Part shown: positions 1 through 44,968 of the stretch, piece by piece
Position numbering within the stretch: the first letter of the stretch is position 1
How the letters are laid out: each line of letters starts with the position of its first letter
The notes under the pieces: generated by a model
Told to the model about the DNA's origin: nothing
The model's input: the letters and a program-made list of their open reading frames with translations, nothing else
Databases searched by the model: none
Origin: an uncultured Candidatus Saccharibacteria bacterium
GTDB lineage: Bacteria; Patescibacteriota; Minisyncoccia; Phycocordibacterales; DATDWN01
Reading direction: 5' to 3'
NCBI GenBank assembly: GCA_964391455.1
Contig: CAYMJQ010000005.1
Coordinates: 1 to 44,968, forward strand
Length of the DNA: 44,968 nt
Program-made: the position numbers and the translations under genes

Positions 1-2
1 GC

Positions 3-2465
3 AACAGAGCATTAGGTCTTTCTTCTAACTCAGACAATGTTCCAGGATTATTTATTTCTACTGCAGAAAACATCGGCCTCGGCACCACAACACCTAACAC
101 TCTAACCACAGCAACAATCGCATCTTCTACAGCACCTCAATTATCACTTAGTGCTGGGGCGGGAGTTTCTCAGTGGGCACTTAGAAATGCGGGAGGAAAC
201 TTCTACTTAGGAACTACTACGGTAGCTGGCACATCAACATCTACACTTTCAGCTTTATCAATTGATGGAGCTTCCGGAACAACAAGTGTTTGGGCTCTAA
301 ATGTTTTAGCTACTGGAGCAAATGCTACATCAACTATTAGTGGCAATCTTCAAGTTGTGGGTAATTTGAAAGTTGGACCTTCTTCTACTTATATAACAGA
401 AGATGGAATATTTAATACTAATGGTAGTAGTCCATTTACGATTAATAATTCAGTAGGAACACTTTCTGTTTCCAACACAGGTTTCGGTACCACAACTCTA
501 TCAGGTCTAAACATCTCAGGCTCTGCAACATCTACATCTAATGTAGGCTTCAACATCACCAATGGATGTTATGCTGTAAACGGAACATGTATAACAGGTG
601 GAGGATCCAGTGCTTCATCAACACTACTTGCTGATTCAAATACGTGGAGTGGAACTAACAACTTCACAAACAGATTGTCACTAAGTTCATCCACCCCAAC
701 AGCTCGTCTATCAGTTAACCCAGTAGCAGGAGACTCACTAGGATTCGTAGTTGGTTCATCTACAGCAACACAACTATCAGTATCATCACTTGGCTTCGGT
801 ACCACAACTCTATCAGGTCTAAACATCTCAGGTTCTGCAACATCTACATCTAATGTAGGCTTCAATATTACTGGAGGATGTTATGCCGTTAATGGTATTT
901 GTGTGGGAGGAGGTAGTGGCTCAGATCCATCTATTGGTGGAACATTAACATCTGCAACTCTAGGTTCAGTATTATTTGCGGGTTCAGGAACATTCCAACA
1001 AGACAATGCTAATTTCTTTTATGATGATACAAATAATAGATTAGGTCTTGGAACAACAACACCTTGGGCACAATTATCAATTAATCCTAATGGTATTACT
1101 GGACCAGCATTTGCTATTGGTTCATCAACAAGAACTTTGTTTAAGGTTGATAATGATGGAACAACAACTGTGGGTGATTCTTCTGGTACAGGAGACGCTA
1201 CATTCCAATTCGCATCTGATACTAACGCTTGGTCTATCGGATATAACTCTACAAACAAATCATTTAATATAGCTTCATCAACAAACTTTTCATCAAATGT
1301 TGCATTTACAATAACGAAAGGAACAACAAATAATGTTGGTATTGCTTCAACAACACCATGGAGAACACTCTCGGTTAATGGTACAGTTGCTTTTAACGGC
1401 TTGTCTGCTGTAACTGGAACAGATCAGTCGCTTTGTATAGACGGTACAACTCTTGAAGTTACCACACAGGCGGGAGATACTTGTGCGGTTTCTTCTGCAA
1501 GATTTAAAAACACAATAAATGGATTAGATGATAATAGTCTCGATATGTTTAAGACACTTAGACCTGTATCATTTATATACAATGGTGATACATCAAGTTC
1601 AACACACTGGGGCTTTATAGCAGAAGAGACAGCCTCAACTTCTCCACAACTTTCGTACTTTAATCCAGACGGAACAGTGCAAACAATAAATTCAAGTGCG
1701 ATATTGTCTTTGACAGTTAAGGCTGTTCAAGAAATGAATTTGAATCTTGAAACAATAGCTTCTACAACAGCTAGCACCACAGCATCTTCTATTTCATTTG
1801 CTGACAATTTCTGGTCAAATATATTTGGTCGTTTGATAGCATGGTTTGAAGACAGAGCAAATGGAATTCAAAGATTCTTTGCTAGAGAAGTTAATACAGA
1901 AAAAATCTGTGTATCAGATGAGTCAGGAGAGACTTGTTTAACAAAAGCGCAACTTGATTCACTTTTGGCAAATGTTGGTTTGGCATTAAATAACAACTCA
2001 AATCAAAACCAAACACCTCCACCACCACAATCAAATAATGGAACAGATAATACAAGTCCAGTAATAACAATAAACGGTGATAATCCTGCGGTTATAAATG
2101 TTGGGGATTCATATATAGATTTGGGTGCAAGTGTTACAGATACAGATGAAAATGGAGCTGTGAATAATAATTTAGGTATATATTATAATGTAAATGGTGT
2201 TGATGTTATAGACATAAGTATAGATACAAGTGTTCCGGGTACACACACTATAGTATATTCATCTACTGATGGAGCGGGCAATACAGGCACAGCCACAAGA
2301 GTAGTAGAAGTTGTAGATCCTAATCAGCAAACACAACCAATAGAAACAGAGCCAGAGCCAGAAGTTGTTGAAAATTCAGAACCGCAACCAGAACCAGCAC
2401 CAGAGGTGGAAACAGATACACAGTCACCAGATTTAGAAGAGGAAGTTATTGCAAACAATGAATAA
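3..2465 (+). CDS. Tail-fibre-like secreted repeat protein, 5' end outside the window, with an intramolecular-chaperone (peptidase S74-like) domain followed by an Ig-like domain and a Pro/Glu-rich acidic tail
   Basis: Frame 3 has no stop from base 3 to the listed ORF start at 357, so the gene enters from upstream. Repeated LG(L/F)GTTTP..L.V stalk motifs. The SSARFKNTI...THWGFIAEE block resembles the chaperone-of-endosialidase autoprocessing domain. SPVITINGDNPAVINVGDSYIDLGASVTD resembles DUF5011-type Ig domains. Internal ~76-bp repeat at 483-560 and 795-872. Confidence 0.7.
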   Translation, partial: NRALGLSSNSDNVPGLFISTAENIGLGTTTPNTLTTATIASSTAPQLSLSAGAGVSQWALRNAGGNFYLGTTTVAGTSTSTLSALSIDGASGTTSVWALNVLATGANATSTISGNLQVVGNLKVGPSSTYITEDGIFNTNGSSPFTINNSVGTLSVSNTGFGTTTLSGLNISGSATSTSNVGFNITNGCYAVNGTCITGGGSSASSTLLADSNTWSGTNNFTNRLSLSSSTPTARLSVNPVAGDSLGFVVGSSTATQLSVSSLGFGTTTLSGLNISGSATSTSNVGFNITGGCYAVNGICVGGGSGSDPSIGGTLTSATLGSVLFAGSGTFQQDNANFFYDDTNNRLGLGTTTPWAQLSINPNGITGPAFAIGSSTRTLFKVDNDGTTTVGDSSGTGDATFQFASDTNAWSIGYNSTNKSFNIASSTNFSSNVAFTITKGTTNNVGIASTTPWRTLSVNGTVAFNGLSAVTGTDQSLCIDGTTLEVTTQAGDTCAVSSARFKNTINGLDDNSLDMFKTLRPVSFIYNGDTSSSTHWGFIAEETASTSPQLSYFNPDGTVQTINSSAILSLTVKAVQEMNLNLETIASTTASTTASSISFADNFWSNIFGRLIAWFEDRANGIQRFFAREVNTEKICVSDESGETCLTKAQLDSLLANVGLALNNNSNQNQTPPPPQSNNGTDNTSPVITINGDNPAVINVGDSYIDLGASVTDTDENGAVNNNLGIYYNVNGVDVIDISIDTSVPGTHTIVYSSTDGAGNTGTATRVVEVVDPNQQTQPIETEPEPEVVENSEPQPEPAPEVETDTQSPDLEEEVIANNE

Positions 2466-4914
2466 TAAAATGATTAGAAAAATTTTTCATACATTTTTAA
2501 TATCAAACATAATCCTAATTAATTTTTTTGTTTACCCAAATCCTGCACAAGCGGCGGTGACAAATAACGGAATACTTTTTTATGGTGACACCGGTTTTGC
2601 TGGAACGTTAAGGGTTAGAACTTTTACTTCACCATCTACTTGGGGAACAGCTTTTAGTGCATTATCTTCTTCTGGAAGTAATATTTTATGGGTTGTTGCG
2701 AAGACTTCACCTACTAGAGATGAAAAAATTATAGGTCATCTTAAAGTTGATGGTAGACTGGATGTAGTGACTTGTACAACTGGATGTAATGCAAGCGGTG
2801 ATTTTACAGAACGATGGAATAATCCTGGAACAACAGCAACCCAAGATTGTGATAGTGCACCCACAGTTGATACTTGTATTAGAGCATTTGATATTGGTTA
2901 TGAAGCTTTGTCCGGTAGAGCTATGGTCGTTTACAGTGATGATACTAGCGACAGAGTATATTATGCATTATGGGATGGTTCTTCTTGGTCTCCAAATTCT
3001 ACACCAGGCACTCCAGGTGTGAGCAATGAGATAGATCTTCCAAACACTGCTGGAACTCCACAGTGGATAAGGGTTATACCAACAGGAGATAATTTAGCTG
3101 ATGAGAGATCAAATAGAATAATGGTTTTAGTTTCTGACACTAATGATGATTTATTTTCTTTTTATTGGGACGGAAATTCTTTTTCTTCTGGTGATATTTT
3201 AGAGACATCTCTTCAAAATTGTAGTATTGCCCAATGTTTTGATGGCAACTGGCAAAAAAATAACACTTTTATATTAAGTTACACCGATACTTCTGCAATG
3301 GATATTCAGTATGATAGATACGTTGTTGGTTCTGGTTGGGACGGACCCCAACAAGCATATACCATGGCTTCTAATGGTCAGTGGATTATGTCCACTGCAG
3401 ATCCTACTGGTACAAGGATTTTAGTAACCACGTCTTCTCAAGGTAATGATACCCGTAGTGCTGTTTGGAGGGGAGATAATGAGACGGATGGATGGACGGT
3501 CTGTTCTTCTACTGATTGTCCTGACACTACAACTGAAGTTGTAAGTGGTATGCAAGCTTCTACTGCTTTTGAAAGATTTAATGGTGAAGGACTTCATGTT
3601 TACAACGATGCTGGAACAACTTTAACCAATGATTATGTTACTTTTACACCATCTTCAACTTGGAGTAACACAGTTTCTTCAGGTATAACAATGTCAGATG
3701 ACGCTTTGAAAACTAGAGTTTGGGGCAGTACTAATAGTGACGATATAATGCTTATTGTTGAAGATGTCGATTGTGATTTATATGCTAGACTCTGGAACGG
3801 ATCTTCCCTCGAGACTGTAGCAACTGATATTGTCGCAAACACTTCTTCTTATGGAGTTGCTTGTCCTAATCTTACACAACCCGGTACAGACCCTGGAGGT
3901 GCTGCTTTTTCTTATGATTTTGCTTGGGATATTTATTCCCCTTGGACTAGAAACTGGAGGTTTTATGATGGTTCTGATACTTCAGCTACCCCAACAACTG
4001 CTTTAGCAAATGAAAACACAACACCAACGGGTTTTGATGGTGTTAATGGAAAAACAAGACTAAGATATTCTGTAATTGAGCTTACAAATAATAGACCACA
4101 AACTGATGCTAGAAAAAAGCTTCAGTGGACAACAGGTGATCCAGATAGTTTAACTGCTACGTGGACTGATGTTGATGATGTTGGCGGTGGTGGTATATGG
4201 AGGTATGTTGATTGTAATGGCTCTACGGGAACATGTAATGATAACACTACGCTTTCGGGAACAGTTTTATCAGGAAGCCCAACTGTTGGTTGGTGGACTC
4301 AAGATAAAGATGTTGATAATGGGGGATCTGGTATGGATCATTCAGCCGGTCAACTTTTGGAACTAGAATATTCTATTGAAGCAAATGGAGCATCATCAAA
4401 TACAACCTATTATTTTCGTATGTTTGATTTAGACCAACAAACACCTGTATTTAGAGAGCAAGATAATGATGGTTCAAATGATTGTGCGTCTTCTACTTGT
4501 ACTTATCCTAGTTTAACCACAGCATCTGTTTCTTCAAATCCCCCCACAACAAACACTAACTTCGCTGTACCAGGAGCTACAACAGCAACATTACATGGAA
4601 CAAAAACAGGTGGAGGAGATGCGACACAACATGGTTTTGCTTGGGGAACAAACTCAGGATTATCCGGGGGAGATACAGCAACAACAACACTAGGTTCGTT
4701 AAATAGTAACAGTGCTTTCATAAGTAATTTATCTGGTCTTAGTACTGGAACAACATATTATTTTAGAGCTTATGCTACAAATGCAGATGGAACTGGATAT
4801 GGAACCATCAAGAGTTTTGTTACAGGGAACACAAATGTAAGTAGATTCTTTTTACTTTTCGAAGGTTCACTTTTTAAGTTGTTGGAGGGTAGAATGATAA
4901 TCCATCAAAGATAG
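2449..4914 (+). CDS. Secreted 821-aa protein with an N-terminal signal/anchor, a Trp/Asp/Ser/Thr-rich repeat body and a C-terminal FN3-like module
   Basis: Long ORF. Hydrophobic N-terminus ending in PAQAAV. Alternative start ATG at 2458 overlaps the upstream stop. The last ~100 aa are identical to the C-terminus of 5885..8359. Confidence 0.65.
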   Translation: MQTMNNKMIRKIFHTFLISNIILINFFVYPNPAQAAVTNNGILFYGDTGFAGTLRVRTFTSPSTWGTAFSALSSSGSNILWVVAKTSPTRDEKIIGHLKVDGRLDVVTCTTGCNASGDFTERWNNPGTTATQDCDSAPTVDTCIRAFDIGYEALSGRAMVVYSDDTSDRVYYALWDGSSWSPNSTPGTPGVSNEIDLPNTAGTPQWIRVIPTGDNLADERSNRIMVLVSDTNDDLFSFYWDGNSFSSGDILETSLQNCSIAQCFDGNWQKNNTFILSYTDTSAMDIQYDRYVVGSGWDGPQQAYTMASNGQWIMSTADPTGTRILVTTSSQGNDTRSAVWRGDNETDGWTVCSSTDCPDTTTEVVSGMQASTAFERFNGEGLHVYNDAGTTLTNDYVTFTPSSTWSNTVSSGITMSDDALKTRVWGSTNSDDIMLIVEDVDCDLYARLWNGSSLETVATDIVANTSSYGVACPNLTQPGTDPGGAAFSYDFAWDIYSPWTRNWRFYDGSDTSATPTTALANENTTPTGFDGVNGKTRLRYSVIELTNNRPQTDARKKLQWTTGDPDSLTATWTDVDDVGGGGIWRYVDCNGSTGTCNDNTTLSGTVLSGSPTVGWWTQDKDVDNGGSGMDHSAGQLLELEYSIEANGASSNTTYYFRMFDLDQQTPVFREQDNDGSNDCASSTCTYPSLTTASVSSNPPTTNTNFAVPGATTATLHGTKTGGGDATQHGFAWGTNSGLSGGDTATTTLGSLNSNSAFISNLSGLSTGTTYYFRAYATNADGTGYGTIKSFVTGNTNVSRFFLLFEGSLFKLLEGRMIIHQR
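4540..4845 (+). repeat. 306-bp module, copy 1; by eye identical to 7985..8290
   Basis: Base-by-base comparison of the printed sequence found no differences. Encodes PPTTNTNFAVPGATT...TGNTNVSR. Confidence 0.9.
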
Positions 4915-4915
4915 C

Positions 4916-5881
4916 ATGAAAATTAAAAGCAAAAATTACAGTAATAAAAATTATATTATTTTTGTTATATTATTTTTTATAATTATAATTTTGTCTTATT
5001 TTAATTTTAAAAATTTTTTATGTGAGAAGAGTTATAAGTTTATTAGTAATCAATGCCAAGATCTTGTTATAGATAAAAAAGCTTATTTGGAATTAAAATT
5101 AGAATTAGAAAAGTATATTGAGGAAAGTAAAAAATCAGGTGACTTAAATGATGCTTCAGTATATTTCAGAGATTTAAACAGGGGACCTGTTATGGGAATA
5201 AACGAGCATAGTGATTTTTCTTCTGCTAGTTTACTGAAACTTCCAATTATTATGACGATTTATAAAATGGCAGAAAGCAGACCAGAAATTTTAGATTTTA
5301 ATTTAGTAAATGAGGGTGAAAATACACTAACTCAGTTTTTTAATCCTGATGAATCAATTAAAAATAATGTACCTTACTCTGTAAGAGAAGTAATAAAATA
5401 TGCATTAGTATATTCAGATAATAAAGCAATAAGTATGCTTAATGATTTTATTGCAATAGAAGGCGATTATGAAAATAATTTACAAGTAGTTTTTAGAGAA
5501 CTTGGTTTAATTTTGCCAGATGATTTAACAGATAGAGATATTTCAACTAGATCGTACGCTTCTTTATATAGACTTCTATATAACTCATCATATTTAAGTC
5601 CAGAGTATTCGGAAATTATACTAGAGACTTTATCACAATCTAATTTTAAGATTGGTCTTAAGGCTGGTGTACCAAATGAAATAAAGGTTTCAAATAAATT
5701 CGGTGAAAGATTTTTAGATAATGGAGAAAGACAACTTCATGATTGTGGAATCATATATTATCCAAACAATCCATATCTTCTTTGTGTTATGACCCAAGGC
5801 GATGATTTCGATAAATTAACTCTTGTCATTAAAGAAATTTCAGAAAAGTTTTATAAAGAAGTTGATTCAAGAAAATTATAA
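4916..5881 (+). CDS. Class-A beta-lactamase-like serine hydrolase, membrane-anchored
   Basis: SASLLK (SxxK), YSDN (SDN) and NKFG (K[TS]G-like) motifs occur in class-A order. N-terminal TM helix. Starts 1 nt after the upstream stop. Confidence 0.6.
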   Translation: MKIKSKNYSNKNYIIFVILFFIIIILSYFNFKNFLCEKSYKFISNQCQDLVIDKKAYLELKLELEKYIEESKKSGDLNDASVYFRDLNRGPVMGINEHSDFSSASLLKLPIIMTIYKMAESRPEILDFNLVNEGENTLTQFFNPDESIKNNVPYSVREVIKYALVYSDNKAISMLNDFIAIEGDYENNLQVVFRELGLILPDDLTDRDISTRSYASLYRLLYNSSYLSPEYSEIILETLSQSNFKIGLKAGVPNEIKVSNKFGERFLDNGERQLHDCGIIYYPNNPYLLCVMTQGDDFDKLTLVIKEISEKFYKEVDSRKL

Positions 5882-5884
5882 TTT

Positions 5885-8359
5885 ATGATAAAGGTCTTTA
5901 AAATAAAAAAATATAAATTTGTTGCTATAAAAATAATTATTATATTTATAATATCACCTATTTTGTCTATACTGCCTTTGAATGTTAAAGAAGTTCAGGC
6001 TCAAATTCCAGGTGAAAAGGTTATTTTTTTGACCACAACGGGCACCAACACATGGACGGTTCCAGATGATTGGTCAGACAATAATAAAATAGAAGTTATT
6101 GGAGGTGGGGGTGGGGGTAGAGCTGGATCAACTGCTGGTGCGAGAGGTGGTGGCGGTGGCTCTTATTCGGTTGCAACCGTAACAGGACTTTCTCCTGGTG
6201 GTTCTGTAACATATCGGGTTGGTGCTGGAGGTGCTGGAGGCACTACAGCCGGAACATCTGGAACTACTGGGGGAGATACATTTTTTAATAGAACAGCTGG
6301 TTCAGCAGATACTTGTGGAGATACTGTTTCAGTGTGTGCTAAAGGTGGTACCGGAGGGACATCTGCATCTGCTGGTGGCGTTGGTGGTGCTGTTGCTAGT
6401 AACAAACCAGCAAACGTTGGTTTTGCTGGTGGAAATGCAGGTTCTGGTAGTGGTACTGGTGATACTGGCGGTGGAGGTGGTGCTGCAGCAGGGCCTCATG
6501 GGGTAGGTAATTTGGCCGGTAATGGTCAAGGTGCTTCTCCGGGTGCTGGTGGTGGAGGTGGAGGAAGTGCAGGAAGCTCTGCTACAGCAGGAAGTGCCGG
6601 TTCAACTAATGGTGGTAACGGGGGTAATTCTTGGAGGGGTTCAGGAACTAATGGTACTGGTGCAAATGCAACAACTAATACTCCAGCTTCTTCTGGTACA
6701 AGTGGTGGTGGAGGTGGTGGCGGGGCTGCAACAACAACTACAACATCGCTTAGGGCAGGAGCAAATGGTAGTGATGGTTATGGAGTTTGGGTATCAACTC
6801 ATGCTGAAGATGGGGTAACTCCATCTGTGTCATCTATTGGCCCTGGTGGTGGTGGAGGTGGTGGCGGGGCTGCATCTGGAAACGGAACAGACTCTTCAGG
6901 TGGTGATGGTGGACTATATGGTGCTGGAGGTGGTGGGGCGTATCAAAATGCGGGTGATGGGGCTCAGGGAGTTATAGTAATTACTTATATACCAAGTAGT
7001 ATCGACAATATAAAGACAATTTTTTTGACCACAACAGGCACCAACACATGGACGGTTCCAGATGATTGGTCAGACGATAATGAAATCCATGTATTTGGTG
7101 CTGGTGGTGGAGGTAGAGCAGGATCGTCTTCAGGTGCAAAGGGTGGTGGAGGTGGAGCTTATGCTTCAAGTACTGTAACAGGACTTTCTCCTGGTGGTTC
7201 TGTAACATATCGGGTTGGTGCTGGAGGTGCTGGAGGCACTACAGCCGGAACATCTGGAACTACTGGGGGAGATACATTTTTTAATAGAACAGCTGGTTCA
7301 GCAGATACTTGTGGAGATACTGTTTCAGTGTGTGCTAAAGGTGGTACCGGAGGGACATCTGCAACGGCCGGTGGTGTTGGTGGTCAGATTGTAAATAACA
7401 AACCTGCATACGTAGGATATAATGGTGGTGCTGGAGGAAATGGTAATAACACTGGTGATACTGGTGGTGGAGGCGGTGGAGCAGCTGGGCCTTTTGGTTC
7501 TGGAAGAATAGGTGGTAATGGACAAGGTGCAGCTCCTGGTGCTGGGGGAGGCGGTGGAGGTGCGGGTGGGTTGGGTTCAGCCGGTTCAACTATTGGTGGA
7601 AATGGTGGAGTAAATTTTTCAGGATCTGGTTCTGGTACAGGTGCAAATCCAACAACCAATACTCCAGCTTCAATTGGTACTACAGGCGGTGGAGGTGGTG
7701 GCGGGGCTGCAACAACAACTACAACATCACTTAGGGCAGGGGCAAATGGTTCTAACAGTGAAATTTTTACATCAACTCATGCTGAAGACGGAGTAACTCC
7801 ATCCGTAGCATCCATTGGTCCTGGTGGAGGTGGTGGAGGTGGTGGGGCAACAACTGGTAATGGGACAGGTTCTTCAGGTGGTGATGGTGGTTATGGTGGT
7901 GGAGGTGGTGGAGCGTATCAAAATGCGGGTGATGGTGGAAATGGTTTTATCGTAATTAGATATGTTCCAGAATCTTCAGGTTCGCCCCCCACAACAAACA
8001 CTAACTTCGCTGTACCAGGAGCTACAACAGCAACATTACATGGAACAAAAACAGGTGGAGGAGATGCGACACAACATGGTTTTGCTTGGGGAACAAACTC
8101 AGGATTATCCGGGGGAGATACAGCAACAACAACACTAGGTTCGTTAAATAGTAACAGTGCTTTCATAAGTAATTTATCTGGTCTTAGTACTGGAACAACA
8201 TATTATTTTAGAGCTTATGCTACAAATGCAGATGGAACTGGATATGGAACCATCAAGAGTTTTGTTACAGGGAACACAAATGTAAGTAGAAGTTTGCGGA
8301 TTTTTGAAGGCGCTCGTTTGAATCTATTAAACGGTAAAATTATAATACACCAAAGATAA
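5885..8359 (+). CDS. Secreted glycine-rich repeat protein of 824 aa: two ~330-aa tandem units plus a C-terminal FN3-like module
   Basis: Signal peptide ending in VQAQ. Each unit starts with FLTTTGTNTWTVPDDWSD followed by GGGGG runs, as in glycine-rich domains of phage-fibre-like proteins. C-terminus shared with 2449..4914. Confidence 0.7.
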   Translation: MIKVFKIKKYKFVAIKIIIIFIISPILSILPLNVKEVQAQIPGEKVIFLTTTGTNTWTVPDDWSDNNKIEVIGGGGGGRAGSTAGARGGGGGSYSVATVTGLSPGGSVTYRVGAGGAGGTTAGTSGTTGGDTFFNRTAGSADTCGDTVSVCAKGGTGGTSASAGGVGGAVASNKPANVGFAGGNAGSGSGTGDTGGGGGAAAGPHGVGNLAGNGQGASPGAGGGGGGSAGSSATAGSAGSTNGGNGGNSWRGSGTNGTGANATTNTPASSGTSGGGGGGGAATTTTTSLRAGANGSDGYGVWVSTHAEDGVTPSVSSIGPGGGGGGGGAASGNGTDSSGGDGGLYGAGGGGAYQNAGDGAQGVIVITYIPSSIDNIKTIFLTTTGTNTWTVPDDWSDDNEIHVFGAGGGGRAGSSSGAKGGGGGAYASSTVTGLSPGGSVTYRVGAGGAGGTTAGTSGTTGGDTFFNRTAGSADTCGDTVSVCAKGGTGGTSATAGGVGGQIVNNKPAYVGYNGGAGGNGNNTGDTGGGGGGAAGPFGSGRIGGNGQGAAPGAGGGGGGAGGLGSAGSTIGGNGGVNFSGSGSGTGANPTTNTPASIGTTGGGGGGGAATTTTTSLRAGANGSNSEIFTSTHAEDGVTPSVASIGPGGGGGGGGATTGNGTGSSGGDGGYGGGGGGAYQNAGDGGNGFIVIRYVPESSGSPPTTNTNFAVPGATTATLHGTKTGGGDATQHGFAWGTNSGLSGGDTATTTLGSLNSNSAFISNLSGLSTGTTYYFRAYATNADGTGYGTIKSFVTGNTNVSRSLRIFEGARLNLLNGKIIIHQR
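6179..6367 (+). repeat. 189-bp exact core of the tandem duplication inside the Gly-rich gene, copy 1
   Basis: Identical to 7175..7363 (offset 996 bp). Flanks are related but diverged. Confidence 0.85.
7175..7363 (+). repeat. 189-bp exact core of the tandem duplication inside the Gly-rich gene, copy 2
   Basis: Identical to 6179..6367. Confidence 0.85.
7985..8290 (+). repeat. 306-bp module, copy 2; by eye identical to 4540..4845
   Basis: Same comparison as copy 1. Identity stops abruptly after GTAGA (codons ..VSR). Confidence 0.9.
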
Positions 8360-8361
8360 GC

Positions 8362-8913
8362 ATGAAGAAGTATTATTTCTTGATTCTTTTTATTGTAGTT
8401 AGTGTTTTTTTAATTTTTAACATGGTTAAAAAAGATAATTCATCTAATTTACAAGAAAATAATAAAATTGAAACAATAACTAATTCTTCTAATAAAGAAA
8501 CAACAATACCAGAAGGTTTTTTAGAATATAGAAACAAAAGGTATAATTTTTATTTATTTTATCCTAAAAATTTTTCTATTAGAGAACAATTTTTAGTTGA
8601 CAAGGGCATAGTAATTGCATTTGAAGACATTAAAATTGAGAAAGGATTTCAGATATTTATTATTCCTTATGAAGAGACGGAGATTACTCCAGAACGTTTT
8701 AAAAAAGATATGCCTTCTGGTGTTCGTAAGGATTTAGAAAATATTTACATAGGTGATGTATTAGGGGCTTCTTTTTATGGTTTTGATGAGAATTTAGGAG
8801 AGACGAAAGAGATATGGTTTATTAATAAAGGTTTTTTATATGAGATTTCTACATTAAAATCTATGGAATCACTTGTTGAAGATTTGGTAAAAAATTGGAA
8901 TTTTATAGGGTAG
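8362..8913 (+). CDS. Hypothetical membrane-anchored protein
   Basis: ORF with an N-terminal TM helix, packed 2 nt after the upstream stop. No recognisable motif. Confidence 0.5.
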   Translation: MKKYYFLILFIVVSVFLIFNMVKKDNSSNLQENNKIETITNSSNKETTIPEGFLEYRNKRYNFYLFYPKNFSIREQFLVDKGIVIAFEDIKIEKGFQIFIIPYEETEITPERFKKDMPSGVRKDLENIYIGDVLGASFYGFDENLGETKEIWFINKGFLYEISTLKSMESLVEDLVKNWNFIG

Positions 8914-8937
8914 TTTTTTATGTGATAATATTTAAAC

Positions 8938-9303
8938 ATGAATAAATTTAGTTTACTTGGTAAAATAATAATACTTCTTTTGTTTGTATTCTTATTTACA
9001 TCAATTTTTCTTTATATAAAATTATCCAGATTAGAAAATAATAATTTAATTACTAATGAAGAGTCGCTGACTGTTGAAGAGAAAATTTCAAAGATTGTTG
9101 TTTTGCCAGAAGGAGAAGAACCTACAATATTTCAAATTACCAATATTGAACAAATAAAAAATGAACCATTTTTTACAAATGCCAAACTAGGGGATAGTGT
9201 ACTTGTGTATACTGGTGTTAAAAAAGCATTTTTGTATAGAGAATCTGAAAATAAGATAGTGGATATAGCCCCAATTATTCTAGAAGAAGAAACTGATATC
9301 TAA
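8938..9303 (+). CDS. Hypothetical membrane-anchored protein
   Basis: ORF with an N-terminal TM helix, followed by a terminator. Confidence 0.5.
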   Translation: MNKFSLLGKIIILLLFVFLFTSIFLYIKLSRLENNNLITNEESLTVEEKISKIVVLPEGEEPTIFQITNIEQIKNEPFFTNAKLGDSVLVYTGVKKAFLYRESENKIVDIAPIILEEETDI

Positions 9304-9305
9304 TG

Positions 9306-9332
9306 AAAAAAACTCCTTTAGGGAGTTTTTTT
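9306..9332. terminator. A-tract/hairpin/T-tract bidirectional terminator
   Basis: AAAAAACTCC-TTTAG-GGAGTTTTTTT lies between the convergent 8938..9303 gene and the rnpB 3' end. Confidence 0.7.
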
Positions 9333-9337
9333 CATTA

Positions 9338-9867
9338 GTCTTTATATCTATAAGCCGAATTCTGTGCCTGGAGTCATTTACTCCAGGAAGCAGTCATTTA
9401 TCTGTCTTTTGTGTTGCCACAAAGATCAAGCGGCACTTCCCTCACCAATTTTGGGTTTAAGCAGACTATTTTTATCCGCTTAAGTAATTCATGTTTTCCT
9501 TTTTTAAGTCTAGCAACAAGATTATGCTTATACCCAATGTATATTTCAAAATTGTAATTGTTTTGAATTATATACATGTAGTACATAATATTTCTTTGTA
9601 CCCAAAATTGGTGAGGGACACGGCCTTGCATTGGGGTAAGGATTTTGCCGTTTCATATTGGCATTACTGCCAATCTATTCCAAAAAGGAATTCCTAGGTT
9701 TTCACCTTGGACGTTTCTGCTCGCACCTCTTGTCCATCACTAAATTTTTAAAATTTAGTGAGGGACAGGTGGGAATTACCCACTACCTTTACCAATTTAA
9801 TGGTTCAATGTTCGGACTTTCCTCCTTAAAGAAGGTTTCTTTAAGGTAACTGCTCAATATAAAGCAC
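9338..9867 (-). ncRNA. rnpB: RNase P RNA, bacterial type A, with a large inserted helix
   Basis: The minus strand reads GGAGGAAAGTCCGAAC (rc of 9810-9825), GTGGGTAATTCCCAC, AAGGTGAAAA, GCAAGGCC, AGATAAATGACTG and ACAGAATTCGGCTTATAG (rc of 9345-9362), in the canonical order. CTTTATAT (5') and ATATAAAG (3') can pair as P1. Exact ends are uncertain by about 5 nt. Confidence 0.85.
9398..9586 (-). pseudogene. GIY-YIG nuclease-like ORF remnant inside the rnpB insertion
   Basis: MYYMYIIQNNYNFEIYIGYKHNLVARLKKGKH matches the N-terminal GIY..YIG..R pattern of small GIY-YIG proteins. The C-terminal half of the domain is missing, and the ORF runs through the stem into the rnpB core. Confidence 0.4.
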
Positions 9868-10007
9868 TTTTGATTATACTATATTTAAATATTTTTGTAA
9901 ATAATTAACTTATTAACATTCGATATTTTTATAGATTATATTTTGAGTATTTTTTGTGTATAATGATATGACAATTATTATAAATTTATACTAAAGTACA
10001 CAAAAAT

Positions 10008-12413
10008 ATGGATGAAAATTTTTACAATAAAGTTTCCGACTTACCAGAATCAAAAACAAAATTACTAGACAAGATGTCTTTTTGGATTTTACTTGTAGTT
10101 ACCGCACTTTTACCAATATTTTTTGTGCCAATGTCTTTTATTTCTACTCAGTTTGGCACAAGCCTCCTGTTTTCTTTTGGTGTAATAGTAACAACTATAC
10201 TATATATAGTGTCTGGTATAAAAAGCGGTTCTTTAGAGTTACCTAATCCATCTAAATATGTTTTAGGATTTTTATCTGTTGTTCCTTTTGTATATGTTTT
10301 GGCTGGTGTATCAAATGGTTTTTCTAGAATGGCTTTTTTTGGATATACTTTTGATATAACTACTGTTGGTTTTATTTTACTATCTTTTGTCTATCTTTTT
10401 CTGGTTTCTATTTTGTTTAGAAATAAAAATAAAATCTATCTTGCTTATAAGGCGTTTGCTATTTCTTCTTTAATTTTTACTATTTTTATTTTTGCAAGAA
10501 TATTGTCTTCGGGTAGCTGGTTTTCTTTCGGTGTCCTGCCAAATGTTACAACAACCATGCTTGGTTCTTGGAACAATTTAGCTATTCTTTTTGCAGTAAT
10601 CTCATTGCTTGCATTACTTTTTTTACAAATGTTTAGTTTGAATAAGTTACATAAAGGATTATCATACTTAACACTTGTAGTTTCTTTGTTTTTTGTGGCT
10701 CTGGTTAATTTTTCTTCAGTTTGGATGATTTTAGCAATTTGTTCATTTTTAATTACTCTTTATTTTTTCTTTAATAAAAAAGAACAAAATAATTCCTCAG
10801 AAAAAAATATAAAAAATATATTTTCTAAAATAAACATCTCAACCTTTGCTGTTATGGTTATTTCTCTGATTTTCTTTTTCGGAAGCAATAGTTTTGGTCT
10901 GTATTTAGCTGGGTTATTAGGAACAGAAAATGTTGAAATAAGACCTTCTTTTTCTACAACAATGGAGATAGCTAGAAACACATTAAGGTCTAGTCCAATT
11001 TTTGGGTCTGGACCTAATACTTTTGTTAAGGAGTGGTCTTCTCATAAACCAAACGATATAGTTTCAACTATTTTTTGGAATACTGATTTTCCAAGTGGAG
11101 TAGGGCTTATACCTACATTTGTAGTGACAACTGGAATTGTCGGAACTCTTTCTTGGTTATTGTTTGTGGGTTTTGTCGTTTATCTTGGTTTCAAATCAAT
11201 ATTTATAAGAAATGAAGATGATCAATTAAACTATCTTATAATCTCTTCATTCTTTGTTTCTTTGTTTTTGTGGATAGTTAATTTTGTATATGTTCCTAGT
11301 GCACCAATTTTTATTCTATCTTTATTTTTTACTGGATTATTCTTTGCTTCACTTTATTCTTCTGGAATAATTCCTGTGACAGTAAGACAGTTCAATACAA
11401 ATCCAAGAATTGGATTCGTGTCTTCTCTTATAATGGTGGTTTCTCTGGTTGGTGTGGTTAGTTTGGGCTACGGTTTATTTAAAAACTCAATGTCTCTATG
11501 GTATTTCCAAAAGAGTTCATATGCACTTAATACATTAGGTGATAGTAAATTATCAGAAGAGTATATGTTAAAAGCGATAGTTGCTGTACCTAATGATGTG
11601 TATTACAGGTCTTTATCTGAAATTTACTTAGTCCAATTAAACGAAGTTTTGGCCCAAGATCCTACTCAGGTTGAACAGGAAGATATACAAAAGCAATTTA
11701 ATGATGGGTTACTTAAAACTATTACAGCCGGAGTGTCTGCTAGAGATGCAGACCCTTCTAATTATTTAAATTGGATTGCTTTGGGTAGAATCTACGATGC
11801 TGTTTCTATTCCTCAATTAAACATAGACGGTGCTTATGAATACGCTCAAATAAATTATATAGAGGCTCTTAAGTTAAATCCAAAAAATCCAGGAATACTA
11901 ATGTTACTCGCTAGACTTGCTGTTAATAGAAATGATTTAAACCAAGCAAGATCTTATGTCGAGCAAGCAATTCAGATAAAAAATAATTATCTAGATGCTT
12001 ACTTCTTGTTATCACAGATAGAAGTTGCTAGTAATAATATAAGAGGAGCTATTCAATCTGTTACAGGAGCATCTGTAATAGATCCTACAAATCCTGCAAT
12101 ATTTTTCCAGTTAGGTTTACTTAAATATAATAGCCAAGACTTTAATGGAGCTGTAGAAGCTTTTGAAAGAGCAATAAGTATCGTTCCAGATTATGCTAAC
12201 GCTAAGTTTTTCCTTGGTCTTTCTTATGAGATAACCAATCAGAGAGAAAAAGCTATACAACAATTTGAAGAATTAAAAGTAACAAATCCAGATAGTAGTG
12301 AAGTTGATACTATACTAACAAATCTAAAAGAAGGCAGGTCTATATTTACAGACACTGAAAATCCTAGACCAGAAAGAGGAAGAACTTTGCCACTTAGGGA
12401 GAATGAAGAATAA
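10008..12413 (+). CDS. Polytopic membrane protein (O-antigen ligase/Wzy-like) with a C-terminal TPR repeat domain
   Basis: More than 10 predicted TM helices, then TPR-like repeats (YIEALKLNPKNP, YLDAYFLLSQIE, FERAISIVPDYANAKFFLG). Confidence 0.5.
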   Translation: MDENFYNKVSDLPESKTKLLDKMSFWILLVVTALLPIFFVPMSFISTQFGTSLLFSFGVIVTTILYIVSGIKSGSLELPNPSKYVLGFLSVVPFVYVLAGVSNGFSRMAFFGYTFDITTVGFILLSFVYLFLVSILFRNKNKIYLAYKAFAISSLIFTIFIFARILSSGSWFSFGVLPNVTTTMLGSWNNLAILFAVISLLALLFLQMFSLNKLHKGLSYLTLVVSLFFVALVNFSSVWMILAICSFLITLYFFFNKKEQNNSSEKNIKNIFSKINISTFAVMVISLIFFFGSNSFGLYLAGLLGTENVEIRPSFSTTMEIARNTLRSSPIFGSGPNTFVKEWSSHKPNDIVSTIFWNTDFPSGVGLIPTFVVTTGIVGTLSWLLFVGFVVYLGFKSIFIRNEDDQLNYLIISSFFVSLFLWIVNFVYVPSAPIFILSLFFTGLFFASLYSSGIIPVTVRQFNTNPRIGFVSSLIMVVSLVGVVSLGYGLFKNSMSLWYFQKSSYALNTLGDSKLSEEYMLKAIVAVPNDVYYRSLSEIYLVQLNEVLAQDPTQVEQEDIQKQFNDGLLKTITAGVSARDADPSNYLNWIALGRIYDAVSIPQLNIDGAYEYAQINYIEALKLNPKNPGILMLLARLAVNRNDLNQARSYVEQAIQIKNNYLDAYFLLSQIEVASNNIRGAIQSVTGASVIDPTNPAIFFQLGLLKYNSQDFNGAVEAFERAISIVPDYANAKFFLGLSYEITNQREKAIQQFEELKVTNPDSSEVDTILTNLKEGRSIFTDTENPRPERGRTLPLRENEE

Positions 12414-12420
12414 AAAAATT

Positions 12421-12465
12421 TTGAGATTAAAAAACCAGAGAATTTCTCTGGTTTTTTAATCTCAA
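12421..12465. terminator. Long bidirectional terminator hairpin
   Basis: TTGAGATTAAAAAACCAGAGAA-TTTC-TCTGGTTTTTTAATCTCAA. Confidence 0.7.
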
Positions 12466-12508
12466 AATAAATCTTGGCTTTAAGCCATATTTTTGCCATA
12501 ATAGTTAA

Positions 12509-14188
12509 ATGGTAAAAAGGTTTTTTAGTTTTTTAAGTAAAGAAATAATAGGTCTTCATGAGGCAGCTTATCTTTTAGGTTTTTTTGCAATATGTTCCCA
12601 GATATTAGCCTTGGTAAGGGACAGAATATTAGCATCAGAATTTGGTGCCGGCAATATATTGGATATTTATTATTCAGCATTTAGAATTCCAGATATTATT
12701 TTTGTAACAGTTGCTTCAATAGTTTCAGTTTCTGTACTCATTCCATTTTTAATGGAAAGACTTGCGAGGGGAGAAAAAGAGGCAAAAGAATTTATTGATA
12801 GTGTTTTTTCTTTCTTTTTTATTTTTGTTTCCCTGGTTGGTGTTGTCGCTTTTATTTTTACACCATTTTTAATGTCAAAACTTTTTCCTGTTTTTGTTAA
12901 CTCAGAATCATTTTCTGAATTAGTAAAATTAACAAGGATACTACTCTTGTCTCCAGTTTTTCTTGGTTTTTCAAATCTTTTAGCTAGCATCACTCAACTT
13001 AATAGAAGATTTTTTCTTTATGCTGTTTCTCCGGTAATGTATAATTTGGGAATTATTTTTGGTATTAAAATTTTATATCCAATGTTTGGTTTGTCTGGTT
13101 TGGGTTATGGGGTGATACTTGGAACTGTTCTACATTTTTTAATACAATTACCATACATAATAAATCAAGGAATGTTTCCTAAATTTTCTTTGAATATAAA
13201 ATTTGAATTTATAAAAAAGATAGTTTTAACCTCGCTCCCAAGGACAATCACTGTTTCTTCAAATGAAATTGCAGAATTATTTTTGGTTTCATTCGCTTCT
13301 TTTTTTATAGTTGGCTCTATATCAATTTTTAATTTTTCTTTTAATCTTCAATCGGTACCTTTCAGCATTATAGGTATAAGTTATTCTTTAGCTGCTTTCC
13401 CCACTCTTACTAGACTTTTTAGTAATGGAAACAAAAATGAATTTGTAAACCAAATGATTACATCTTCAAGACATATAATTTTTTGGTCTATACCAATAAC
13501 GGTACTTTTTATTGTTTTGCGTGCACAAATAGTAAGAACTATATTGGGGGCGGGAAGATTTAATTGGGATGATACCAGACTAACTGCTGCAGCACTGGCT
13601 TTATTTACAGTTTCTTTGGTGGCTCAAAATTTAGTCACTCTTTTTGTAAGATCATATTATTCTCAAGGAAAAACAAAAACTCCCTTAATAATGAATGTTT
13701 TATCTGCTGGTATTATAGTTTTAAGTAGTTATTATTTTATTTATTTATTTAAAACTAATTTTTATTTTAAGTACTTTATAGAATCACTCATGAAGGTTTC
13801 TGATATACCTGGTAGTATAGTACTTGTGTTACCATTAGGTTTTTCTTTTGGTATGTTAATTAATCTATTTATCCACTGGTGGGATTTCAATAGGAGTTTC
13901 AACAGTTTTTCAAAACCGGTTTTCAAAACTTTTTCTCAAACTTTTTCAGCTTCTATAATAATGGGATACATTACATATCTTTCTTTAGATGTGTTTGATA
14001 ATTTTTTAAACATAAATACTTTGGTTGGTATATTTTTACAGGGGTTTTTATCTGGTCTGGTAGGTATTATATTTGGAATAATAGTTCTTTATCTAATGGA
14101 TAATAGGGAATTGAAAGAGGTTTGGTCTACATTACATCATAAAATATGGAAAGCCAATATAGTACCTCCAGATTCAGAGCTTATCTAA
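12509..14188 (+). CDS. murJ: Lipid II flippase MurJ/MviN
   Basis: 559-aa polytopic protein. The N-terminus (LALVRDRILASEFGAG...DIYYSAFRIPD) is characteristic of MurJ. Confidence 0.8.
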   Translation: MVKRFFSFLSKEIIGLHEAAYLLGFFAICSQILALVRDRILASEFGAGNILDIYYSAFRIPDIIFVTVASIVSVSVLIPFLMERLARGEKEAKEFIDSVFSFFFIFVSLVGVVAFIFTPFLMSKLFPVFVNSESFSELVKLTRILLLSPVFLGFSNLLASITQLNRRFFLYAVSPVMYNLGIIFGIKILYPMFGLSGLGYGVILGTVLHFLIQLPYIINQGMFPKFSLNIKFEFIKKIVLTSLPRTITVSSNEIAELFLVSFASFFIVGSISIFNFSFNLQSVPFSIIGISYSLAAFPTLTRLFSNGNKNEFVNQMITSSRHIIFWSIPITVLFIVLRAQIVRTILGAGRFNWDDTRLTAAALALFTVSLVAQNLVTLFVRSYYSQGKTKTPLIMNVLSAGIIVLSSYYFIYLFKTNFYFKYFIESLMKVSDIPGSIVLVLPLGFSFGMLINLFIHWWDFNRSFNSFSKPVFKTFSQTFSASIIMGYITYLSLDVFDNFLNINTLVGIFLQGFLSGLVGIIFGIIVLYLMDNRELKEVWSTLHHKIWKANIVPPDSELI

Positions 14189-14311
14189 GCTATTTTTTAT
14201 TTGTTGAATAATGTAATTTTTTATGGTCTGTATAAACAGACTATTATTTTTATAAGAATTATTTGTTATAATTGTACTTGATTATATTTAATTATTTTTT
14301 ATTGAAATTTA

Positions 14312-17300
14312 ATGAAATTTGCAAAATTTTTCTTTGTTTTTTTGTTTTTAGTTTCTCCTTTCAGTTTTACTGAAGCGTTTGTGGTTAATCATACAAATCT
14401 TCATCTTTTTGATCAGATACCCAGTGAGTACATAAATGCCGCAAGGAATTTAAGAATGATGTGGGGGGACAGGTCTGTTGGTGGAAATATAAATGAAGGA
14501 CTTACTTGCCTTACTTATTCTACAGATGAACAAGCTCCAAATCATTGTAAAAGAAATCATACAAATTCTTTGTATGTAAGTCCTGCCAGTGAACTAGATT
14601 GGTCTTTTTCTTCTGGTTATTTATCTAGGCCAAACTGGACCTTCTTTTTTGATCCAGGTTTAGGGGTTACTCCAGAATATACTTGTCCTGGTTATACACC
14701 AAGCCAATTTGATTGGATAGGTTGTTTTAATGAGTTTGTTAGAAATAATGCAAATAATTATGATGTTTTTTCTTACCAACATAGTTATCTAGCTGTTTCT
14801 CCAGGTTCAAATATAACAAGTCCGACTTTAGGATATTTTGTTAATAGAAGTAATGGAACAGATATTTATGATTTTGAAAGTTTAGAAACAGAATTTCCTA
14901 ATAAGAAATTTTTCTATTGGACAACTAGTTTATCCAGGGGAATAGGTAGTCAAGAATCTACTGACTACAATAATAGTATGAGGCAATTTGCTTCATCCAG
15001 AAATAAGGTTTTATTTGATGTGGCAGATATACAATCACATGATCCTTATGGTAACCCTTGTTATGATAATCGTGATGGAGTTCAATATAACACACAAAAT
15101 AATCCAGATGACGGTTTAAATATTCCTGCTATTTGTCAGCATTATACAAGTGAGACAGAAGGGGGACACTTAGGGAGTGTTTCTGTTGGTAAGATTAGGT
15201 TGGCCAAAGCTTACTGGATAGTTATGGCTTATATGGCAGGGTGGAGACCAGATGGTGGCAGTACACCTCCACCAACTCCTCCAGCAGGAGATACTCAAGC
15301 GCCAACAACACCATCTAACTTAAGTGCTTCAACTGTTTCTACTTCGCAGATTAATTTAACATGGTCAGCTTCTACGGATAATGTTGGTGTTTCTGGTTAT
15401 AGAGTAGAAAGATGCCAAGGATCTGGATGTTCTAATTTTTCTCAAATAACAACACCAACAGGGACTTCTTTTTCTGATACTGGTTTAAGTCAAGGTACAA
15501 TATATAGGTATAGAGTAAGAGCTGCTGACTCTGCTGGTAATTTGAGTAGTTATTCTTCTGTAGCAGAAGCAACAACACAATCTTCTCCAACAGACACTAC
15601 ACCTCCTGTAATTTCCAATGTTTCAGTTTCAAACATTACTTCAAGTGGAGCAACTATAACTTGGAGTACAAATGAAAATTCCACATCTTTTGTTCAGTAC
15701 GGATTAACTACTGGATATGGTTCTTCTGCAAATTCATCTGGTCAAACGTCACACTCTGTAAATATCACAGGCCTCTCTTCAAATACAATTTATAATTTTA
15801 GAATAAGTGCAACAGATTCTTCTTCAAACAATTCTTTTTCTTCCAATCAAACATTTACAACTTCTCAAGCATCCGACACCACCCCTCCAACAGTCTCTCT
15901 AACTTCACCATCTTCTGGAAGTACAGTTACAGGAACAGTAACAATAACAGCTAATGCAACAGACAACGTATCTGTAGCAGGAGTACAGTTCTTACTAGAT
16001 GGAGTAAGTATTGGAGCAGAAGACACAACATCTCCATACTCAATATCATGGAACACAACTACAGCGACAAATGGAACAAGAACACTTACAGCAAGAGCAA
16101 GAGACAATGCAGGTAACACTACAACATCAAGTGGAGTATCTGTTACCGTATCAAACACAGTAACTAGCCCTACACTAACAGTATCTAAAACAGGTACAGG
16201 CACAGGTACTATTACAGGTACAGGCATTAACTGTGGTAGTGATTGTACAGAAACTCTAGCTTCAGGAACTTCTGTAACACTTACAGCAACAGCTTCTACA
16301 GGTTCAACATTTACAGGATGGAGTGGAGCAAACTGTACAGGCACAGGTACATGTACAGTCACACTTTCTGCAAACACAACTGTTACTGGAAACTTTAATA
16401 CAACTACACTTCCACCATCTTTTTCTGGTGGTGAGGATTGGCCTACCGCAGGAGCAAATATTCAAAGAACTTCAAATTCTCAAGCCAATGTTTCTACGGT
16501 ATCTGGAGTAACTTGGTATAGACCAATAGAATCTTATATAAGTGCAAATACTCAAATCATAACTTCTGGTGGAAGAATATATGTTGCGACAGCAAAAGGA
16601 CTTGTTGTTCTTGATGCTGAAAATGGAAATTTGGTTTGTAGATTTGATACAGAACTTCCTGTGGCAACCCCTACAGTAGATAATGGAGTAGTTTATCTTC
16701 CTGGAATGGACAGAAAACTTTATTCATTAAATGCGGTTAATTGTAATCTGAACTGGTCTTTTGTTGGAGGAGCTGGATTTAGTGCAAATCCACTTGTTAC
16801 AAGTGGTCGTGTTTATATAGGAAACAGAGACGGTAGATTTTATGCGATAAACACTTCAAATGGTTCTCAGGCCTGGTCATATTTAACAGGTGGACCAATT
16901 ATGGAGTCTGCTGCTTTTGACAACGGAGTTCTATATTTTGCATCAATGGATATGTACGGTTATGCACTTAACTCTTCAACTGGCTCACTTGTTTGGAGAA
17001 CACCACAAAAACTTCCTGGAGACAGATATGCTTATTGGTGGCCGGTTGTTCATGGTAATTATGTAATATGGTCTGGGGCTAATGCTTACAAACTTGGAAG
17101 CAATCCTGGAGATCAAAACGCTCCTGTTCCTGGTATAGGTTTTGATGCTTATTTCACATCAACTGTTAGTAATTTTGCTGGAACATTCATTTCATCAAGT
17201 AACGGAAGTCATGGTTGGCCTTCAGGTTCAGCTGTGATGGACACTGTAACAGGAACTACACCTTACACACTTCAGAGTTGGCAACAAACTATGCCTGCCG

Positions 17301-20300
17301 GTAGAGTATATGCAGTGGTTAACAAAACAAATGGGGTAGAACCGTTCTATCTGCCATTTATGTTGGCTGGTGAAAACGGTGATGGACAAGTACATCCTCC
17401 AGTTTCTGATGGAACAAATCTTTATGTAAATAATTTATATCAAGGATCTTCTCAAAATATTCCTCGTTCTACTGTTTTTGCTTGGAAGGATGGAACAACT
17501 TGGCTTAGGAGAATGACTGCGGTTTCTTTTGCGGTAGACGAACCATTAATACTTTCAATGTCTAACGGTAGGATTTTTGCAAATCTTTGTTGTGACAGAG
17601 AGGCAAGGACGGTTGTTCCTGGATCACCAAACTTTTGGACTTATGGTCCCGGTATGAGATTAAGTTCGGTTTTGCCGAGTGGAAGTGTTTCCAATGCTTA
17701 TGATCCAATGTGGGCTTTCTATGACGGGGAAGCATTTCTTGAGCGTTTGGGAGGGTATTACAAAGGCTATATAAACAGTCGTAATGGTGTTTATAACAGT
17801 CACGGACTACAGAATCCTTTAGTTCCACATGCATTTACAAATTCTTCTGGTCAAAGAGTTGAAAGGTTGTTTACTCATAGATCAAATGCAATTATTGCAA
17901 TGGGGCCTTCTGCAACAAAAACTTATCTTCCTCCTGTTACCGTAAATAACAATCCATCTAACATAGCTACAACTCTTTCTAGTTCTGAGATAACAGCAAG
18001 ATTAGAATCAGAAATTCAAAAGATGGTTAATTTGTATTTGGCAAATGGAACTAACGGTTTCTTGAAACCATCTTACATGCAAACGGGTACAAGAGCTGCT
18101 GCTTCAGCTACACCGGATGATTTGGAATATTTTAAACTCCCAGCTGACACAGTACTAGCTCTTTCTTCAGCGTATCCATACTTATCACCAACACTTAGGT
18201 CAAACGTTTTGTCTTATTTGAGTGCTTATTGGCAAAAATATTTTGTTGATAACAGAATTCTTAGAATAGGTTATAGCACTGGTGTATTACGTGAACCAAT
18301 TGCTGTTCCACCAGAAGTTTTAACCAGAATGAGTCAAATAAATGACTCTACTCAAGGGATTAGTGCCGGTACACACCAGAGAACTTTCTATGCAGCATGG
18401 AAATACGCTCAGATTGTTCCATCACAAGCAGCTAATATATACGCTACTGTTAGACCAATGTTATCTTATCCACCACCAACCCTTGATCTTGTTAGGAACC
18501 CAGCATTATACAATGACTACATAGCCGGTTATCAAGGATTTATTAATCTATATGATTTGGCTGGAACAAATCCTGATCCAAACTTAAGAGCTGGAGTTGA
18601 GACTCAATTAAATAATCTTCTTAATACAAGGATAAGTAATTTTGCAAAAGATCATCCTTGGGAGGGAAGTGTCGATAATCCTTCAGGTATTAACATAAAT
18701 AATTACACTAGACGTTTCAATTGTAGTAGAAACTTTATGTATATGACTCCTGAATTAGGTTCTGCTATGAGAAGTAGTGCTCAATATTCTCTAATTAATA
18801 CAGCAATAAATGAATATCTATATGTTTGTCCAAGATGGTTTATTGCTAGAGATGATAACACTTTCCAAGAGGGAACAACCAATCATATTTTTGATTCTCA
18901 TGCTCTATTTTTGGCAAAAGCTTATGTTACAGGAGATTCACAAGCAAACTTAAGTAAGTGGATAGATGTTCCATGGACTTTGGGAGATTTGTATTACATA
19001 CAAAACTTAACAGCAGCTCTTAGCACTGGAGGAATCGTTGCACCACCCCCTCCATCCGACACCACTCCTCCAACAGTCTCTCTAACTTCACCATCTTCTG
19101 GAAGTACAGTTACAGGAACAGTAACAATAACAGCTAATGCAACAGACAACGTATCTGTAGCAGGAGTACAGTTCTTACTAGATGGAGTAAGTATTGGAGC
19201 AGAAGACACAACATCTCCATACTCAATATCATGGAACACAACTACAGCGACAAATGGAACAAGAACACTTACAGCAAGAGCAAGAGACAATGCAGGTAAC
19301 ACTACAACATCAAGTGGAGTATCTGTTACCGTATCAAACACAGTAACTAGCCCTACACTAACAGTATCTAAAACAGGTACAGGCACAGGTACTATTACAG
19401 GTACAGGCATTAACTGTGGTAGTGATTGTACAGAAACTCTAGCTTCAGGAACTTCTGTAACACTTACAGCAACAGCTTCTACAGGTTCAACATTTACAGG
19501 ATGGAGTGGAGCAAACTGTACAGGCACAGGTACATGTACAGTCACACTTTCTGCAAACACAACTGTTACTGGAAACTTTAATACAATAGGCACACCGACA
19601 TTTACTACAGGTCAAAGAGTTCAAACAACAGCTAATCTAAATGTAAGAAGTACTCCAAGTGCAACAGGTGGACTCTTGGGAACACAATCATCAGGTTCAC
19701 TTGGAACAATAGTTTCTGGACCAGTTTCTGCTGATGGATTTATTTGGTGGAATGTTAATTATGATACTGGTGCTGATGGTTGGTCAGTGGAAAGTTTCTT
19801 GAATGTATATACTCCTCCTACAAATCCAAATGACACAACTCCTCCGGTTATATCATCGATAAATGTTACAAATATTACAGCTACATCTACTAGAATCACT
19901 TGGGTAACAAATGAGCCAGCAACATCTAGGGTTGTATACGGCACTTCACAATCATACAATCTTTCTTCACCGCTCAATTCAACACTTACCACAAATCATG
20001 AGGTTGTGTTAAATAATCTTAGACGCAGAACAACATATAATTATCAAGTCGTTTCAATAGATGCATCAGGAAATGTAGCAAGAAGTTCAAATCAAACATT
20101 CACTACTGCATCTCGTCTACCAAAAACACCAAAGGTCACAAATGTTTCAGCAAGTAGTGGTTCAATAAGATTATCTTGGGGTGTTCCAGTTGATGATGAT
20201 TCGGTTCAATATGAATTTTTCTCTGGTACTTTAATTATGAGATCTACAAGTTCATTTATTGAAACACCAAATCTTTCTACTGCTTTAGTTAATCTTCCTT

Positions 20301-21016
20301 CTTCAATAACTAGTTATACTGATGTATCTGTAGAAAATGGGACAACTTATTATTACACCTTGTTCTCTTATGATGATCAAAATGTTTATTCTGATCCAGT
20401 ATTTATAAGTTTTACAGCTGGCTCTAACTCAACTACTACACCAGTAACTCCTCCACAATCAGGTGGAGGAGGTGGCGGAAGTGCACCTGCACCTACACAA
20501 CCAACGAATCCTCCTGTAGTTGGAGGTGGGGTTGCAACTCCTTCAAATCCAACACAACCTTCAACTCCAATAACTGAAGTTCCATCACCAACACTACCAT
20601 CTACTCCAACTGTTAATGTGCCTAAACCAAATCTAACAAGAACAATATATATAGGAGCAAGAGGATCTGATGTAACTGATTTACAAAACTTCTTAATATC
20701 TCTAGGATACTTGCAATCAGGATTAAATACAGGATACTATGGTCCAGCAACAAGAGAGGCTGTACAGAAATATCAATGTAATTATATGCAAATATGTTCT
20801 GGTTCTGAAGAAACTACAGGCTATGGAATGGTTGGACAGAGAACTAGGGCAAGTATTGCTTCTGTTAATATAACTGGAACTGTTACAACCCCTGCAACAC
20901 CACCAACTTCTACCTTAACTCCAGAGAGAAGAGCGGAGATACAGAAACAAATTAATGATCTGTTACTACTAGTACAACAATTACTGATACAATTAAGAGC
21001 TTTACAAGGTAATTAA
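14312..21016 (+). CDS. Giant secreted multidomain surface protein (2234 aa)
   Basis: Signal peptide. FN3-type modules (QAPTTPSNLSAS..INLTWSAS..YRVER). PQQ/BamB-like beta-propeller repeats (GGRIYVATAKGLVVLDAENG, GRVYIGNRDGRFYAIN). SH3b-like segment (LNVRSTPSATGG..GWSVESFL). PG_binding_1-like segment (GSDVTDLQNFLISLGYL..GYYGPATREAVQKYQ). Pro/Thr linkers. Confidence 0.8.
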   Translation: MKFAKFFFVFLFLVSPFSFTEAFVVNHTNLHLFDQIPSEYINAARNLRMMWGDRSVGGNINEGLTCLTYSTDEQAPNHCKRNHTNSLYVSPASELDWSFSSGYLSRPNWTFFFDPGLGVTPEYTCPGYTPSQFDWIGCFNEFVRNNANNYDVFSYQHSYLAVSPGSNITSPTLGYFVNRSNGTDIYDFESLETEFPNKKFFYWTTSLSRGIGSQESTDYNNSMRQFASSRNKVLFDVADIQSHDPYGNPCYDNRDGVQYNTQNNPDDGLNIPAICQHYTSETEGGHLGSVSVGKIRLAKAYWIVMAYMAGWRPDGGSTPPPTPPAGDTQAPTTPSNLSASTVSTSQINLTWSASTDNVGVSGYRVERCQGSGCSNFSQITTPTGTSFSDTGLSQGTIYRYRVRAADSAGNLSSYSSVAEATTQSSPTDTTPPVISNVSVSNITSSGATITWSTNENSTSFVQYGLTTGYGSSANSSGQTSHSVNITGLSSNTIYNFRISATDSSSNNSFSSNQTFTTSQASDTTPPTVSLTSPSSGSTVTGTVTITANATDNVSVAGVQFLLDGVSIGAEDTTSPYSISWNTTTATNGTRTLTARARDNAGNTTTSSGVSVTVSNTVTSPTLTVSKTGTGTGTITGTGINCGSDCTETLASGTSVTLTATASTGSTFTGWSGANCTGTGTCTVTLSANTTVTGNFNTTTLPPSFSGGEDWPTAGANIQRTSNSQANVSTVSGVTWYRPIESYISANTQIITSGGRIYVATAKGLVVLDAENGNLVCRFDTELPVATPTVDNGVVYLPGMDRKLYSLNAVNCNLNWSFVGGAGFSANPLVTSGRVYIGNRDGRFYAINTSNGSQAWSYLTGGPIMESAAFDNGVLYFASMDMYGYALNSSTGSLVWRTPQKLPGDRYAYWWPVVHGNYVIWSGANAYKLGSNPGDQNAPVPGIGFDAYFTSTVSNFAGTFISSSNGSHGWPSGSAVMDTVTGTTPYTLQSWQQTMPAGRVYAVVNKTNGVEPFYLPFMLAGENGDGQVHPPVSDGTNLYVNNLYQGSSQNIPRSTVFAWKDGTTWLRRMTAVSFAVDEPLILSMSNGRIFANLCCDREARTVVPGSPNFWTYGPGMRLSSVLPSGSVSNAYDPMWAFYDGEAFLERLGGYYKGYINSRNGVYNSHGLQNPLVPHAFTNSSGQRVERLFTHRSNAIIAMGPSATKTYLPPVTVNNNPSNIATTLSSSEITARLESEIQKMVNLYLANGTNGFLKPSYMQTGTRAAASATPDDLEYFKLPADTVLALSSAYPYLSPTLRSNVLSYLSAYWQKYFVDNRILRIGYSTGVLREPIAVPPEVLTRMSQINDSTQGISAGTHQRTFYAAWKYAQIVPSQAANIYATVRPMLSYPPPTLDLVRNPALYNDYIAGYQGFINLYDLAGTNPDPNLRAGVETQLNNLLNTRISNFAKDHPWEGSVDNPSGININNYTRRFNCSRNFMYMTPELGSAMRSSAQYSLINTAINEYLYVCPRWFIARDDNTFQEGTTNHIFDSHALFLAKAYVTGDSQANLSKWIDVPWTLGDLYYIQNLTAALSTGGIVAPPPPSDTTPPTVSLTSPSSGSTVTGTVTITANATDNVSVAGVQFLLDGVSIGAEDTTSPYSISWNTTTATNGTRTLTARARDNAGNTTTSSGVSVTVSNTVTSPTLTVSKTGTGTGTITGTGINCGSDCTETLASGTSVTLTATASTGSTFTGWSGANCTGTGTCTVTLSANTTVTGNFNTIGTPTFTTGQRVQTTANLNVRSTPSATGGLLGTQSSGSLGTIVSGPVSADGFIWWNVNYDTGADGWSVESFLNVYTPPTNPNDTTPPVISSINVTNITATSTRITWVTNEPATSRVVYGTSQSYNLSSPLNSTLTTNHEVVLNNLRRRTTYNYQVVSIDASGNVARSSNQTFTTASRLPKTPKVTNVSASSGSIRLSWGVPVDDDSVQYEFFSGTLIMRSTSSFIETPNLSTALVNLPSSITSYTDVSVENGTTYYYTLFSYDDQNVYSDPVFISFTAGSNSTTTPVTPPQSGGGGGGSAPAPTQPTNPPVVGGGVATPSNPTQPSTPITEVPSPTLPSTPTVNVPKPNLTRTIYIGARGSDVTDLQNFLISLGYLQSGLNTGYYGPATREAVQKYQCNYMQICSGSEETTGYGMVGQRTRASIASVNITGTVTTPATPPTSTLTPERRAEIQKQINDLLLLVQQLLIQLRALQGN
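15871..16403 (+). repeat. 533-bp intragenic direct repeat, copy 1
   Basis: Matches 19054..19586 (offset 3183 bp, in frame). I found one mismatch: C at 15883 versus T at 19066. Confidence 0.9.
19054..19586 (+). repeat. 533-bp intragenic direct repeat, copy 2
   Basis: See copy 1. Encodes DTTPPTVSLTSPSSGSTVTG...TVTGNFNT (Ig-like plus Cys-containing module). Confidence 0.9.
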
Positions 21017-21036
21017 AGTTAAAAATATTGTAAAAT

Positions 21037-21064
21037 AAAAACAGCGAGCAAAGTCGCTGTTTTT
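21037..21064 (+). terminator. Rho-independent terminator after the giant gene
   Basis: AAAAACAGCGA-GCAAAG-TCGCTGTTTTT. Confidence 0.75.
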
Positions 21065-21082
21065 ATGCTTTAATGTAGTTCA

Positions 21083-22885
21083 ATGAAAAATATAAGAAAT
21101 TTCAGTATCATAGCCCACATAGACCATGGTAAATCAACATTGGCTGATAGAATGTTGGAAATTACTCATACTATAGAGAAAAGAAAAATGCAGGATCAGG
21201 TTCTGGATTCTATGGAACTTGAAAGAGAGAGGGGTATTACTATAAAAATGCAACCAGTAAGGATGAAATATTCCATAGATGGTTCAGAGTACATTTTAAA
21301 CCTTATTGATACGCCAGGGCATATAGATTTTTCATATGAAGTTTCTCGAGCATTGAAAGCGGTGGAAGGGTCAATATTGTTGGTTGATGCTACACAAGGA
21401 GTTCAAGCCCAGACTTTAACTACTTTAGGTATGGCACGTGATGCGGGACTTAAGATAATCCCTGTAATTTCTAAAATAGACTCACCCTTAGCCAGAGTAG
21501 AAGATGTAAAAGCTGAAGTTATAAAACTTTTAGATTGTAAGGAAGAAGATATCCTAACTGTATCTGGTAGAACAGGTGAGGGAGTAGAGAAATTACTTCA
21601 AGAAATAATAAAAAGAATTCCTGCTCCACATGAGGTAGATAATACAGAGAATTTTAGGTCACTCATTTTTGATTTCAAGTATTCTACACATAAAGGTGTA
21701 ATAGTTTTTGTGCGAGTAATGAACGGTAAGGTTTCAAGAAATGAAAAACTTAATTTTAAAATTTCAGGCAAAATTTTTACTTCTATTGAGGTTGGTATTT
21801 TTTCTCCAGGTGAATTACCCGTCGAGTCTTTGTCTGCGGGTGAAATAGGTTATATTGTCACAGGCATCAAAGAACCCGGCATTGCTTCTGTTGGAGATAC
21901 TGTTTCAAGTGTGAAAGATACATTAGCTCCACTTTCTGGATATATGTCTCCAAGACCAGTTGTTTGGGCCTCTATTTATCCAGAGAGTCAAGATGATTTT
22001 ACTTCACTTAAACAAGCCCTAGGAAAACTAAAATTATCAGACTCATCTTATACATTTGAAGAAGAATCTTCTGGAGTTTTAGGGCGGGGATTTCGTTGTG
22101 GCTTTTTGGGCATGCTTCACTTAGAAATAATCTCTGAAAGACTACATAGAGAGTTTGGTCTAGAGCTTGTAGTAACAATGCCAACTATTACCTATGAAGT
22201 AACATATAGAACTGGTCCGAAACAAGGAAAGACAGAAATAATATACTCACCAGCCCATTTTCCTGATGAGGGACTTTTGTCGGAAATAAAAGAACCTTGG
22301 GTGCATTGCGTTATTATTACTCCGATATCGCACTTGGGTAATCTTATGACAATTTTATACGAACATGAGGCTGAGATAGGCGAATCAGAAAATTTTGGAG
22401 ATGACAGAACTAGATTAGAACTTAAGATGCCCCTTAGAGAACTTATGCGAAACTTTTTTGATAAATTAAAAAGCGTGACATCTGGTTTTGCTTCTATTTC
22501 ATACGAAATAGAAGGTATGCGAAAAGCAGATGTGGTGCGAATGGATATTTTAGTTGCCGATGAAGTCTTACCAGCTTTTTCAAGGGTTGTTTCAAAAAGA
22601 ATAGTAGAAGAAGAAGCAAAAGCAATGGTGGAAAAATTACATTCCCTTTTGCCAAGACAAATGTTTGTTATGAAAGTTCAAGCGAAAGCTCTGGGTAGAA
22701 TAATAGCTTCAGAAACTGTCAAAGCATATAGTAAAGATGTGACTCAACATATGTATGGAGGAGATATCACTAGAAAAATGAAGTTGTGGGAAAAACAAAA
22801 GAAAGGAAAGAAAAAAATGAAAGAGAGAGGAAGGGGTACAGTTGATATACCACAAGATGTATTTTTAAAGATGTTGAGATCGTAG
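21083..22885 (+). CDS. lepA: Translation elongation factor 4 (LepA)
   Basis: IAHIDHGKSTLADR, DTPGHIDF, and the characteristic C-terminal YGGDITRK...LWEKQKKGKKKMK. Confidence 0.95.
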   Translation: MKNIRNFSIIAHIDHGKSTLADRMLEITHTIEKRKMQDQVLDSMELERERGITIKMQPVRMKYSIDGSEYILNLIDTPGHIDFSYEVSRALKAVEGSILLVDATQGVQAQTLTTLGMARDAGLKIIPVISKIDSPLARVEDVKAEVIKLLDCKEEDILTVSGRTGEGVEKLLQEIIKRIPAPHEVDNTENFRSLIFDFKYSTHKGVIVFVRVMNGKVSRNEKLNFKISGKIFTSIEVGIFSPGELPVESLSAGEIGYIVTGIKEPGIASVGDTVSSVKDTLAPLSGYMSPRPVVWASIYPESQDDFTSLKQALGKLKLSDSSYTFEEESSGVLGRGFRCGFLGMLHLEIISERLHREFGLELVVTMPTITYEVTYRTGPKQGKTEIIYSPAHFPDEGLLSEIKEPWVHCVIITPISHLGNLMTILYEHEAEIGESENFGDDRTRLELKMPLRELMRNFFDKLKSVTSGFASISYEIEGMRKADVVRMDILVADEVLPAFSRVVSKRIVEEEAKAMVEKLHSLLPRQMFVMKVQAKALGRIIASETVKAYSKDVTQHMYGGDITRKMKLWEKQKKGKKKMKERGRGTVDIPQDVFLKMLRS

Positions 22886-23060
22886 ATCAGATCTTTTTCC
22901 GAATCTCATCGTTTAAAATTCTCATATTCTCGTCACAGTACTATTGTACGCCTCCTCGTATGCTCAAATTTTATACGCGACCTTCGCAAAAAATCCTCTG
23001 AGCCCAAAATGACTGAGTCATTTTGTCAGGTTTTACAACTAGTGGAATCTTTTTATTTTA

Positions 23061-23210
23061 GAGACTGCGGAGACAATTAGTAATTAAGGACGAACGAAAA
23101 GAAGCCTGAAGCATTGTTTGAGGGTAGTCCCGAGTTTGCGGGAAGGCTCTGGAGTGAGGACATTAATTACTTGATTGTCGAGCGAGAGTAAAATTCTAGC
23201 AAGAATTTAT
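23061..23210 (+). repeat. Two-hairpin G+C-enriched intergenic element, enlarged copy E
   Basis: CTGCGGAG, then a long hairpin (arms 23072-23087 and 23163-23179), then GAGCGAGAG, then a second hairpin AAATTCT-AGCA-AGAATTT. Same layout as the copies at 33555, 37043 and 41061. Confidence 0.5.
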
Positions 23211-23223
23211 GCGTGCTCTAAAA

Positions 23224-23706
23224 TTAAAAGATGTAACGATTTATTGCAAAGTGAGTGAGACCAATGGCTATTGCATCCATCTCATCATCACTTTGGGTTT
23301 TTGAATCAATTTCAATAAGTTTTCTTGTCATATCCATCATTTGTTTTTTTTGTGCTCCACCATATCCTGTAATAGCAATTTTAATTTCATTTGGGCGATA
23401 TTCAAAAATCTGTAATCCTTTAGAAGTTCCTGTATATAAAATAACCCCTCGAGCTTCTGCAACCAACATTGCAGTTTTTTGATTACCAGAAAAAAATAGT
23501 TTTTCTGTGGCCATTTGTTCCGGCTTCCACTTTTTGATTACTTCTTTTATCCTGTCACCAATAAGAGTCAGGCGTTCATGATGGGGAAGTTTGCTAGAAG
23601 TTTTGAAACATTCAGAAAAAAGTAAAACTTCTTTTTCATTTTTGTTTTTTTCTAGTATTGCTATTCCCAGTCTTTCAAACCCTGGATCGATTGATATTAT
23701 TCTCAT
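23224..23706 (-). CDS. ruvC: Holliday junction resolvase RuvC
   Basis: MRIISIDPGFERLGIAILE start and a C-terminal DAIAIGLTH motif. Confidence 0.9.
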   Translation of the reverse strand: MRIISIDPGFERLGIAILEKNKNEKEVLLFSECFKTSSKLPHHERLTLIGDRIKEVIKKWKPEQMATEKLFFSGNQKTAMLVAEARGVILYTGTSKGLQIFEYRPNEIKIAITGYGGAQKKQMMDMTRKLIEIDSKTQSDDEMDAIAIGLTHFAINRYIF

Positions 23707-23851
23707 ATAAGTATTCTAGCATTTCCAAAACTATTCATAATTTGGATGAAATCCGAGGCGAACAAGGAAAATATGACGAGCCTTATAAGTATAAGGTGAG
23801 GAATATTTTACCGAAGTTCAACGAAGGAGTTCGCCAAATTTGAAAGTTTTA

Positions 23852-24379
23852 CTATTCGGCGTTGGTGTAGACATCATTCACTTCATCTGACTCTTCCAAT
23901 TCGTCTATAAGTTTAGAAAGTTTTTCCCCATCTTCTTCAGAAAGGGGAACTGTTGTTGTTGGAATCCAATCTTCTCCTGCGTTATGAGCGAAAGCCCAAG
24001 AAGCTGCACCTATACCAGCCATAGCAAAACCATTTCTTGATAGAATAGTTTTGATTTCTTGGTTAGCTCTATTTTTATTATCTGTAAGTGCTTCTATTAT
24101 CATAGCACAACCTCCTGGACCATATGCTTCATATATTACCACTTCTGATTCTCCAGCGTCTGTAGACTTTTTTATTGCTCTTTCAATACTGTCGTTCGGG
24201 ACATTAAAAGATTTTGCTTTTTCTATAGCAGCTTTAAGCCCAGGAGATGATAAATTTCCATTAGCTTTTTTGGCTTCAACTGAAATCATTTTAACCATTT
24301 TGCCAAAAATTTTTGATTTTTGGGCATCAGTTTTCTCTTTTTGTCTTTTTATTTTTGACCATTTATTGTGTCCTGCCAT
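23852..24379 (-). CDS. yebC: YebC/PmpR-family protein, short form (175 aa)
   Basis: MAGHNKWSKIKRQK, YEAYGPGG.AMIIEALTDNKNR, and C-terminal DDV..VY.N-like EVNDVYTNAE. About 60 aa of the usual middle region appear absent. Confidence 0.8.
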   Translation of the reverse strand: MAGHNKWSKIKRQKEKTDAQKSKIFGKMVKMISVEAKKANGNLSSPGLKAAIEKAKSFNVPNDSIERAIKKSTDAGESEVVIYEAYGPGGCAMIIEALTDNKNRANQEIKTILSRNGFAMAGIGAASWAFAHNAGEDWIPTTTVPLSEEDGEKLSKLIDELEESDEVNDVYTNAE

Positions 24380-24446
24380 ATAAAACTAGAATATAGAATA
24401 ATGATTAAAGAATCAACTAGGTACGCTTATTATCGTAATGAGATGT

Positions 24447-25457
24447 TTATAGTAAACTCTTTGGGGTAAGTCCAAGGTGTTCATATCCTGACGCAGTCAC
24501 AACCCTACCTCTCGGAGTTCTTTCAAGAAAACCAAGTTGGATTAAGTAAGGCTCGTTAAACTCTTCAATCGTGGCTTGCTCTTCTGACATAGCTGCTGCT
24601 AGAGTGTTTAGTCCAACAGGGCCACCGTTAAATTTGTTTATTATGGTGTGTAATATGTCTCGGTCTGCTGGAGTTAGTCCGACTTCATCTATGCCTAATA
24701 GTTTAAGTGATTCATCCACCATATCTTTACTCATATTTTTTTTATGAACTTGTGAAAAATCTCTAGCTCTTTTTAGAAGATAGTTTGCTGTTCTTGGAGT
24801 AAAACGACTTCTTTTGGCTATTTCAGATCCAGCCTCTTTGTCTAAATCTATACCCAATATTCTTGCAGAACGAGTTATTATCTCTCGTATTTCATCATTA
24901 GTATAAAATTCTAGTTTAAAAACTCCTCCAGAGAACCTACTTCTAAGTGGGGAAGATATCATGGCAATACGAGTTGTGGCACCTATTAAAGTAAATGGCG
25001 GAAGTTCTAGTTGTATAGTGCGAGCGCTTGGACCTTTACCTATAATAATATCCAAAGATCCCGATTCCATAGCCGGATATAATACCTCTTCAATTGTTTT
25101 GTTTAATCTGTGTATTTCATCTATAAACAAAATATCTCCAGGAGAAAGATTGGTGAGTATGGAAGCAAGGTCGCCAACTTTCTCTATCGCTGGTCCAGAT
25201 GTCACTTTCATTTGGGCACCTATTTCTTTTGCGATTAAAAATGAAAGAGTCGTTTTCCCAAGTCCAGGAGAACCGTAAAATAGTATGTGTTCTGGAGGGT
25301 GATTTCTTTCTTTCGCTGCGGTTAATAGTATCTGCAAGTTTCTTTTTATGTTTTTTTGCCCAATATAGTCATCCCACTTAGATGGGCGAAGGGTAGTATC
25401 TAAAAATAGAGAATCTGCTGTAGTTTCCGTCTCTTGTGTTAATAATTTTTCTTTCAT
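24447..25457 (-). CDS. ruvB: Holliday junction branch-migration ATPase RuvB
   Basis: Walker A GSPGLGKTT, FIDEIHRL, GATTR, and C-terminal winged-helix block EPYLIQLGFLERTPRGR. Confidence 0.95.
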   Translation of the reverse strand: MKEKLLTQETETTADSLFLDTTLRPSKWDDYIGQKNIKRNLQILLTAAKERNHPPEHILFYGSPGLGKTTLSFLIAKEIGAQMKVTSGPAIEKVGDLASILTNLSPGDILFIDEIHRLNKTIEEVLYPAMESGSLDIIIGKGPSARTIQLELPPFTLIGATTRIAMISSPLRSRFSGGVFKLEFYTNDEIREIITRSARILGIDLDKEAGSEIAKRSRFTPRTANYLLKRARDFSQVHKKNMSKDMVDESLKLLGIDEVGLTPADRDILHTIINKFNGGPVGLNTLAAAMSEEQATIEEFNEPYLIQLGFLERTPRGRVVTASGYEHLGLTPKSLL

Positions 25458-25499
25458 AAGTACTATTATACTATAAAAAATAAGTCAAAATATCTTAGT

Positions 25500-25528
25500 T
25501 GACAAAAAAATTATTATATGCTAAACTG
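25500..25528 (+). promoter_or_regulatory. Candidate sigma70-type promoter firing into the ORF-free spacer
   Basis: TTGACA (25500-25505), 17-nt spacer, TAAACT (25523-25528). A hairpin CTGTCA-GAAG-TGACAG plus T-run follows at 25569-25589. Confidence 0.35.
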
Positions 25529-25591
25529 TTGGTCTAGTTTATTTTCATTGAAATAAGAGATTTATTTCTGTCAGAAGTGACAGTTTTTAAT

Positions 25592-25762
25592 TTTCCAAAA
25601 TATAAATCTCTAAGCAACTAAACATTTTTGTGTTTACGAGGGTTTCCACGAGGACATTCTGGGTATTACCTTGTGTAATATTCTGGAATTATCCTTTGTA
25701 AAACTCTTAGCTTTTGGTATCCATTATTAAAAGTGTTGCTTAGAGATTTATGCTTTGGAAAA
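25592..25762. repeat. 171-bp element bounded by 28-bp inverted repeats (26/28 complementary)
   Basis: TTTTCCAAAATATAAATCTCTAAGCAAC at 25592-25619 pairs with GTTGCTTAGAGATTTATGCTTTGGAAAA at 25735-25762. Confidence 0.8.
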
Positions 25763-25907
25763 AGTTAAACTTTTTCAAACCTCCTACATTCAAGTATAAT
25801 TCTGAAACAGCTTTAGGCAAGTGGATTACTCACTACATCCCATAGAAATGGTGATGTCTAGCAAAAAAATATTTTGCTAAATTTTATTTGTCAAATCTAT
25901 CTTTAGT

Positions 25908-27584
25908 TTATTCTTTTTCTATATCAACGACTCTTCTTAATTCATCTAGGGTGGTTACTCCTTCTAAAACTTTTATTATTCCATCTTGAACTAAAGTTAG
26001 AAGTTTTTGTTTTTTGGCTGCAGTTTTTATACCTCTTTCACTAGGGTTTTCTTTAATTGCATTTTCTATATTTTCGTCCATTATTATCGCTTCGTGTACA
26101 CCAACTCTTCCTTTGTAGCCAATCATATTACATTTGTCACATCCGGTTTCTTTCCAAATATTTGTTAAATTTATATTTTGTAAATATTCTTTATCTTCAA
26201 TTTCTCCAACTATTTTTTCTATTATTTCTTTCTCTTTTCCTTCTAGAGGTATTTGTTTTTTACAATCCTGACATAATTTTCTAACAAGTCTTTGTGCCAT
26301 AGCTAGATTTATAGCAGAGGATATTATTTTTGGATTTATTTCCAAATCAATGAGTCTGGGAAAAGTCCCTGCTGCATTGTTTGTATGTAGAGTAGAGAAT
26401 ACCAAGTGTCCTGTTAACGCGGAGTTTATCGCAATATCTGCGGTTTCACTGTCACGAATTTCACCTACCATGATAATATCCGGATCTTGTCTCAAAGCAC
26501 TTCTAAGTCCCTCTGCAAATCCGTAGTTTTTTTCTTCGTCGGTTTGAGTTTGTACTATCCCTGGTAAGTGATATTCAATAGGATTTTCAATAGTAATTAT
26601 TTTAACTTCTGGAGTGTGAATTTTTTTAAGAAAAGCATATAGGGTGGTTGTTTTACCAGAGCCAGTCGGACCGGTTATGAGTATCATTCCATTCGGCCTT
26701 GTTATTTCGTGAAGTATTACATCAAGCAATTTTTTATTTATTCCTAATTGTTCCAATCCTACAGAAATAGAATTTGGATCAAGCACTCTTAATACAACAG
26801 ATTCTGCATAGGCCCCAGGCAATATTGAAGTACGTATTTCAATTTCACTTGATCTTATTTTTATACTGAATCTTCCATCTTGAGCTCCGCCCACATTTAA
26901 TTTCAGATTGGATATAAGTTTTATTCTAGACAAGAGTAGTTTATAAGTGCTGACATCTAAGTTTAAGATGTCAGTTAGTATTCCATCTAGTCTGTAGCGG
27001 AGTCTTACATAATTTTCTTCTGGTTCTAGGTGAATGTCAGAGGCTTTTGTGGAAAGAGCCCCAGCGATAATAATTTCCATTATTCTTGAAATTCTGTAAC
27101 TTTTTTTCATTACCAAAACTTCATTTATAAGTTTTTGGACATCTGGAATTGTTTGAACTTGCGAAAGAAAATCTGTTATTTGGTCGTTGGAAATATCGAG
27201 CGCTCCAGATTTGGTTTCAAACGAATAAGATAAATCTTTGTATCTCTCCCATACCTTTGCCAGGCTTGCGTGGGAGACCATAAACATTTCCACTGTGTAT
27301 CCTTTAGATTTAATTTTTTCTATAGCTTCTATTGTTTTAGGATTGTTTGGTGAAAGAACCCCAATGCTTACATGTTTGTTTATTTCATCAAATACAGCTA
27401 CTTGTGCTTCTCTGGTTTCTGTTTCTGGGATTATTCTTAAAGCGTCAATATTTATAGGTGTCACAGTAAGGTCTAGATAGGGGACACCAAATTTAGAAGA
27501 CATGATTCTGGTTAAGTCTTCTTCTTCTTGTTTTCTGAAATCTTCAAGCCGTTTATTCTGTTTTTCTTCGTCAAATTGAACCAT
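25908..27584 (-). CDS. pilB: Type IV pilus / type II secretion assembly ATPase (PilB/GspE family)
   Basis: Walker A GPTGSGKTT, Asp box, Walker B IIMVGEIRD, His box, and tetracysteine CQDC...CDKC. Confidence 0.9.
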   Translation of the reverse strand: MVQFDEEKQNKRLEDFRKQEEEDLTRIMSSKFGVPYLDLTVTPINIDALRIIPETETREAQVAVFDEINKHVSIGVLSPNNPKTIEAIEKIKSKGYTVEMFMVSHASLAKVWERYKDLSYSFETKSGALDISNDQITDFLSQVQTIPDVQKLINEVLVMKKSYRISRIMEIIIAGALSTKASDIHLEPEENYVRLRYRLDGILTDILNLDVSTYKLLLSRIKLISNLKLNVGGAQDGRFSIKIRSSEIEIRTSILPGAYAESVVLRVLDPNSISVGLEQLGINKKLLDVILHEITRPNGMILITGPTGSGKTTTLYAFLKKIHTPEVKIITIENPIEYHLPGIVQTQTDEEKNYGFAEGLRSALRQDPDIIMVGEIRDSETADIAINSALTGHLVFSTLHTNNAAGTFPRLIDLEINPKIISSAINLAMAQRLVRKLCQDCKKQIPLEGKEKEIIEKIVGEIEDKEYLQNINLTNIWKETGCDKCNMIGYKGRVGVHEAIIMDENIENAIKENPSERGIKTAAKKQKLLTLVQDGIIKVLEGVTTLDELRRVVDIEKE

Positions 27585-27659
27585 AATTTTTTGTTACTCT
27601 ACAAATAATATCATAGAAAAATCTCAAAAATATGCTTTAAATAAGCTATTATTCACATA

Positions 27660-27688
27660 TTGACAAATTACTTATTTGGGTGTATAAT
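27660..27688 (+). promoter_or_regulatory. Near-consensus sigma70 promoter
   Basis: TTGACA (27660-27665), 17-nt spacer, TATAAT (27683-27688). SD AGGAGG at 27696-27701. Confidence 0.6.
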
Positions 27689-27707
27689 CATAGGTAGGAG
27701 GTGCCAA

Positions 27708-28475
27708 ATGGCCCTGATTCACAGAGTAATGGTCGTGGCCCTCGCGGTTTTTGCGGGGGCGTGTGCCACCAAGTCGGTGGCAACGGTGCAGGCGACTGCA
27801 CCCTCCCAGTCGGGTGTTGCGACAGAAGATGTCGCAACTCTTAAGGCCGAGCTTGAGATTCTCGCCGAAAGGCGAGAGGAACTCAAGGCAGAGGAGCTCG
27901 CACTGCGTAAGCAGAAGCCGGTTCCTTCGGAGGAACTGGTTCGCGTCCGAGCCGAGCAAATTCGGCTCAATGGACGCGAGTCTGTCATTTTGGACCGGTT
28001 GTACCGGCAAAGTGACTCAGCGGAACGCCAAGCCCGGGGTGAACTCCAGAAGGAGACGCGTCGGGTGGAAAGGATTGAGCGGGAGAATGCCAAGGCTGTT
28101 TCGGAGGCGCAACTTACGGGTTGCGCACCTGATACTGTCAAGGTATTCCCCCTTGACCAGCGGAGAGATCCATTCGCGATCTTTCCGTCCACTCTCCGGG
28201 TCAGGATCCTAAATCAGGGGCTGAACCCGATCAACGTAGATACCTCCTTCAGGGGTTATGGCACTCTGGTGTCAGACCTCTGTTCAGGGGGAGCTGTTAC
28301 TCTGACTTTCAAGCTCAACGCTTGGGAGCCAGGTCAGCAGATTCCCCTTACGTTTTGGACTAAGCTTCAGAACGGGAGGGTGAGTTCTCAAAGGAGAACT
28401 TTCTGGCTCCAGAGGTCGAGGCAGAGACAGTTGATCTGGAACGATACAGTCCAGATCAACCTCGACAACCGGTAG
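27708..28475 (+). CDS. G+C-rich hypothetical lipoprotein (255 aa) with a coiled-coil segment
   Basis: The ATG lies 6 nt after AGGAGG. Signal peptide VVALAVFAGAC is lipobox-like. Charged heptad-like stretch LKAELEILAERREELKAEELALRK. 37 of 60 G+C in line 27781-27840. Confidence 0.6.
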   Translation: MALIHRVMVVALAVFAGACATKSVATVQATAPSQSGVATEDVATLKAELEILAERREELKAEELALRKQKPVPSEELVRVRAEQIRLNGRESVILDRLYRQSDSAERQARGELQKETRRVERIERENAKAVSEAQLTGCAPDTVKVFPLDQRRDPFAIFPSTLRVRILNQGLNPINVDTSFRGYGTLVSDLCSGGAVTLTFKLNAWEPGQQIPLTFWTKLQNGRVSSQRRTFWLQRSRQRQLIWNDTVQINLDNR

Positions 28476-28503
28476 GGGGTTTACTCCTACTGGGACAACA
28501 TAC

Positions 28504-28547
28504 AGCCGTCTGGCGGAGGACACACATCCTCCCCAGCGGCTTTTTTT
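28504..28547 (+). terminator. Rho-independent terminator
   Basis: AGCCGTCTGGCGGAGG-ACACACAT-CCTCCCCAGCGGCT followed by TTTTTTT. Confidence 0.65.
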
Positions 28548-28564
28548 ATGCTAATATCGAACTA

Positions 28565-29002
28565 ATGAAATACGAAATATCTTCAAAAGAAGAAATTGAA
28601 AAAATCGCACAAGATTTTATTCAAGATTTGGAACCTAAAAAAGACACGGCGACTATAGTTGGTTTATATGGAGATTTGGGTGCTGGTAAAACCACTTTTA
28701 CTCAAGCAGTTGCAAAACATTTTGGTATAACAGAAACAGTAGTGAGTCCAACTTTTGTTATAGAAAAAATCTACGAACTTGTTGGTCAAAAATTTACTCA
28801 TCTTATACATATAGATGTTTACAGACTTGAAAGCTCAACTGAGTTAGTAAATCTTGGTTGGAATAAAATAATTTCAGATCCAAGTAATATTATTCTAATT
28901 GAATGGCCAGAGAAAGTATCTGATATAATGCCAGAACATATAAAAATACATATAAAACACACAAAAAATGAAACTGCTAGGGAGATAGAAGTGGTGGTAT
29001 AA
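28565..29002 (+). CDS. tsaE: tRNA t6A37 biosynthesis ATPase TsaE
   Basis: GDLGAGKTTFTQ P-loop, SPTF.I, HIDVYRL, and size of 145 aa. Confidence 0.85.
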   Translation: MKYEISSKEEIEKIAQDFIQDLEPKKDTATIVGLYGDLGAGKTTFTQAVAKHFGITETVVSPTFVIEKIYELVGQKFTHLIHIDVYRLESSTELVNLGWNKIISDPSNIILIEWPEKVSDIMPEHIKIHIKHTKNETAREIEVVV

Positions 29003-29100
29003 TGGTGGCAAGGTAAATTCGTTGATTTTGTAGCTTTTTAGGAACATCGCGGAATGAATGAATACATGAGTGTGAAGAAAATTTTCAGCAGAAAGTTATT

Positions 29101-31512
29101 ATGTTTCCTAAAAAGTTACAAGGAGAAAGAATTTACACATTTAAAATGACAAAAAATAAAAATAAAAAAACACTAGTCCTCCTTGATGTGCATGCGATAC
29201 TTCATCGTGCTTACCATGCGCTTCCAGAATTTAAATCAAGTAAGGGCGAGCCAACAGGTGCTTTGTATGGGCTATCTACTTTTCTTATTAAATTAGCTAA
29301 AGATTTAAAACCAGATTACATAATTGCTTGTAATGATTTGGCTGGTCCAACAATGCGACACGATGTTTATGATGGTTATAAAGATGGTCGTAAAAAAACA
29401 GATGATGCACTTGTCGCACAGTTTGAGAGGGCCATAGATTTGTTTAAGGCGATGAATATCCCAGTTTACTCTTCTCCAGGTTTTGAAGCAGATGATATGC
29501 TTGGAACTATAGTTGAAAATCTTAAAGGTGATAAAAATACAGACATTATTATCGCTTCTGGAGATATGGACACAATGCAACTTATAGATGATGATAAAGT
29601 GAGAGTTTATACTCTTAAAAAAGGAATCAAAGATACGATTATTTACAATGAAGATGCGGTAAAAGAAAGGTTTGGTTTTGGGCCAGAGCTTTTACCTGAT
29701 TATAAGGGTTTAAGAGGTGATCCATCGGATAATATTATTGGCATAAAAGGTATTGGAGAAAAAACAGCAGAGGAGCTTATTGTAAATTTTGGAACTATTG
29801 AGGAAATATATAAAAAACTAAAAGAGGATGAAAAAGTTTTTGAAAAAGTTGGGATTAAAAAAAGAATTATACAACTTTTAAAAGATGGTGAAGAGGAAGC
29901 TCTTTTTTCAAAAATGCTAGCAACTATTCGTCGTGATGCACCGATACATTTTACCTTACCAGAAAAAACTTGGAGAGAAGATATTCAGATAAAGAAAGTG
30001 GAAGAACTTTTTAAGGAGTTTGAATTTAGATCTTTGGGTAGTAAGCTCGCTGAAGCTTTATCTATTGAATCTTCAAATACAACTGAGTTTCCGGTAGGGG
30101 TGGCTGACCCTAAAGAATTAAAAGAGGTCGGGCTAATGTTGTGGGTAGTAGATTCAAACAAAACCAATCCTACACTTGAAGATATTTTGTCTTATACCAG
30201 AAAAGATACTCTCGCTGAAGCAAAAGAATTTCTAGAAAAAACAATAAAACAACAAAACCTTTCTTTTGTTTTTGAATCCATAGAAAAACCTTTGATTTCA
30301 ATAACTGAGTCAATGACTGCTTTAGGTGTAAAAATAGACACTGAAAGATTAAAAGTTCTTTCTAAAAAATATCACAAAGAACTTTCTATTTTGGAAAAGA
30401 AAATTTGGAAAATGGTGGGTGAAGAATTTAATATAAATTCACCAAAACAGTTAGGGGAGATGCTTTTTGTAAAAATGGGATTAAAGCTAAAGAACCAAAA
30501 GAAGACATCTACCGGAAGTTTCTCTACAAAAGAATCAGAACTTGAAAAGCTAAAAGAGGTTCATCCAATAGCAGATTTAATATTGGAATATAGAGAGCTT
30601 TCTAAACTTCTTGGAACATATATAGATACTATACCTACTATGGTGGATAAAAATAACCGTCTTCATTCGGAGTTTCTACAGGCCGGAAGTGCAACTGGTA
30701 GAATGGCAAGTCAAAATCCTGGGATACAAAACATACCAAACAAGACAGAGCTTGGTAGGGAAATAAGAAAATCTTTTATAGCAGAAAAAGGTTATAAACT
30801 TGTTGTTTTTGACTACTCACAGATAGAGCTTAGAATAGCAGCTTTTTTATCGGGAGATAAAAAGTTGGTTCAGATTTTTAAGGAAGGTAAAGATGTTCAT
30901 ACTGCTGTTGCTATGGAGGTTTTTGGTGTTCCAGAAGATGGTGTTACAAAAGAAATGAGAAGTAAGGCAAAAGTTATAAATTTTGGAGTGATGTATGGTA
31001 TGGGAGTAACTGCTCTTCAAAAAAATATAGGCACCGACAGAAAAGAAGCTCAAAGATTTTTGGATGAATATTTTAATAAATTCTCTGGCTTGGCTTTATA
31101 TTTAGAAAATGTAAAAAGAGAAACAGAACAAAAGGGTTATACTGAGACTTTTTTTGGCAGAAGAAGATATTTTCCAGATATAAATTCAAGACTTCCATTT
31201 ATGAAGTCTCAAGCTGAGAGAATGGCGATAAATGCTCCTATACAGGGGACTGGGGCAGATATAACTAAACTGGCAATGCTTTATGTGGACCAGTTTATTA
31301 AAAGTAAAAAGTTAGAAGAAGACGTAAGGCTTTTATTACAAGTTCACGACGAGCTTGTCTATGAAGTCAGGGGAAATGTTGTTTTGTCGGTTGCTCCAGA
31401 GATTAAAAAAATAATGCAAAATGTTATTGATTCCAAAAAAACTAATGGAGTAAAATTGGTTACAAACGCTAGTTATGGAGATAATTGGGCTGAGACTGAA
31501 GAGATAAAATAA
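29101..31512 (+). CDS. polA: DNA polymerase I (5'-3' exonuclease plus polymerase domains)
   Basis: LLDVHAILHRAYHA and GIKGIGEKTA (5' nuclease/HhH). Motif A DYSQIELRI, motif B RSKAKVINFGVMYG, motif C QVHDELV. Alternative start at 29146. Confidence 0.9.
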   Translation: MFPKKLQGERIYTFKMTKNKNKKTLVLLDVHAILHRAYHALPEFKSSKGEPTGALYGLSTFLIKLAKDLKPDYIIACNDLAGPTMRHDVYDGYKDGRKKTDDALVAQFERAIDLFKAMNIPVYSSPGFEADDMLGTIVENLKGDKNTDIIIASGDMDTMQLIDDDKVRVYTLKKGIKDTIIYNEDAVKERFGFGPELLPDYKGLRGDPSDNIIGIKGIGEKTAEELIVNFGTIEEIYKKLKEDEKVFEKVGIKKRIIQLLKDGEEEALFSKMLATIRRDAPIHFTLPEKTWREDIQIKKVEELFKEFEFRSLGSKLAEALSIESSNTTEFPVGVADPKELKEVGLMLWVVDSNKTNPTLEDILSYTRKDTLAEAKEFLEKTIKQQNLSFVFESIEKPLISITESMTALGVKIDTERLKVLSKKYHKELSILEKKIWKMVGEEFNINSPKQLGEMLFVKMGLKLKNQKKTSTGSFSTKESELEKLKEVHPIADLILEYRELSKLLGTYIDTIPTMVDKNNRLHSEFLQAGSATGRMASQNPGIQNIPNKTELGREIRKSFIAEKGYKLVVFDYSQIELRIAAFLSGDKKLVQIFKEGKDVHTAVAMEVFGVPEDGVTKEMRSKAKVINFGVMYGMGVTALQKNIGTDRKEAQRFLDEYFNKFSGLALYLENVKRETEQKGYTETFFGRRRYFPDINSRLPFMKSQAERMAINAPIQGTGADITKLAMLYVDQFIKSKKLEEDVRLLLQVHDELVYEVRGNVVLSVAPEIKKIMQNVIDSKKTNGVKLVTNASYGDNWAETEEIK

Positions 31513-31513
31513 T

Positions 31514-32227
31514 ATGTACTATTTTCTATACGGAACAGATACACATAAGGCAAGAGAGAAACTACACTCTCTTTTAGATTTGGCTAAAAAAAAGCGACCA
31601 GAAGCCGAAGTTTTTAAAATAAATTCAGAGAATTGGGGTGAAGGACAGTTTGATGAACTACTTATTTCTATGGGTTTATTTGAACAAAAATATACTGTTG
31701 TTTTAGATAATGTTTTTGAGAACAAGGACGCCAAAGATTATATTATTGAAAAGTTAGAGGATTTAAAGAAATCAGATCAAATTTTCCTTTTTTTGGAAGG
31801 TAAGTTGGATAGTGTATCTTTAAAAAAGATTGAGAAATTTAGCGAAAAGACTCAAGAGTTTGAAAAGAAAATTGAGGATAAAAAAGAGATAAATGTTTTT
31901 GGTATAAATAATTATCTTTTAAATAAAGATAAAAAAGGATTATGGATTTCTTATTTGGATTTATTGAACCAAAAAATAGCACCAGAAGAGATTCATGGGA
32001 TAATATTTTGGCAAGTTAAAAGTATGATTATTGCAAATAAAAGTAAAACTCAAAGCGACAGCGGTCTTTCTCCTTTTGTTTATAAAAACTCTATTAGAGG
32101 AGCAAAAAATTATAGTTCAGAAGAGTTACAAAAAATATCAGGGGATTTAATAAATATTACTCACAGGGTTAGAGCTGGCGAAGGGGATTTAGGTATTATG
32201 TTGGAAAATTGGATTCTAACTCTATAA
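31514..32227 (+). CDS. holA: Probable DNA polymerase III delta subunit (HolA-like), short
   Basis: Position right after polA. N-terminus YFLYGTD...K resembles HolA. Only 237 aa. Confidence 0.4.
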   Translation: MYYFLYGTDTHKAREKLHSLLDLAKKKRPEAEVFKINSENWGEGQFDELLISMGLFEQKYTVVLDNVFENKDAKDYIIEKLEDLKKSDQIFLFLEGKLDSVSLKKIEKFSEKTQEFEKKIEDKKEINVFGINNYLLNKDKKGLWISYLDLLNQKIAPEEIHGIIFWQVKSMIIANKSKTQSDSGLSPFVYKNSIRGAKNYSSEELQKISGDLINITHRVRAGEGDLGIMLENWILTL

Positions 32228-32273
32228 TTGTCCGTTCATATTTTTTTTGTTAGTGTTTTGTTGGGAGGTTCAA

Positions 32274-32510
32274 ATGAAGGGAAAATCTCTTACTTCGGAA
32301 CAGGTGCAAACGGTCATTCGTCTTTTGGGGGAGACAGATATTTCTCTTAAAGATATTGCAAAAAGGATGAGATGTGGTTCTCATGTAATCACGCGTATAA
32401 ATAGAGAGAACGGTCTCATAAGAGATTTCAGGGTTTCCTTTGATCAAAAGAAAGAGAAACCCTTAAGGAAGAGATTTATCGTAAAAGATGTAAAAGGAGG
32501 TTTTCTTTGA
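32274..32510 (+). CDS. Small helix-turn-helix protein (78 aa)
   Basis: The ATG lies 5 nt after GGGAGG. LTSEQVQTVIRLLGETDISLKDIAKRMRCGSHVITRI looks like a resolvase/transposase-type HTH. Basic C-terminus. Confidence 0.5.
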   Translation: MKGKSLTSEQVQTVIRLLGETDISLKDIAKRMRCGSHVITRINRENGLIRDFRVSFDQKKEKPLRKRFIVKDVKGGFL

Positions 32511-32541
32511 AAAAACTGCAAGCATATCGCTTGCAGTTTTT
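32510..32541 (+). terminator. Rho-independent terminator
   Basis: AAAAAA-CTGCAAGC-ATATC-GCTTGCAG-TTTTT. Confidence 0.7.
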
Positions 32542-32685
32542 AGGTTGTTAATTTGATGCTCGTCGAGAACCAGAGATTATTCTGAGCCTATTAGGAGACA
32601 AATCTTAATATGGAGGCACTATATTTTAAGTTGCTGTATATCAGGGAATATGCTCAAAAAAGCATTGAGTAAGAGGTTGTTTTTC

Positions 32686-32715
32686 TTGACAAATAGGTAT
32701 TAAATATGATATAAT
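32686..32715 (+). promoter_or_regulatory. Near-consensus sigma70 promoter followed by a ~85-nt leader with two palindromes
   Basis: TTGACA (32686-32691), 18-nt spacer, TATAAT (32710-32715). Palindromes GCTCAATTTGAGC (32744-32756) and GGACAATTTTGTCC (32766-32779). SD AAGGAG at 32789-32794. Confidence 0.55.
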
Positions 32716-32800
32716 ACTAGAAGTTAAGTTGTTCTAAGAAAGTGCTCAATTTGAGCTTTCTCTCGGGACAATTTTGTCCAAGTTCTTTAAGGAGACAGTT

Positions 32801-33106
32801 ATGAACGTACAGGATATGCAGCGTCTCAACGAAGACCTGCGACGCGCAGTTCAGATCGACATTCGTGGACGCAAGAGAGAAAACGGAACCCAGTGGTTCC
32901 GACAGGCTCCCCGTTCACGAGGGTATCACACCTTCGTCTGGCCAGGCCCTCCCGCACTTCTCAAGGTCGGGAAGGACGACGTGAACTCGGAAGACTGGAG
33001 CAAGCCGCTCGAAGAAGTCGGCGAGATCCACATCTGGACGAACGCCGATGGACCCAGCATCTACTGGGAAGTCACTGGCGACGGTCCACTCCAGCGTACG
33101 AACTAG
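32801..33106 (+). CDS. G+C-rich hypothetical protein (101 aa), no signal peptide
   Basis: The ATG lies 6 nt after AAGGAG. Hand counts of 32/60 and 35/60 G+C in two lines, versus 14/60 in a line of the neighbouring holA-like gene. No family recognised. Confidence 0.55.
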   Translation: MNVQDMQRLNEDLRRAVQIDIRGRKRENGTQWFRQAPRSRGYHTFVWPGPPALLKVGKDDVNSEDWSKPLEEVGEIHIWTNADGPSIYWEVTGDGPLQRTN

Positions 33107-33130
33107 AATTGCTCGACACTCGAGCAACAC

Positions 33131-33170
33131 GACCGCCTAGTAGCGAAAGCGAACGGCGGTCTTTCTTATT
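33131..33170 (+). terminator. Probable terminator
   Basis: GACCGCC...GGCGGTC stem followed by TTTCTTATTT. Confidence 0.45.
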
Positions 33171-33390
33171 TATAATAATCTCCCGTTAGGTCACCTAGAT
33201 TATAAATTTTATACCACAGAGTCATGAATTCGATTCCTCTTGGGTTAAACTCAAAATCTATGTGTCCTGGGATAATTTCCTTGTCGTCACAAGGAAATTT
33301 CCTTCGGTCGACGACTTAGTCATGTCCCAAAAGTAATTTTCTGCTGAAAATTCTTTTGGGCCGACCTCAGCGCCGTCGCGCTTGCGGTTC

Positions 33391-33437
33391 GCACAAGTAC
33401 GAAAAAATCTGCATCCCAGCAGATTTGTTTCGTCTTG
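33391..33437 (-). terminator. Extended A-tract/hairpin/T-tract hairpin directly after the tRNA-Lys 3' end
   Basis: GCACAAGTACGAAAAAATCTGC-ATCCCA-GCAGATTTGTTTCGTCTTGTGC (plus-strand reading). Confidence 0.6.
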
Positions 33438-33510
33438 TGCGCCCGGCAGGAATCGAACCTGCGACCCTCTCCTTAAAAGGGAGCTGCTCTACCGACTGAG
33501 CTACGGGCGC
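33438..33510 (-). tRNA. tRNA-Lys (anticodon UUU), no encoded CCA
   Basis: Reverse complement GCGCCCG-TA-GCTC-AGTCGGTA-GAGC-A-GCTCC-CTTTTAA-GGAGA-GGGTC-GCAGG-TTCGATT-CCTGC-CGGGCGC-A folds as a cloverleaf. Confidence 0.9.
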
Positions 33511-33554
33511 ATGAGCCCAAAAACATAATTTGAATTATGTTTTTGTGGACTCAT

Positions 33555-33648
33555 GCGAGCCGCAGTCATGTTTTGTTAGCAAACAAAACAGACGAGGCGG
33601 GGTCGCGGAAATTTTGTTTTGGCGAAAACAAAATTATCCGTGACCATG
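33555..33648 (+). repeat. Two-hairpin G+C-enriched intergenic element, copy A
   Basis: GCGAGCCGCAG, hairpin TGTTTTGTT/AACAAAACA, GACGAGGCGGGG, long hairpin GGTCGCGGAAATTTTGTTTT-GGCG-AAAACAAAATTATCCGTGACC. Confidence 0.6.
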
Positions 33649-33699
33649 AGTCCTGACTTATAGTATTGAAATATACCAAAAAATCCTAAAAAGTCCAAT

Positions 33700-34068
33700 T
33701 TACAGTGGCAAATCAAAAGCAAAACCTCCAGGTCCTGTAAACAATAATGAGAACAAAATTATTCCAGCCAAGAAGTATAGAAAGTATTTTTCTGGATCAA
33801 CAGGTTTTATTTTTCTATTTTTCCAATAGTCTAAATAAAAATCAAATTTAATTAAGGCTATACCAACAAGAGAAGCTGGTTGGGTATACAAACCAAAAAA
33901 TAGTAGTCCTCCAACAACAATATATATTAAATAAGAGAAAGGATATTCTTTACTTTTTCTCTCTTTTGCTAGGTGTAATATAAATATACTTACTACTAAA
34001 CGTAGTAAAAACGGAGCTACAACTGGTCCTAAAAAAAGTAATTGTGGAAACATTGAAAGTGGTTGCAT
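33700..34068 (-). CDS. Small DoxX-like membrane protein
   Basis: Four hydrophobic helices. The C-terminal GPGGFAFD resembles the DoxX family end motif. Confidence 0.45.
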   Translation of the reverse strand: MQPLSMFPQLLFLGPVVAPFLLRLVVSIFILHLAKERKSKEYPFSYLIYIVVGGLLFFGLYTQPASLVGIALIKFDFYLDYWKNRKIKPVDPEKYFLYFLAGIILFSLLFTGPGGFAFDLPL

Positions 34069-34096
34069 AACTCTATTATATGGTATATTCCTTTTT

Positions 34097-34582
34097 ATGA
34101 CAAAAAGAAAAGTTGGTGTGGTTTATGTTTTATTGCCTGATATAAGGAGTACTTATAATGTAGGTTCTATTTTTCGTACTTCAGATGCGTTTGGGGTAAA
34201 TAAAATATATTTATCAGGATACAGTCCAACTCCCGTAGATAAGTACGGTAGATTAAGAAAAGACATAGGGAAAGTTTCTCTTGGTGCAGAAAAAACAATA
34301 CCTTGGGAATATGAAGTAAGCCCGACAAAAATAATAAAGAAATTAAAAAAAGAAGGTTTTAGTGTGATTGCTATTGAACAAGGAAGAGATTCTGTTGATT
34401 ATAAAAAAATAAAAGTTAAGCACCCGGTGTTGTTTGTGGTGGGGAATGAGGTGGATGGGGTAGATAGTAAGATACTTTCTCTTTGTGATGTCGTAGCAGA
34501 AATACCTATGTTGGGGGAGAAAGAATCTCTAAATGTTTCTGTTGCTTTTGGTGTTGCTCTTTCTCAAATCCTTAAGATTTAA
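34097..34582 (+). CDS. SpoU/TrmH-family RNA 2'-O-methyltransferase
   Basis: NVGSIFRTSDAFGV, FVVGNEVDGV and IPMLGEKESLNVSVAFGVAL motifs. Confidence 0.8.
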   Translation: MTKRKVGVVYVLLPDIRSTYNVGSIFRTSDAFGVNKIYLSGYSPTPVDKYGRLRKDIGKVSLGAEKTIPWEYEVSPTKIIKKLKKEGFSVIAIEQGRDSVDYKKIKVKHPVLFVVGNEVDGVDSKILSLCDVVAEIPMLGEKESLNVSVAFGVALSQILKI

Positions 34583-34592
34583 AAACTAACAA

Positions 34593-35489
34593 CTAGTATT
34601 TAATCGTGTCTACTATTTTTCCTTGATTGTCATAGAGAATTATTTCTTCTCTTCTATCTTTCCATATTCTTTCACTTCTTTTCAGATAAACTCTCCACTC
34701 TTTTAGATAAAAATCACTGTCGTTTTTGTGAGTATTAACACAAGAAGGATAATTTATTTTCCCATATATAAAATTTGTGCATTCATAGCTCCAATTAGCT
34801 GGGAGGGTTTGGGTCTGTATTCTACAGGACGGAAATCTTTCTATGTAATCCAAACAAGCATCGTTGTTTACTGTATTGGGTATGGATGATAAATCCTCAT
34901 CTCTCGGTCTAGGACATTGTGTGCTTAGATTTGGTGTAAATCTTTGGAATTGTGACAAATACCCTGAACATTTATTAACCCTAAAACTTGCGCCGTTAGG
35001 AGAAATTCCTGTAACTAAATATAAAGTATCTCCATTGTTCAAATAAATATCTTCCTCAGAATTGACTGTGCCAGCGAAAAATAAATATGTTCCTTTTGGG
35101 ATGGTGACGGTTTGTCCGCTACTACTACTTTTTAATGTCCAGCCGGTTACTTTTATTGGAGTATCGGTTCTACCGACTTTTATTTGAACATACTCTTGTT
35201 TTGGATCACTGGATCTTCTTACAAAAGATAGGTCTACAATATTTTTGTAAATAGAAGCGTTTTTATTTTCTTCTATTTGTTTAATTTGTTGTTCTATTTT
35301 ATCTGCCTCTCTTTTAGCTTCTGTTAATTGTCTTTGAATTTCTCGTCTTTCCTGTTCTGCAGTTCTGTTTGTTGTGTTGTTGTTCCTAGCAACATTATTG
35401 TTAACGCTTACACCTTTTGCACCACCAAATAGAGATATCATGATTATAGATAGAAGTATAACTATTCCTATTGTATCGTCCTTATTCAT
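34593..35489 (-). CDS. Secreted/anchored protein with a coiled coil and a lamin-tail-like beta domain
   Basis: N-terminal TM helix. EQERREIQRQLTEAKREADKIEQQIKQIE. VTGWTLKSSSSGQTVTIPKGTYL..GDTLYLVTG resembles LTD domains. Cys-rich C-terminus. Confidence 0.4.
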   Translation of the reverse strand: MNKDDTIGIVILLSIIMISLFGGAKGVSVNNNVARNNNTTNRTAEQERREIQRQLTEAKREADKIEQQIKQIEENKNASIYKNIVDLSFVRRSSDPKQEYVQIKVGRTDTPIKVTGWTLKSSSSGQTVTIPKGTYLFFAGTVNSEEDIYLNNGDTLYLVTGISPNGASFRVNKCSGYLSQFQRFTPNLSTQCPRPRDEDLSSIPNTVNNDACLDYIERFPSCRIQTQTLPANWSYECTNFIYGKINYPSCVNTHKNDSDFYLKEWRVYLKRSERIWKDRREEIILYDNQGKIVDTIKY

Positions 35490-35522
35490 ATACTAATTCT
35501 ACTATATAATTTCAAATTTGTT

Positions 35523-36422
35523 TTATTTTTGGCATTTTTTGCAAAATATTGTAGTTCTACTTTGTATTTTTGTTTTTTGTAAAACGTTTAAACATCTAGG
35601 ACATTTCTCACCAGATTTACCGTATACTTTGTGTTCTCTGGCGTAATTTCCAACTGATTCATCTAAAAGTCTATAGGTTGCCACAGAGGATCCACCAACT
35701 TTGATTGCTTTTTTAATTATTCTGACAATCGATTTGTGTAGGAGTTTTATTTCATTTATTTTTAGAGAGAAGGCTGGTCTTTCTGGATTTATTTTTGCTT
35801 CAAAAAGACTTTCGTCTGCGTAAATGTTTCCAATTCCAGTTACTACTTCTTGGTTCATCAAAACTGCTTTAATTTTACCTTTTTTATTTTTAAGTGAGCT
35901 TTCTAGATATTTTGGAGTAAATTTTTTATCTAAAGGTTCTAATCCTAGTAATTCAAAATGTTTTGCTTCTTCAAATATTTTTGTGTTTGGGTGGTACAAA
36001 AGATAGCCAAACATTCTTGTGTCGTTGTAGTAAAGTGTTCCTTTGTTTAATTCAAAAATTATGTGAGTGTGTTTGTTCGGTATTTGTTTTTCGGATATTT
36101 CTATCGGGTGTCCACCAATTATTTTTTTATCATTACCTAATTCTTTATATACAAATTGTCCAGACATTTTAAGATGAACTAATAAAATTTTACCGCTTTT
36201 GAATTTGAAAATTAAATTTTTTGCTCTTCTTTCTATTTCTAAAAAAATTTCACTCTTTAAACCCTCTTCAAACTCTTTCACTTTTTTGTTTGAAGACACT
36301 CTTAATGTTCCTTTTCCAGATACAAGTTTCGGCTTGTAAACTTTAACTTTTAATATCTTTTGTTCAATGATCTTTTTTTCTAATCCTATTCGAAGATTTT
36401 CTACTTCAGGTAGTTCAGGCAT
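35523..36422 (-). CDS. mutM: Formamidopyrimidine-DNA glycosylase (Fpg/MutM)
   Basis: MPELPEVE N-terminus, H2TH region GIGNIYADE, and C-terminal zinc finger CPRC...CKKC. Confidence 0.9.
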   Translation of the reverse strand: MPELPEVENLRIGLEKKIIEQKILKVKVYKPKLVSGKGTLRVSSNKKVKEFEEGLKSEIFLEIERRAKNLIFKFKSGKILLVHLKMSGQFVYKELGNDKKIIGGHPIEISEKQIPNKHTHIIFELNKGTLYYNDTRMFGYLLYHPNTKIFEEAKHFELLGLEPLDKKFTPKYLESSLKNKKGKIKAVLMNQEVVTGIGNIYADESLFEAKINPERPAFSLKINEIKLLHKSIVRIIKKAIKVGGSSVATYRLLDESVGNYAREHKVYGKSGEKCPRCLNVLQKTKIQSRTTIFCKKCQK

Positions 36423-36423
36423 A

Positions 36424-36813
36424 TTATTTATTTTTTTTAGTATCCAAATAGCTTTGTAGTATTATCGCCGCTGCAGAAGCATCGGTCATTTTGTTTTTGC
36501 CTTGGAGTTTTTCTGCTTGTACAGAGCTTAGGAATTCAGGATGAAATATGATATCCAGTCCAGTTTCTTTTTTTAATTTTTCTGTAAAAAATCTAATCTC
36601 TTTCATTATTGGGTTATCATCACCATTGTAATTTTTAGAGTCTCCAAAAATTAGCATTCCAACTTCTTTTTCTTGGCAGATTTTTCTAATTTCATCTAAA
36701 AGGGTGGGGGAGTTTTTTAGAACAGTAAGTGGGTATGCAAAATTTCCATTTTCGTCAGAAAACGCTACACCTACATTTTTTGTTCCAAAATCTATACCTA
36801 GAATTCTTTTCAT
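36424..36813 (-). CDS. ruvX: YqgF/RuvX putative pre-16S rRNA nuclease / resolvase-like protein
   Basis: ILGIDFGTKNVGVAFSD start, 129 aa. Confidence 0.85.
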   Translation of the reverse strand: MKRILGIDFGTKNVGVAFSDENGNFAYPLTVLKNSPTLLDEIRKICQEKEVGMLIFGDSKNYNGDDNPIMKEIRFFTEKLKKETGLDIIFHPEFLSSVQAEKLQGKNKMTDASAAAIILQSYLDTKKNK

Positions 36814-36880
36814 GTTTTGTAGTCTACATCAAAAATCAAGTCTTTGCATTAAGCTGTATTTTTGATAGGATAACTTCTAC

Positions 36881-36967
36881 GGATGGGTGGCTGAGTGGTC
36901 TAAAGCAACAGTCTTGAAAACTGTCGTCTGGGCAACTGGACCGTGAGTTCGAATCTCACCCCATCCG
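36881..36967 (+). tRNA. tRNA-Ser (anticodon UGA) with a long variable arm, no encoded CCA
   Basis: GGATGGG acceptor pairs with CCCATCC. Anticodon arm ACAGT-CTTGAAA-ACTGT. T arm GTGAG-TTCGAAT-CTCAC. Confidence 0.9.
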
Positions 36968-37000
36968 CAAACGAAAACCGCGAAAGCGGTTTTTTGTTTG
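36968..37000. terminator. A-tract/hairpin/T-tract terminator after tRNA-Ser
   Basis: CAAACGAAAACCGC-GAAA-GCGGTTTTTTGTTTG. Confidence 0.75.
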
Positions 37001-37042
37001 GGTTGGGAGCAAAGTGTGGGACACTTTGCGTGTGGATTCGAA

Positions 37043-37134
37043 AGACGGAGCGGGGAACCCGTCGAGTACGACGGGTCGCGAGTCAGGGTTGTGCGGCTAA
37101 AATTGTGACGACAATTTTAGAACGCCTGACCGAA
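37043..37134 (+). repeat. Two-hairpin G+C-enriched intergenic element, copy D
   Basis: AGACGGAGC, hairpin CCCGTCG-AGTA-CGACGGG, GCGAGTCAGGG, hairpin CTAAAATTGT-GACG-ACAATTTTAG, then CTGACCGAA. Confidence 0.55.
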
Positions 37135-37149
37135 TCTCACCTCATCCGC
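37131..37149 (+). repeat. Degenerate copy of the tRNA-Ser 3' end (18/19 nt)
   Basis: CGAATCTCACCTCATCCGC versus CGAATCTCACCCCATCCGC at 36950-36968. Confidence 0.8.
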
Positions 37150-37359
37150 TAGTTGGAATTTTGCAAGCGAGAAGACATTGCTTTGCAGTGGCTGTGCCCC
37201 GCTCGGCTAGGATTAGAGGGGTTTTTAGCGAAAAAGAAAAGGATTTATCAATAAAAAATTTTTTTCATAAGGATTTTAGGGAAGAAACTCGTTGAGTTTT
37301 TTGTTTTTAATTTGATTTTTGATTCACAAAAGCATATTCTTGAGTACAGGAGGACCATC

Positions 37360-37791
37360 ATGAGTTTCCGCTTATGGACACTAGGTTTCGTATTGGTCTT
37401 TAGCCTGATCGCATGTTCTAGTGGTGACATTTCGTTGCCACAAGTTCAGATGGCAACCACACAGGAGCCACAAGACGTCTCTCTCGTGCAGTTGATCGCC
37501 AACCCGAATAAGTATCACAAAAGTCTGGTACGGGTCATCGGTTTCTGCCGTTTGGAATTTGAGGGTAATGCCCTCTACATCCATCGAGACGACTTCGAGT
37601 ATAGTATCAGCAAGAACGGTGTCTGGATCCAAGTTGGTTGGCCTATACCAGAGGATTTCCGAGAAATGAGTGACGAGTATGTGATCGTCGAAGCGATTTT
37701 TGACGCCGAACAGAAGGGACACTTCGGGATGTTCTCGGGATCACTTGAGGAAGTCAGGCGACTTGATCGCTGGGGATTACGAGCAAAGTGA
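37360..37791 (+). CDS. G+C-rich hypothetical lipoprotein (143 aa)
   Basis: The ATG lies 6 nt after AGGAGG (37348-37353). Signal peptide with lipobox LIAC. 33/60 G+C in line 37441-37500. Confidence 0.6.
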   Translation: MSFRLWTLGFVLVFSLIACSSGDISLPQVQMATTQEPQDVSLVQLIANPNKYHKSLVRVIGFCRLEFEGNALYIHRDDFEYSISKNGVWIQVGWPIPEDFREMSDEYVIVEAIFDAEQKGHFGMFSGSLEEVRRLDRWGLRAK

Positions 37792-37797
37792 GTGTTT

Positions 37798-37849
37798 GTC
37801 GACGAGTCGGGATCGAGAACACTTAGTAACTCGTGACCGAATCTGTCAC
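37798..37849 (+). repeat. Partial copy C of the two-hairpin element, ending in a T-arm-like hairpin
   Basis: GTCGACGAGTCGGG..CTCGTGACC. GTGAC-CGAATCT-GTCAC (37833-37849) mimics the tRNA-Ser T arm GTGAG-TTCGAAT-CTCAC. Confidence 0.5.
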
Positions 37850-37926
37850 AGATAATTTTTTGCTAAAAATTTCTGCAACCCCACCTCGGCTTGTCAGCCT
37901 CCGGTCTTGCGATTGGGTTCAGTCCC

Positions 37927-37943
37927 AATCTCACCCCATCCGC
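37927..37943 (+). repeat. Exact 17-nt copy of the tRNA-Ser 3' end (att-like direct repeat)
   Basis: AATCTCACCCCATCCGC is identical to 36952-36968. Confidence 0.85.
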
Positions 37944-37952
37944 CAAAATTGG

Positions 37953-37986
37953 AAATCTCCAATACTGTCAAGTATTGGAGATTTTT
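37953..37986. terminator. Hairpin terminator directly after the distal tRNA-end repeat
   Basis: AAATCTCCAATACT-GTCA-AGTATTGGAGATTT followed by TT. Confidence 0.7.
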
Positions 37987-38044
37987 ATACTTCACAATAA
38001 GTCTCTTTGACACTTTATTTTTTGTGTTAGAATTTAGTGTATAA

Positions 38045-39949
38045 ATGAGTAAAGTTTTAGAAAAATCCAAATTCTTAATTGCGGCAACATTGGTCGTTGT
38101 TTTGTTCTTGTATGTAGTATATCCTGCAATATTGCTTGCGACGCCAAACATTGATTCTTACTCTTCTGCTGGGAGTATAGGAGGATCTGGGAATACTGTA
38201 AGTTTAAGTTTGCCATCAGGTCTTACCTCAGGTGATTTACTCGTGGCTTGTATATCTGGCAATGTTGGTGCTGGGGAAACAGCAGAAGTCTCTGCTTCTG
38301 GCTGGACACACGTGGCTACTGTTGGTGGTAGTTCATCTAACAAAATTGGTATGATGTATCGTTTTTGGCAACCAGCAGATAGTGACCCTGTGGTTTTTAC
38401 ATTATCTAGTGGTTCAGCGTCGGCACGTCGGGGTATGATGTGGCGAATTTCTGGTGCTAATGCTTCACCTTCTGCTGCAACTCCAAGTACTCGAGATCAG
38501 ACATCTGGAAATTCAGATAGAATTTATAACAGCATTACAACTTCTGAAGACAATTCGCTTCTTTTGGGTTGTTTGGCTTGGAACACAAATGATTCAACTT
38601 ATACACCTGATGCATCTCTTTCTAATAGTGTAACCGAAAATAGGTTTGCTGGTGATTATAGAGTACAAGCTTCTGCTGGAGCTAGTGGTTCTTTTACAGG
38701 TAGTGGTACGAGCGCAACATATAAATCAATTCTTTGGGCAGTAGCACCTGGTGCTGGACCAAATACTGCACCTTCTGTTGTCGCCAATAGTCCTGCTGAC
38801 AGTGCTACCGGTATTTCAACAACACCAACTTTAAACTTTACTGGCTCTGATGATGACGATGATGATTTAACCTACGAAATACAAATAACTGATAACCCTG
38901 ATGCTTATACTGGAGGTGAAATTTTAGTTGACAGTTATTCTGGTATTGGAGGTACTCCGTTTGTAATTCATCCAAATCCACTATCATCAGTAACATCGCC
39001 AACTACAGGAAATATCCAGACAGACGACAGGGCTTGTCAGAGTTTTACCGGAAATGGTGGACGTATAACCAGAGCTTCTTTTTATTTTGGGGTTAATGAA
39101 ACTAGCCCATCTTCTACTGATGGGACTTTATATGCTAGGATTTACAATATAGACGGTACACATGGGACCAATGCCAGACCTGCTGGAGCAACTGCAGCTC
39201 CTTCTGGTTCTGCTACAAATGAGGGAGACAATACTCCTACAACAGGATGGTTAGCTGTATCTGATGGCTTACCTTTTGATGAAAATGGAGAAACTCAATT
39301 CCATGATGTGACTTTTAGTGGTAATCAGATCATAAGAACCACTAACGGTGAGAATTACATGTTGTGTGCTGATTGGGTACCAAACGATACTGATATTAAT
39401 AATGCACCAGCGTTTAGAGCAACTTCAGGTAATCCAAGTGGCCATGACGGAAATGCTTGGATTGATGGTGATTCTGCTAACTACGGTGATGGAGCTGCTG
39501 ATTTTATTGATGATTCAGATGTTTGGTTTAGGGTATATGAGACATATATTTTATTGTCAAAAGCAAGTAACGCTGATGCCGGCTTCTTAAATACTGTTAG
39601 TGGCGGTGATACAGATCCTTTCAATGCTGGAGAGCAAATCTCATATACTGTACAATCTGGAGATACCTTAGCTTCTAATGCTATTTATTATTGGCAGGTG
39701 AGAGCTAAAGACCCATCAGGTTCAGACAATTTTTCTACCTATAGCACTACAAGAAGTTTTACTACATCTAGTGGATCATCAAATACTAAAGGGAGTAGTG
39801 GAGCTTCAACCGAAGTTAACTCAGGTGCAGGTACTCCTACTGGAGGTGGTACAAGCAGATCTGGTTCCGGAGGGGGTGATGGTTCCGGAGGCGGAGGTCC
39901 TACTGGAGGAGGAAGCTCATTTGGTAAAAGTGGAGGTCCTAGTCCTTAA
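38045..39949 (+). CDS. Secreted 634-aa protein with an FN3-like segment, a poly-Asp run and a Gly/Ser-rich tail
   Basis: N-terminal TM/signal sequence. PSVVANSPADSATGISTTPTLNFTGSDDDDDDLTYEIQI. C-terminal GGGTSRSGSGGGDGSGGGGPTGGG. Confidence 0.65.
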   Translation: MSKVLEKSKFLIAATLVVVLFLYVVYPAILLATPNIDSYSSAGSIGGSGNTVSLSLPSGLTSGDLLVACISGNVGAGETAEVSASGWTHVATVGGSSSNKIGMMYRFWQPADSDPVVFTLSSGSASARRGMMWRISGANASPSAATPSTRDQTSGNSDRIYNSITTSEDNSLLLGCLAWNTNDSTYTPDASLSNSVTENRFAGDYRVQASAGASGSFTGSGTSATYKSILWAVAPGAGPNTAPSVVANSPADSATGISTTPTLNFTGSDDDDDDLTYEIQITDNPDAYTGGEILVDSYSGIGGTPFVIHPNPLSSVTSPTTGNIQTDDRACQSFTGNGGRITRASFYFGVNETSPSSTDGTLYARIYNIDGTHGTNARPAGATAAPSGSATNEGDNTPTTGWLAVSDGLPFDENGETQFHDVTFSGNQIIRTTNGENYMLCADWVPNDTDINNAPAFRATSGNPSGHDGNAWIDGDSANYGDGAADFIDDSDVWFRVYETYILLSKASNADAGFLNTVSGGDTDPFNAGEQISYTVQSGDTLASNAIYYWQVRAKDPSGSDNFSTYSTTRSFTTSSGSSNTKGSSGASTEVNSGAGTPTGGGTSRSGSGGGDGSGGGGPTGGGSSFGKSGGPSP

Positions 39950-40005
39950 TAATTTGTTAATAAATAAGGAGTTAAAATATTTTTATAATAGTATACTTAA
40001 TATAT

Positions 40006-40446
40006 ATGACAATAAAACAATTGACTGTTCTTTTATCTAGAGTTGCGTTGTTTGTTATGTATTTTTGGTTCGGTTTACTTAAAGTTATAGGTCAAAGTCC
40101 TGCTAGTCCACTAGTAGAACAATTATTTGATAAAACTATTTCAGGTATTCTTCCTTTTAGTTCATTTATTGTTTTGTTCGGTTTGTTTGAAATGGCAATA
40201 GGTATTTTATTTTTTATACCTAAATTTGAAAAACTTGCTGTCGGTTTATTTGGGGTACATATTTTTACTACGGCATTACCACTTCTTATTATAGGAGAAA
40301 TATGGACTAAGTTTTTTGTGCCAACAATAGAAGGACAATATATAATAAAAAATTTAGCTCTTATTGTTTGTGCTATGAATATTTGGATTGCTGGCACAGA
40401 GTTTCAAAAAAATAAAAATGTAGATTCAATATTAACTAATATGTAA
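40006..40446 (+). CDS. Small polytopic membrane protein (DoxX/DUF417-like)
   Basis: Four hydrophobic helices. No firm motif. Confidence 0.4.
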   Translation: MTIKQLTVLLSRVALFVMYFWFGLLKVIGQSPASPLVEQLFDKTISGILPFSSFIVLFGLFEMAIGILFFIPKFEKLAVGLFGVHIFTTALPLLIIGEIWTKFFVPTIEGQYIIKNLALIVCAMNIWIAGTEFQKNKNVDSILTNM

Positions 40447-40450
40447 TTTA

Positions 40451-40906
40451 ATGGAAAAGATCTCTTGGAGCACAGTTGAATATTTTCATACTGAGAAGAC
40501 TAATGATTGGTATTGGATAGTTGGCATGATTACTATTTCAATAGCAATAATATCTGTAATTCTAAACAATGTGATTTTTGCAATACTTATTTTGGTGTCT
40601 TCATTTACATTAACTATTTTTGCTTCCAAAAGGCCCGATATAGTTTCTGTCACATTAGATAAATCAGGTGTTACTTTTGGTAGAAATAGATATTCTTATT
40701 CAAACATAGAATCTTTTTGGATTGAAACAAGAGATTCTTACCCAAGAATTCTTTTAAAGACTAAAAAGTTTTTAATGCCTTTTATCATCATACATACAGA
40801 AGATGAAGACCCTGAACAAATAAAAGAATTTTTATCTAAATATTTACCAGAAGAAGAAAATTCAGAACCCTTACTGGAAAAAGTTTTATTATATTTAGGT
40901 TTTTAA
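40451..40906 (+). CDS. Hypothetical membrane protein with two TM helices and a soluble C-terminal domain
   Basis: ORF packing and hydrophobic hairpin WYWIVGMITISIAIISVILNNVIFAILILVSSF. Confidence 0.45.
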   Translation: MEKISWSTVEYFHTEKTNDWYWIVGMITISIAIISVILNNVIFAILILVSSFTLTIFASKRPDIVSVTLDKSGVTFGRNRYSYSNIESFWIETRDSYPRILLKTKKFLMPFIIIHTEDEDPEQIKEFLSKYLPEEENSEPLLEKVLLYLGF

Positions 40907-40938
40907 CTTGTGTTTTTTGTGTTAGGATTTTTCCGTTT

Positions 40939-41010
40939 GCTCTTGTAGTTTAATGGATAGAATGCTGGCCTGCGAAGCTGGCGATCCCAGTTCGATTCTG
41001 GGCGAGAGCA
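40939..41010 (+). tRNA. tRNA-Arg (anticodon GCG), no encoded CCA
   Basis: GCTCTTG-TA-GTTT-AATGGATA-GAAT-G-CTGGC-CTGCGAA-GCTGG-CGAT-CCCAG-TTCGATT-CTGGG-CGAGAGC-A. The D and anticodon stems contain G-U pairs. Confidence 0.8.
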
Positions 41011-41058
41011 CAAGTGTACTAAAAAACCCCAACTGCTTGGGATTTTTTAGTACACTTG
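41011..41058. terminator. Extended terminator hairpin after tRNA-Arg
   Basis: CAAGTGTACTAAAAAACCCCA-ACTGC-TTGGGATTTTTTAGTACACTTG. Confidence 0.7.
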
Positions 41059-41060
41059 TG

Positions 41061-41150
41061 AGACGGAGCTATGTTTTTGTACCAACAAAAACAAGCGAGT
41101 CGGGGTCGCAAAAATTTATGAGCGACGGCGAATAAATTATTTGTGACCAA
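41061..41150 (+). repeat. Two-hairpin G+C-enriched intergenic element, copy B
   Basis: AGACGGAGC, hairpin TGTTTTTGT-ACCA-ACAAAAACA, GCGAGTCGGGG, hairpin GGTCGCAAAAATTTAT..ATAAATTATTTGTGACC. Confidence 0.6.
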
Positions 41151-41154
41151 GTTA

Positions 41155-41178
41155 AACCCCAACTGCTTGGGATTTTTT
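41155..41178. repeat. Second copy of the 24-bp terminator core AACCCCAACTGCTTGGGATTTTTT, which also serves as the rpsT terminator
   Basis: Identical to 41025-41048. The two copies flank element copy B. Confidence 0.85.
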
Positions 41179-41179
41179 C

Positions 41180-41443
41180 TTATTTTATTTTTTTAATCAT
41201 CGCCACTAGTCTTGATTTTTTTCTAGAAGCATTATTTAACTTCAAAAGTCCTGTTTTTACTGATTTATCTAGTATCTTTTGAACATTTTTCATTTGTTCA
41301 GCTACTACTTTAACATCCTTTTTTTGAATAAGAGATTTTAGATTTTTTATAGCTTTGTTTACAGCGTCTTTTTTCCTTTTGTTAAACAACCTCTTTTTCC
41401 CAGAGTTTCTTAAGGCTTTTTTAGCTGATCTTGTTATTGGCAT
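41180..41443 (-). CDS. rpsT: 30S ribosomal protein S20
   Basis: MPITRSAKKALRNSGKKRLFNKRKK. Start moved to the internal Met at 41443. Confidence 0.9.
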   Translation of the reverse strand: MPITRSAKKALRNSGKKRLFNKRKKDAVNKAIKNLKSLIQKKDVKVVAEQMKNVQKILDKSVKTGLLKLNNASRKKSRLVAMIKKIK

Positions 41444-41521
41444 AGACCAGATACTATAATAAATCGATAAATAAATCAATACTCTAGGAGTAATATCTTA
41501 AATGATGTATTATTTAGAAAT

Positions 41522-42076
41522 ATGATAGGTTATCTAAGGGGAACAATAATAAATCAAGATTTAAAATCAATAATCTTAGATGTTTCTGGAGTTGGTTACA
41601 AGATTTATACTAATTCTGGGGGATTAGATTCCAAAAAAGATACCACAGTCTCTTTTTGGGTTTATACAGCAGTAAGAGAAAACTCTATAGATTTATATGG
41701 TTTTACAACTAAAGAAGAACTTGGTTTTTTTGAGCTATTGATAACTGTTTCTGGTATAGGTCCAAAGTCAGCACTTAGTATTCTTTCTATTGCCAGCGTC
41801 TCCAATCTAAAAAATGCGATTATTTCTGGTGATACAAGTCACCTTGTAAAAGTTTCTGGTGTTGGAAAAAAGAATGCAGAAAAAATCGTAATTGAATTAA
41901 AGGATAAATTATCAATGGACGGTGAGGTTAGTTATACATCTGGTGATGTAGATGTTATTGAGGCATTGAAAGCGTTGGGTTATGGAGAAAAAGAATCCAG
42001 AGAAGCATTAAAAAAGATTTCAGGGGGAAATAGTACAAGTGAAAAAATAAAAAAAGTTTTAAAATTATTATCTTAA
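41522..42076 (+). CDS. ruvA: Holliday junction DNA helicase subunit RuvA
   Basis: MIGYLRG..VGY.I, HhH motifs VSGIGPKSAL and VSGVGKKNAEKIV, and a C-terminal domain III. Confidence 0.9.
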   Translation: MIGYLRGTIINQDLKSIILDVSGVGYKIYTNSGGLDSKKDTTVSFWVYTAVRENSIDLYGFTTKEELGFFELLITVSGIGPKSALSILSIASVSNLKNAIISGDTSHLVKVSGVGKKNAEKIVIELKDKLSMDGEVSYTSGDVDVIEALKALGYGEKESREALKKISGGNSTSEKIKKVLKLLS

Positions 42077-42089
42077 TTTAAATTTTAAT

Positions 42090-42416
42090 ATGATATCTAT
42101 AGATGATTTTAAAAAGGTGGAAATAAAAATAGGGGAGATTTTATCTGCAGAAAAGGTTCAGAACTCAGATAAGTTGTTAAAACTTGAAGTTTCTTTTTCT
42201 GAACAAAGTCCTAGGCAAATAATATCTGGCATTTCTGCGTATTTCCCTGATATCAAAGTTTTGGTTGGGAAAAAATGTGCTTTTGTAACAAACTTGGAAC
42301 CAAGAATTATTATGGGGTTAGAGAGTCAGGGTATGATTTTGGCTGTTAGTGGAGATGATTTCTTTTCTCTTTTGTTGGTAAATGAGGACACTCCTCCTGG
42401 TAGTATGATTAGGTAA
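42090..42416 (+). CDS. Stand-alone tRNA-binding (EMAP/CsaA-like OB-fold) domain protein
   Basis: F.KVEIKIGEI..AEKV.NSDKLLKLEV.....RQIISGI...Y....LVGKK...V.NL.P. Confidence 0.75.
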   Translation: MISIDDFKKVEIKIGEILSAEKVQNSDKLLKLEVSFSEQSPRQIISGISAYFPDIKVLVGKKCAFVTNLEPRIIMGLESQGMILAVSGDDFFSLLLVNEDTPPGSMIR

Positions 42417-42459
42417 AAATAATTTCTTTTAAAAAAATATTTGGGGTATAATAAAGAAG

Positions 42460-43428
42460 ATGAATCTAAAGAAAATTTTTCAATTTTTTCCACCCCCAAA
42501 ATTTTTAGATTTACCTTATGCTGGAATACATATTTCGGACAAAGCAGTTAGATGTATTTCTTTTTCCAGAAAAAACAATACATTACATCTAGAAGGATTT
42601 ACGGAAAAACTATTACCAAATAGCTCAATAATAGATGGAAGCATACAGAATATTGATGCTGTAGTAAGTGTTTTATCTGATATAAAAAAAGAATTTAATC
42701 TAAATTATGTAAAAATGTCTCTCCCAGAAGAAAAAGCATATTTGTTTACAGCAAAAATACCATTTGTTAATGAGTCAGAAATAAAGAGTTCTGTTGAATC
42801 AAAAATTGAAGAAAATGTGCCAGTTTCTCCAATGGAGCTAATCTTTGATTATAAAATTTTTGAAAGACCGGATAAAGATCTTATAGATGTGGTTGTTTCT
42901 GCTCTTCCTATAAATGTAGTTGATTCATATTTGGAATTAGCAGAAAAATCAGGCCTTTCACTTTTATCTTTGGAAATAGAATCACAAGCCATGACTAGAT
43001 CAGTTGTTCCAAAATCAAAAAACGATACTTGTCTAATAGTGAATTATTCAGAAGACAAAGTTGGCTTATATGTATCTGTGTCAGGGGTTGTTAGGTTTAC
43101 ATCTACAGTTCAAACAAGAGGTGAATTTTCAAATAATCACGCTTTTTTGATACAAGAAATAAAAAGATTATATACCTACTGGCATACTCTCAAAGAAAAT
43201 ACCAATAGGGCAGAAAGAAAGATTTCTCATATATATGTGTGTGGAGAAAATATAGATGATTCCTTAGTTTCTTTTATAACAAATAACAGTAAGACAGAAT
43301 CTAGCTTAGCTAATGTTTGGGTAAATGTTTTTGATATAAATAAAAATGTACCAGAAATTCCTTTTGTTGATTCGCTGAAATATGCCGGAGCGATTGGTCT
43401 GGCTATGCCATCTAAAATCTTTATATAA
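42460..43428 (+). CDS. pilM: Type IV pilus assembly protein PilM (actin-like ATPase fold)
   Basis: Size, position before pilN/pilO-like genes, and N-terminal LDLPYAGIHISDKAVRCISF pattern. Confidence 0.7.
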   Translation: MNLKKIFQFFPPPKFLDLPYAGIHISDKAVRCISFSRKNNTLHLEGFTEKLLPNSSIIDGSIQNIDAVVSVLSDIKKEFNLNYVKMSLPEEKAYLFTAKIPFVNESEIKSSVESKIEENVPVSPMELIFDYKIFERPDKDLIDVVVSALPINVVDSYLELAEKSGLSLLSLEIESQAMTRSVVPKSKNDTCLIVNYSEDKVGLYVSVSGVVRFTSTVQTRGEFSNNHAFLIQEIKRLYTYWHTLKENTNRAERKISHIYVCGENIDDSLVSFITNNSKTESSLANVWVNVFDINKNVPEIPFVDSLKYAGAIGLAMPSKIFI

Positions 43429-43432
43429 AATT

Positions 43433-43972
43433 ATGTTTAATTTACTTCCAGAAAGTATAAAAGATGTAATCAGAAAAGAATATAGACTTCGTCTATTTAT
43501 CATTATTTTATCTTTTATTGTAGCTGTCCAAATATCCTTTTTAGTTTTTCTTTTTCCAAGCTGGCTTATTTCTTCTTATAAAGAAAATGATTTTTTAGTA
43601 AGGAGTGATGAAGCTAACAGAGCTATTGTTTCTCTTGATATAGCATCTACAACTGAATCCATAAGATTATTGAATGAGAAGACAGTTTTGTTAGATAGTT
43701 TGTTGGAATATCCAAAAGTTATTCCATTAATAAATACTTTAATTTCTTTAAAAACTTCATCTATTAGATTTAATAGTATTAACTATGTATCAGAAGGTAA
43801 AAATAATGCTAGTTTATCTATAGAGGGAATAAGTGACAGAAGGGATTCTTTGGTTTCTTTTTCTGACAGCTTAAGAAACGATCCTATTTTTAAAGAAGTT
43901 GATTTACCCATCTCCAATCTGGCAAAAGATAGAAATATAGAATTTAATATAACAGTAAAAATTGAGATATAA
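43433..43972 (+). CDS. pilN: PilN-like bitopic pilus assembly protein
   Basis: MFNLLPESIK..EYRLR followed by a single TM helix. Start moved to the ATG at 43433, just after the pilM stop. Confidence 0.6.
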   Translation: MFNLLPESIKDVIRKEYRLRLFIIILSFIVAVQISFLVFLFPSWLISSYKENDFLVRSDEANRAIVSLDIASTTESIRLLNEKTVLLDSLLEYPKVIPLINTLISLKTSSIRFNSINYVSEGKNNASLSIEGISDRRDSLVSFSDSLRNDPIFKEVDLPISNLAKDRNIEFNITVKIEI

Positions 43973-43973
43973 A

Positions 43974-44528
43974 ATGTACCAAAATAAATCTTATAAAAAT
44001 ATAATAATATTATTAAGTTCCGCAACTCTACTTTTATTTGGGTTTATTTATTTTGCTTATTATCAGATAAAAGAAAAAAATGAAAATATTTTAAGGTTAC
44101 AACAAGACTTGTCTGCAAAAAGCGATAAACATGAATATTTGATATCTTTACAAAATACAATAAAAGAAATTGAATCAGAAATAGAAAAGGTGCAAAAGTC
44201 CATTATTCCAAAATCTAGAGACGTTGCCTTTATAGAAGACTTAGAGTCCATGGCTAGAAGTTATGGTTTGCAAATAGAAATTCAATCACTTAGTTTGGTA
44301 TCAGACAAGAATATAAATACAGATAAGATTGCTGTACTTAAAGTAAAAGCCAGAGCTTCTGGTTCCTGGTCATCTGTTTATAGGTTTGTATCTGAATTAG
44401 AATCACTAACTTATAAATTAAAAATTGATAAAATTGCTTTGTATACTAAATCGGATGGTTCTAGCACAATAAATAGAAATGCAGATTGGGAAGTTATATT
44501 TGAAATTAGTGTTTTAGAGGAAAAATAA
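43974..44528 (+). CDS. pilO: PilO-like bitopic protein
   Basis: Single TM helix, coiled coil, then a small C-terminal domain. Gene order pilM-N-O. Start at the ATG at 43974. Confidence 0.45.
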   Translation: MYQNKSYKNIIILLSSATLLLFGFIYFAYYQIKEKNENILRLQQDLSAKSDKHEYLISLQNTIKEIESEIEKVQKSIIPKSRDVAFIEDLESMARSYGLQIEIQSLSLVSDKNINTDKIAVLKVKARASGSWSSVYRFVSELESLTYKLKIDKIALYTKSDGSSTINRNADWEVIFEISVLEEK

Positions 44529-44529
44529 A

Positions 44530-44865
44530 ATGGAAAAATTAATTAATAAAATAAATATTTTTAATATTAGTTCAAATAAAAGGGATTTTTCTTTTGAAAA
44601 AAAAGGAATTAAACCAAAAAAACATTGGGTTATAATTATAATCTGTAGCACTATTATTGTTTTTATTTTAGCAATTATGTCTTTTTATTTTTATATTAAA
44701 ATTGACAATGGAACTCTCTTTAATATTAAAGATGAAGAGTTTGTTAATGAAATAGAGATTAATAAAGTTTTGTTAGACAAAATAACTAAAGATTTTGATT
44801 ATAGAGAGCAGAATTTAATAGAGATAAGAAGCGGTAAGGTAGTCCCAGCAAATCCAAATCTATAA
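44530..44865 (+). CDS. Hypothetical bitopic membrane protein at the end of the pilMNO cluster
   Basis: ORF abuts the pilO-like stop. Single TM helix. Confidence 0.45.
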   Translation: MEKLINKINIFNISSNKRDFSFEKKGIKPKKHWVIIIICSTIIVFILAIMSFYFYIKIDNGTLFNIKDEEFVNEIEINKVLLDKITKDFDYREQNLIEIRSGKVVPANPNL

Positions 44866-44908
44866 GAGTTAACATAAGTAAAAAAGTATGTTAATCTAGT
44901 ATTGCTTT

Positions 44909-44968
44909 GCTTTCGTAGTTCAATGGATAGAACAGAGCTCTTCTAAGGCTTTGATGTAGGTTCGATTC
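44909..44968 (+). tRNA. tRNA-Arg (anticodon UCU), 3' end cut by the window edge
   Basis: GCTTTCG-TA-GTTC-AATGGATA-GAAC-A-GAGCT-CTTCTAA-GGCTT-TGAT-GTAGG-TTCGATTC... Confidence 0.8.

Follow-up and report, generated by a model that had tools for sequence, protein, structure and literature searches.

GIY-YIG hairpin cassettes recurrently occupy the gene for RNase P RNA (rnpB), which had been regarded as devoid of insertions of this kind. In the stretch of DNA analyzed here (the window, 44,968 nucleotides in full), from a Parcubacteria-type (CPR) bacterium, we consider it highly probable that positions 9335 to 9865 represent the organism's genuine rnpB, probably functional (its activity is inferred), with a dead mobile hairpin cassette at the tip of the P15 arm. 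RNase P RNA is an essential ribozyme and among the few universal ones, and its gene serves as a completeness marker. No published report of a GIY-YIG insertion in rnpB was found, in line with the initial annotation, which knew of no equivalent; non-intron insertions of this type are known in rRNA genes of the CPR. The element proved not to be singular, as its family recurs in several rnpB helices and at other genomic sites.

The rnpB locus has the following architecture outside the cassette:

9335..9865, minus strand: rnpB of bacterial type A, 531 nt with its insertions; full-length match to RF00010
9824..9846, minus strand: P3 hairpin (CCUUAAAGAA-ACC-UUCUUUAAGG), short and cassette-free in the window genome
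9810..9825, minus strand: 5' strand of P4 and the universal GGAGGAAAGUCCGAAC block (motif and covariance-model alignment)
9732..9766, minus strand: extended P9 hairpin, 35 nt, ∼15 bp with one mismatch; a second, smaller rnpB expansion
9405..9425, minus strand: P18 hairpin (covariance-model alignment)
9367..9387, minus strand: hairpin in J2/4, short in the window (sequence and comparison with relatives), at a P19-like position; the helix name P19 follows RNase P nomenclature
9352..9365, minus strand: 3' strand of P4 (ACAGAAUUCGGCUU; motif and covariance-model alignment)
9300..9338, minus strand: intrinsic-terminator-like hairpin directly 3' of rnpB (17-bp hairpin, then a T run)

The core motifs GGAGGAAAGUCCG, GGGUAA, GCAAGGC, GCUUGA, AGAUAAAUG, and ACAGAAUUCGGCUUA followed one another in canonical order on the minus strand, and the locus at 9335-9865 matched Rfam model RF00010 end to end (model positions 1 to 367, 74.2 bits, E=1.6e-22). 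The initial annotation had thus correctly recognized all type-A core motifs and a gene of ∼530 nt (531 nt in the covariance-model span). Its proposed covariance-model check succeeded as to the full-length match and fell short as to the score, which remained below the gathering score of 100 bits. A default Rfam scan of the window accordingly reported tRNAs only and missed rnpB, which was detected by a local permissive covariance-model scan. We attribute the low score to the insertions: a cassette-free orthologue (genome L087) scored 107.6 bits, above the cutoff, whereas the cassette-bearing rnpB of a sister genome (L083, GCA_964473345.1) scored 66.4 bits. Subthreshold scores are typical of CPR RNase P RNAs (PMC8172020). 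The rnpB locus adjoins a gene for a TPR protein in 63 of 80 related genomes, which places it in an orthologous position by synteny, and its fold z-score was −11.6. An independent Logan assembly (SRR15237806, genome L001) was 100% identical across the whole locus, which is therefore no artifact of one assembly.

The insertion and its lesions were delimited largely by comparison with the sister genome L083:

9438..9618, minus strand: 181-nt remnant of a GIY-YIG hairpin cassette, on the tip of the P15 arm (alignment to the intact L083 cassette)
9600..9618, minus strand: 5' arm of the cassette stem (UCCCUCACCAAUUUUGGGU), perfect 19-bp inverted repeat, identical in L083
9438..9456, minus strand: 3' arm of the cassette stem (ACCCAAAAUUGGUGAGGGA), perfect 19-bp inverted repeat (L083 comparison)
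9398..9586, minus strand: remnant ORF (MYYMYIIQNNYNFEIYIGYKHNLVARLKKGKH...), 62 codons, with GIY-YIG homology; its ATG (9586-9584) is homologous to the start of the intact ORF
9500..9505, minus strand: junction of a 126-nt (42-codon) deletion, ambiguous in an A run (L083 alignment)
9474..9475, minus strand: one base fewer than in L083 (GCGGA-TAAAAAT), shifting the reading frame of the ORF tail

In the RNA, positions 248-266 pair with 410-428 in 19 Watson-Crick pairs that enclose 143 nt (9457-9599), so that the near-perfect stem of 18 to 19 bp around ∼143 nt in the initial annotation is in fact perfect. Its placement of the insert near P13/P14 had to be revised. The covariance-model alignment located the insertion point at model position 245/246, between GCAAGGCC and GCUUGA, on the P15/P16/P17 arm. 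The remnant ORF, as described before, terminates only in the rnpB core, with its stop codon at 9398-9400 inside the AGAUAAAUG block.

In the protein alignment, the remnant ORF still had the Arg and both tyrosines of the GIY and YIG motifs but neither the His nor the Glu, and its C terminus was frameshifted. Both missing columns are invariant in intact homologues, and the complete catalytic set (two Tyr, Arg, His, and Glu) is not met; the window peptide is thus a GIY-YIG remnant and no functional member of the superfamily. Its own match to the Pfam GIY-YIG profile (PF01541) was borderline, with 22.0 bits against a cutoff of 22.6 (E=2e-4, profile positions 1 to 38 of 78), and the 62-aa peptide gave no match in a large protein database in a search restricted by a word-index limit. 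An intact homologue was reached via synteny: L083 carries an identical stem at the same position of rnpB and of the covariance model, enclosing an intact 99-codon GIY-YIG ORF. Precomputed PF01541 matches exist for the intact orthologues of L083 and L085, and tblastn of the L083 protein against the window gave E=6e-11. The initial recognition of a GIY-YIG remnant is therefore upheld by the intact orthologue and not by the score of the peptide itself. The window cassette corresponds to the ∼300-nt L083 cassette minus a clean, in-frame segment of 126 nt and minus 1 nt, the rest being 90.6% identical. The 42 deleted codons include the catalytic His and Glu, and in L083 short direct repeats (CTAAAGAAACAT and CTAAAGGAAAACAT) border the deleted segment. 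The codons were probably lost by slippage between these repeats, and the loss of one more base then left the window copy as a nonautonomous 181-nt helix extension.

Compared with the 90.6% identity of the cassettes, the flanking rnpB segments of the window and L083 were only 73.8% and 60.8% identical, which implies that the cassette moved after the hosts had diverged. Recent transfer need not be the whole reason: selection may have acted on the stem (and, in L083, on the ORF) and kept the cassettes alike. Other hosts exhibited the same pattern, with identities of 97% for the cassette versus 75 to 84% for the host, and of 88% versus 63 to 70%. Most relatives possess a P15 arm of 31 to 39 nt with a 4- to 6-bp hairpin between the common flanks GCAAGGCCGTGTCC...GGAAGTGCCGCTTGA. 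Such empty sites, which the initial annotation had suggested looking for, were found in L084-87, L003, L007, and L018; the long helix is no conserved, ORF-free expansion. From the ∼300 nt of L083 and the 181 nt of the window, the P15 series continues with ORF-free arms of 95, 78, and 70 nt in L033, L035, and L008, respectively, which have related stems whose pairing is kept through G-U and compensatory changes. The pattern typical of homing, with occupied and empty alleles at one site and an element more alike than its flanks, is thus met. Given the presence/absence pattern, the greater conservation of cassette than host, and the decay stages in relatives, the earlier idea that an essential ribozyme tolerates a mobile insertion in decay is supported, as far as sequence comparison allows: the P15 insert appears to be a decayed copy of a mobile cassette occupying a site in this ribozyme. 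Since only two ORF-bearing copies of its type (family B) were found, namely, those of the window and L083, the mobility of this family rests mainly on one pair and on stem similarity at other helices.

Related elements occupied further rnpB helices. In L012, L082, L084-86, L089, L090, L109, and L172/173, P3 is replaced by a related GIY-YIG cassette stem of 12 to 13 bp, and in all of these genomes except L109 we identified an 80-aa GIY-YIG ORF in the P3 loop, always in sense orientation relative to rnpB. With dN/dS values of 0.05 to 0.16, these ORFs are predicted to be functional nuclease genes within rnpB; biochemical data for the clade are lacking. One P3 cassette stem showed a compensatory change (CCACGTGAGATA/TATCTCACGTGG versus CCCCGTGAGATA/TATCTCACGGGG). 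ORF-less and solo-stem derivatives were present at P3, J5/7, P9, P15, and P19 of rnpB. Among them, ORF-less hairpins occurred at the P19 position in L082, L087, L064, L077, and L078; an identical 37-nt mini-hairpin was shared by the P15 arm of L082 and P19 of L087; and homologous 92-nt ORF-less elements were located in J5/7 of L084-86 and P19 of L082. Single rnpB genes hold several copies of one stem type at different helices. At the loci examined, the elements were enriched in rnpB, which contained 12 of 13 family-A inverted-repeat pairs and 40 of 42 family-B arm matches; these figures are biased, as the loci had been picked around rnpB. In the window itself, the P9 hairpin has a 5' arm, TGTCCCTCAC(T)AA.TTT, that recurs as the beginning of the P15 stem. 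The 45-kb window contains exactly two copies of GTCCCTCAC, each at the start of a long rnpB hairpin, and both the P9 hairpin and the P15 cassette follow a TGTCC| junction. P9 of L082-L087 is a 4- to 5-bp GNRA hairpin. From this we infer that the window P9 hairpin is probably the solo-stem relic of a second family-B hairpin.

Cassettes of the rnpB type were also found in intergenic regions and cleanly splitting protein genes, and the family-A stem accompanies the ORF to such non-rnpB sites. In about 55 of 80 metagenomic homologues, the two sides formed a perfect inverted repeat with conserved sequence, mostly 12 to 17 nt and never less than 8 nt in length. Insertion sites in protein genes comprised 23S_rRNA_IVP genes at SNIA|EG, an ORF6N C terminus, and an AlbA_2/HATPase_c_4 regulator. 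Both halves of the interrupted genes are intact, and rejoining them in silico yielded full-length domains. Their dN/dS of ∼0.2 was uninformative on selection after insertion, since the cassettes are younger than the divergence of the hosts in most pairs and comparably diverged in the others. With respect to rRNA, tmRNA, and other RNAs, only RNase P RNA was found as a host in an Rfam scan of 20 metagenomic loci and in rRNA motif scans of L089-L173. The intact proteins consist of a single domain of 80 aa (L085, L082, and L012) or 99 aa (L083). Their best solved relatives were the UPF0213 protein BH0048 (E=4e-12) and SLX1, and no NCBIfam family scored above its cutoff for either intact protein.

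The fate of the insert in the RNA allows for a further interpretation. The P15 insert may be a strict intervening sequence (IVS), whose stem is cut by RNase III and whose loop is discarded or serves as mRNA, leaving a two-piece, noncovalent RNase P RNA. The position at a helix tip, the perfect 19-bp terminal stem, the sporadic distribution, and the enclosed ORF are all features shared with 23S rRNA IVSs (PMC4990558; PMC11270868). Helix-tip insertion with a terminal stem (19 bp at P15, 12 to 13 bp at P3 of relatives) and sporadic occurrence in close relatives, both typical of IVSs, are indeed met. However, the P3 cassette stems with their 12 to 13 bp are short for RNase III, and cutting at P3 or at P15 would fragment the ribozyme. 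We regard cleavage as possible, if somewhat doubtful. It concerns the fate of the RNA and is compatible with a mobile cassette at the DNA level. Retention, processing, and translation of the P15 insert in RNA are matters of inference; there are no transcript data.

The long P15 helix could instead be a lineage-specific expansion that was selected at the RNA level, for instance, for protein binding or a tertiary contact, the ORF being secondary or resembling GIY-YIG by chance. Large helix extensions, including an extended P15, are known in CPR RNase P RNAs (PMC8172020), and pairing in the decayed stems is maintained by G-U and compensatory changes. In addition, stems of family B are found again and again in rnpB genes and hardly at all in the adjacent DNA; hairpins so nearly confined to rnpB in the sampled neighborhoods could also be RNA modules that selection has maintained for some function in the RNase P of this clade. 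On the other hand, the extension is missing from most relatives, close ones among them; one stem type at different helices, in several copies per gene, fits insertion better; the family-A stem moves with its ORF to sites outside rnpB; and the tblastn match and the L083 alignment exclude a chance likeness to GIY-YIG. Selection for structure alone thus seems an unlikely origin of the P15 helix.

A degenerate group I or II intron with a homing endonuclease gene, spliced from the rnpB transcript, would also account for the ORF, since GIY-YIG genes are classic passengers of group I introns, and a weak match to the NCBIfam family grpIintron_endo was obtained (21 bits, well below the cutoff of 56). 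However, permissive Rfam scans of the window locus, L083/85/87, and 20 other cassette loci detected no intron ribozyme family, and the ∼300 nt of the intact cassette are nearly all ORF and leave no room for a ribozyme. Moreover, all GIY-YIG ORFs of CPR rRNA genes reside in insertions that are neither group I nor group II introns (PMC11270868). For want of a ribozyme core and of room for one, we rejected the intron as very improbable. Finally, a chimera or sequencing artifact, conceivable in principle for a window from a metagenomic assembly, can practically be dismissed, as the independent Logan assembly is identical at the locus and a homologous cassette occupies the same position in a genome from another study (L083).

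For the mobile cassette, the comparisons yield the following anatomy and suggest a life cycle. Terminal inverted repeats of ∼19 nt pair to form a stem, with a single-domain GIY-YIG ORF (UPF0213/SLX1-like) in the loop and in the orientation of rnpB, an organization resembling that of Ssn elements. As the cassette stem prolongs a host helix, the extra RNA juts from the surface of the ribozyme and leaves the catalytic core untouched, and in this way it is tolerated. The cycle would start with invasion of a hairpin tip beside highly conserved rnpB sequence. The nuclease would then be expressed from the rnpB transcript, for which transcript data are again absent. An internal deletion would subsequently remove the ORF, and finally only a solo stem would be left, as the helix itself. 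By inference, and without biochemical evidence, an intact nuclease may help the cassette to be copied to unoccupied sites; if it acted like the Ssn nucleases, it might cut single-stranded DNA beside the hairpin, the substrate being a guess from this analogy.

Taken together, hairpin-bounded, single-domain GIY-YIG cassettes may form a distinct class of mobile elements of Paceibacteria/Parcubacteria, which home in fixed orientation into rnpB hairpin tips (P3, J5/7, P9, P15, and P19) and precise positions in protein genes. Unexplained helix expansions in CPR RNase P RNA, and perhaps in rRNA, would then derive from decayed cassettes, and the cassette may be neutralized at the RNA or protein level by an undescribed mechanism. 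Such neutralization is possible because the halves of interrupted protein genes are intact and rejoin to full-length domains. We put forward this joint reading tentatively and with less than even confidence.

If it applies, puzzling helix expansions of CPR structural RNAs would be tied to a traceable life cycle in which invasion is followed by deletion and a solo stem remains. The rnpB genes of the CPR often escape detection, and cassettes in outer helices are one concrete cause, lowering covariance-model scores from ∼108 to 60 to 74 bits. With a nuclease gene lying within a ribozyme gene and kept by purifying selection, one transcript would have to be either mRNA or catalyst, and cassette-bearing rnpB genes represent natural constructs for the tolerance of each RNase P helix to extra RNA.

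Among the closest known systems are the non-intron insertions in CPR 16S and 23S rRNA genes that encode GIY-YIG proteins (Brown et al. 2015, as cited in Tsurumaki et al. 2024, PMC11270868). Like the rnpB cassettes, they belong to the same radiation and protein superfamily, lack a group I/II ribozyme, and are scattered over lineages at the tops or bases of stem-loops in an essential structural RNA gene (PMC11270868). In contrast, the rnpB cassettes reside in the RNase P ribozyme gene, a host unmentioned in that survey (PMC11270868). They are also defined by an ORF plus a conserved terminal inverted repeat that replaces or extends a host helix, and the stages observed range from intact through deleted copies to solo stems. 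The 23S rRNA IVSs, such as the helix-45 IVS of Coxiella burnetii with its S23p ORF (PMC4990558), are likewise selfish and sporadic; they sit at the tip of a helix in a structural RNA and have a terminal stem and an enclosed ORF. However, their ORF encodes a four-helix-bundle 23S_rRNA_IVP and their host is 23S rRNA, whereas the ORF of the rnpB cassettes is GIY-YIG; members of the rnpB-type family even interrupt 23S_rRNA_IVP genes. Excision by RNase III has been demonstrated for IVSs, and no such data exist for the rnpB cassettes.

STRR repeats reportedly expand P12 in the RNase P RNA of heterocystous cyanobacteria, as Vioque is said to have described in 1997. In CPR RNase P RNA, P15 and other helices are extended (Lui et al. 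2021, PMC8172020). Like the P15 cassette, these known expansions are located at peripheral helix tips of type-A RNA and push covariance-model scores below threshold; they were described as ORF free, whereas the window expansion was traced to a protein-coding mobile cassette that is intact in a sister genome. Free-standing and intron-borne GIY-YIG homing endonucleases (T4 Seg proteins and I-TevI) share with the cassettes presence or absence at a fixed site by conserved host sequence, and greater conservation of the element than of its flanks. However, they possess a separate DNA-binding domain and ∼200 to 250 aa, compared to 80 to 99 aa and the catalytic domain only for the cassette proteins.

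In REP/RAYT and IS200/IS605 systems, hairpin-recognizing HUH transposases are accompanied by nonautonomous hairpin repeats. As in the rnpB cassettes, one nuclease gene is thus associated with more numerous short hairpin repeats (compare the discussion in PMC11893778); enzyme fold and chemistry, however, are unrelated, and without a covalent intermediate the GIY-YIG enzyme has no strand transfer of its own. The Ssn nucleases with their NTS/SRM hairpin repeats, whose IS-like architecture was noted by the authors (Chenal et al. 2025, PMC11893778), offer a parallel in organization. Both are small, single-domain GIY-YIG proteins (the Ssn size criterion of ≤150 aa is met by the cassette proteins), with a gene bracketed by hairpin-forming inverted repeats and ORF-less hairpin copies elsewhere. 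Nevertheless, a complete hairpin stands on either side of an Ssn gene, whereas the repeat sequence on the two sides of the cassette ORF amounts to the two arms of one hairpin; the repeats are unrelated in sequence (ATTCCC..GGGAAT for Ssn versus CCCCGTGAGATA or TCCCTCACCAATTTTGGG); and Ssn repeats are spread genome-wide, while the cassette hairpins are concentrated in rnpB at the loci sampled. Ssn is defined by CDD cd10448, compared to UPF0213 proteins as best solved relatives of the cassette proteins, and cleavage of single-stranded DNA, an activity of Ssn, is ascribed to the cassette nuclease only by analogy. The rnpB cassettes thereby extend the recently described pairing of a small GIY-YIG nuclease with hairpin repeats to a new phylum and to a new kind of target.

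The RNase P RNA gene (rnpB) of the window contained all type-A core blocks in canonical order. A default Rfam scan of the whole window called four tRNAs only and no RNase P RNA. In a permissive scan of 9200-10000, the gene aligned to RF00010 end to end (model positions 1-367) with 74.2 bits (E=1.6e-22). Although this score falls short of the RF00010 gathering score of 100, the full-length match bears out the initial annotation of the locus as RNase P RNA. CPR RNase P RNAs under the Rfam cut-offs and with large helix extensions, including P15, have been described (Lui et al. 2021, PMC8172020). Folding of the whole gene far exceeded that of shuffled sequence (z = -11.6), and an independent Logan assembly (L001) was identical to the window across the locus. 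The gene is real, and the stem inserted at the tip of P15 continues the host helix. The features discussed are as follows.

9335-9865, minus strand: rnpB.
9618-9600 pairing with 9456-9438 (RNA 248-266 and 410-428): cassette stem, 19 bp and perfect, enclosing 143 nt.
9732-9766: hairpin in the P9 region of rnpB.
5885-8359, plus strand: glycine-rich 824-aa protein with an internal tandem duplication, its two near-identical halves both opening IFLTTTGTNTWTVPDDWSD....

The RF00010 alignment revealed two large insertions, one of ∼86 nt in place of 13 in the P9 region and one of ∼145 nt at 245/246 of the model. Since the latter position lies in the P15/P16/P17 arm, the placement in P13/P14 given by the initial annotation was wrong; its observation of an enlarged gene and its interpretation as a decaying mobile insertion were otherwise supported.

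The enclosed open reading frame (ORF; MYYMYIIQNNYNFEIYIGYKHNLVARLKKGKH...) matched positions 1-38 of the 78-position Pfam GIY-YIG profile at 22.0 bits (E=2e-4; cut-off, 22.6 bits), and the peptide found no homologue when used as a database search query. By itself, this partial match is suggestive, but not conclusive, of GIY-YIG identity. The closest relatives (72-73% identity in the TPR protein encoded beside rnpB) were fetched via exact-protein look-up. Among them, the sister locus L083 (GCA_964473345.1) showed, at the identical rnpB position, the stem of the window (GTCCCTCACCAATTTTGGG...CCCAAAATTGGTGAGGGAAG), and the covariance model placed both inserts at the same model position. In L083, the stem surrounds an ORF that is intact and matches Pfam GIY-YIG (MYYMYIIQNDYNFEIYIGYTNNLVSRLKKHNEGGNKSTAFRKGSWKYVYVEVFRSKADALERERKLKHHAKGKHELLKRIKNS...). 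Compared to this arm, the window copy exhibited a clean internal deletion of 126 nt (42 codons) and a further 1-nt deletion near its 3' end, and the two arms were 90.6% identical outside these deletions, which confirmed the proposed GIY-YIG remnant. The 126-nt deletion, whose endpoints map in L083 to the short direct repeats CTAAAGAAACAT / CTAAAGGAAAACAT, covers the His and Glu columns, which do not vary among intact homologues. The intact ORF (L083 1768-2067, minus strand) lacks its own stop codon; it continues across the 3' arm of the stem and the 3' strand of P15 and ends in the P18 loop, with ∼17 C-terminal residues encoded by ribozyme core sequence.

The 801-aa TPR protein yielded a graded series of Parcubacteria/Paceibacteria homologues, through alignment of which 80 loci were retrieved from GTDB genomes. 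rnpB adjoined the TPR gene in 63 of the 80; core-to-core length ranged from 241 to 688 nt, with the surplus placed in different arms, lineage by lineage. In most relatives, the GCAAGG..GCTTGA arm was 31-39 nt long. The arm of L003 (GCAAGGCCGTGTCC-ACTTTTAGT-GGAAGTGCCGCTTGA) consists of the window's flanks around a short hairpin; insert-free alleles, sought in relatives, therefore exist, and the P15 site was likewise empty in the sister loci L084-87. Close relatives contain the orthologous cassette in intact form as well as empty sites, and the window copy has decayed by deletion. ORF-free P15 arms of 95, 78, and 70 nt with related long stems were found in L033, L035, and L008, respectively, with pairing maintained via G-U and compensatory changes. 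Other P15-arm expansions without an ORF (154-176 nt; L012, L016, L020, and L077) contain GCATCTCAC..GTGAGATGC mini-hairpins, in which the CTCAC/GTGAG motif is arranged the opposite way to family A (see below), and AT-rich internal repeats. Among L002-L081, rnpB keeps its place upstream of the TPR gene (near 4001) but varies in orientation (38 loci codirectional, 25 divergent), which implies repeated inversion of the RNA gene alone.

Cassettes were less diverged than their hosts. Between the window and L083, the cassette was 90.6% identical versus 73.8% (5' part) and 60.8% (3' part) for flanking rnpB; likewise, cassettes in non-rnpB hosts showed 97% versus 75-84% and 88% versus 63-70% identity. 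The window's P9 hairpin opens with a TGTCC|CTCAC junction, as does the P15 cassette, and the 45 kb contain exactly two copies of GTCCCTCAC, each at the foot of a long hairpin of rnpB. In L082-L087, P9 is a hairpin of 4-5 bp. We infer that the window's P9 hairpin is a solo-stem relic.

A second cassette family (family A) comprises an 80-aa GIY-YIG ORF located entirely within helix P3 (L082, L084-86, L012, L089, L090, and L172/173), with a truncated GIY-YIG copy at the same site in L109 and no more than an N-terminal fragment in L068. Its stem, CC[AC]CGTGAGATA / TATCTCACG[TG]GG, immediately adjoins GGAGGAAAGUCC and differs between lineages by a compensatory double change. Selection on the P3-borne ORFs is strongly purifying (dN/dS 0.05-0.16; e.g., 14 nonsynonymous and 31 synonymous differences between L085 and L082), and every rnpB-borne ORF reads in the sense direction. 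Family A also has relatives without an ORF, which occupy other helices. Elements of 92 nt lie at the J5/7 hairpin in L084-86 and at the J2/4 (P19) position in L082. An identical 37-nt mini-hairpin occurs in the P15 arm of L082 and in P19 of L087, and 34-nt hairpins constitute P3 itself in L023 and lie at P19 in L064. Of the 13 perfect NNNNTGAGAT inverted-repeat pairs in the roughly 800 kb fetched, 12 lay inside rnpB. Just 3' of rnpB in L082 (about 40-75, minus strand), a hairpin region contains CCCATGAGATAGC, which resembles the family-A repeat arm and may be another mini-element acting as a terminator.

Stems of the family to which the window's P15 cassette belongs (family B; e.g., TCCAGCACTTATTTTG, TCCAGCCCCACTTTT, CCCAGCACCACTTTTTAGG, CCGAGCACCA..) were present in one to four copies per rnpB in many lineages, in P3, J5/7, P15, and P19. 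Arm matches numbered 40 within rnpB (13 kb) and 2 outside (164 kb); these figures are biased, as arms were defined from rnpB and sampling was limited to rnpB neighborhoods. Both outside arms belong to one perfect 17-bp hairpin ∼2.9 kb from rnpB (L057 377-425; CCGAGCACCACTTTTG...CAAAAGTGGTGCTCGG), the sole family-B hairpin seen outside rnpB in the neighborhoods sampled, for which no Rfam-recognizable host was found. Two to four of the same family-B hairpins lie at different helices of one rnpB in L036, L172, L081, and L077 (core lengths of 437, 451, 405, and 623 nt, respectively).

A profile built on four intact proteins retrieved 5,505 homologues, the best matches being nearly all 80-aa Paceibacteria proteins. 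We took 80 metagenomic cassette loci (48-77% identity); in ∼55, a perfect inverted repeat 8 nt or longer (mostly 12-17) and of conserved sequence (CCCCGTGAGATA, CCCCGTTAGAGAT, CCCTGTGAAATA...) enclosed the ORF. Only 3 of the 80 were located in rnpB, and an Rfam scan of 20 loci and rRNA motif scans of L089-L173 revealed no rRNA or other RNA host apart from RNase P RNA. Some cassettes were intergenic (L169-171), and many cleanly split protein genes, oriented like the host and placed at recurrent positions, as follows.

Four-helix-bundle genes (23S_rRNA_IVP), split at ..SNIA|EG.. or close to it, with the cassette invariably oriented like the host: L094, L103, L105, L107, L108, L111, L112, L114, L115, L135, L139, L146, L149.
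ORF6N-domain genes, near the C-terminal ..PEPExPKKRIGF: L096, L101, L120, L122, L127, L128, L138, L148.
Putative AlbA_2/HATPase_c_4 regulator, at ..REA|xNAxVHRDY: L110, L117.

In 23S_rRNA_IVP hosts, the cassette 5' repeat contributes a stop codon (..PVK*/PVR*). When interrupted hosts were rejoined in silico, the Pfam match spanned the junction (e.g., 23S_rRNA_IVP, 1-106/106, E=5e-30); the split 23S_rRNA_IVP hosts may be dead, divided into two polypeptides, or somehow rescued. Recurrence in the ORF6N genes and the AlbA_2/HATPase_c_4 regulator suggests several site-specific cassette sublineages.

Of the solved relatives of the cassette protein, the UPF0213 proteins BH0048 (E=4e-12) and EF2693 rank first and SLX1 next; NCBIfam gave no assignment. 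It is a small, catalytic-domain-only branch of the GIY-YIG superfamily and not of the I-TevI type. Single-domain GIY-YIG Ssn nucleases are encoded by genes flanked by hairpin repeats, an IS-like layout that has been remarked on; they cut ssDNA site specifically beside the hairpin and are inactive on RNA and dsDNA (Chenal et al. 2025, PMC11893778). In the absence of activity data, we infer that the nuclease would drive cassette spread, probably via recognition of ssDNA or hairpins by analogy to Ssn. Because a DNA sequence that encodes an RNA helix is palindromic, such genes would be natural targets of the nuclease; the survivors in rnpB may be those cassettes that came to lie at solvent-exposed hairpin tips beside conserved sequence. 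The nested ORF is inferred to be translated from the rnpB transcript, for which there are no expression data. Since the L083 ORF reads into the P18 loop, a translated transcript would then be unable to fold simultaneously as ribozyme. No Shine-Dalgarno sequence was recognizable for the TPR gene (window 9867-10007) or the nested ORFs of L083 and L085; with such A/T-rich leaders, translation signals are no guide to nested ORF expression.

In CPR rRNA genes, every GIY-YIG ORF lies in a nonintron insertion at the top or base of a stem-loop, and some insertions were suggested to be of the IVS type; RNase P was not mentioned (Tsurumaki et al. 2024, PMC11270868). No description of a protein gene lying within a bacterial rnpB emerged from literature searches that paired GIY-YIG with RNase P RNA or rnpB, or RNase P RNA with both intervening sequence and ORF. 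Elements of this kind are already known from CPR rRNA genes, and the classical parallel to the rnpB cassette is the 23S IVS that carries an ORF and is removed by RNase III (PMC4990558); what is new is the occurrence of the element in rnpB, its recognition as a cassette bounded by a hairpin, the colonization of multiple helices, and the visible decay series.

Follow-up and report, generated by a model that had tools for sequence, protein, structure and literature searches.

The REP/BIME (REPIN) repeats of Proteobacteria are mobilised by RAYT (Y1/HUH) transposases. An individual REP is one hairpin of 20-40 nt that carries a conserved GTAG at its 5' end, keeps its sequence within a species, and depends on a RAYT gene. 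The tRNA-linked repeats (TLRs) of E. coli, including the tyrT-operon repeats that give RtT RNA (Rfam RF00391), lie directly downstream of tRNA genes, are co-transcribed with them, and each end in a copy of the tRNA 3' end. Integron attC sites and the CTX-phage attP are recognised as folded single strands, with variable stems, conserved bulges and mismatches, and strand specificity. In CTX-phage attP, two inverted arms about 90 nt apart pair into the site. The Rickettsia palindromic elements (RPEs) are inserted in frame into genes.

Here we describe a family of repeats found in a 44,968-nt stretch of DNA (the window) from an ultra-small bacterium with a 0.64-Mb genome, in which the family has 15-21 copies. 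The element is non-coding and tightly folded and has no gene of its own, with a core of ~90 nt and a complete unit, including the leading palindrome H0, of ~135 nt. It is carried by 36 of 41 genomes of the order and by 56 of 201 genomes of the class Paceibacteria, with nearly none elsewhere, and copy number within the genus ranges from 1 to 22. The family is class-wide and previously undescribed. Full-text literature searches found it described nowhere, and Rfam 15 at the gathering score returned only tRNAs in the window. Its earlier characterisation as neither an ordinary terminator nor a known riboswitch or ribozyme family stands. At E<=10, nothing credible was returned over the element cores in positions 22900-44968, and RF00391 had no match to the cores there. 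The Rfam families covered include riboswitches, ribozymes (among them hammerhead, twister, pistol, hatchet, and HDV-like), group II intron domains, and the Y-RNA-like and skipping-rope RNAs.

The element shares with REP/BIME repeats a short, non-coding, multi-copy hairpin form, intergenic placement often at gene 3' ends, one-strand structure, and covarying stems, but it is a 90-nt three-way junction plus palindrome, with class-wide structure and target duplication. Like the E. coli TLRs, it lies by tRNA genes and carries a tRNA 3'-end copy; unlike them, it also occurs at the 5' ends of opposite-strand tRNAs and beside the ends of protein genes, and its structure includes an inverted arm and a conserved three-way junction. 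Integrative elements that target tRNA genes, and their integrase-less derivatives (CIMEs), offer similar 17-20-nt duplications of a tRNA 3' end (or protein gene end), tandem accretion, and variable occupancy, but the inserts here are 130-300 bp and geneless, there is one recombinase, and the duplications are variable and unrelated. The element differs from attC and CTX sites in lacking R'/R'' core sites (GTTRRRY), IntI, and dif-like arms, and its paired arms reproduce the target at hand instead of one fixed site. RPEs are likewise protein-less palindromic repeats of reduced genomes with a conserved fold and an obscure route of movement, but they are not tied to tRNA ends. Among organelle elements, yeast mitochondrial GC clusters are G+C-rich hairpins of an A+T-rich genome (PMC4478555), as are the repetitive hairpin-forming elements of sponges (PMC2800124). 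These and the fungal double-hairpin elements resemble the family in being G+C-enriched in a compact A+T-rich genome, intergenic, often beside tRNAs, and evidently mobile with no known mobilising enzyme. The family differs in its bacterial host, its longer, branched fold with class-wide invariant unpaired nucleotides, its target-complementary arm, and its long target duplications.

Members of the family in the window

The covariance model was seeded from four equal-length copies, because MAFFT applied to the eight first copies mis-registered the hairpins. The features that bear on the family are as follows, with bit scores for the elements taken from this model.

23041..23225, plus strand: non-member repeat (copy E of the preliminary description), a long A/T-rich stem with a G+C-rich branched head
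33270..33302, minus strand: P3-only (hairpin-2) remnant (GGAAATTTCCTTGTGACGACAAGGAAATTATCC), 28.4 bits, model positions 52-84
33325..33391, minus strand: small copy (~65 nt), 30 bits, E=7.8e-6, filters off
33438..33510, minus strand: tRNA-Lys(UUU), Rfam tRNA 72.8 bits, anticodon loop CUUUUAA
33511..33555, plus strand: H0 of copy A, in sequence a near-perfect palindrome, ATGAGCCCAAAAACATAATT-TGA-ATTATGTTTTTGTGGACTCAT
33556..33645, plus strand: core of copy A, 107.1 bits, E=1e-25; MFE -54.7 kcal/mol, z=-8.3 vs shuffles
33645..33654, plus strand: P1 3' strand of copy A (CATGAGTCC), a direct repeat of CATGAGCCC at 33510-33518
33670..33697, minus strand: promoter-like site for tRNA-Lys just past copy A, TTGGAC-17-TATATT by eye, TGGACT-16-TATATT by scan
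36881..36968, plus strand: tRNA-Ser(UGA), followed by a terminator at 36973-36994
37030..37040, plus strand: arm X' of copy D (GTGTGGATTCG), the inverted tRNA-Ser T-loop/T-stem 3' strand, serving as P1 5' strand
37041..37131, plus strand: core of copy D, G+C-rich P2 subtype, 54.7 bits, E=3e-12; z=-3.6
37131..37149, plus strand: direct copy of the tRNA-Ser 3' end (CGAATCTCACCTCATCCGC), P1 3' strand of D
37798..37849, plus strand: fragment C, degenerate, non-significant model match (10.1 bits, E=1.1); folding on a par with shuffles, z=-0.86
37844..37908, minus strand: small copy, tail to tail with fragment C, 38 bits, E=7e-8
40939..41011, plus strand: tRNA-Arg(GCG), from a tRNA search including Rfam tRNA and ARAGORN
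41010..41059, plus strand: H0 of copy B, in sequence a terminator-type palindrome, ACAAGTGTACTAAAAAACCCCAA-CTGC-TTGGGATTTTTTAGTACACTTGT
41059..41148, plus strand: core of copy B, 103.2 bits, E=1e-24; z=-5.7
41148..41178, plus strand: second CAAGT and terminator core (AAACCCCAACTGCTTGGGATTTTTT), the target duplication flanking B

The preliminary description had assigned copies A, B, and D one layout, and this is borne out at about the positions it gave, together with the stem sequences it quoted and the swap of GG:CC for AA:TT in hairpin 2. The G+C enrichment it reported is also present (0.42-0.56 vs 0.33 genome-wide), as is the adjacency to tRNA genes. Its layout included neither the H0 palindrome nor the outer closing stem P1, both of which are present. 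It was right to name the neighbour of copy A as tRNA-Lys; the ARAGORN label 'Stop(tta)' for this gene is a mis-call, given the anticodon loop in the Rfam alignment. Its copy E has to be removed from the family: with filters off and E<=10, the covariance model did not match it, its only paralogue is at C7:2720-2880 (82% identity over 164 nt), and it resembles the family only in a GGA/GA motif at its base. It is thus a different, two-copy repeat. Fragment C, previously counted as a partial copy, is at most a truncated remnant, and the real copy at that place is the one on the minus strand. This copy, the small copy at 33325-33391, and the P3-only remnant also contradict the statement that all copies lie on the plus strand.

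The 5' end of tRNA-Lys abuts H0 of copy A, and on its 3' side is the second, small copy, which lies downstream of the tRNA-Lys terminator (33405-33426) and points away from the tRNA. A processing stalk formed by the two copies flanking tRNA-Lys was considered and rejected, as they are of different subtypes with no complementarity. The H0 of copy B starts at the last base of tRNA-Arg, and the duplicated segment beyond the core also terminates rpsT, which converges on it from the minus strand (41180-41479). The tRNA-Ser end has another copy at ~37926-37943. The 9-nt GGGTCGCNG may, as was suggested from the sequence, resemble the variable-loop/T-stem of tRNA-Lys. One element copy is located at a contig end.

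Fold, covariation, and the folded strand

The core folds as a three-way junction, with outer stem P1 and arms P2 and P3, and is preceded by H0. In copy A, the order is J 'CGA', P2, J 'GG', and P3. Its P2 comprises GCC/GGC, an internal loop GCA/GA, GTC/GAC, and a 9-bp hairpin with loop AGCA, while P3 (GGTCGCGGA...TCCGTGACC) contains a G·T wobble, a bulged A, and loop GGCG. The last 9 nt of its H0 (33547-33555) can alternatively pair with 33646-33654 to form P1. The family consensus for P2 combines the internal loop GNA/GA with the terminal loop A(G/C)(C/U)A; that for P3 ends in the loop G(A/G)CG and includes a bulged A and a G·U wobble pair. The linkers, formerly taken to be unpaired, pair with each other (linker 1 with linker 2, as GNC/GNC and GNN/NNC, both covarying) around GNA/GA.

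Selection on the structure, which the preliminary description had proposed, is supported by strong covariation and conserved non-helical nucleotides. Among 53 distinct copies, 93.9% of 1712 pair cells are standard, compared with 68.6% when shuffled and <=52% when slid; 33 of 35 pairs show double changes, and the covariation score is 0.58 vs 0.17 shuffled and <=0.11 slid. The signal held as copies were added, and many further copies were found in the genome and in relatives. Unpaired positions G7/A9, G73/A74, and bulged A125 (52/53 copies) are invariant, as are loop letters, and the fold and identical unpaired letters are kept class-wide. P1 is copy-specific beyond chance, with a mean of 5.1 contiguous pairs vs 3.4±0.2 for permuted partners. 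A kink-turn consists of a C-stem, a 3-nt bulge, and tandem sheared G·A/A·G opening an NC stem. An L7Ae-type kink-turn in P2 would need a 12-72 pair, but covariation gives 10-72, 11-71, and 12-70. These are Watson-Crick, 99.3% paired, and doubly changed in 3/3, leaving a 3x2 loop GNA/GA. Kissing of the H0 loop (CUGC) with that of P2 (AGCA) was likewise rejected, as there is no covariation and copies with ACCA keep CTGC.

One strand is the folded strand. G·U occupies 33 cells vs 7 for A·C, in addition to a G·U conserved in 42/53 copies and tandem G·A pairs, and the reverse-strand model scores low (26 vs 107 bits). The best explanation, which we adopt at even confidence, is that the family is a protein-less, structure-defined repeat or insertion element. 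The main rival, which we rate as somewhat unlikely, is that these are tRNA-linked structured small RNAs, with the core co-transcribed by read-through of a leaky H0 terminator, processed by RNase Z or P and by RNase III acting on the long H0 duplex, and functioning as RNA, e.g. by binding a protein or tRNA-related enzyme. The layout that duplicates the tRNA end would then be a route of gene multiplication, as for the E. coli repeats giving RtT RNA. The G·U, sheared-type GNA/GA, tandem G·A, bulged A, and fixed tetraloop letters look RNA-like and count against an insertion element, and a class-wide family with the same unpaired letters also fits RNA. At the tRNA-Lys locus, the fold is kept in ten orthologous copies by compensatory changes such as GTC/GAC, GCC/GGC, and AAC/GTT. 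Such in-place purifying selection is unexpected for a purely selfish, decaying insert and favours the RNA reading. The stems of copies within one genome are wholly different from each other, which is unlike recently amplified MITEs and again counts against the insertion-element reading.

An upstream H0 palindrome is present in 48/48 copies examined, with a median of 13 paired positions and a CTGC loop in 17/48. Its arms change in sequence between species, yet near-perfect pairing is kept. This could be expected if the elements were functionless by-products of hairpin-driven template switching that perfects and lengthens palindromes beside terminators and tRNA genes, or else elaborate terminators. 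Palindromes of this genome do extend into coding sequence; ATTGTGGAG after the rpsI terminator complements rpsI codons CTCCACAAT. However, perfecting of palindromes would erase the bulged A, the G·U, and the GNA/GA, and these asymmetries persist class-wide. Nor does the core have a T-run, and the same 90-nt architecture is found at unrelated loci. This already disfavoured reading is very improbable. The core was also rejected as an intrinsic terminator, as arms P2 and P3 are without a T-run and the terminator form occurs only in the H0 of same-strand copies.

Gene ends, target duplication, and occupancy

In the host genome, 10 of 15 matches (E<=1e-5) lie within 155 nt of a tRNA gene, while the 32 tRNA genes with 155-nt margins make up ~2% of the genome. 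Of 59 copies, 27 lie at a distance of 42-48 nt from a tRNA end. A same-strand tRNA precedes 33 of the copies, and 13 copies face a tRNA of the opposite strand at its 5' end. A few (L035, L037, L015) are 12-38 nt upstream of a same-strand tRNA. H0 abuts the outer foot of a stem-forming gene end. This end is a tRNA 3' end or, where the tRNA is on the opposite strand, its 5' end; in other cases it is a terminator or the end of a gene such as rpsI. The unit always points away from the gene concerned. All ten full-length copies of the host genome are on the G-rich (leading-strand-sequence) strand, a bias that is confounded by gene orientation and comes from few independent loci.

The placement can be read in terms of RNA. 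The first base of H0 is exactly the one after the tRNA, which would place the 5' end at the RNase Z cleavage site; a second terminator follows many copies; and the three copies upstream of same-strand tRNAs also fit. The copies facing tRNA 5' ends nevertheless keep their sense-strand features. The conserved tRNA promoter lies just past such copies, so it is the antisense, not the sense, that would be transcribed there. At tRNA-Lys, the promoter-like hexamers are kept at the same position in 8 related genomes, and the tRNA leader would thus carry the antisense of copy A. Same-strand copies follow a canonical terminator, which leaves no space for a separate promoter, and no convincing internal promoter was found in H0 or P3 by scan and inspection. 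Occupancy is variable and losses occur without replacement, which also speaks against an RNA, and the sense transcript is a prediction. The sequencing runs that contain the window are DNA runs only, and words of the window or of a relative's copy were absent from RNA runs of that relative's study.

Many units are bracketed by a direct target duplication of 5 to 47 nt, and many contain an inverted target copy (arm X') between target and core. The longest direct repeat has a mean of 9.1 nt vs 5.8±0.2 for permuted partners and, like P1, is copy-specific beyond chance. The terminator is duplicated at copy B and at C1:75457, in the latter case within 47 nt that include the rpsI stop codon; at D and at loci L044, L046, L050, and L058, it is the tRNA 3' end, with repeats of 17-20 nt. 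Copy D is flanked by CGAATCTCACC[C/T]CATCCGC. The duplicated targets, which include different tRNAs, rpsI, and arbitrary terminators, are mutually unrelated. Tandem accretion is seen at L040 and in the window at 36968-37943, and arrays and truncated remnants occur.

These repeats recall the attachment sites of tRNA-targeting integrative elements, from which the preliminary description had tentatively derived the family. The elements might be integrase-less remnants or cis-mobilisable miniatures of such elements, with the core as a structured region by attP and the duplicated tRNA, rpsI, or terminator as attL and attR. A folded-strand attP (X' paired with X), as in CTX, would be recombined by the single host Xer-type recombinase. 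The 17-20-nt repeats and the accretion fit, as do the inverted arms X' and X ~90 nt apart. At rpsI, most differences between the live gene end and its displaced copies are synonymous, which would follow if incoming elements carry a gene end with them. The pattern stands, with D and copies in many relatives ending in a tRNA 3' copy, but descent from classical integrase-made att sites is unlikely given one tyrosine recombinase per genome, whether elements are present or not. Duplications that are mutually unrelated and range from 5 to 47 nt are unfit for one sequence-specific recombinase, and we consider this explanation distinctly improbable.

Occupancy differs among relatives. At tRNA-Arg-rpsT-ruvA, the element is found only in the window and at L063; elsewhere among the relatives, the site is empty or occupied by some other insert. 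The rpsI site may likewise be empty, or it may contain either this core or a different one within the same architecture. Of the element at L068, a 16-nt remnant is all that is left. The contigs of the source study showed no strain polymorphism, only the same arrangement. The orientation of the tRNA-Arg gene flips among relatives.

Enzymes, spread, and meaning for reduced genomes

The distribution of the family follows that of no reverse transcriptase, Y1 transposase, or additional integrase. Reverse transcriptase (PF00078) was absent from the host genome (18-21 copies) and from relatives G002 (18 copies), G008 (22 copies, the maximum), and G016 (15 copies). The Y1 (HUH) transposase (PF01797) occurs in 21/41 genomes, unrelated to copy number, with none in G008, G007 (15 copies), or G012 (9 copies) and four in G034 (0 copies). 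REP/BIME repeats with RAYTs and IS200/IS605-derived palindromes were therefore rejected. One tyrosine recombinase (PF00589, ~310 aa, Xer-like) is present in almost every genome, with or without the element. No integrase or other ORF recurs within 1.5 kb of copies apart from the housekeeping neighbours of tRNA-Lys, which also counts against the att-site reading and a MITE. The ends of the core (CGAGCC... / ...GTGACC) are moreover not inverted repeats, its outer stem is copy-specific, and its duplications vary in length, so a MITE was rejected. Of the features of tRNA-targeting integrative elements or CIMEs, the border direct repeats were found and the cognate integrase was not. On IMG/VR viral contigs, 24 pattern matches correspond to chance level and there were 0 model matches, which again disfavours att sites.

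A group II intron domain V/VI was considered from the GAGCCG start and the bulged A near the 3' end, but the helix lengths are unfit and there is no Rfam match. Many carrier genomes are also without reverse transcriptase, for which reason this reading was rejected, together with other retroelement-mobilised repeats (group II fragment, retron, DGR template, SINE-like). An integron attC was rejected as well, as the consensus is without R''/R' boxes (RYYYAAC / GTTRRRY) and there is no second tyrosine recombinase.

For the protein-less insertion element that we favour, a possible route can be outlined. The element would be read as a folded single strand, most likely DNA exposed as lagging-strand template and possibly RNA too, with the invariant junction nucleotides serving as a handle for a host factor. 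New copies would arise by copy-and-paste at the hairpin's 3' foot, with the target re-copied, as a stalled fork switches template or undergoes staggered repair. Spread between lineages may occur through recombination anchored in the very conserved neighbouring gene. This specific single-stranded-DNA template-switch route is tentative and less likely than not. Counting against the favoured reading, neither an insertion in progress nor a mobilising activity was seen. A further conjecture, which we hold to be unlikely, is that the core serves as recognition handle for a self-retargeting, protein-less mobile nucleic acid of a new kind. A host enzyme would read the single-strand (DNA or RNA) three-way junction, X' would either be copied from a conserved stem-forming gene end (any tRNA, rpsI) or be selected for pairing with it, and insertion would re-copy that end. 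The element could thereby colonise the feet of many genes class-wide without encoding a transposase, integrase, or reverse transcriptase.

Paceibacteria (Parcubacteria) have compact genomes of 0.5-1 Mb in which spare DNA is scarce. They nevertheless keep as many as 22 copies of a 90-135-nt element, with a class-wide fold that is not in Rfam. In practical terms, the elements break assemblies and create false 'tRNA fragments' and 'att sites' in annotation. If the element acts as RNA, it would represent a widespread new class of tRNA-linked RNA in a major uncultured lineage. If it is mobile, it would move with no recognisable enzyme of its own and target the ends of the most conserved genes. It would then bear on the rearrangement of reduced genomes (e.g. 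the tRNA-Arg flips), on gene-end replacement, and on a question of long standing, namely the way in which hairpin repeats that encode no protein (for example REP-like repeats, RPEs, and mitochondrial GC clusters) spread.

Fold of the element and its copies in the window

Compared with shuffled sequences, folding energies gave z = -8.3 for copy A (33545-33660), -5.7 for B and -3.6 for D. All three share one shape, a three-way junction, whose parts are as follows.

P1: outer stem, sequence particular to each copy
P1-P2 junction: short, 'NGA'
P2: linker 1 paired with linker 2 as 3 bp, an internal loop GNA/GA and 3 bp, with a variable 9-bp hairpin on top
P2-P3 junction: 'GG'
P3: arm GGTCGNNN...NNN(C/G)TGACC

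The linkers, previously taken to be conserved and unpaired, are therefore helical. A hand-written descriptor of the P2 motif found more copies on five other contigs, and a covariance model of 90 positions and 35 pairs (R1) was seeded from four equal-length copies. The window was scored with R1 with filters off.

Matches to R1 in the window
33556-33645, + strand, copy A, 107 bits
41059-41148, + strand, copy B, 103 bits
37041-37131, + strand, copy D, 54.7 bits
37844-37908, - strand, copy, 38 bits
33325-33391, - strand, copy, 30 bits
33270-33302, - strand, P3 remnant, 28 bits

Two copies named in the preliminary description are not upheld as members of the family. Copy C, at best a degenerate fragment, folds at chance level (z = -0.86) and scores 10 bits (E = 1.1). 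E has no R1 match with filters off and was identified by BLAST as one of two copies of another repeat. That repeat (window 23041-23225 and contig C7:2720-2880, 82% identity over 164 nt by BLAST), located in the lepA-ruvC spacer, has a long A/T-rich stem and a G+C-rich branched head, and its base has a GGA/GA loop motif in common with the main family.

The proposal of selection on structure is borne out by strong covariation in 53 distinct copies aligned to R1. Standard pairs fill 93.9% of pair cells, versus 68.6% in shuffled alignments and 39-52% with the partner slid, in an alignment whose fitting to R1 biases it in its favor and with which the slid controls and an independent set of ten orthologous copies agree. 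Double changes occur in 33 of the 35 pairs, and the covariation score is 0.58 versus 0.17 shuffled (reached by 0/500 shuffles) and at most 0.11 slid. Near-invariant unpaired positions are A3, G7, A9, G73, A74 and G81, plus a bulged A (52/53 copies). The loops are A[GC][CT]A in P2 and G[AG]CG in P3; a G·U occupies one position of P3 pairing in 42 of the 53 copies, and 15 have tandem G·A/A·G at the P3 tip. With this conserved wobble left out, there are 33 cells with G·U and only 7 with A·C, so a single strand of the element is the folded, selected one.

Distribution and placement beside tRNA genes

The source genome comprises 641 kb in 23 contigs at 33% G+C, of which the window is contig C5. Here the copies are surrounded by housekeeping genes (lepA, ruvABC, pilB, tsaE, polA, fpg, ruvX and rpsT) and ARAGORN finds three complete tRNAs. 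Its call of 33437-33510 (-) as 'tRNA-Stop, anticodon tta' was rejected, as Rfam alignment gives an ordinary tRNA-Lys(UUU) with anticodon loop CUUUUAA and a G27·A43 mismatch; the window shows no sign of stop-codon recoding, with long ORFs under table 11. Other unusual anticodon calls, from ARAGORN only, are tRNA-Ser(ACU) at C4:47024-47111 and tRNA-Ile(UAU) at C7:20281-20355. A G+C-rich (GC 0.50), strongly G-skewed (0.36) stretch at window 5885-8359 (+) encodes an 824-aa glycine-rich repeat protein that shares its C-terminal ~110 residues, nearly unchanged, with the C-terminus of the adjacent 821-aa protein (2449-4914).

Further copies were indeed present in the genome, where R1 gave 21 matches at E<=1, 15 of them at E<=1e-5. 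They include a shorter variant of ~65 nt whose P2 consists of a 4-bp G+C hairpin. One such small-variant copy lies at a contig end (C15:1-51) and is near-identical to C7:20508-20572; repeats of the element appear to break assembly. Another variant (C1:42436-42526, C4:46735-46825, C15:9614-9654) keeps P2 and the GACG-looped hairpin, with the P3 base swapped for GGTGCCCAGA...TTCGAGGGAGAAACTCCCAC and followed by a tail resembling a tRNA 3' end. Small hairpins recur next to copies (e.g. C1:42410, C4:46850, C7:5350, and loci L040 and L044). They are tipped with GCGAAGC, the same sequence as in the DNA mini-hairpin d(GCGAAGC), which is of exceptional stability.

Within the order, 36 of 41 genomes (12/17 genera) contain the element, with 1-22 copies each. 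Matches at E<=1e-5 occur in 56/201 genomes of the class (44/159 genera), and a phylum-wide sample of 301 genomes gave weak matches in only three outside it. In line with the preliminary description, which recognized no known riboswitch or ribozyme class, a matching family is absent from Rfam 15, and full-text literature searches found no description of the element. Among sequencing runs, the window sequence is present in DNA runs only; none of it occurs in RNA runs taken from the study of a relative.

Of the 15 best matches in the genome, ten have one of the 32 tRNA genes no more than 155 nt away; the exceptions comprise an array of three copies on C7 and one copy that follows rpsI. A survey of 59 copies, drawn from about 45 genomes, typically places the core 44-48 nt from the tRNA end, the gap being filled by a palindrome, H0 (median 13 paired positions; loop CTGC in 17/48 copies). 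In configuration (i), with 33 copies, the element lies downstream of the tRNA 3' end on the same strand, and H0 has terminator form (A-run/stem/T-run) and begins at the first base past the tRNA. The 13 copies in configuration (ii) face the 5' end of an opposite-strand tRNA, mostly tRNA-Lys(UUU), Ala or Ile. In both, the H0 side contacts the tRNA and the element is directed away from it; copies flank both sides of tRNA-Lys in the window and of tRNA-Ile on C7. A conserved tRNA promoter, TTGGAC-17-TATATT, stands immediately past the configuration (ii) element, so the leader of the tRNA carries the element in antisense, and at these loci the folded strand probably goes untranscribed.

Duplicated targets and occupancy among relatives

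Several copies show signs of insertion. Copy B is bracketed by two copies of CAAGT plus AAACCCCAACTGCTTGGGATTTTTT, and the rpsI-end copy by a 47-nt duplication made up of the final rpsI codons and terminator. D and many relatives terminate in a direct copy, 17-20 nt long, of the neighboring tRNA 3' end; ahead of the core stands an inverted copy (arm X'), and P1 forms by pairing of X' with the direct copy. For 44 copies, the 25 nt after the core were compared with the 150 nt before it, using permuted partners as control. The longest direct repeat averages 9.1 nt versus 5.8±0.2 permuted, reaching at least 10 nt in 14 copies, and contiguous P1 pairs average 5.1 versus 3.4±0.2.

Occupancy differs among relatives. 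At the tRNA-Arg-rpsT-ruvA locus, the element is found in the window and L063 only; in other relatives, the tRNA abuts an ORF or there is a different insert bounded by an exact 20-nt tRNA-end repeat. At locus L068, only 16 nt remain of the element copy beside tRNA-Lys. Among close relatives (L051-L070), tRNA-Arg(GCG) (window 40939-41011) beside rpsT/ruvA is in minus orientation in eight cases and plus in eight, and the 3' insert, where present, moves with it, which implies repeated inversion of the unit.

The rpsI end within the genus is an empty site, holds the element core (G000, L127, L128, L142), or holds other cores. The different cores sit in one common architecture, in which the gene end and terminator are followed by a perfect inverted copy of the final 17-20 nt, then by the core and a displaced copy of the gene end. 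A second conserved core, AGAAAGGGGTCGGGAAAACTGGGTGTTTTCCCGTGGAGGAAGGATTGGGAAAACCGTGGGTTTCCCAG (L128, L133, L135-L139, L143, L146), likewise comes after such an inverted, perfectly matching copy of the final 17-20 rpsI nt and before a displaced, still codon-like gene-end copy. Displaced and live ends differ mostly synonymously (e.g. APKWSKR* versus APNWSKR*), which suggests that both diverged while coding, pointing to exchange between lineages. At C1:75390-75610, the rpsI terminator palindrome reaches into coding sequence, and ATTGTGGAG 3' of the terminator is the complement of rpsI codons CTCCACAAT; inverted gene-end copies therefore arise beside terminators in the source genome.

Possible reader and nature of the element

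Among configuration (ii) copies, ten orthologs next to tRNA-Lys vary in stem sequence and keep their pairing (P2b as GTC/GAC, GCC/GGC, GAC/GTC or AAC/GTT; hairpin TGT..ACA to TAT..ATA). GNA/GA, the bulged A and the G·T are retained, while the spacer and H0 arms are free to diverge. That the element is a mere by-product or a terminator is very improbable: pure palindrome-perfecting would wipe out these asymmetries, and something must therefore read them. We favor a reader of single-stranded DNA, because the folded strand is probably untranscribed at these tRNA-Lys loci. All ten full-length copies of the source genome lie on the G-rich strand, the sequence of the lagging-strand template, a count confounded by gene orientation and shared ancestry.

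A tRNA-linked small RNA family, to which the conserved fold and tRNA placement would also be suited, is possible but rather unlikely. Integrase-type att remnants, a reading that the tRNA-end copies recall, are improbable. A Xer-like tyrosine recombinase (~310 aa) occurs exactly once in nearly every one of the 41 order genomes, element or not, and IMG/VR contigs hold no copy, their pattern matches being at chance level and all failing R1. Judged from gene content, one such enzyme per genome would amount to a single-recombinase Xer system in these bacteria. No reverse transcriptase was found in the source genome or in relatives holding 15-22 copies, presence of a Y1 transposase bears no relation to copy number, and no mobile-element ORF recurs near copies.

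We give roughly even odds to a protein-less, structure-defined repeat or insertion element that is read as a single strand, and this reading is compatible with that of a tRNA-linked RNA. The finding itself is real and larger than first reported: the structured element is class-wide, uncatalogued, strongly covarying, and tied to tRNA and gene ends.

Follow-up and report, generated by a model that had tools for sequence, protein, structure and literature searches.

With a probability that we put at about 0.85, the region downstream of tRNA-Ser(UGA) in the DNA analysed here (a stretch of 44,968 nucleotides, called the window below) is a scaffold of short, GC-rich structured repeats. The elements linked to this tRNA open with a reverse-complement copy of the tRNA 3' end (X'), hold hairpins and often a core of a repeat that we call R1, and frequently close with a direct copy of the same end (X). 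The three tail copies would then be the tRNA itself, the closing arm of an element E1 and the opening arm of an inverted element G, with a variable slot behind the second copy (X2). The tail copies are the outer, terminal arms of R1, a GC-rich, two-hairpin repeat family that adjoins tRNA genes. This family is previously undescribed, and neither Rfam nor the literature searched has a match for it.

The tRNA-Ser(UGA) gene lies at 36881-36968 on the plus strand (ARAGORN and Rfam RF00005, 62.2 bits), and AATCTCACCCCATCCGC forms its last 17 nt (36952-36968, copy X1). A pattern search of the window found AATCTCACCCCATCCGC again at 37927-37943 with 0 mismatches (X3) and at 37133-37149 with 1 mismatch (X2), and found no further site with up to 3 mismatches. 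The chance expectation is 0.07 matches, and none of 100 shuffles reached 3. A partial fourth copy of the tail, AACTCGTGACCGAATCT, is present at 37828-37844 (direct repeat D5). These searches confirmed the exact 17-nt recurrence at 37927-37943 described in an earlier note on this DNA; its 18/19 copy at 37131-37149 was correct on reading the sequence, and its T-arm mimic, GTGAC-CGAATCT-GTCAC, is present at 37833-37849. The repeats are genuine copies of the tRNA 3' end, as had been claimed; they begin in the T-loop on the left and reach the discriminator plus C on the right. This is the geometry to be expected of tRNA-directed site-specific recombination; the T-loop, where X starts, is a known sublocation of tRNA-targeting integrases (bioRxiv 10.1101/2020.11.02.365908).

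Terminator hairpins had also been proposed after both the tRNA and the distal repeat, and both were found. The intrinsic terminator of tRNA-Ser occupies 36969-36999 on the plus strand (terminator scan, 36973-36994; inverted repeat I1, 36960-36981 with 36986-37007; DNA fold). Its stem is lengthened, with the 3' strand of the tRNA acceptor pairing with the start of E1, as seen in both I1 and the DNA fold. The second terminator hairpin (37953-37986, plus strand) directly follows X3 and consists of a perfect 14-bp inverted repeat (I3, 37953-37966 with 37971-37984) and then a T run.

Element E1 spans 37000-37149 on the plus strand, matches the R1 model with 77 bits (E=1e-13), has paired ends in a fold of -64 kcal/mol (z=-4.6), and has an ortholog in the related locus L008. 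It is made up of X', a degenerate inverted tRNA end (37000-37046) interrupted by a hairpin at 37009-37029, the R1 core (37039-37131) and X2 (37133-37149). Two pairings are open to X': backwards, over the terminator, with the tRNA tail, or forwards with the distal X, closing the element. An inverted copy of the tail, exact or nearly so, is present in the relatives L006 and L007; that of L007 is an exact 22-nt copy, which pairs with the tRNA tail in a hairpin of 36 bp (z=-12). In L008 the arms track the tRNA variant of that genome, CACTCCATCC, and the same element architecture is present at tRNA-Arg in L008, L021 and L023. The inverted tRNA-end copy that opens each element had been overlooked in the earlier note. 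We also considered X' as a primer-binding site of the retroelement type and rejected it, as no CCA complement lies ahead of X'.

On the far side of the lipoprotein gene, a partial forward R1 copy (the 3' half, 37797-37844, plus strand; core motif match at 37802-37816, direct repeat D5) ends in GTGACC-GAATCT, and L007 also has such a partial forward unit. Next comes element G, a minus-strand R1 copy, at 37833-37943 (core 37844-37911; R1 match 38.4 bits, E=5e-6; fold z=-3.9). The 5' arm of G, an exact match to the reverse-complemented tRNA end, is seen on the plus strand as X3 (37927-37943). The tail of G and the forward partial copy overlap, and share the palindrome GTGAC-CGAATCT-GTCAC (37833-37849). 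The counterpart of G in L007 is 91% identical, and the lipoprotein gene is missing there. The two copies of a hairpin-rich repeat that had been noticed are indeed present; they are in inverted orientation (37039-37131 on the plus strand, 37844-37911 on the minus strand), and their family has three more members in the window.

A search with the R1 model gave 5 copies in the window, all adjoining tRNAs (tRNA-Ser, tRNA-Arg and tRNA-Lys), and 21 more in 862 kb of relatives; in related Paceibacteria genomes R1 recurs at the same tRNAs. Together, 22 of the 26 copies have a tRNA no more than 300 nt away, where 3.8% would be expected. R1 and the tRNA are typically 40-46 nt apart, with the 5' end of R1 proximal to the tRNA. 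The tRNA-Lys gene (33437-33510, minus strand) has a copy on either side, each separated by 44 nt and pointing away from it. The upstream one (33554-33645, plus strand; 100.8 bits; fold z=-9.0) has orthologs with compensatory changes in L006, L007, L015 and L028, and the downstream one (33270-33393, minus strand) is matched in two parts, at 33325-33393 (30.7 bits) and 33270-33302 (29.5 bits). Downstream of tRNA-Arg(GCG) (40939-41011), after 46 nt, a copy at 41057-41148 on the plus strand (99 bits) sits between two identical 25-nt copies of the terminator core (41024-41048 and 41154-41178). In the R1 copies upstream of tRNA-Lys, the arms are leader sequence, e.g. GGACTCAT/ATGAGTCC, with no tRNA 3' end. 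The repeated unit can therefore be something other than the tRNA tail, since the arms at tRNA-Lys are leader and the copy at tRNA-Arg in the window duplicates a terminator; this counts against recombination at the arms.

The R1 seed alignment showed covariation at 22 of 31 pairs. In the alignment, 95.3% of the cells were paired and double changes occurred in 30 of the 31 pairs, which none of 500 shuffles reached. The fold is selected on one strand, because G·T exceeds A·C at paired positions (20:1 and 32:10). Orthologs of R1 are held at the same positions in at least 5 species, with compensatory changes. If the arms are not recombination sites, the conservation and the strand-specific fold would together call for a function such as termination, insulation, processing or protein binding. 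The hairpin repeats, which had been read as possible debris of eroded islands, turned out to be a conserved, covarying family at three different tRNAs.

At the gathering score, Rfam 15 gave tRNA matches and no others; in the surroundings of three R1 copies, a permissive search (E of 1-5 or below) gave tRNA and noise and no credible family. A hammerhead or other small-ribozyme three-way junction was considered and rejected, as it had no Rfam support. The R1 core motif had 7 matches in IMG/VR; these were taken as chance, because none was confirmed by the R1 model. With the 21-nt tRNA-Ser tail, 5 of 6 IMG/VR matches were full tRNA-Ser genes, and the sixth was an unrelated GC-rich provirus border (L177). 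These two scans of IMG/VR gave no viral source for the R1 elements. The literature on Patescibacteria/CPR repeats, on integrons in Patescibacteria and on tRNA-flanking repeats yielded nothing describing the family.

The slot directly behind X2, between the forward and the inverted R1, holds in the window the lipoprotein gene with its own leader; its counterpart in close relatives has other small genes or none. Homology of the window with L008 stops at 37147, and with L007 at 37944. In L005, copies of the tRNA-Ser tail surround a different gene, of 152 aa, and in L023 two identical 23-nt copies of the tRNA-Arg tail surround a gene for a 270-aa membrane protein that is missing from the window. 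L006 is without 36996-39975 and has another element there instead; no X copy is present at the right boundary of this indel (39975), which counts against recombination at the arms. No relative joined X1 straight to 37944 (L007, without the lipoprotein gene, keeps X3), and no excised or empty-site junction of the unit 37150-37943 was observed. A look-up of the RuvX, Fpg and ORF146 proteins of the window gave no strain variant on record.

The earlier interpretation is right only in part. The lipoprotein cassette did not carry the repeats in with it, as relatives without the gene have them: L008 has the second copy and its element, and L007 the third copy with its inverted element, 91% identical. 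The earlier note had held that its reading would fall if such relatives kept all the repeats in the same arrangement; L008, L007 and L006 each carry some of them, which by that measure tells in part against it. Its suggestion of a very small cassette mobilised in trans gains some support from the single-gene cassettes of L005 and L023.

The enclosed gene, a 143-aa lipoprotein ORF at 37360-37791 on the plus strand with a strong Shine-Dalgarno sequence, was as had been described: AGGAGG lies at 37348-37353, and a signal peptide is followed by the lipobox LIAC. The lipobox consensus after a signal peptide is [LVI][ASTVI][GAS]C. It is fitted by MSFRLWTLGFVLVFSLIAC, as in a bacterial lipoprotein, and the lipobox cysteine is kept in many, though not all, of the close homologs. 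The G+C content, estimated earlier at about 55%, measured 48.6% (35.5% for the whole window). We found 58 homologs (best 79%), 238 metagenomic relatives of the family and no Pfam match; the AF2 model (pLDDT 84) suggested an OB-fold, with a weak OB-fold/DUF3299 match. The family occurs mainly on soil contigs of 52-65% G+C. The gene was found in 0 of 80 relatives, which upholds the claim that it is foreign; it was acquired horizontally. Its leader (37150-37359, plus strand; blastn) comprises an inverted-orientation remnant (37196-37275) of a palindromic element of ~340 nt that is seen upstream of the L001 and L002 homologs, and a conserved promoter/SD region (37253-37359). The lipoprotein family showed little link to tRNAs or recombinases, with a tRNA in the flank at 3 and a Xer-like gene at 3 of 80 metagenomic loci. 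Around another GC-rich orphan ORF (27660-28475) no flanking repeats were found.

The absence of an integrase, also noted before, was borne out for the window and the loci of relatives. No integrase-type Pfam domain was found among the major window ORFs of at least 90 aa that were scanned, and tblastn with XerD and lambda Int gave nothing in the window or in the loci of 80 relatives (887 kb together). No intact integrase-bearing element was seen at the tRNA-Ser site in the 80 relatives, and no RAYT (HUH Y1) transposase among the window ORFs. The window does encode type IV pilus/competence-type genes, PilB and PilMNO.

A recombinase encoded at another place in the genome may use the arms of the R1 elements as recombination sites, a proposal that we hold tentatively, at somewhat under even odds. 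Recombination at the arms by such an enzyme is slightly favoured over hairpin extension with illegitimate insertion. On one strand, the folded X'-core-X would offer a duplex that mimics the T-loop/acceptor target of the tRNA, by analogy with integron attC sites and the attP of CTX phage, and single-gene cassettes would be inserted, deleted and inverted at the X copies. Counting against recombination, the lipoprotein gene is followed by an inverted element, which is not how a cassette of the integron type ends. The conservation of orthologous R1 across species fits a resident functional element and a recombination site equally. A more far-reaching proposal, which we regard as unlikely, is an integron-like, trans-mobilised cassette system in Paceibacteria. 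The tRNA 3' end would be its primary attachment site and the folded X'-core-X its cassette-associated sites, and these streamlined genomes could thereby take up single genes, this lipoprotein gene among them, and shuffle and invert them behind tRNA-Ser, tRNA-Arg and perhaps further tRNAs.

A distinctly possible, if still doubtful, alternative is that R1 and its kin are resident cis-elements or small RNAs flanking tRNAs, such as terminator/insulator modules or tRNA-like processing signals. Their arms would then have come to match the tail through template switching within the molecule (quasi-palindrome correction) or because pairing was selected for, and the lipoprotein gene would have entered a permissive spacer by illegitimate or homology-facilitated recombination. 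The stable positions of the orthologs in at least 5 species with compensatory changes, the constant 40-46 nt spacing on both sides of tRNA-Lys, the arms of non-tRNA sequence there (GGACTCAT/ATGAGTCC), the strand-specific G·T pairs and the negative recombinase search all agree with this, and the PilB and PilMNO genes are compatible with DNA uptake. It leaves unexplained, however, the direct tail copies around different single genes in three genomes, including the identical 23-nt pair of L023, and the exact breaks of homology at the ends of X2 and X3. Expression of R1 as RNA also seems doubtful, because most copies are located behind a terminator or in antisense to the transcript next to them. 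If the units were instead stacked classical tRNA-integrated islands, eroded to ~0.2 and 0.8 kb as att-flanked, integrase-less (CIME-like) remnants of tandem accretion, direct repeats of the tRNA 3' part with a T-loop start would be accounted for; accretion can yield tandem units with the newest next to the tRNA (PMC5704250), and integration-derived tRNA fragments are widespread (PMC9897764). We consider this quite improbable, since no leftover fragments of integrase, excisionase or transfer genes were found, and random erosion would not give a uniform small size and a covarying architecture at three tRNAs in many species. Moreover, integration does not make the inverted tail copy that opens each element, and R1 is not in IMG/VR viral contigs.

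Two simpler explanations are very hard to sustain. Decayed tandem duplicates of the tRNA-Ser gene would repeat tRNA-derived sequence on the same strand, as is seen, but the repeated segment always runs from the T-loop to the 3' end only. There are no remnants of the D-arm, anticodon arm or variable arm (ARAGORN and Rfam find no pseudo-tRNA), the same partial pattern is present at tRNA-Arg, and a full second tRNA-Ser at X2 or X3 was found in 0 of 8 tRNA-Ser(UGA) loci examined. An assembly chimera, in which the G+C-rich gene was joined to the contig via short repeats, is equally improbable. The composition jump at 36970-37990 with repeats at its borders would suit it; yet the exact repeats, at just 17 nt, are probably below the usual assembly k-mers, the leader (37196-37359) is AT-rich and homologous to a leader in other Parcubacteria assemblies, and E1 and G are seen in independent assemblies, L008 and L007, respectively.

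The locus resembles tRNA-targeted islands and CIMEs in that direct repeats of the tRNA 3' part, from the T-loop, bracket inserted DNA, that several units are stacked behind one tRNA, and that the inserted gene is foreign and the units vary between close relatives. It differs from them in the size of its units (0.18-1.1 kb, with one gene or none), in being without an integrase or remnants of island genes, in the inverted tail and conserved hairpins of every unit, and in the presence of the R1 core at three different tRNAs, also upstream of one. In a CIME, attL and attR are kept and the integration and transfer genes are lost (PMC5704250); the X-bounded units without a recombinase are alike in form only. 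With integron attC sites and the folded attP of CTX phage it shares the small single-gene cassettes, an imperfect palindrome with complementary outer arms of which one repeats the primary site, the conservation of structure rather than sequence, and strand-specific folding (G·T bias); in L023 the element lies at the cassette 3' end, as attC does. Unlike in integrons, there is no IntI gene or attI-Pc platform, and the 'primary site' would be the end of a tRNA gene. The arms are of 13-22 nt rather than 7 nt, and R'' (RYYYAAC) and R' (GTTRRRY) are missing, the element ends being tRNA-tail copies; the nearest GTT motif to X2 (GTTGGAA, 37153-37159) fails the final Y of GTTRRRY. The cassette-distal element of the window is inverted, and R1 elements occur cassette-free at conserved positions.

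Like REP/BIME/REPIN, MITE-like, SPRITE and RPE repeats (reviewed in PMC3184786), R1 is multi-copy, GC-rich, hairpin-forming and extragenic. It also shares with those repeats the place next to terminators and the arrangement as single, tandem or inverted-pair copies (here E1/G); such repeats can be recombination hot spots. In contrast to the short palindromes of 20-40 nt in REP/BIME/REPIN, R1 units have two hairpins and 90-150 nt, nearly always adjoin tRNA genes, at a constant distance of 40-46 nt, and have arms that are locus-specific copies of the neighbouring tRNA end, with no family-wide terminal repeats; no target-site duplication and no RAYT/transposase gene were seen. Unlike those of MITEs, the arms vary by locus (tRNA-Ser tail, tRNA-Arg tail, tRNA-Lys leader), and no short duplication flanks the units.

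Bacteria of the candidate phyla radiation have tiny genomes, and their gene acquisition is little understood. What this locus reveals is a variable slot that recurs behind tRNA genes within precise borders, in a frame that copies the tail of the tRNA itself. Should the arms be recombination sites, it would be a minimal gene-capture system with features of tRNA islands and integron cassettes and without a local integrase; if they are not, R1 would still be a new class of tRNA-flanking structured element. Automated tools will mis-score the tRNA tail copies as island boundaries or tRNA fragments. A 'tRNA-Stop(UUA)', considered as a linked suppressor, was really tRNA-Lys(UUU), mis-registered by ARAGORN.

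The window is a low-G+C (35.5%) segment of a cellular genome, whose Fpg is 59-81% identical to that of 80 Paceibacterota/Nomurabacteria-type MAGs; the analysis covered 45 kb of this genome and, for each relative, about 12 kb. tRNA-Ser(UGA) (36881-36968, forward strand; found with ARAGORN and Rfam) follows the minus-strand housekeeping genes fpg (35523-36422) and ruvX (36424-36813), and polA, lepA, murJ, ruvABC and pilBMNO are also present. The last 17 nt of tRNA-Ser had one exact further copy, at 37927-37943, and another with a single mismatch, at 37133-37149. No further site in the whole window lay within three mismatches of this tail, and none of 100 shuffles reached three sites. The tail copies proposed in an earlier note are thus real, and the two terminator hairpins (36968-37000 and 37953-37986), the T-arm mimic (37833-37849) and the lipoprotein ORF (37360-37791) all lie where it had placed them. 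The lipoprotein gene, which it put at about 55% G+C, measured 48.6%.

We examined the tRNA-Ser locus in L005-L008, the four relatives nearest to the window (Fpg 77-81% identical). Each carried, after the tRNA-Ser terminator, a GC-rich element (130-180 nt) whose start was the reverse complement of the tRNA 3' end (X') and whose end was a whole or partial direct copy (X). The inverted copy of L007 was exact over 22 nt; with the tRNA tail it forms, terminator included, a 36-bp hairpin (z=-12). In the window, element E1 (37000-37149, forward strand) opens with a degenerate inverted copy broken by a small hairpin; two hairpins follow, and the one-mismatch tail copy closes the element. The ends of E1 pair (fold -64 kcal/mol, z=-4.6). 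Element G (37833-37943, minus strand) is of the same kind, and the exact tail copy that it holds is its opening arm as seen on the opposite strand. The three tail copies can therefore be assigned to the tRNA itself, to the closing arm of E1 and to the opening arm of G, which is inverted as a whole. The palindrome of the T-arm mimic comes from the tail-to-tail junction of G with a forward half-element (37797-37844).

Further occurrences of the E1/G hairpin core lay behind tRNA-Arg (41057-41148) and flanked the tRNA at 33437-33510 (minus strand) on either side. ARAGORN called this last tRNA 'tRNA-Stop (tta)', a call that results from one base outside the anticodon loop shifting the register. It is a tRNA-Lys and no suppressor, since its anticodon loop (CTTTTAA) exactly matches the loop of the L007 and L015 orthologs that ARAGORN calls tRNA-Lys(UUU). 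An alignment of 11 sequences gave a two-hairpin consensus with covariation at 22 of 31 pairs, and a covariance model built from it (R1) found 5 copies in the window and 21 in 862 kb of relatives (the E-values are rough, as calibration was shortened). In the relatives' copies, 95.3% of the cells at pair positions were paired and double changes occurred at 30 of the 31 pairs, a value reached in none of 500 shuffles. Since the model itself shaped this alignment, it is fairer to compare with slid controls, which were far lower (34-50% paired). The ratio of G·T to A·C at paired positions was 20:1 and 32:10, a bias that indicates selection of the fold on one strand.

As many as 22 of the 26 R1 copies lay within 300 nt of a tRNA (3.8% expected), and 20 of these 22 had the 5' end towards it. 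The gap to the tRNA edge was usually 40-46 nt (one terminator-like hairpin). R1 is a repeat family that accompanies tRNAs, is conserved and folds strand-specifically. It frames tRNA-Lys symmetrically, one copy per side, and the upstream copies there are orthologous in five species, with their hairpins kept through compensatory changes. Head-to-tail runs occurred after tRNA-Arg (three copies, L056 3012-3301) and after tRNA-Lys (two copies, L016 5793-5988). Two short, G-like copies had no tRNA in the fetched DNA (L033 12055-12122, minus strand; L019 33-99, plus strand), the former directly upstream of a uvrA-like start codon. Rfam held no family matching R1, no IMG/VR contig carried it, and our literature search found no description of it. 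Cores other than R1 were seen within the same X'...X architecture, one after tRNA-Ser in L006 and L007 and another after tRNA-Arg in L008 and L021, so the architecture is more general than the R1 core.

In the arms, the end of the neighbouring tRNA is copied both directly and in inverted form. An acceptor variant of the L008 tRNA-Ser (CACTCCATCC) was present in both the inverted arm and the distal copy. Beside tRNA-Arg, we observed an exact 18-nt direct copy in L008 and direct copies in L023; L021 had part of a direct copy as well as an inverted one that a hairpin interrupts. The arms thus track the neighbouring tRNA, although its tail is not always the repeated unit: at tRNA-Lys they correspond to leader sequence (GGACTCAT/ATGAGTCC), and at the window tRNA-Arg it is the terminator core that is duplicated (25 nt, exact; 41024-41048 and 41154-41178), on either side of the R1 copy at 41057-41148. 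Direct copies mostly begin within the T-loop, around C56-A58 (the L005 copy begins at the T-stem), and all end at the discriminator plus one C. In geometry, these edges match the T-loop sublocation that tRNA-targeting integrases use (bioRxiv 10.1101/2020.11.02.365908).

The position behind the first element is variable. The window resembles L008 on the left, with homology that spans E1 and ends at 37147, and L007 on the right (37831-37944, 91%), ending where the exact tail copy ends; the lipoprotein gene and its leader (37150-37796) lie between. L006 and L007 have nothing there, L008 has a YdeI/OmdA-like gene and a MerR-type gene, and L005 has a 152-aa deoxyribosyltransferase-like gene between two further tail copies. 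In L023, a 270-aa membrane-protein gene absent from the window is bracketed by two identical 23-nt tRNA-Arg tail copies, with a small X'-hairpin-X element at the 3' end of the cassette. The slot boundaries coincide with direct tail copies, and there are three independent single-gene units bracketed in this way, one of them with a foreign lipoprotein gene.

A signal peptide and a lipobox mark the 143-aa product of that gene, which matched no Pfam domain. Its AlphaFold model is confident (pLDDT 84) and shows an OB-fold, with weak structure matches only (e.g. the DUF3299 entry 4hsp, E=4e-3). We found 58 homologs in the database and at least 238 metagenomic relatives, mostly on soil contigs of 52-65% G+C and not linked to tRNAs there. 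Other Parcubacteria carry the closest homologs (72-79%), and there too the gene exceeds its host in G+C (L001, 56% vs 41%). Upstream of these homologs lies a palindromic, MITE-like element of about 340 nt (L001 1-315, L002 2019-2361, L165 about 110-300), with perfect terminal inverted repeats of 24-27 nt and an internal GC-rich repeat (GGCGGTGTATTC...) that occurs several times per contig in both orientations. The leader common to the window and other Parcubacteria includes a remnant of this element (window 37196-37275), oriented opposite to that in the Parcubacteria loci. The gene was encoded at none of the 80 relatives' loci. On these grounds, it is a horizontal acquisition. Mobility of the family may extend to its main hosts; at 3 of 80 G+C-rich metagenomic loci (L092, L127, L164), the homolog lay within about 2 kb of a gene for a Xer-like tyrosine recombinase.

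We tentatively favour (probability about 0.4) the reading that the arms are recombination sites for a recombinase encoded elsewhere; as the earlier note had stated for integrases, we found no recombinase in 887 kb of the window and relatives' loci. When folded, the X'-core-X element would imitate the tRNA target as a single strand, a principle known from attC sites and CTX-phage attP. A somewhat less probable account takes the elements as resident structures with a function. Template switching, or else selection for pairing, would have lengthened their stems into the tRNA, and illegitimate or homology-facilitated recombination would bring genes into the spacer. The stack of eroded classical islands that the earlier note had suggested is unlikely, since the units are uniformly small, their architecture covaries, one arm is inverted, and there is no island-gene debris whatever. 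A chimeric assembly and decayed tRNA duplicates are both very improbable.

In its workings, the locus comes closest to a hybrid of tRNA-directed integration (its units are CIME-like), integron cassettes and REP/BIME-type structured repeats, although at least one defining feature of each is missing. Of more interest here than the lipoprotein 'cassette' are the family of repeats that mimic tRNA ends and the recurring gene slot that it frames.

Further along, a 634-aa ORF (38045-39949, plus strand; 42% G+C, Gly/Ser-rich C-terminus, sub-threshold Ig-like match only) was absent from all 80 relatives. The tRNA-Ser region of L006 and L008 is joined to an ORF146 homolog without it, and its right border (39975) had no tRNA-tail copy. 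Two G+C-rich (55-56%) orphan ORFs (27660-28475 and 32774-33106, plus strand) had no Pfam match and no counterpart in relatives; the former had no flanking repeats, and the latter adjoins the tRNA-Lys R1 pair. Between holA (DNA polymerase III delta) and the G+C-rich ORF110, a 78-aa ORF (32274-32510, plus strand) without a Pfam match looks by eye like a helix-turn-helix protein. The stretch at 6000-8000, with 50% G+C and a strong G-over-C skew, also stands out in composition from the rest of the window and falls within an ORF for an 824-aa glycine-rich surface protein (5885-8359).
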